From: Vezdaea acicularis
Lineage: Eukaryota
Direction: 5' to 3'
Assembly: GCA_026025075.1 (NCBI GenBank)
Contig: JAPEUI010000006.1
Location: 248,001 to 270,842, forward strand
DNA length: 22,842 bases
Below the pieces are notes generated by a model. That model searched no databases, was not told where the DNA came from, and saw nothing but the letters and a program-made list of their open reading frames with translations. A program made the position numbers and the translations under genes. Positions 1 to 22,842 of this stretch are shown here, piece after piece. Within the stretch, counting starts at the first letter, position 1, and every line of letters begins with the position of its first letter.

Positions 1-1182
1 GGAAAAAGCTCTGGTATCCTTGCCCAGCCCTCTAGTTGCAGAGGACGAGGTCACACTTCATCACGGCGCCGTTTTCCATACCATTAAGTTGATTGCTGGG
101 ATGCATCGTCAGATTTGGGTCAGCGGCACAAGTCTGTTTGTCGATGTCTTCATAGTGAACGATAGTGATCGTACTGTAAAGAAAATCGAACTTACGCTAG
201 AGAGATGCATTCTTCGATTCCTGCATGTAGGCAGGCATCTCATCTTGGACATATCTCGTTCACTAGGCTGACCTCGCACTTCACCGAGTAGTCTGCAGCT
301 TCGACTGAGGACCAAACAGCAAGTGACCTTCGAATCTCAGATGAGAGGGAGCAGAAGGTGATTGGCAGGACCGTTATCAAGGCTGGAAAGCATGGGCAAT
401 GGAATGACGTTCCTCCACACTCGGACGATGTCCAAACCTGCGAAGTTAACATACCAAGGGGCCATCTGACGGTCAAGGCTGGGCGGTACTTCGAAGTTCG
501 CTATCGTCTCAACATTCACATTGGGTCAACGCTCTCGTAAGATACGCATTTGATCATGAATTTGGATCGTGCTAAACCAGGTCCCTTAAGCCATTTCGTC
601 ACTGTCCAACTCCCCGTCACGATCATCCATATGAACTCCCTCGACATCATACCCAATTCTCTCCCTGCAGTCGCTTCGGCCATACATGAACGCCAAAGCA
701 ATCACTCCCTCCGAGAAGAGGCTCGTACACCCCGCTCGGTCCAGGGCCGAGCCTTTGCCGCCCCGCGCCAGCGCTCCATCTCCCAGCTCCGGAAGGAGAC
801 TGTTGGATCTGCTGACATTCGAGAACTCGAACAAACCCTCGAGCTGAGCCCGCGCAAGCATCGTCCGAACTCTCAGTCACGACCTCAGAGCGCGGCACAA
901 GGACGAGACTTGAAGGCTGCGCGAGGTGGAGTCCGAAGTGTAAGGTCGATGGCGTCAAGAGAGATGAGAGCGCCGCCGATGATCAGGGCGATGCAGGGCA
1001 TGAGCTCTGAGGACAGCGACGCGGAGTTTGACGTATGGGCGAAGGCACAGAGTGCCAAGGTTGACAACATTGTGCGTAGGTTTGAGAAAAGGGGCCAGCA
1101 AAAGGGTAGGGGGGCAAGAGCGGCCAATGATGAATGGGGGAAAGGTCGCTCTAACAAGGACGGTAACGACCCTTGGGTATAA
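1..1182 (+). CDS. Arrestin C-terminal-domain protein, 5'-partial; exons <1-226, 292-536, 591-1182
   Basis: Spliced product contains IKLIAGMHRQIWVSGTSLFVDVFIVNDSDRTVKKIELTLER...GHLTVKAGRYFEVRYRLNI...VTVQLPVTIIHMNSLD, resembling fungal arrestin_C proteins. Introns GTAGGC..TAG (227-291, branch GCTGAC) and GTAAGA..AAG (537-590) join three ORF-track frames. Confidence 0.7.
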
Positions 1183-1522
1183 ACGATTAGCAGCCCGCCA
1201 GGATTGGCGAATACGCTAGTTGTGCTGGTGTTACGGTTCTAGGTCTATTGGCTTATGTTCGGCGTTTATGCGTATACCCAATGATATGTTTTGATTAGCG
1301 CAAATCTATGTCGTACCCTCAATGCCTCAATTTTCACGACTTGATTTATATCGGGATATGTGACTAGCCTTTCTACTCTATAATGTCCCCCTAAACCTAG
1401 CCGTCACAAATTTCAAAGGCGTGAAATATCTTGGTCGTGTTAGACATTTTCATGCGCTCCGGAGCTCCACCCGCATCTCGGAAACCTTCAAACGACAAGC
1501 CATATATCTCCCAGGCCCCACC

Positions 1523-1546
1523 ATGAAACCAAACACCGAATGGTGA
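1523..1546 (+). promoter_or_regulatory. Candidate uORF (MKPNTEW*) upstream of the NT-C2 gene
   Basis: ATG in CCACCATG context; stop ends 30 nt before the main ATG at 1577. Transcription start unknown. Confidence 0.3.
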
Positions 1547-1576
1547 CAGCCTCCCACCCTCTTACCCGCGTCAGCT

Positions 1577-2950
1577 ATGCAGGCAGCTTTCGGTGCGTCG
1601 CCATCTCAAGTCCCTTGTTCCATGGCTAACCCGCCGTAGTTCCCAAGAACCGTCGAGTGAGTCCGCGCAACCTCCGCCCTCCCGTTCCCTCCGCCCCGCC
1701 TTCCCCACCAACTTCCTCCCCCCTATCCTAACACACCCCCCAAGCCAAAATTCGAGCTCCACCTTCGAATCCACGACCTGAACAACATCCCCCTCGTCTC
1801 CGGCGCCGCGTACGTAAAATGGCACCTCCCCTCCAGCATCTCCGCCGAGCACCGGGGCCACACCCCCAAAGCGCCGATCAAAGAGCACAAAGTGTTCTGG
1901 GACTACTCGCGCGTGCTGCAGATGAAACTGACGATCGACCGAAACGCGATGCTGCAGGACTCCGACATCGAATTCGAGGTTCTCCAGGAATACGGACGGA
2001 ATGATCGGATTAGTCTTGGAAGACTCACGCTCAATCTGGCGAGTTACGTCGATGCTGATGCCGCCAGTTCTGCCGAGGACAGTGCCGGCGGCGGCGGCGG
2101 CGTTGTGCGTCGCTACTTGATGCGCGATAGCAAGATTAATAGTACGCTCAAGCTCGGCATCCGCATGGTCCAGCTGGACGGCGAGCGGAATTACTCGACG
2201 CCGCCGTTGCGGACGGCGGCGGTGTTTGGGGGGATCGCGGGAGTGTTATCCGGGAACGCGGCGGAGGCGGCGACGTCGGCGGACGGGACGGGGGGTGCAT
2301 CGTCGAGTACCACAGGGGGCGGTGGAGCATCCGGGGGCGCCGCCGCTGCCGCCGCAGCAGCCGCGGCGAATGCAGATAGTAACAGCCTGTTGACGGGCTT
2401 GGGGACGGCGAGTAGTTCTGCGCTAGATCTCGGCGAGGAGCAGGACCAGTACCGCCGGAATCTGGCGGCGAGCTGGTGGGCGCAGGCGGGCGAGTTGCCG
2501 GCGGATGAGTGCGTGGAGGATATTTTTGGGGGGGGGGATGGGTGGCGGGATAGGGGGTTGGGGAGCGTGCCGGTGGGGAGGGAGGGGGGGAAGGGCGGGA
2601 CGGGGGGAGGGGGAGGGGTAGGTGCGGGGGCGGGGGGTGTGGGGCATAAGAAGAGAGGGAGTGGTGGGGTGGGAGAGGCCATGGGGGGGAAGAGTGGGGG
2701 GATAGGTATGGGTATGGGGGACGGGGGACATAAGCATGGGAGGTCGAGGAGTGGGGGCGGGCAGGGGGGGCTGGTAAGGGGGAAGAGCGGGGAGGGGCAT
2801 ATGGGCGGGGGCAGGATGGTGACGGGGAGTGGAAGTGAGAGTGAGAGGCGAGATATGTATGAGGAGCAGGAGCATGTGGAAGTTAGCGAGCTCGATGTGA
2901 GGGAAGATTTGAGGAGTTGGACGCTGCCGTCGGACGCGAGAGATACTTGA
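1577..2950 (+). CDS. NT-C2 (EEIG1/EHBP1 N-terminal C2) domain protein with Gly-rich C-terminus; exons 1577-1592, 1640-1656, 1745-2950
   Basis: Splicing gives MQAAFVPKNRRPKFELHLRIHDLNNIPLVSGAAYVKWHL...LGRLTLNLASY...RRYLMRDSKINSTLKLGI, typical of fungal NT-C2 proteins. Introns 1593-1639 (GTGCGT/GCTAAC/TAG) and 1657-1744 (GTGAGT/CCTAAC/AAG). Confidence 0.85.
2528..2830 (+). repeat. G-rich low-complexity tract (many GGG+ runs) encoding a Gly-rich region
   Basis: Dense G3-G10 runs visible, e.g. G10 at 2528-2537. Confidence 0.8.
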
Positions 2951-3178
2951 TGGCTTGACATATTCCTCATGCCAAGGCGGGTACCCCTACGCTCTGCTAT
3001 ACTTCTATACTCCATGCATATGGGACAAAGTAGATGTATCATTTAGAAACCTAGCAAAATACAAGAGGTGAAACTATCTAGACCCAAAGTGCACACCATA
3101 TCGGTGTCGTGTTGCTACCAACCCATAGGCGACATGGCAGTTTGAGAGATAGAAGCTTATCGTTGTTAGATCCGTAGC

Positions 3179-5374
3179 TTACATGCCAGGCGGTGGTGGT
3201 GGTGGCTGGTCACTCGGGGGAGGTGGGGGAGGTGCACCACCAGGGGGAGGCGGAGGCACAGCGCCCGGAGGTGGTGGTGGAGGACTGCCAGCCCCCGGTG
3301 CATAGCTCTGGAACAAAGCCCCTAACCCTGGGGGAGCGCCCATGCCTTGCTGCGGCGGATATCCTGCACCTTGGTCGCCATATCCAGCGCCAGGGTAAGC
3401 GCCAGGATAGTTGTAACCAGGCTGACCGCCAGGTGGGGGCGGTGGTTGTTGCCAAGGAGCTGCACCACCGGGGGGCCCAGGTGGTGCACCATAGTTGCCT
3501 GCCTGTTGACCGTAACCTCCACCATACCCATCTTCTCCACGACCCCCAGCAGCCCAAGGAGGTGCAGCGCCACCATCTCGAGGGGGATAATCATTTTGTC
3601 GATCGTCATCTCGGCCGCGAGTCTGCCACGGAGCAGCTGCGCCGGTAGGACCACGCTCCCAGGGCTTCAAATCCCTACCATCAGGACCGTCACGTCCGCT
3701 ATTATCATACCCGCCTGGTCCAGCCTCAATGCGTTGAGCGCCTTCACCGTTGCCGACAGGGCCGCCACCAGAAAGTTCTTGCATAAGTTGCTAGGGAAAG
3801 GTAAATAAGACTTATTGATAGGAGTAATCGTTCACTCACCTCGTATTCGCGATCGACAGCGTCGCCACCTCCAATAGCTCTCCCAGGAGGACCTCGAGCG
3901 CCAGGCCCATCGTTTCGCCAATTCGAGCCGCGAACGCGGTCAGGACAGTCTTTGGCCATGTGTCCAGCATTTCCGCAGACACGACAAATGATGTTCGCGG
4001 TAAAGTTACGTTGCTCGGGGCAGTCGTACTTTCGGTGGCCGATCTGACCGCAGTTTTGGCAAGCCTGGTTTTCATCGTCACGCAAAGTACCGTTGAGTGC
4101 GGCGAGTTCACGCAATTGATTGCGTTTCAGCTCATTCTGGCCTTCTGGGATGGAGGCAGCCTAGAAACTGTGAGCAAATATAAGGAATAATAGGTAAGGG
4201 CACTCACAGTCTCAATGATGTTGTGGATGAGCTTCTTGGCCTTATTCACCTTCTCTTCAGTATCGGCCATTATCAGACAGTGCAAATCTTCTTCCTGATT
4301 GCTGGTGTGAGCAGCATCTGAGCGACCTTTGCCTTCTTTGACGGATCCTTTGCCGCGGATGGCGATTTTGGCCTGGGATTCAGTCTCCATTTTCTTCAGA
4401 GTATTGCCACGAGGTCCAATTAGGAGTCCAACTTCAGTAGAGGAAAGAGCTATGTGTTAGTCTGTGATGGTTAAGTTCAAGCAAAGCGACGGTGATGATA
4501 ACGGGTTAGTGCCCGCATAGCGCCTGATCCTCTATGGATGGCGCACCCGTTGACAAAAGAAAGAAGGGAAAGGAAATGTGGGGTTAGAGAAGTGAGGGAG
4601 GTTAGAAATTGAGGGTTAGCAATCATACTAAAGTTAATCTCCGGATAATCATTTACTGGCACGTAGACTTTCTCCTGTGTCTTTGTAGGTCGGCGATAGT
4701 CTGACGGCGGATGATAGTTGGGGATAGCCTTCATAGCCTTTTCGATTAGCTTATGTCGTTCCTCCTCAAGGCGTTTCCGATATCGAAATTCCCGAGTGTT
4801 CACCCGACGGCCGAAGTTGTCGTACTGAGGAGGAGGAGATGGAGACCTGTGGAGCATATCATGAGGATGAATCACGCTAGAGAGGAGGCATGGACACTCA
4901 CCGATCACCATCAGCAGGGACCACATCGTTGATCCGTAGTTTCTGGCTGATCTCCTCAATGCGAAGATGCAGGGTATAAGCTTCGAGCTGTTCATTGGTC
5001 ATGTTGGCCATGATCATGGTTGGTAGACCCATGAGACCAGCAGCTTTATTCTCCTGAGCGTCTCCCCATCGATTCCTCTTCTTCCTACGTTTGCCACCGT
5101 CGGCGGAAGGATCTTCATCTACATTATGGACTAGATATTAGCACAGCCTTCGAACTTATTGTAGGATAGTTTGAAGAAAACAAAACTCACGGACTCGAGG
5201 TTCTGGGCTTCTACCCCGCTTGTAGCCAGAGTCGGAGGACAAGCCAGTAGACGGGTTCGTCGGATTGTAACCACCATCATCGCTGGGTGTTGCTGAACCT
5301 TGATCTCCGAATCGACGACGGTTTCCCAGTGGGATATTGTTCGAACCAGTTATTCCTTGATTTCGCCACGCCAT
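3179..5374 (-). CDS. MSL5: Branchpoint-bridging protein (BBP/SF1): KH-QUA2, two CCHC zinc knuckles, Pro-rich tail; exons 5374-5191, 5130(or 5118)-4902, 4846-4629, 4431-4208, 4160-3840, 3790-3179
   Basis: Contains [10 protein letters not shown] (ULM), [85 protein letters not shown] and [14 protein letters not shown]. Five GT-AG introns restore the frame. Confidence 0.97.
4432..4628 (-). promoter_or_regulatory. BBP intron 3 (197 nt) with multiple branchpoint motifs, a poly-pyrimidine tract, a hairpin and alternative 3' splice sites
   Basis: CTAAC on the minus strand at 4615-4619, 4601-4605, 4583-4587, 4505-4509 and 4456-4460; CTTAAC at 4470-4475. Donor GTATGA at 4628; productive acceptor AAG at 4432. 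The regulatory role is inference. Confidence 0.65.
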
Positions 5375-6025
5375 TCTCTCTAGAATAGGACACGTAGATC
5401 TCAATGATATTGTGAGGCAATGAACGAGGCCGACAGCTGCATCAGAAAATGTGGTCGCTAAAGAAGTTTTGGAGGCGAGGAAATAGAACGCTAGGTAGCT
5501 TTAGGAAAGAAGCTTAACATGCACACGTGAGTTGACACTTTCATATGAGTACGTCTTTCTTTCCATCAGGGGTAATTATTGTCTCTGTGTTGAAAAACGT
5601 TCAGAAGCAGAGAACTATCATCTGCTCAAGCTCTATAGAAGGTCGGAAACTCTATCATGATAGCCCGTTCACTTCAAGGTCAACTTTAGCACGATTTACT
5701 CCAGGCCCCTGACTATTCCATCAAGCCTTCTTGCACAGCCTAATCTATAGGGAATCAAGGGTTTTGCGGTTCGGTGTAGTACTTCAAGATGTGCATTCCT
5801 GGCGAGGAAGGAGAGCAAAGGATGTATATCGCTGTGCTGCGACCAAGTCCGTTCAGAAACGTAAAACCTAAATGGGAAAGAAGCAAGACGCCGTCCACAA
5901 AAAGCAACTACGGATGGTGCCGAATCTAAGGTGTGGTCGAGACGGTCTGCTTTAGAGTCGGCTTTTCCTCACACCGAGGCCCGTTCCAGCAGCCGGCGTG
6001 TTGACTATTCCTTGCGATCGTCCTA

Positions 6026-6213
6026 CCAATGACGTCGCTCCTGGGTGAATTGGGATATCTTTCATCCCGCTGCACCTAGAGAACTGATTACAAATTAGGC
6101 TCTACGCGCTACCTGCATGAATTACGGGTACAGTAGTGCGTTCGTTTGCACGACGCGGGCCCCCTTCTGATCACACTATTTTTGACGTGATTTCATGTTC
6201 ACATCATTACAAA
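6026..6213 (+). promoter_or_regulatory. Candidate bZIP stress-response elements upstream of the GST gene
   Basis: TTACAAA at 6088-6094 and 6207-6213 (Yap1-type variant); TGACGT cores at 6030 and 6183 (ATF/CRE-like); CCAAT at 6026. Confidence 0.35.
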
Positions 6214-6343
6214 GCATCCCGTCCGAGAGCGTTGCCAAGCCTATACTTGATCCAAATATCCCACAAGCCCACTTCACTCTTTTGAAAGCTGAATGTTCTC
6301 GAGATTGGTTCAATTCTCGTCGCATTTGACTGGAGTATCCGCC

Positions 6344-7158
6344 ATGGCCTCAAAGAAGACTCCCAGTATCACCCTGTATACTGCACAGACTCCAAACGGT
6401 ATTAAAATCTCCATCGCTCTTGCAGAGCTAGGGTAAGGTCACAGATTAATAGAATTGGGGGGTGAAAGCGCTAATACACCAGCAGCCTTCCATATGAATT
6501 GAAAGCACTTTCACTCTCGAAAAATGAACAAAAAGAACCGTGGTTTCTGGCAATCAACCCGAATGGGCGTATTCCAGCATTGACTGACACCTTCCATGAC
6601 GGTAAAAGCATTCGACTCTTTGAAAGTGGTAGTATCTTGCAATATCTGGTCGACGAGTATGATACAGAACACAAGATTTCATATCCCAAAGGCAGCCGCG
6701 AGTACTACGAAACGAATAATTGGCTTTTCTTCCAGAATGCTGGAGTCGGACCCATGCAGGGACAGGCCAACCACTTCGCACGGTATGCTCCTGAACGTAT
6801 TGAATACGGAGTCAAACGTTACGTGAATGAAACTCGACGACTGTACGGCGTACTTGAAGAGCACCTCAAGATCACTAAATCTCCATACCTCGTTGGGGAC
6901 AAATGTACGATTGCCGATATCACCCATTGGGGATGGGTCGCCTCAGCAGGATGGGCTGGTGTTGAGATAGGCGAATTTCCACACCTTAAGGCGTGGGAGG
7001 AAAGGATGCTAGCGAGGCCTGGTGTGGAGGAAGGCAGACATGTACCTAGTCCGCACAAAATGAGGGAGCTATCGAAAGATAAGCAAGCTGCCGATCAAGA
7101 GGCGAAGGAGACTAGTAAGTGGATTCTAGATGGGCAAAAGGGTGATGAGAAGAAGTGA
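6344..7158 (+). CDS. Glutathione S-transferase, Ure2p/YfcG-like class; exons 6344-6432, 6486-7158
   Basis: ITLYTAQTPNGIKISIAL, INPNGRIPAL, FESGSILQYL, WLFFQNAGVGPMQGQANHF, YLVGDKCTIADI. Intron GTAAGG..GCTAAT..CAGCAG. Confidence 0.95.
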
Positions 7159-7374
7159 TACGTAGGTATTGGTAGGCAGCCGTCATGAAACTGCGCTTAG
7201 ACTTACGGGAAAGTAGAATACTCACAATTCAAATCTGCTTGTCATTTTTGCCGCCTTGGATTTTCCCACTGTTGCGTTAATGTCGTTGTTTGTACTCTTA
7301 GATTCGGTGGTGCTCTTGGATGGTTGTGTGTTCTTGATGTAAAGATCTCATCTTTTCACGTGAGTGAATTGAGA

Positions 7375-10178
7375 TCACTTCTCATCGCCATCTTCTTGGG
7401 CTGGCGTAGCACCTGCACCGGATTAGCTTCTTTGAACTTCCAAGTAAAGCCTCGTAGCTCCACCTACCAAGCACCCAACCGATTCCAGACGCTAGTCCTC
7501 CAGTCACCATGTTACTCACTACATCCCGCTTCCGAACCCTTGCATCTACATCAACCCCAGACTGAGCCACAGGGGCGACCGTTACGCTTTCAGTCTTCCT
7601 TCCTCCACTCTTAACAGCAGTAGTATTTGCTGAGCCATGGAGCGGGAACGCAGATTTGCTTATAGCAGATGCAGCTCCACGTGCCACGTCAAACAAGCCC
7701 ATTGGTACGCCTACCCCTTTACCCGATCTTCCGCCATCCTTTCTTGAGGGTTTCGATGACAGATTCATGAACGAGCCTGGTATTCTTCCGTCGCCCCGAT
7801 CATCATGCTCTTCCTCTTCCTCAGCTTCCTGCATTAAGAGGCTGATCATTTTCTCTTCACACCTTCGCCATTGCGACAGGATCTCTGCTAAAGCTGCAGA
7901 GGGCGCTATGAGCAAAGCTATTGATAGAAGCTCCAAGCGCATTTCAATCAGACGTAAACCCGTTGTCGTAGACGATTGAGAAGACTGGTAGCGCCCTGCC
8001 TGATAAGCCGCGCGCCAAGAAATAAGATCGTCTTGATCGATTGAGGTATCAGACGACGTCGGTGTAAGTCGATTGAGGACGTACGAGTACGCAGTATCGA
8101 AGTCATCTTCAGATAAAGCAGCCTCTATTGCCATGCCCATAACTCTTCTAGTAGCGTCCTTAACGTTCTGGGGCAGATATCGAGCATCGTGGTAGCTCGC
8201 AACGACAAGATTTTCGGCTATGCTAATCAGATCGTCTAGCCTCGTATAGCTACGGGAATTCTGCTCAAGCACTTTCTCAAGCAATGAAATAGGATCATTG
8301 TGAGCCCTAATGTTCACAGGTTTGAAAGGAACGCCACGCTGTAAGGTCAGCGAATAAAACGAGAGGGAGTGAGTTGCTGAAATAAGAGCTTCCGCATTTT
8401 GGAGCAATATAGAATCTGGGAGGTAATCAGGATAGAAGGCGTGTACAATGCTCAATGCTTTTTTAACACCTCCGCGAGTCTTATTGCCGTTGCTTGCATT
8501 ATCATAAAACCTCATAGCGGCGTCATAAACGGCTTTATTGACAACTGTAACCGGGAGTACAGGATTCAAGATGTACGACTCAATGACTTCCTGGTAATCT
8601 AACGAGCAGTTAGTTTAGAAAGATGTTTGGGAAAGTGAACGCTCGCTTACGCAGTCCTGTCAGCAGTGATCCCAAGATCTCCTTTTCGACGTCACTCTTG
8701 TCCATGGATCCGAATAGACCTTGACCCCTGGAACCTTCAGCCCCTCCACTCCAAAGCCACATAATGTAGCTTCTAAGACGGCGCCATTGTACATCTTCGC
8801 GTTTGGCCCCAGAAGTAAATGCGTGTAGAATTCGTTGTAATTCTTCTGCCTGGGCAGTTGGTCCAGAGATGTATATCTTGACTGCAGCCTTTATGCTCAG
8901 CGGCTGGCACCAATTAAGCATCGTCGCCAGCGATTGAATTATAATGTGTAGAAATAAGAGGGTATCCTGCGAAGGATTGGTGAAAACATTCCGTGACAGG
9001 AGTAACTCTCTTGTATCTAGATATATGTTCGACGCCTTGCGAAATCTGCTCAGATCACGACTGGGTAATGGCTTTGGCGTCTCTTGTTCTAGTATCATTG
9101 GAGGCGAGGGTTCGTCTAGAAGCTGAGAAACTCGTAGGAGGACCCGGTTTGAGAAGCGAAGAGAGTCCAACGAGGCTTCAGCTGTATTAAATATAGAGGC
9201 TAGGGCCGCTTGAGCGTATTGCCAGTTAGATTGGCCACCCGAAGGCCTGTCTTCCTTAGCATATCCTCCATAATCCGCATCTCCAAGCCCACCCCAGCCC
9301 TCAAGGGCATTAACGACAAGGGCATAATCGGTTGAAGACTTTGTCACGAGCCATTTGTAAACGATTTGGATTTGTCCATTAGTGGCTCCAGAGGTCACCA
9401 TCTCTACGTTATCCCCATGATTCACAGAAGCAACCGCTGAGTTCGGAGTTAAGCCCTCAACGATGTTATCAGGCTTCCGATTTTTGCCTTTACCACTTCC
9501 ATACATCCAAGCTCCAACTAGATTCCTAAGATCTCTGACGACCGTCTCTGCCTGTGAGCGAGACAGAAGTGTTTCAACCGCAGAAGAATCATCCAGATTC
9601 GAGAACGTAGCAAGGTCTAGCGCAGTTTCTCCGTGCGGATAGTATTCGTAGCATAGCCGCAACAACGGAAGTAGCGTAGAGATTAACCATATCCGAAGGA
9701 GCTCAGAACGTTCTATAAACGGGACTATCAGTTCTGGTAACGAACTGATAAGCCCGCTTTCTGCATCAATGCGGTAGGAGCGTTGGATAAGGAATGCGCT
9801 GAGGGGATCCTTCTCCGCGTCAACTGCAATGACAGGTCGTCCTAATTGCAAGAGATGTAGTTGATGGATCCTCTTGATAAGGTCATTATCGGCGATGGAA
9901 TCTACCGATGAAGTATCAATATTGACGAGCTGGGGGCTTTTCGCAAGCTCCGTAGATGATTGGAATAATTCATGAAGGAATGAAACGTAATTGTCTGGCT
10001 CGGTTGTCTCTGGCAGAAAAGTCAAGAGAATTCGAAGGACGAGCTCCTTAGGGAGACAGTCCTTATGAGAGTGAATAAGCGATCGCAGTGCAGGTATATC
10101 TCCTTCCGTAGCTATCTCTGTCGCGAGCAAAATAGCCTTGGGACCTGTGAGGGTCAAGGCGGTCGAGACATCATCCAT
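7375..10178 (-). CDS. SEC39: Sec39 (Dsl1 tethering complex subunit); exons 10178-8651, 8598-7468, 7412-7375
   Basis: LRILLTFLPETTEP, FYDNASNGNKTRGGVKKA, ATHSLSFYSLTLQRGVPFKPVNIR and the C-terminal RVRKRDVVSNMVTGGLASGIGWVLGA match Pezizomycotina Sec39 as I recall it. Two canonical introns (8599-8650, 7413-7467). Confidence 0.88.
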
Positions 10179-10537
10179 TAAAGAGAGAGGTGGAAAGTGA
10201 AAGGTACGAAAAGAGCGAGCCAAGTTTTGCGTTTCTGGAAGCTCGCCAACATGACACTAGGAGATAAAAGTTGCAGATCTCGCCTACTAAACATCCTTCC
10301 TTTCCGTATAAGTTTGACCATGCTCAAATGTCAAGCAGAGAAGAATACACCGATGGACGCCTTAGACAATTTGGAACGGGTAGGTATCAAAACATGTCGA
10401 TTTGGTTCTCGCGTAAATAACTTACGCCCTTATTCTGCCTGATTTACTTGTTTCAAATAAACAAGTATTCTTACATTTCTTATCTTGAAGTATTGCGTTC
10501 GAGACCTCCGGACTGAAGCTCCGATACTACACGCCCA

Positions 10538-12060
10538 ATGCCCTCTTTCAAGGGGATCAACGTATCGCTGATATCTCAGCACGGTATTCTGAAAGCGCCT
10601 GAGTATGATACCAAAAAATATCACTGCGCCGATACGTTCGTGCATGCTCTGGAGGATGATGACGATGGGTTCAGAGCTCAGTCTCTCAGGGAAGTCTACT
10701 GTCCAGCTCTTGGGGGCTCACAGTTCTGGATACGTTACGATATCGAACATTTAGTCCTCAAGACTATGGTTTATTTTCGGCTCTTCCTTGATGGAAAAGA
10801 GATCGTGAGCTGGGGCGTTGGGCAGAGAGAAGGCTGGATGGGAAAGGTCTTGTTCGGGTTGAAGGATACAGAAAACGGGCTGGAAAAACGACTTTTTATG
10901 TTTGGACCTGATCCTTGCAATGGTTCAATTGAGTTGAGGGCCTATAGAGCAAGGTCAAGGAGGAGAGTACCAATATCTGATGCTGCAGAGGCAAAGGAAG
11001 ATTGTGGAAGTCCAGGATTTAAGTGAGCAGTACCCTGCTACACTTCTTCGATTATGTAATAATGGCTCTTAGACTCCTTAATGTGGGGAAGGTGGACAAA
11101 AGCCATCCTACTGACTATTATCAGTTCACCCTTCGTGATCCGCTTGACAAACCGTTTGTCACCTTCCGCTATCACATGAGGACATGGGATCAATTTGAGG
11201 AGCTAGGCTTCATTACGCCGTCGGCTAGCATTTCAGATGATGAACTGGATACGTGTTCAGAAGTTCTTTCATCGGAAGGAAAAGAGACGGACTTGGAGAG
11301 GAGCCCCTTGTCACAAAGCGAATCGGTTTCCTCGAGCGAGAAATTTAGTGAGACTCCTATTGCTATGACTTTACAAAGGACATCACCAGAATCTCCAAGT
11401 AGCTCAACTCATGGGAGACTGTCTCGGTCCAAGATAATCAGGTTTCCGACCCACTTGTCCGAAGCTGCTGGTTCAGTCGCTCCTCAATCTATTTCCGCAC
11501 CACCACCCTCGCCATCTAGGATAAGCCCAATAGCTGAAGATACGGATCGCTTCGAATTGACACCCTCGCCACCGCCTTCGTCATCTAAGATGGTTAGAAC
11601 AACTCAAGATATAACCGCTGACGAACAAGTTCCCTCATCACCTCCTCACCCCTCTAGTTTCATCTCCACAGCTCGAAATATGCCAAAGGAGTATGATGAT
11701 AGTTTAGGGTATAGAGTTACGGTAACGGCGGGATGTGAAGTCAAGAAGCTTGGCTGGTTACGCAAAAGGATAAGCCCAGTCAAGAAAGAACAAGATCGCG
11801 AAGGAGCTCACTCCCCAAGTCCGGTATGGTGGAGAAGACGGAAAAGACGTCCTGGGCATAAAGGAAGCTTAGCTCAAATTGATGAAGCTGCTTTTAGCTT
11901 GGATGCTACTGGAGGCATCAAACTGGAGAACTCTCCGGAGGAGCAAAGCCCGCTGCTTCGGAAAAGCAGGAGTGGGATGCTGAGGTCAATAATCAACCAT
12001 GCAACAAGAAGACAACGTGAGAGCTCACAAAGTTTCGCCAAGACGCCTTTGCTATCCTAA
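10538..12060 (+). CDS. Fungal hypothetical protein (N-terminal beta-rich domain, possibly DUF7918-like; Ser/Pro-rich disordered C-terminus); exons 10538-11022, 11073-12060
   Basis: Two long ORFs joined in frame by intron GTGAGC..TAG (11023-11072). Motifs YFRLFLDGKEIVSWG and DPLDKPFVTFRYHMRTW. The domain name is recalled, not verified. Confidence 0.75.
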
Positions 12061-12414
12061 CGGTTGCATCTCGTGTGGGAAGGCATCACTACCATGCTAT
12101 AGTTTAGAAATTACCTCATTAATTGGTGAGCACGAAATTCTCTCCTCCTTCTTGGTGAAGACAGCTGTAAATTCGAGAAGGTCTCGCCTCTTGACTGTTT
12201 GCGTTTGTATGACGACCCATCATAAGTTCAGAATGATGGCGTTCGATTTATATCGGCCAATTGTTTCCTACGTTTGTATTCGATTGAAACCAGTATTTTT
12301 GTTTGAAATTCAAGGTAGCCTTTACAAAAACACTGAACGGTGAAACCAAAGACTCTGAGAGTGATTCATTCGAAGATCTTGATACAAAGCCCTGCCAACC
12401 ATTATCCAACCCAT

Positions 12415-12871
12415 CTATTTCGTACCTAATACCACTTTTGAGTCGTCTGATTTGTCTAGTAGCCCCAGGTTGCGTATCTGTCCTGATGTCGGCGCGTTCT
12501 CTCTTGGATGTGCAGCTTGTGCCTTTTGGTACGCATTCTGCATTGCTCTCGTCCTAGCCGCCTGTTTCCAATCCAGTTGCTTAGCTTGCAAGGTCAAGTG
12601 TTCGCAGAGGCTATTTGCCATATAAGGCTAGGAATAGATTGCACAAACCTCCTTCTTGTGATGCAGGCACTCGTAATAATCCTCCATCGCAGGCAGACAG
12701 ACCTTCTTCCCCGAGTCATCATCCGAGTTTGTATTTACGACATAGCAAGCGAGTAGCTCTTGCCAAAATGGAAAGCAGCGAGAGGGCCCTAATAAAACGT
12801 TTAGTCAATCTCTAGCTGATCAATAAAGATGTCGTATAATTACCGCCATTGAGGCCATAACCAGACGACAT
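12415..12871 (-). CDS. NDUFS5: NADH:ubiquinone oxidoreductase accessory subunit NDUFS5 (twin-Cx9C type), 104 aa; exons 12871-12844, 12788-12649, 12561-12415
   Basis: Spliced product MSSGYGLNGGPSRCFPFWQELLACYVVNTNSDDDSGKKVCLPAMEDYYECLHHKKEAARTRAMQNAYQKAQAAHPRENAPTSGQIRNLGLLDKSDDSKVVLGTK, with two Cx9C motifs. Introns 12789-12843 and 12562-12648. Confidence 0.93.
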
Positions 12872-13600
12872 TTTTCCCTCGAACCCTCTGTATATGGAAC
12901 TGCGTTTGTCAAGGGAGATTCCGAGCTCGCTTCACAGTGCTGGGGCGGGAGCCAGCTCAAGCGAATGCTAGATATTGAAGCTTCGTATGCTCATAGCACC
13001 ACTTAGGTTGCTCCTTGCCATTCAATGCTTCAATTGTAAGGTTCGTACTTGAGTAGTCCAATGCAATGAATCTATACACTGGTTTGGCAAATCCAACATC
13101 CACATGAACAAGCTTGAAATGAGTAACATCTAGAACGAAAAGACGCCGCCGGCCTAGCGGGCAAGACAAGGCCAATGCGCTGAGACGAGCGACAAAATGC
13201 ATTTGACACCAATTATTATTACGTAGAGCTATAAGTGATTGCACTTTTGACATAGCAAGTTCATATCTCTCACGAGCAAGTAATTTAAGAAGTCGTCAAT
13301 ATCAAGTCCCAACGCTCAATTTTGTGCAGCTCAGAGTTTCAGGGCCATACTGAAAGATGGCGCGGCTCAACGTCTCTAATCCCTATCGGCGTCAGCAGTG
13401 TGCCATCTTATACCGCCACCGATATTCATACGTGCCACTCATATTGTCTACTCTGATTCTGATTCACTTACGGCAATATTGACTGTGCGCACTAACCTTG
13501 TTCTGATCTGCTTTTTTGCATACCCATCGAGGTCGTCACTAGGTAGAAGCAAGCCGTTAAGACTCCCTTGAGGAAACGCTGATTCCATGCGCAAATCTTC

Positions 13601-16274
13601 ATGACCAGGCCAAAGGTCCATCCCGATCAACGTCAGAGGACTGCTCAAGCATGCGACAGCTGCAAACGGAGAAAGCAGAAAGTACGTGAGCCAGTGGCTA
13701 CACAAAGAGAGCGTACCCTAACATCACAACTAACGATAGTGCAATGGTTTGTGTCCCTGCGTAACCTGCGAAAAACGGAATCTATCTTGTACATACGGAT
13801 CTTCAGATTATGGTTCTGATGAAGCATCACCATCGAAGAAGCGGCTAGTTGAGCCTGACGCAGCCATAACCCACGCTCTAAGCGCGAAGTTAATCGGTTC
13901 CTCGTACCCCAGAACGCAAACGAACTCACCCCGAACTCCCAAACCTCAAGGAGCGCCATGGGGTTATTCAGAGGAGGCGAACGCGTTCGGAGAAGCGTTG
14001 CAATCACATGATAATGTCAAAGAAGAGCCCAATAGACCTTCAACGCAAGCTACAAATAGGCCGAATGAACTTGTTTCAATATCGAGGGAGCAGAAACCAA
14101 CAGCGATGTCCAGAGGAACCACACTAAGTGGAAATGACGAGGAAGCCGTTGTGTACACAGCTCCGCGTATGCTTCAGGACTCGACGGGGAGGCTTTGTCC
14201 GTATAAATCTTGCTTAGTGTCTCTATGATGTAGAAGTTTACTTGTTCTGTAGTGTACCTTGGAGATTCGGCCACTCTATCCTACCTTCAATTAATTCGGA
14301 TGATCGTCGAGAATGTGACTGGCCCCTCTCCCTTCACAACTGATCCAAGGAGACATCGGATTATGGAAAATTCCTTTACGCTACCACCTGGGCTAAGATA
14401 CACGCATGTCTTGCCTGATCGAATAACTGCAGACGTACTGCTTGATTCATTCTTCGCTAACGTGAGTAAATCCTAAATCTGTCGATCTTGAATATCCCTA
14501 TGCCTGACATGAAGTAGACATCTGGACTTTTACATGTGTTTGATGAGGTGTCCTTTCGTACTTCCGTGGAAGAGTGTTACAATGACCCCCTCGCAACCGA
14601 CCCTTCGTGGCTATGCCTCCTTAACCTGACATTCGCAGTTGGCTTAGTTCTTGCAACCCCGAGACCAGGCACCAATGATGAGGCTGTCATTGAGCACCTA
14701 CGAAATGGCTCGTTAGATCGAGCAGAGGTGTTCTTCATGAACGCCAAGAGCTTGAATGATCCCGTAACTGGATTCGAAGACGCTGGATTTTGGTCTATTC
14801 AAGCCTTGTTGCTCATGACCACCTATATGTTGACAGTATCAAAACGGAACGCAGCATTTGCTTACTTTGGTTAGTATTTGATTTGAGATCGCTTTGGTTA
14901 AGTTGCGCTTACTAAATCTTATCAGGTATGGCAGTTCGCTCTGCCTTTGCTCTTGGTATTCATCGAGAAGAGACAATGGTCATTTACTCGATAGAAGATC
15001 AGCAGGAACGAAGAAATCTATGGCGTAGCTTATTCGTTTTTGATCGTTTCCTTTCAGCCTCTCTCGGGAGACCAGTGGCAATATCTGAAAGTGACTGCTC
15101 AGGCGATACATTGACACCTCCCGAGGAGCCAACATTTCCAATGGCTGCAGATGTCAACCAAAGTAATTTACTCGGACTTGAGGCAACTGTTCGCAGCTGC
15201 CATGCAATTGGTATCATTTTGAAACGCGTCTACCAGAAGAGACGAATATCAACCAAGATCGCCCAAGACATTGCAGACATATGCAAGAGATGGCCTAACG
15301 GTCTGGCGCCAGTCCTGAATTGGCAACATGCTCTTGGAGCAGTTCCAAGACAGGCTGTCGCTATCCTGCACGCTAATCTCTTCTATTGTCATTCGATCAT
15401 TCTCCTCACTCGCCCATTCTTTCTCTTTCTACTCAATGCAAAGGTCCAAAAGGGGCGCCCTTCCACAACAATACCACTTCAAAGGCCTGGGGGCCGCATG
15501 GAAAAATTCGCGGCAGCGTGCGTCACTGCATCTTCGCACAGTGTTGAATTGTGCCTAAACGCATTTCAGGGAGGCTGCTTGCAGCGGAGAAACCCTTTTG
15601 TCATGTATGTCCGCCCCTCTCTCCTGATTTATATATTTAAGTTAAATTGACACCGGAATAGCTATTTCTTGTTCACGTCTGCACTTGTGCTTCTCTCCTC
15701 TGAATTTTCCAGCCCATCCGCAACACCTCCGGAGACAATAACCAAAGCTATTACCATAATGGCATACTGCGCCGAGGCAGATCCACAGGCCAACCGACTT
15801 CTCTATATCCTCAGCACATTTCGTGATGTAGTGAATTCACGCTACCTCAACAGAAACCATCAACTTGCCGGCGGAGATCCGAATACTGCAATCTTCAAAG
15901 AAGCGGATGAAAGTGCGATCTTCACGCCCGCCGGTGGGTTACAGGCAAGTCTGACCAGCCCAAGAGCAGAAGTAGAGCGCCCTTCCATCGGCAGCCAGAA
16001 CTTAGGTCCTGTTGTACAACAACGTCGCAAGGGCAGTTTTGGGGTAGACCTGCAAAGTATAGGTAATTCTCTGACAGTAGGGAGCGATGAAAGCTCAAAT
16101 GGTGATGAGGCTTTTGACTTCGAGACATTCTGGAATTGGCCGGCCAATACTCCTGTGAATGAAGAAATCAGAGAAGGAATTGTTGATTCTAGGAACGAGC
16201 AAGGCAATATTAATAATGGTAGTGCAGTGAACGAAGCCAGCGTACCGCTTTTCGGTATGGTAGATATTCAGTAA
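13601..16274 (+). CDS. Zn(II)2Cys6 transcription factor with fungal-specific TF (middle homology) domain; exons 13601-13681, 13740-14196, 14253-14461, 14518-14869, 14926-15604, 15662-16274
   Basis: ACDSCKRRKQK|CNGLCPCVTCEKRNLSCTY binuclear cluster; YLGDSATLSYL; GMAVRSAFALGIHR...RRNLWRSLFVFDRFLSASLGRP. Five GT-AG introns keep the frame. Confidence 0.93.
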
Positions 16275-17036
16275 GGTTACATGGTGCCGGGACTCAGAAA
16301 AAACGTTGGACAAATGGCAAGTTTAGGACTACACGATCCTGCGCTTGGAAATTGAATGTACAAATTATCCATTTGGCACCAAATAGTGCACCAACAGAAG
16401 CGTACATAGAGCAGGGACGTTTCGATAGACTGACAGCATAAAGGAGGGGGAGAAGACAGAACAGAATAATTAATCTACAGATTTACTCAAGTCAAGTCAT
16501 CCAGTCATATGGCCCCTTTCCTCGTGCTAATTGCTCACTACCACAACTGAGCCATTGCTCTTCCGTAGCGACCCTCGTCACACATATGATATGTATTTTC
16601 ATGCAAGGACGTGACGCCATCACGCCCCTGCAACTTTAGCTTGAATTTAAGCATGGGCGATTCAAGTCTAAACTTTCACCATGGGAGGGGGCGGGTATTC
16701 CTCAAAGCGGCAGCCGGATTTTCGCCTCTTAGGCATGTACCAGGATCATGGTATTGAGAAAAACATGTTTGATTGTTTGATTGCTGGAATCTACAAAAAC
16801 TTACAAAGGTGCTTGTGCGCAGAATGTAGGTTCAAGAAACACTCATTTGGTTTGTATCCATCAAAGTGGAACGATGGTCTAATCACGTACCCTCTATCTA
16901 TCGAATCAAGCCCAAACACCTCTCTAATGCCTTAGCCACCAGCCACTAAATACATGTAGATCTCCATAACCTCCAATTACAGCCGGCTATGTCAAAAGAT
17001 CATCTATGATTTCAACTGTACGCCCACCATGCCTTA

Positions 17037-17966
17037 TCAGTCTATGAACTTAGCCAATTTGAAATCATACTCTAGCTGAAACTGTGCTTTCGGATCCCCC
17101 TTTCTTTCCAGAAAATCAACCACCAACTCCTCTTTGACTGCAAACACTGCGTCATCCGTCACATAGCGATCTCTCCTATCAAATATTTGTGTGGTCAGGG
17201 GCCGATAGCCAGGAGCCTTTAGCACCAAATGGATGTGAGCCGGACGCATAGGATGTCTGTCCAGAAGCGCCAACAACCTTCCCGCAGGCCCGTCATCCGG
17301 TATTGGATATGACGTCGGTCGCAGGCAGTAGAACGCATACTCACCTGAAGCTGGCGTGGTGAATCGCCCACGAAGGTTCATATCCGGCTGAGAAGGGTCT
17401 TGCTGTTCGTACAGCCCGTTGGGCGCCGTATGCCATATGTCTAACTCTGCCCCCTCGATGCCCTGGCCCGTCTTGTGGTCCACTACCCTACCATACATAT
17501 AAGTATGGTCACCGTCTGGGATCCCGTGCACAATCGAGCTTCTCATCGGGAGCCTAGGAGCGTCTGCTCTCCAGAACGGACCTAGAATGGCCGAGGCTGT
17601 GGGAGCGGAATCAGCATGTGCAAGCTGAGATGTCGTTATGCTATCCACGAGGGACTCAAGCCCTATAACGTCGCACAGCATCTGGCCTTCGTTACGACGA
17701 TCCGTCGACATCTTGCCGCTCTGGTTTATGAGTTCCACGCCTGCCATCCATTCGTCCACCGTGATCTCATTCTCACGTGCCCAGTCATGGAGGTGCTGGA
17801 TTAAGGATCCAACTGTTTTGGCGACTCGTGGGTGGGCTTTTGGACCTGTGGCGGCAATCACATTCGCTGTGAAGGAAGAATCGAGTGCAGTTTTGGGCGG
17901 ACGAGGTTCCAATTTGGAAGCTCTGCCGTTTAGTAGTTGCGTAGATTTGAACTGCAGCGGCGTCAT
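17037..17966 (-). CDS. Intradiol ring-cleavage dioxygenase, catechol 1,2-dioxygenase type (intronless)
   Basis: TASAILGPFWR, DIWHTAPNGLYEQQD, NLRGRF, RPTSYPIPDDGPAG, RHPMRPAHIH: the 2-Tyr/2-His Fe(III) ligands are present. Start taken at ATG 17966, downstream of a TATA box. Confidence 0.92.
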   Translation of the reverse strand: MTPLQFKSTQLLNGRASKLEPRPPKTALDSSFTANVIAATGPKAHPRVAKTVGSLIQHLHDWARENEITVDEWMAGVELINQSGKMSTDRRNEGQMLCDVIGLESLVDSITTSQLAHADSAPTASAILGPFWRADAPRLPMRSSIVHGIPDGDHTYMYGRVVDHKTGQGIEGAELDIWHTAPNGLYEQQDPSQPDMNLRGRFTTPASGEYAFYCLRPTSYPIPDDGPAGRLLALLDRHPMRPAHIHLVLKAPGYRPLTTQIFDRRDRYVTDDAVFAVKEELVVDFLERKGDPKAQFQLEYDFKLAKFID

Positions 17967-18070
17967 ATCTATAGAAGCAAACGTCAACATGCAAAAAATA
18001 ATTGTAGTTTTCACGACCAGAGAGCAAGATATTCGAGTAAAAGCTTTCCATTTGTGAGACACAAGTACCC

Positions 18071-18076
18071 TTTATA
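18071..18076 (-). promoter_or_regulatory. TATA box of the dioxygenase gene
   Basis: TATAAA on the minus strand about 105 nt upstream of ATG 17966. Confidence 0.55.
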
Positions 18077-18267
18077 CTAGGGCGAGCTAACCTAAGGGCT
18101 ACTACTACAGATGTACAAAATTCATTCGTCGGGGTCAACACGGTTATATGCGTATGCAGGGGAGCTTCTTGACGGGGAAGCTCGGTCCGAGCCGCGGAGA
18201 CCTGAGCGCCTCCAATCATTCTTGCAACCAACATACCTCAACCAAAAGAGCTTCTAACCGTCACATA

Positions 18268-19668
18268 ATGTGTGAAATCGAGGAAACAGTTTCGTCGCTT
18301 GTTCTCGACACCTTTGACTCGCTCCCAGCCAAAAGCAAGCCTCGCGTTCATCCAAATGGCATGCGTGAATGGGTTCCGCTGAGCGGGATCGTCCTTTCTC
18401 GAGGTCCGTAAGTCGCCCAAGCTTCAAAGAGCACGCCTTCTAAAGCGATCACCAGGGCAAAGGCCATGATGAGTACCAATGCGTTTCTTTGGCCACTGGG
18501 ATGAAATGCCTACCGTCCACCAAGCTACCGCTCGCGAAGGGGAATGTCCTACATGACTGGCATGCTGAGATTCTGGCAATACGATGCTTCAACCGGTATT
18601 GTCACATTACGATTTAGCACAAGAAAGATGGTCCCTGACTTTGTAAAGCTTTCTGATGGACGAATGCTACAGTCTTGCCACCGTCGCAGAAGCTTCCGAC
18701 TTCGTCCGATGGAGAAGGAAGGAAGAGATATCGGAGACAAGCCCACAACCGTTCATGATTAAGGAGGGCACGGAAGTTCACATGTACTGCACAGAGGCTC
18801 CTTGTAGGTATCTCTCTTGCCTTCCAATTTGATGTGGAGAAAATTAACGGTTCGAGGCGCAGGCGGAGACGCCAGTATGGAGCTCACAATGGCCGCGCAA
18901 GACGACCCCACGCCATGGACGTCGCCCCTACCCTTCGACTCGAGTGCTGTTGCAAGCACGTTGACAGGACGAAGTCATTTCTCCGAGCTCGGAATAGTGC
19001 GACGCAAGCCTTCTCGACCAGACGCTCCGCCTACACTATCCAAATCATGCAGCGACAAGCTCTCCCTTGCACAATGCGCATCGCTTCTAAAGACCCCCGC
19101 GACCCTACTTCTCCACCCCAGCACAGCCTATTTACAGTCTTTGATCGTCCCACACGCTCAGCTCTCTCCGATAGGGTTCAAAAGGGCTTTCAGCGCCGAA
19201 GGACGGATGTCTCCCTTAACGGATGTATCCTGGAATGGGGGATATAGGTTCCAGCCATTCGTTTTCCGTTCGACAAGTCAGGGCCAGCGGGAGTTTGCCT
19301 ACTCACGACATCACGGTTCCACGGCAGGGAAGGCTGTTTCCAGTAATCTCTCTGCAGCGTGGACTCGTAGGAAGTCGGAAACATTGGTGAACGGTGTGCT
19401 TCAAGGACGCAAGCTCGGGGACCCAAGAGGGGCTTGTATGGCGAGCAAACGAAAGCTGTTTGCCGCCGCTGTTGCTGTGCTTGATGTTCTTGGCCAGAAA
19501 GGTGTTGGCAACGGAGTGTATGCGGCTCTGAAAACGGATAGCGTCGTAGCTAAAGTGAGAGAACATGTCAAGGAGGAGACCAGGGCCGTCCTCGGACCAT
19601 GGCCTAGGTGCGGAGGAGATGATTTTCCGCTCATAGAGGCCATAGCTCCCGTACCCAACCAACCGTAA
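18268..19668 (+). CDS. TAD1: tRNA-specific adenosine deaminase 1 (ADAT1/Tad1); exons 18268-18403, 18463-18595, 18649-18803, 18863-19668 (first intron boundaries tentative)
   Basis: EWVPLSGIV, CVSLATGMKC, LHDWHAEILAIR, HMYCTEAPCGDASM, RRKPSRPDAPPTLSKSCSDKL: HAE/PCG/SCSDK zinc-deaminase motifs, with no dsRBD. Confidence 0.92.
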
Positions 19669-19696
19669 TCTTAACGATGTCCCACTTCTTCCATAA

Positions 19697-20173
19697 TCAT
19701 GCCTCGTCCTTGACCACAAGTCTAGCCTTGAAGCGCTCCCTCGCCAGCCTGCCCTCCTCCTCCCTCCCCTCCATTCCCTCCAGCAATTCAATCTGCTTCA
19801 CCCACAGCTTCCGCCCCATCTCCTGGTCCTGCCTCACTTTATCCACCTCCTCTTCCAAGCGCTTGATACTCGCCTCATGCTCCGCCACCGTGGTATCGTG
19901 CCGCGCCTCGAGGCTCTGCAGGTATTTCTCCAGCGAGGCCCTTGTCGGGTGCGCGGCTAGTATCGAGGCCTTTTGGGCTTCAAAGTCGGCGGGTGAGGAG
20001 TGGGGGATATCAATAGGATGCGCGCCAGAATTGTCCGGCTGCGCTTCCGGGGGCGCTGGTGTTTGGAAGGGGGCTGTGAGCGGCTCGGAGGGCTCTGCGG
20101 TTATTTCCTCGGGCTTGGGAGGGCCGGCCAGCGCGACTGGAGGTGGTTGAGAGAGGGGGAGGGTGTCGGGCAT
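19697..20173 (-). CDS. Hypothetical 158-aa protein (Pro-rich N-terminus, predicted coiled-coil C-terminus)
   Basis: ATG in CAAAATG context; heptad-like EHEASIKRLEEEVDKVRQDQE; C-rich 5' and G-rich 3' skew like neighbouring real genes. No family recognised. Confidence 0.6.
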   Translation of the reverse strand: MPDTLPLSQPPPVALAGPPKPEEITAEPSEPLTAPFQTPAPPEAQPDNSGAHPIDIPHSSPADFEAQKASILAAHPTRASLEKYLQSLEARHDTTVAEHEASIKRLEEEVDKVRQDQEMGRKLWVKQIELLEGMEGREEEGRLARERFKARLVVKDEA

Positions 20174-20460
20174 TTTGGGAACAGAGTCGTATTGGAATTA
20201 AAAGCTTCAAGCCGTACGTAGGATGGCTGCAGACTTAGATGGGAATGTTATATGTTTCAGAGTCTATCCACGAGGAGATTTGTGGCCCGTAACTCTGAAT
20301 ATTGAGGGACTGTTGTCATTGAAGTGAGAACTTTCTCCGGAAGCTCAAAGCGGAAGGGGAGCGGAACCTCGCCGCCAAATCCCCTCCACTCCACCAACTC
20401 TCATCTTCCAACTCCACCACCTTACAACCCCAACTCTCCCCTTCCCACACCCCCAAAAAC

Positions 20461-20831
20461 ATGGTACCCTCCCCCTTCCCCCCCATTTCCAACCCAACAT
20501 CCCCAACTAACAATCCTCAGGCCGACAAACTCCGCGCCCAGCAAAACATCGAGTCTCTCCAATCACGCTACATCGGGACCGGCCACGCCGACACCACGCG
20601 CCACGAGTGGGCCTCGAACATCGCGCGCGACAGCTACGCCTCGTATATTGGGCACCCGCCCCTGCTAGAGCTGATGAGTATTGGTATGGGTGAGCCGAAG
20701 GAGAAAGTCAGGGCGCTGCTCATTGAGAAGATGGTTAGGGGCGCGGGGAAACCGCCGGAGGTAGGCGCGGCTCCTCTCTTCTGGGTATGGTGGGATGGCT
20801 TGCTAATACGGTTGTTTAGGTTCGGGATTGA
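20461..20831 (+). CDS. YSF3: Splicing factor 3B subunit 5 (SF3b10/Ysf3); exons 20461-20463, 20521-20760, 20820-20831
   Basis: M|ADKLRAQQNIESLQSRYIGTGHADTTRHEWASNIARDSYASYIGHP...KMVRGAGKPPE|VRD*. Introns 20464-20520 (ACTAAC/CAG) and 20761-20819 (GCTAAT/TAG). Confidence 0.95.
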
Positions 20832-20988
20832 TATGGAGTCTACTACTTGCTTTTCGGGGACAACTGGGCTCAGGGAGAACCTGTGGGGCTGGTGGCATAG
20901 CAGCCGGCTTGGTGAAGATGGTGGAATGTGGTGGACGATATGCTAGGTTCGTGTGCATTATAAGTCGATCAAGGGCTTGATTTATTCC

Positions 20989-21060
20989 AGCAACATGGCG
21001 CAGCGGAAGCGCGCCGGGCTCATAACCCGGAGGACCCTGGATCGAAACCAGGTGTTGCTA
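20989..21060 (+). tRNA. Initiator tRNA-Met (CAT), intronless, 72 nt
   Basis: Acceptor stem AGCAACA/TGTTGCT with A1:U72; D arm GCGC-AGCGGAA-GCGC; anticodon arm CCGGG-CTCATAA-CCCGG with three G:C pairs; T arm CCTGG-ATCGAAA-CCAGG with initiator-specific A54/A60; discriminator A. Confidence 0.97.
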
Positions 21061-21076
21061 CTAAAAATGAAGTTCA

Positions 21077-21082
21077 TTTTTT
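21077..21082 (+). terminator. RNA polymerase III oligo-T terminator of tRNA-iMet
   Basis: T6 run starting 17 nt after the tRNA 3' end. Confidence 0.8.
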
Positions 21083-21351
21083 GCCCCCTGCCTCCGGGCT
21101 TTTGTGATCGGACAGAGATGATATCATGTTACGTGGCCCCCAATTTTTCTGGCCACGCATGGATTTCAAGAGGATAGAGAACATCAATTGCTTTAGGATG
21201 ATGTTGCCGCTTTTTCAATTTTTGTGAGGAGGTGTTATGGCGGCGGTGCCACGGCCGGCGTGGTAGGGCAGGGGCCGTTGAGTCATCGCCATGCAGCCAG
21301 GACCTTACACTCATTCGACAGACCACTGGGCACCCCAAGCTATGTACGATT

Positions 21352-22710
21352 TCAATCTCCTCCATTCCTTTCAGTAAGAATCCCCCACCGACCAGTCCCC
21401 CTTCCCTCCCTTTCACTCACGACTTCCAAGACCCTGACCTCCCTTCCTCCCTCCCGCGGCTGCATCGACAGCCAGATTTGCATGTCGATGCAATGCCCCC
21501 ATGTCCTACCCAGCGCCGGACGGCCGTGTGAGCTCGCGAAGATTGAGACGTCTTCTCTTGCGCTCTGGTGGGGCCGCTCATGCTGTTGTGTAGAAGCATC
21601 GGTGTCAGTGTCCAGGACCTTGGGTGGCGGTGGGTTATACGGGACGAGCCCCACGGCGTCGTTGAGTAGAAGCGTTAGGAGGTCGTGCTGCCGCGTGAGG
21701 CGGGATAGGGAGCGTGTGAAGGAGACCAGGAGAGCTTGTGCTAGACGTTGTAAATCATTAGCGGAGCCCCTTTTGTTGGATGTTCAGGAGGTTGAGTACG
21801 TACCTTGGACAACGTCCTGCTTCATGATCACGCCCAGGACGTTGGATATGTTGTCTACGATTAGCATGCCTACTTTCTCTCCTCTTTCCGCTTCCTCCTC
21901 TTCTTTACGGGTGGTCGGGTCGAGCGCATCTTCCTCCTCCCCCTCCTCGTCATCATCTGCTTGACTGTCCCCCACGACCAATTCCTTCCCCCTCTCCTGC
22001 CCCCGCAGGCCTCCTCTATCATTATCCCCCTCTAACCCCTCCCTCACCTCCCCCACGGCCTCCACTACCCCCGCAAAGTCAAAAACACGCATCACCTTAA
22101 CCCTGCCCATCAAAGCTAACGCCTCCTCATCCGCTCCCTTTCCATCATCGGGTCCATCACGCCGAGCAGCAGTAGCAGCCGAGTGATCCACCGCCCTAAG
22201 CCTCTGCTTCAGAAGCTTGAACAGCCACCGTACGTCGAATTGACCAGTCGTATCGATGACTGCCACACAGCAATCACTGCTGGAGTGGGCGAGCAGGAAA
22301 GAGATGGTCGTCTGTAGCGATATCTAGCCTTGCTCAGCCCACACCCTCCCTTCCAACGCAAATAAGAAAGAAAGGAAAAAAAAAAACAGAAAGCAGACAC
22401 AGAATATACAAGTGCGCCACCCTTGCACACACGCCATCAAAACCACAAACCAGAACCCCCAAAAAAGCATCTACGAACAACCAGACGAGCCGAATATGTG
22501 ATTTGAGAAGTTTGCTAGCTAACATACCAACGACTTTCCCGCACTCGGCCCGCCCGAGAGGCCGATGATCCCTCCGCAGGGGAATCCGCCGTCTAGAGCG
22601 TCGTCGACGGCGGGGTATCCCGTGGATATCCTCCGCTTCTCCTGGTCGCGGGGGCGGGGAGGGTGGGTGAGGAGGGAGGAGGCGAGGTGGGCGGGGACGG
22701 GTGTGGGCAT
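21352..22710 (-). CDS. RecA/Rad51 paralog, RAD51D-like; exons 22710-22528, 22323-21804, 21740-21352
   Basis: ISTGYPAVDDALDGG, Walker A GGPSAGKS, AVIDTTGQF, Walker B MLIVDNIS, TLLLN, RPALGRTW. Introns 22324-22527 and 21741-21803. The paralog subfamily is uncertain. Confidence 0.8.
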
Positions 22711-22842
22711 GAAGACGTTATGGAGGGGGGAGTTTGGTGGGAAAGGTGGGGAGGAGAGGGCAAGGAAAGGAGGCGAGAGATGCGCGTGGGGAAAGAAAAA
22801 GGAGAGATTTCTCGCCGGAGGGGAGGGGGGGGGGGGGGGGAG

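Follow-up and report, generated by a model that had tools for sequence, protein, structure and literature searches.

In splicing, BBP/SF1 is the first factor to contact the branch site specifically, and some other splicing factors reportedly bind copies of their own signal in their own transcripts. The C. elegans uaf-1 gene, which encodes U2AF65, reportedly contains an alternative exon with repeated UUUUCAG sequences resembling 3' splice sites, and the transcript with the array is said to be kept in the nucleus (accounts attributed to Zorio et al. 1997 and MacMorris et al. 1999). As in the BBP gene described here, a core 3' splice-site factor has an array of its own binding site in its own transcript, but the uaf-1 array lies in an included exon, not in an intron, and the factor is U2AF, not BBP. 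Quaking, a STAR protein with the KH-QUA2 fold, is likewise said to autoregulate through ACUAA elements. Here too a KH-QUA2 protein binds ACUAAY in its own transcripts, reportedly balancing isoforms. This is, however, a vertebrate system that works through 3' UTR and isoform-specific elements, and Quaking is not a core spliceosome assembly factor.

According to the available part of PMC5473595, the USSE of the U11-48K and U11/U12-65K genes consists of tandem splice-signal copies that do not serve in splicing themselves and that, when bound by the recogniser, give unproductive isoforms, nuclear retention and negative feedback. In both systems the gene of a recogniser component carries conserved tandem copies of the signal that is recognised. 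What reads the USSE, in the same part of that paper, is an snRNP; base-pairing with copies of the 5' splice site, it switches on a 3' splice site upstream through exon definition. The BBP intron, by contrast, has branch-site motifs in a short fungal intron, a presumed protein reader and, as its apparent outcome, whole-intron retention in mRNA-like contigs. The accessible sections of PMC3116199 report that the tandem UACUAAC repeats of the Gomafu/MIAT lncRNA have a higher affinity for SF1 than the usual branch sites of mammals and slow splicing in vitro, so that, on this evidence, UACUAAC arrays are real SF1 ligands. As described there, Gomafu/MIAT differs from the BBP intron in being a trans sponge of vertebrate neurons, carried in a non-coding exon outside the SF1 gene and without feedback. 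The fungal SR-protein gene srp2 has a long intron that is retained and is an NMD target, and srp2 and SR genes resemble BBP in having an unusually long, position-conserved intron with in-frame stops; theirs is retained and lowers productive output, as BBP intron 3 would (PMC4379411, sections available). The same sections describe the retained srp2 intron as not notably conserved in sequence among Aspergillus species; the BBP intron, in contrast, is conserved in sequence architecture and is built from the very splice signal that its factor recognises.

A full-text literature search found no report on self-regulation of SF1/BBP, on how the BBP level is set or on BBP intron 3. The terms SF1, branch, BBP and autoregulat do not occur in a Fusarium transcriptome preprint (10.1101/2021.11.08.467853), and PMC4666396 and PMC6547761 mention autoregulation or SF1 in other contexts only. 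Autoregulation of splicing factors by cognate or decoy sites is already known; the BBP branch-site version is a variant of which we found no earlier description in the literature. From sequence comparison, our judgement leans slightly towards intron 3 being a conserved composite RNA element through which BBP senses its own level and limits its own synthesis.

The BBP/SF1 gene and its third intron

The window, that is, the whole 22,842-nt stretch analysed, contains a gene on the minus strand at 5374-3179 that a sequence-only reading had assigned to BBP/SF1, and the Pfam and KH-QUA2 matches confirm that assignment. The coding region (3179..5374, minus strand) has six exons, of which exons 1-3 lie at 5374-5191, 5118-4902 and 4846-4629 and exons 4-6 at 4431-4208, 4160-3840 and 3790-3179. 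Once joined, they form one open reading frame of 1776 nt (591 aa). Searched exon by exon, the gene matched SF1-HH (E 3.7e-13 and 2e-24), KH-I_KHDC4-BBP (2.8e-20) and zf-CCHC (2.9e-13). The best matches of exon 4 were the KH-QUA2 domain of yeast Msl5 (4wal, 4.6e-21) and human SF1 (1k1g). UACUAAC is the ligand of the BBP/SF1 KH-QUA2 domain, consistent with the titles of these two structures.

Intron 3 (4432..4628, minus strand; 197 nt, phase 1), a putative conserved regulatory intron, splits the KH domain within an Ile codon, between ...YPEINF and (I)GLLIGPRG. Its first letters are GTATGA and its last letters CTGAAG. The sequence bore out the length difference that had been pointed out, 197 nt against 47-72 nt in the other four introns (72, 55, 47 and 49 nt), and each of those four has no CTAAC. 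It also bore out five CTAAC motifs and one CTTAAC in intron 3, the former at intron positions 10, 24, 42, 120 and 169.

All parts of the intron are given on the minus strand. CTAAC 1 (4615..4619; slot A of the comparison below) starts at +10 from the donor, CTAAC 2 (4601..4605; slot C) at +24, and CTAAC 3 (4583..4587), which belongs to the second unit of a 17-nt tandem duplication specific to this lineage, at +42. A pyrimidine-rich tract, as read from the sequence, follows 3' of this 5' motif cluster (4552..4582). Next comes a hairpin (4519..4547) that pairs 4547-4543 with 4523-4519 and 4539-4536 with 4530-4527; CTAAC 4 (4505..4509; slot D, CACTAACC) lies directly 3' of it. CTAAC 5 (4456..4460; slot E, ACTAACAC) is the probable branch site, with the branch A at 4457, 25 nt from the acceptor. 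The near-motif CTTAAC (4470..4475) occupies the place of a TTGAT-like box in relatives, in an alignment read by eye.

The donor GTATGA (4623..4628), preceded by exon nucleotide A, is non-consensus at +4 (T) and +6 (A). The acceptor AAG, with A at -3, lies within the branch-site-like TACTGAAG (4432..4439), and a better-looking ATAG stands 18 nt upstream; its AG (4450..4451; TTAG in most relatives) is 7 nt past the probable branch A. The hairpin, the acceptor inside a branch-site-like heptamer, the AG after the branch point and the non-consensus donor and acceptor are parts of the element that were absent from the sequence-only reading.

Abundance of CTAAC in intron 3

CTAAC occurs 15 times on the minus strand of the window, and five of these copies fall in the 197 nt of intron 3. 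None of 5000 dinucleotide shuffles of the window intron reached five copies (mean 0.38). Among the flanks of related loci (648 kb, both strands) no 200-nt stretch held four or more copies and four held three. Together, these results exclude chance for the window array.

The comparison was extended to 60 distinct orthologous introns, which contain 276 CTAAC (mean 4.6 per intron); one intron has none, one has two, three have three, 20 have four, 25 have five and 10 have six. CTAAC is the top-ranking 5-mer of this set. Its density was 24.8 per kb in intron 3, compared with 7.5 in intron-4 segments (n=46) and 3.7 in intron-2 segments (n=38). The controls were limited to introns 2 and 4, since the motif anchors of introns 1 and 5 were unreliable. 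Over 324 kb of flanks the density was 1.10 per kb in sense and 0.28 per kb in antisense. The BBP pre-mRNA, judged by these 60 introns against shuffles, carries the cognate motif of the BBP protein in excess and at fixed positions.

Two of the five window copies, motifs 2 and 3, lie within one 17-nt tandem repeat at 4582-4615 (TRF: 1.9 copies, 88% matches), and the five copies therefore do not count as five separate events in this genome. The duplication speaks for a neutral origin, in which a long, low-complexity intron rich in C, T and A would have gained CTAAC by slippage and the motifs would have no function. The comparative data contradict this reading, which we find scarcely credible. At least two copies stand at the same slots in 59 of the 60 introns, even though the divergence of neighbouring introns has reached random level. 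The antisense motif GTTAG has no occurrence in the 60 introns, and shuffled orthologous introns have a mean of 0.49 CTAAC each.

Conservation of motif positions among relatives

The comparison set was the best 80 of 411 metagenome loci, ranked by similarity of the KH exon; 77 of them could be scored. Ranked in this way, the sample covers lineages within Pezizomycotina. Within this best-80 set, 75 of the 77 scorable loci have the orthologous intron 3, with two to six CTAAC in 74, and the carriers of the array are nearest to at least five classes of Pezizomycotina. The sequence-only reading had set short orthologous introns with a single branch point against its own proposal. The opposite was seen, the 60 distinct introns having a median length of 185.5 nt (range about 140-260 nt) and 59 of them several CTAAC.

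The motifs fall into five slots, filled in 55 (A), 44 (B), 34 (C), 57 (D) and 56 (E) of the 60 introns. In slot A the CTAAC starts at +6 to +11 (48 at +10, six at +9 and one at +6), and its branch A at +13 is presumably too close to the donor for branching. A second and a third copy follow within about 45 nt, and slot C spans +22 to +50. Slot D, the central one, comes directly after the hairpin. The branch A of slot E stands 20-28 nt before the end of the intron. Pyrimidine content averaged 0.77 at +21 to +40 and 0.71 at +41 to +60 in 59 introns; depletion of AG past the 5' cluster was modest (ratio 0.58), and 35 of the 59 introns have no AG in +7 to +65.

The nucleotides next to the motifs differ between slots. 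Position -1 is A in all 56 slot-E motifs, and slot D has A at -1 in 41 and C at -2 in 52 of its 66 motifs. At the 5' CTAAC sites -1 is G, A or U, compared with the A of the optimal ACUAAC, so BBP binding there may be weak. A C often follows the motif at slots A, B and D, and CC is found at slots A and D.

The 60 introns form 29 clusters by single linkage at 80% identity. In 566 of 861 locus pairs the two copies of intron 4 resembled each other no better than shuffled sequence would, and in 82% of those 566 pairs the similarity of intron 3 exceeded the shuffled 95th percentile. As judged from these alignments, motif positions are held while the rest of intron 3 diverges. In BBP, the gene for a factor that reads a core splice signal holds tandem copies of that signal, and these copies are phylogenetically conserved. 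The locus that lacks intron 3 (L055) and the one with a short intron 3 (L068) have no array anywhere else in the BBP gene.

RNA folding and possible readers

In minimum-free-energy folds, motif nucleotides were paired in 18.3% of cases, compared with 45.9% of other nucleotides and 40.8% of other A and C; the CTAAC motifs are thus predicted to be single-stranded. For the hairpin, taken as 10 pairs in 22 hand-picked introns of 57, 89.5% of cells were paired versus 80.2% in shuffles, a value that none of 500 shuffles reached, and two-sided changes were found at 8 of the 10 pairs (one of 500 shuffles) in the same hand-picked introns. Slid controls gave 24-61% pairing. The hairpin segment was more stable than its own shuffles in 51 of 57 introns, with z < -2 in 17 of the 57. 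Folding of the whole intron is weak (median z -0.74; below -2 in 12 of 60), so only the local hairpin is upheld.

Another helix, between GCTAA of slot A and TTAGC after slot E, was considered and dropped because it does not covary: by eye, lineages with AACTAAC keep TTAGC. An Rfam scan of 3000-5800 with E up to 10 gave five weak matches, all far below gathering scores and none in 4432-4628.

U2 snRNA, too, pairs with CUAAC, which makes U2 snRNP a candidate reader of the array. In such a cross-regulation the intron would report the level of another factor, either U2 snRNP through its GUAGUA box or a KH/STAR-type protein. To our knowledge, there is no second UACUAAC-specific protein in Pezizomycotina, which counts against the latter. 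Precedents for both kinds of reader exist, at least in the available text of the two papers concerned: mammalian QKI competes with SF1 at ACUAA sites (PMC13004596), and the minor-spliceosome USSE has an snRNP as reader (PMC5473595). We nevertheless hold cross-regulation to be rather improbable. The element is located in the BBP gene itself, and no comparable array was found outside that gene in the flanks of the loci examined; moreover, single-stranded motifs followed by C or CC are unnecessary for pairing with U2.

Possible retention of intron 3

Translation confirmed the claim that a retained intron 3 meets a stop at 4479-4477 (TGA, 4477..4479, minus strand), the first in-frame stop. Retention breaks the frame in all 60 orthologous introns, by an in-frame stop in 58 and by a frameshift in two, and the frame is destroyed before the GPRG loop.

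Four mRNA-like contigs (L032, L033, L042 and L078) are without the GT..AG introns of 47-76 nt that are present in their nearest genomic relatives (L076, L043, L074 and L071), and they keep intron 3 (207, 245, 172 and 189 nt). L033 and L078 cover a short 5' leader, the complete coding frame and a 3' trailer of about 200 nt. From this structure we infer that the four contigs derive from RNA, although they could instead come from genomes that have lost all other introns. Fully spliced forms were also found, in the mRNA-like contig L049 and in the full-length proteins P0020 and P0021 on mRNA-sized contigs, so no ratio of retained to spliced forms follows from these cases. Protein fragments called from open reading frames were rejected as a measure of retention, since they do not separate genomic read-through from retained transcripts.

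The contigs bear on the autoregulatory switch that the sequence-only reading had proposed. Conserved slots, weak splice sites, loss of frame and intron-keeping contigs fit such a switch. Its further step, decay by NMD, fits less well: the mRNA-like contigs, with their inferred RNA origin, suggest that the retained form accumulates rather than decays.

If the retained form were translated, its product could itself be active. Residues 1-206 remain, with SF1-HH intact and a short tail following, and such an N-terminal protein, with the U2AF65/Mud2-binding part and the helix-hairpin and without the KH domain, might act as a modulator. The apparent accumulation of the retained form agrees with this. 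The stop, however, lies 6-63 codons into the intron at a place that varies, and the intron-coded tail is unconserved; array, hairpin and weak splice sites would also be left unexplained. We regard a functional truncated protein as very improbable.

Splice sites of intron 3

The donor of intron 3 is conserved as a non-consensus GTAYGA and is non-consensus in 59 of 60 introns. Position +6 is A in 51, G in five, C in three and T in one, whereas in intron 4 of the same genes it is T in 34 of 44. The acceptors of intron 3 (n=60) are AAG in 45, CAG in 15 and TAG in none, compared with CAG in 27, TAG in 16 and AAG in one for intron 4 (n=44). All 15 CAG acceptors read ACTAAC|AG, ACTAA|AG was found in 22 of 60 introns, and 39 of 60 fit CTRA(N)AG.

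Extra CUAAC could also help rather than hinder splicing. As an enhancer giving priority access, the array would recruit BBP, and U1 snRNP via Prp40, which links BBP to U1, to a long intron with poor sites, so that the essential BBP mRNA would still be well spliced under a shortage of BBP. Slot E and the acceptor-proximal sites are optimal ACUAAC while the other BBP introns have degenerate branch sites, homotypic site clusters are frequently enhancers, and the conservation data fit enhancement as well as they fit repression. Nevertheless, an enhancer leaves unexplained why the donor is non-consensus in 59 of 60 introns and the acceptor in 45 of 60, though strong sites such as those of intron 4 would serve. 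It also does not account for the acceptor AG being overlapped by the motif, nor for contigs in which only intron 3 is kept. We therefore regard an enhancer as unlikely.

The AG between branch site and acceptor suggests a different kind of switch. Among the 56 introns with slot E, the first AG after the branch A is 5-7 nt away in 54 and 3 nt away in one, and one has no AG before the acceptor. Because the stretch between this upstream AG and the acceptor differs in length among the introns, the AG mostly falls out of frame. In such a switch, productive mRNA would come from slot E joined with the distal AAG, and an mRNA that is out of frame or carries an insert would come from slot D or a 5' site joined with an upstream AG, either the conserved TTAG/ATAG or an AG ahead of slot E; the array would set this choice in place of full retention. 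Besides the conserved AG and its usual lack of frame, this choice between branch sites and acceptors would account for eight deposited gene models that have intron-derived residues between EINF and GLLIGPRG. The closest deposited model takes 4451-4450 as the acceptor, which gives a 6-residue insert. These inserts may, however, be errors of gene prediction, since the insert lowers the fit to the KH profile from 78.5-78.7 bits (positions 2-76) to 68.8 bits (positions 8-76); the odd AAG acceptor probably misleads gene predictors. An AG 7 nt from the branch A is normally too near for use, and the four mRNA-like contigs show retention of the whole intron and no alternative acceptors. A choice switch is in our view quite improbable.

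Two unusual intron classes were also considered and rejected. A stwintron would need a nested full set of donor, branch site and acceptor whose excision makes a splice signal for the outer intron, but the internal GTs (GTCAAC, GTGCGC, GTTATC and GTCGCT) are unlike fungal donors, and removal of GT..ATAG leaves no donor. In a U12-type intron the donor would read RTATCCTT and the branch site TCCTTAAC, the latter lying 10-20 nt before the acceptor; the window donor is GTATGATT, and the window CTTAAC is 38 nt from the acceptor.

A proposed model for self-sensing by BBP

For the reading that we favour, in which BBP limits its own synthesis through intron 3, the following course is proposed. At low BBP, only slot E, the best-placed site and the best match (ACUAAC), would be occupied, and the intron would be spliced to give full-length BBP. 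At high BBP the extra sites would fill, probably together with Mud2/U2AF65 on the adjacent pyrimidine tract. A site at +8 to +14 would then lie against the region in which U1 and U6 contact the donor, itself already weak, and the same site could present U1-bound Prp40 with a branch site too near for use; BBP on the acceptor-overlapping site would mask the AG. With these sites filled, splicing would stall or be diverted, and the unspliced, BBP-coated RNA would accumulate as a non-coding detained transcript, or decay if exported. In yeast, BBP is known to keep pre-mRNA nuclear; when BBP or Mud2 is lost, pre-mRNA escapes into the cytoplasm, as stated in the available part of PMC2377449.

A wider proposal, which we put forward tentatively and at somewhat less than an even chance, is that across Pezizomycotina a dedicated RNA sensor in the BBP gene sets the amount of free BBP and early spliceosome capacity. 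Excess BBP-Mud2 would drive the pre-mRNA into a dead-end, nuclear-detained complex serving as a reservoir that is spliced once BBP falls. The sensor would consist of a deliberately weak donor, beside which branch-site array and pyrimidine tract form a decoy 3' splice-site region; a covarying hairpin presenting another site; a perfect branch site; and an acceptor hidden in a branch-site heptamer.

If true, a core E-complex protein would join the list of self-limiting splicing factors, and the intron would offer a compact natural system (<200 nt) in which to study how sequences resembling a branch site block splicing when they lie close to a donor or cover an acceptor. The same system would bear on the nuclear hold of pre-mRNA by BBP and on the tuning of intron-definition splicing in fungi. 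In practical terms, several deposited BBP models carry intron-derived inserts in the KH domain.

The BBP gene and its third intron

A gene of six exons (5374-5191, 5118-4902, 4846-4629, 4431-4208, 4160-3840 and 3790-3179) lies on the minus strand of the window and has a predicted product of 591 aa. An exon-by-exon domain scan found an SF1 helix-hairpin, a KH domain of the KHDC4/BBP type, two zinc knuckles and a proline-rich tail. The top structure matches of the KH exon are yeast Msl5 (4wal, 4wan) and human SF1 (1k1g), and the nearest named protein among the matches listed is a deposited model from Vezdaea acicularis (Pezizomycotina). On these grounds the gene is identified, by sequence, as that of the branch-point-binding protein (BBP). 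A Gly/Ala/Pro-rich open frame of 429 aa on the plus strand (1661-2950) runs towards the BBP gene and terminates about 230 nt short of its stop codon (3179); the two genes are therefore convergent.

Intron 3 (4628..4432, minus strand) starts with the donor GTATGA and ends with the acceptor AAG; its phase is 1, and it separates YPEINF from (I)GLLIGPRG. As the sequence-only reading had claimed, it splits the KH domain and is 197 nt long, against 47-72 nt for the other four introns (72, 55, 47 and 49 nt in the exon map). All four of these start with GTGAGT and lack CTAAC. The five CTAAC and one CTTAAC that it had reported were all located, the former at intron positions 10, 24, 42, 120 and 169, and the premature stop that it had placed on the retained form is an in-frame TGA (4479-4477), the first on read-through.

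CTAAC motifs are concentrated in intron 3

The minus strand has 15 CTAAC in 22.8 kb, five of them within intron 3, and none of 5000 dinucleotide shuffles of this intron had five. The second and third motifs sit in a 17-nt tandem duplication (1.9 copies), so the count of five overstates independence in this genome and the case rests on comparison across genomes.

We scanned metagenome contigs with the KH exon and analysed the best 80 of 411 relatives. These loci are unlabelled contigs, and their choice by KH-exon similarity confines the sampling to Pezizomycotina. Named by their nearest named proteins, they fall near Leotiomycetes, Dothideomycetes, Lecanoromycetes, Eurotiomycetes and Sordariomycetes-like lineages. 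Identity is up to 95% to Alternaria, up to 97% to Acarospora, about 80% to Endocarpon and about 77% to Apiospora, which we take to be Dothideomycetes, Lecanoromycetes, Eurotiomycetes and Sordariomycetes-like, respectively. Three loci had too little upstream sequence to be scored. In 74 of the remaining 77, an intron of 137-264 nt with 2-6 CTAAC occupies the same codon position; in the comparison across Pezizomycotina that had been proposed as a check, the CTAAC excess is conserved. L049 and L055 have no intron there, and the intron of L068 is 97 nt long and free of CTAAC.

Together with the window these loci gave 60 distinct sequences of intron 3, which form 29 single-linkage clusters at 80% identity. 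They hold 276 CTAAC (mean 4.6; 24.8 per kb), with no copy in one intron, two in one, three in three, four in 20, five in 25 and six in 10; CTAAC is their top-ranking 5-mer. Shuffled versions average 0.49 per intron, and the antisense word GTTAG does not occur in the 60 introns. Among 46 intron-4 segments of the same loci, 24 had no CTAAC, 21 had one and one had two; among 38 intron-2 segments, 26 had none and 12 had one. The remainder of the loci (324 kb) has 1.10 CTAAC per kb sense and 0.28 antisense. In these flanks (648 kb on both strands) no 200-nt stretch holds four copies and only four hold three. One such three-copy cluster, at L011:1976-2180 and L013:1939-2143, lies just upstream of the BBP start codon and extends into it; the cluster may belong to an intron of the 5' UTR or be a second regulatory site.

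The layout of intron 3 is fixed

The other introns are 28-57% identical to that of the window, and the short one of L068 is 12% identical; the layout is nonetheless fixed. The donor is GTATGAT in 40 of the 60 introns, GTACGAT in nine and another GTAYG variant in 10. Donor position +6 is A in 51, G in five, C in three and T in one; in intron 4 of these genes, T takes that position in 34/44. CTAAC recurs at five places, which we call slots A to E. Slot A starts at +10 in 48 introns, +9 in six and +6 in one; slot B lies near +18 in 44/60 and slot C at +22..+50 in 34/60. The tract at +21..+60, 3' of slots A-C, is 71-77% pyrimidine. It is followed by a hairpin segment more stable than its own shuffles in 51/57 introns, with z < -2 in 17. 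In 22 alignable sequences, hand-picked from these 57, a 10-pair helix had 89.5% of cells paired against 80.2% in shuffles (0/500 reached this value), and eight of the 10 pairs were altered on both sides (1/500 shuffles); slid controls were 24-61% paired.

Slot D, CA-CTAAC-C, lies immediately 3' of the hairpin in 57/60 introns. Slot E, the probable branch site, is present in 56/60 introns, where the branch A falls 20-28 nt short of the intron end and CTAAC is always preceded by A (56/56), giving ACTAAC; a short pyrimidine run separates this slot from the acceptor. A TTGAT-like box is conserved 10-20 nt upstream of slot E, as TTTTGAT in many Leotiomycetes-like loci and as TTGAACTTAAC in the window (4470-4480); we suggest no function for it. 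Minimum-energy folds pair only 18.3% of the motif nucleotides but 45.9% of the remainder. The motif could have a reader other than BBP, such as U2 snRNP, which we consider improbable.

The acceptor is AAG in 45 introns, CAG in 15 and TAG in none, against CAG in 27, TAG in 16 and AAG in one of 44 introns 4. All 15 CAG acceptors read ACTAAC/AG and 22 AAG acceptors read ACTAA/AG (TACTGA/AG in the window), so the acceptor usually lies within a branch-site-like heptamer.

Choice of the productive acceptor

An AG stands just 5-7 nt past slot E in 54 of the 56 introns with that slot. P0022, the closest deposited model among the BBP proteins listed, uses this kind of upstream acceptor (ATAG, 4451-4450) and so gains six residues in the first KH strand. 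Models with the direct junction match the Pfam KH profile at positions 2-76 with 78.5-78.7 bits, and P0022 at 8-76 with 68.8 bits. Given this fit and the direct junction of 43/120 listed proteins, we took the productive acceptor to be 4432. The AG upstream of it may serve as an alternative acceptor, mostly out of frame; that the array chiefly switches the choice of branch site and acceptor is a reading to which we give still less weight than to another reader. Twelve deposited fungal models conflict at the EINF/GLLIGPRG junction (P0022, P0038-P0042, P0044, P0060, P0066, P0112, P0114 and P0116). Eight have 6-15 intron-derived residues between the two motifs, and four (three Apiospora, one Curvularia) lack EINF in the 22 residues upstream. 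Gene prediction seems to go astray at the unusual AAG acceptor, and the KH profile fit is worse with the insert.

A model for autoregulation

We suggest, with somewhat better than even confidence, that intron 3 is a self-sensing, detained intron through which BBP regulates itself. When BBP is low, the perfect and well-placed slot E would outcompete the other sites and intron 3 would be removed. As BBP rises, probably as a BBP-Mud2 pair on the pyrimidine tract, the weaker sites would be filled. The site adjoining the weak donor could then interfere with U1/U6 contacts, or could trap U1-Prp40 bridged to a branch site too near for use, and the acceptor-overlapping site would hide the AG. RNA stalled in this way would be kept in the nucleus, since BBP and Mud2 are required for nuclear holding of pre-mRNA in yeast (PMC2377449). 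The same array might instead act as an enhancer or give the intron priority access, which is unlikely, if the least so of the alternatives.

The closest parallels come from five other systems. The U2AF65 gene of C. elegans reportedly has an exon with repeated 3' splice-site sequences, and Quaking is said to autoregulate. Tandem U12-type donor copies (USSE) within the genes for U11-48K and 65K provide feedback and cause nuclear retention (PMC5473595), UACUAAC repeats of Gomafu bind SF1 (PMC3116199), and fungal srp2 combines intron retention with NMD (PMC4379411). None of these five is BBP/SF1 acting on its own gene, and full-text searches of the main text of openly accessible papers gave no published description of intron 3.

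Probable retained and spliced forms

When retained, intron 3 contributes an in-frame stop of its own in 58/60 cases; the remaining two introns shift the frame. A functional truncated protein is very unlikely to be what retention serves.

Four short contigs (L032, L033, L042 and L078) have intron 3 whole and lack every other intron found at the corresponding places in their nearest genomic relatives (L076, L043, L074 and L071, respectively); the missing pieces are genuine GT..AG introns, 47-76 nt long. L033 and L078 have 28 and 54 nt, respectively, ahead of the start codon and about 200 nt past the stop; L078 ends 17 nt past an AATAAA. From this structure we infer that the four are transcript-derived contigs with one retained intron. 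If they were instead genomes that had lost all other introns, they would likewise argue that intron 3 is protected. The intronless L049 and the full-length proteins P0020 and P0021, on mRNA-sized contigs, represent the spliced form.

L049 (847-1082) lacks about 1 kb that is present in L052 (889-2118) upstream of the start codon; this may be an intron spliced from the 5' UTR, or the upstream region may be arranged differently. The mRNA-like L032 has a gapless frame change at about 1099-1105, so that its spliced ORF ends early (372 aa); either an assembly error or another processing variant could account for this.

Selection and intron loss

Intron 4 identity was at random level in 566/861 locus pairs, and intron 3 was still above shuffled controls in 82% of those 566. 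The duplication in the window and the shifting positions of slot C indicate that CTAAC copies turn over, and despite this their number is steady at 4-6. Such a pattern looks like selection on a binding-site cluster; a neutral repeat is highly implausible.

In six genomic loci (L046, L050, L063, L065, L077 and L080) intron 4 is absent and the long intron 3 is kept with 4-5 CTAAC; judged from these sequences, intron loss spared intron 3. Two lineages without the long intron (L055, L068) have no CTAAC array elsewhere in the BBP gene. Downstream of its BBP gene, L068 has at 3070-3270 two near-identical segments, GGGACTAAC and GCTRACTTGCTAG, about 95 nt apart, and the pair looks like duplicated intron 3' ends.
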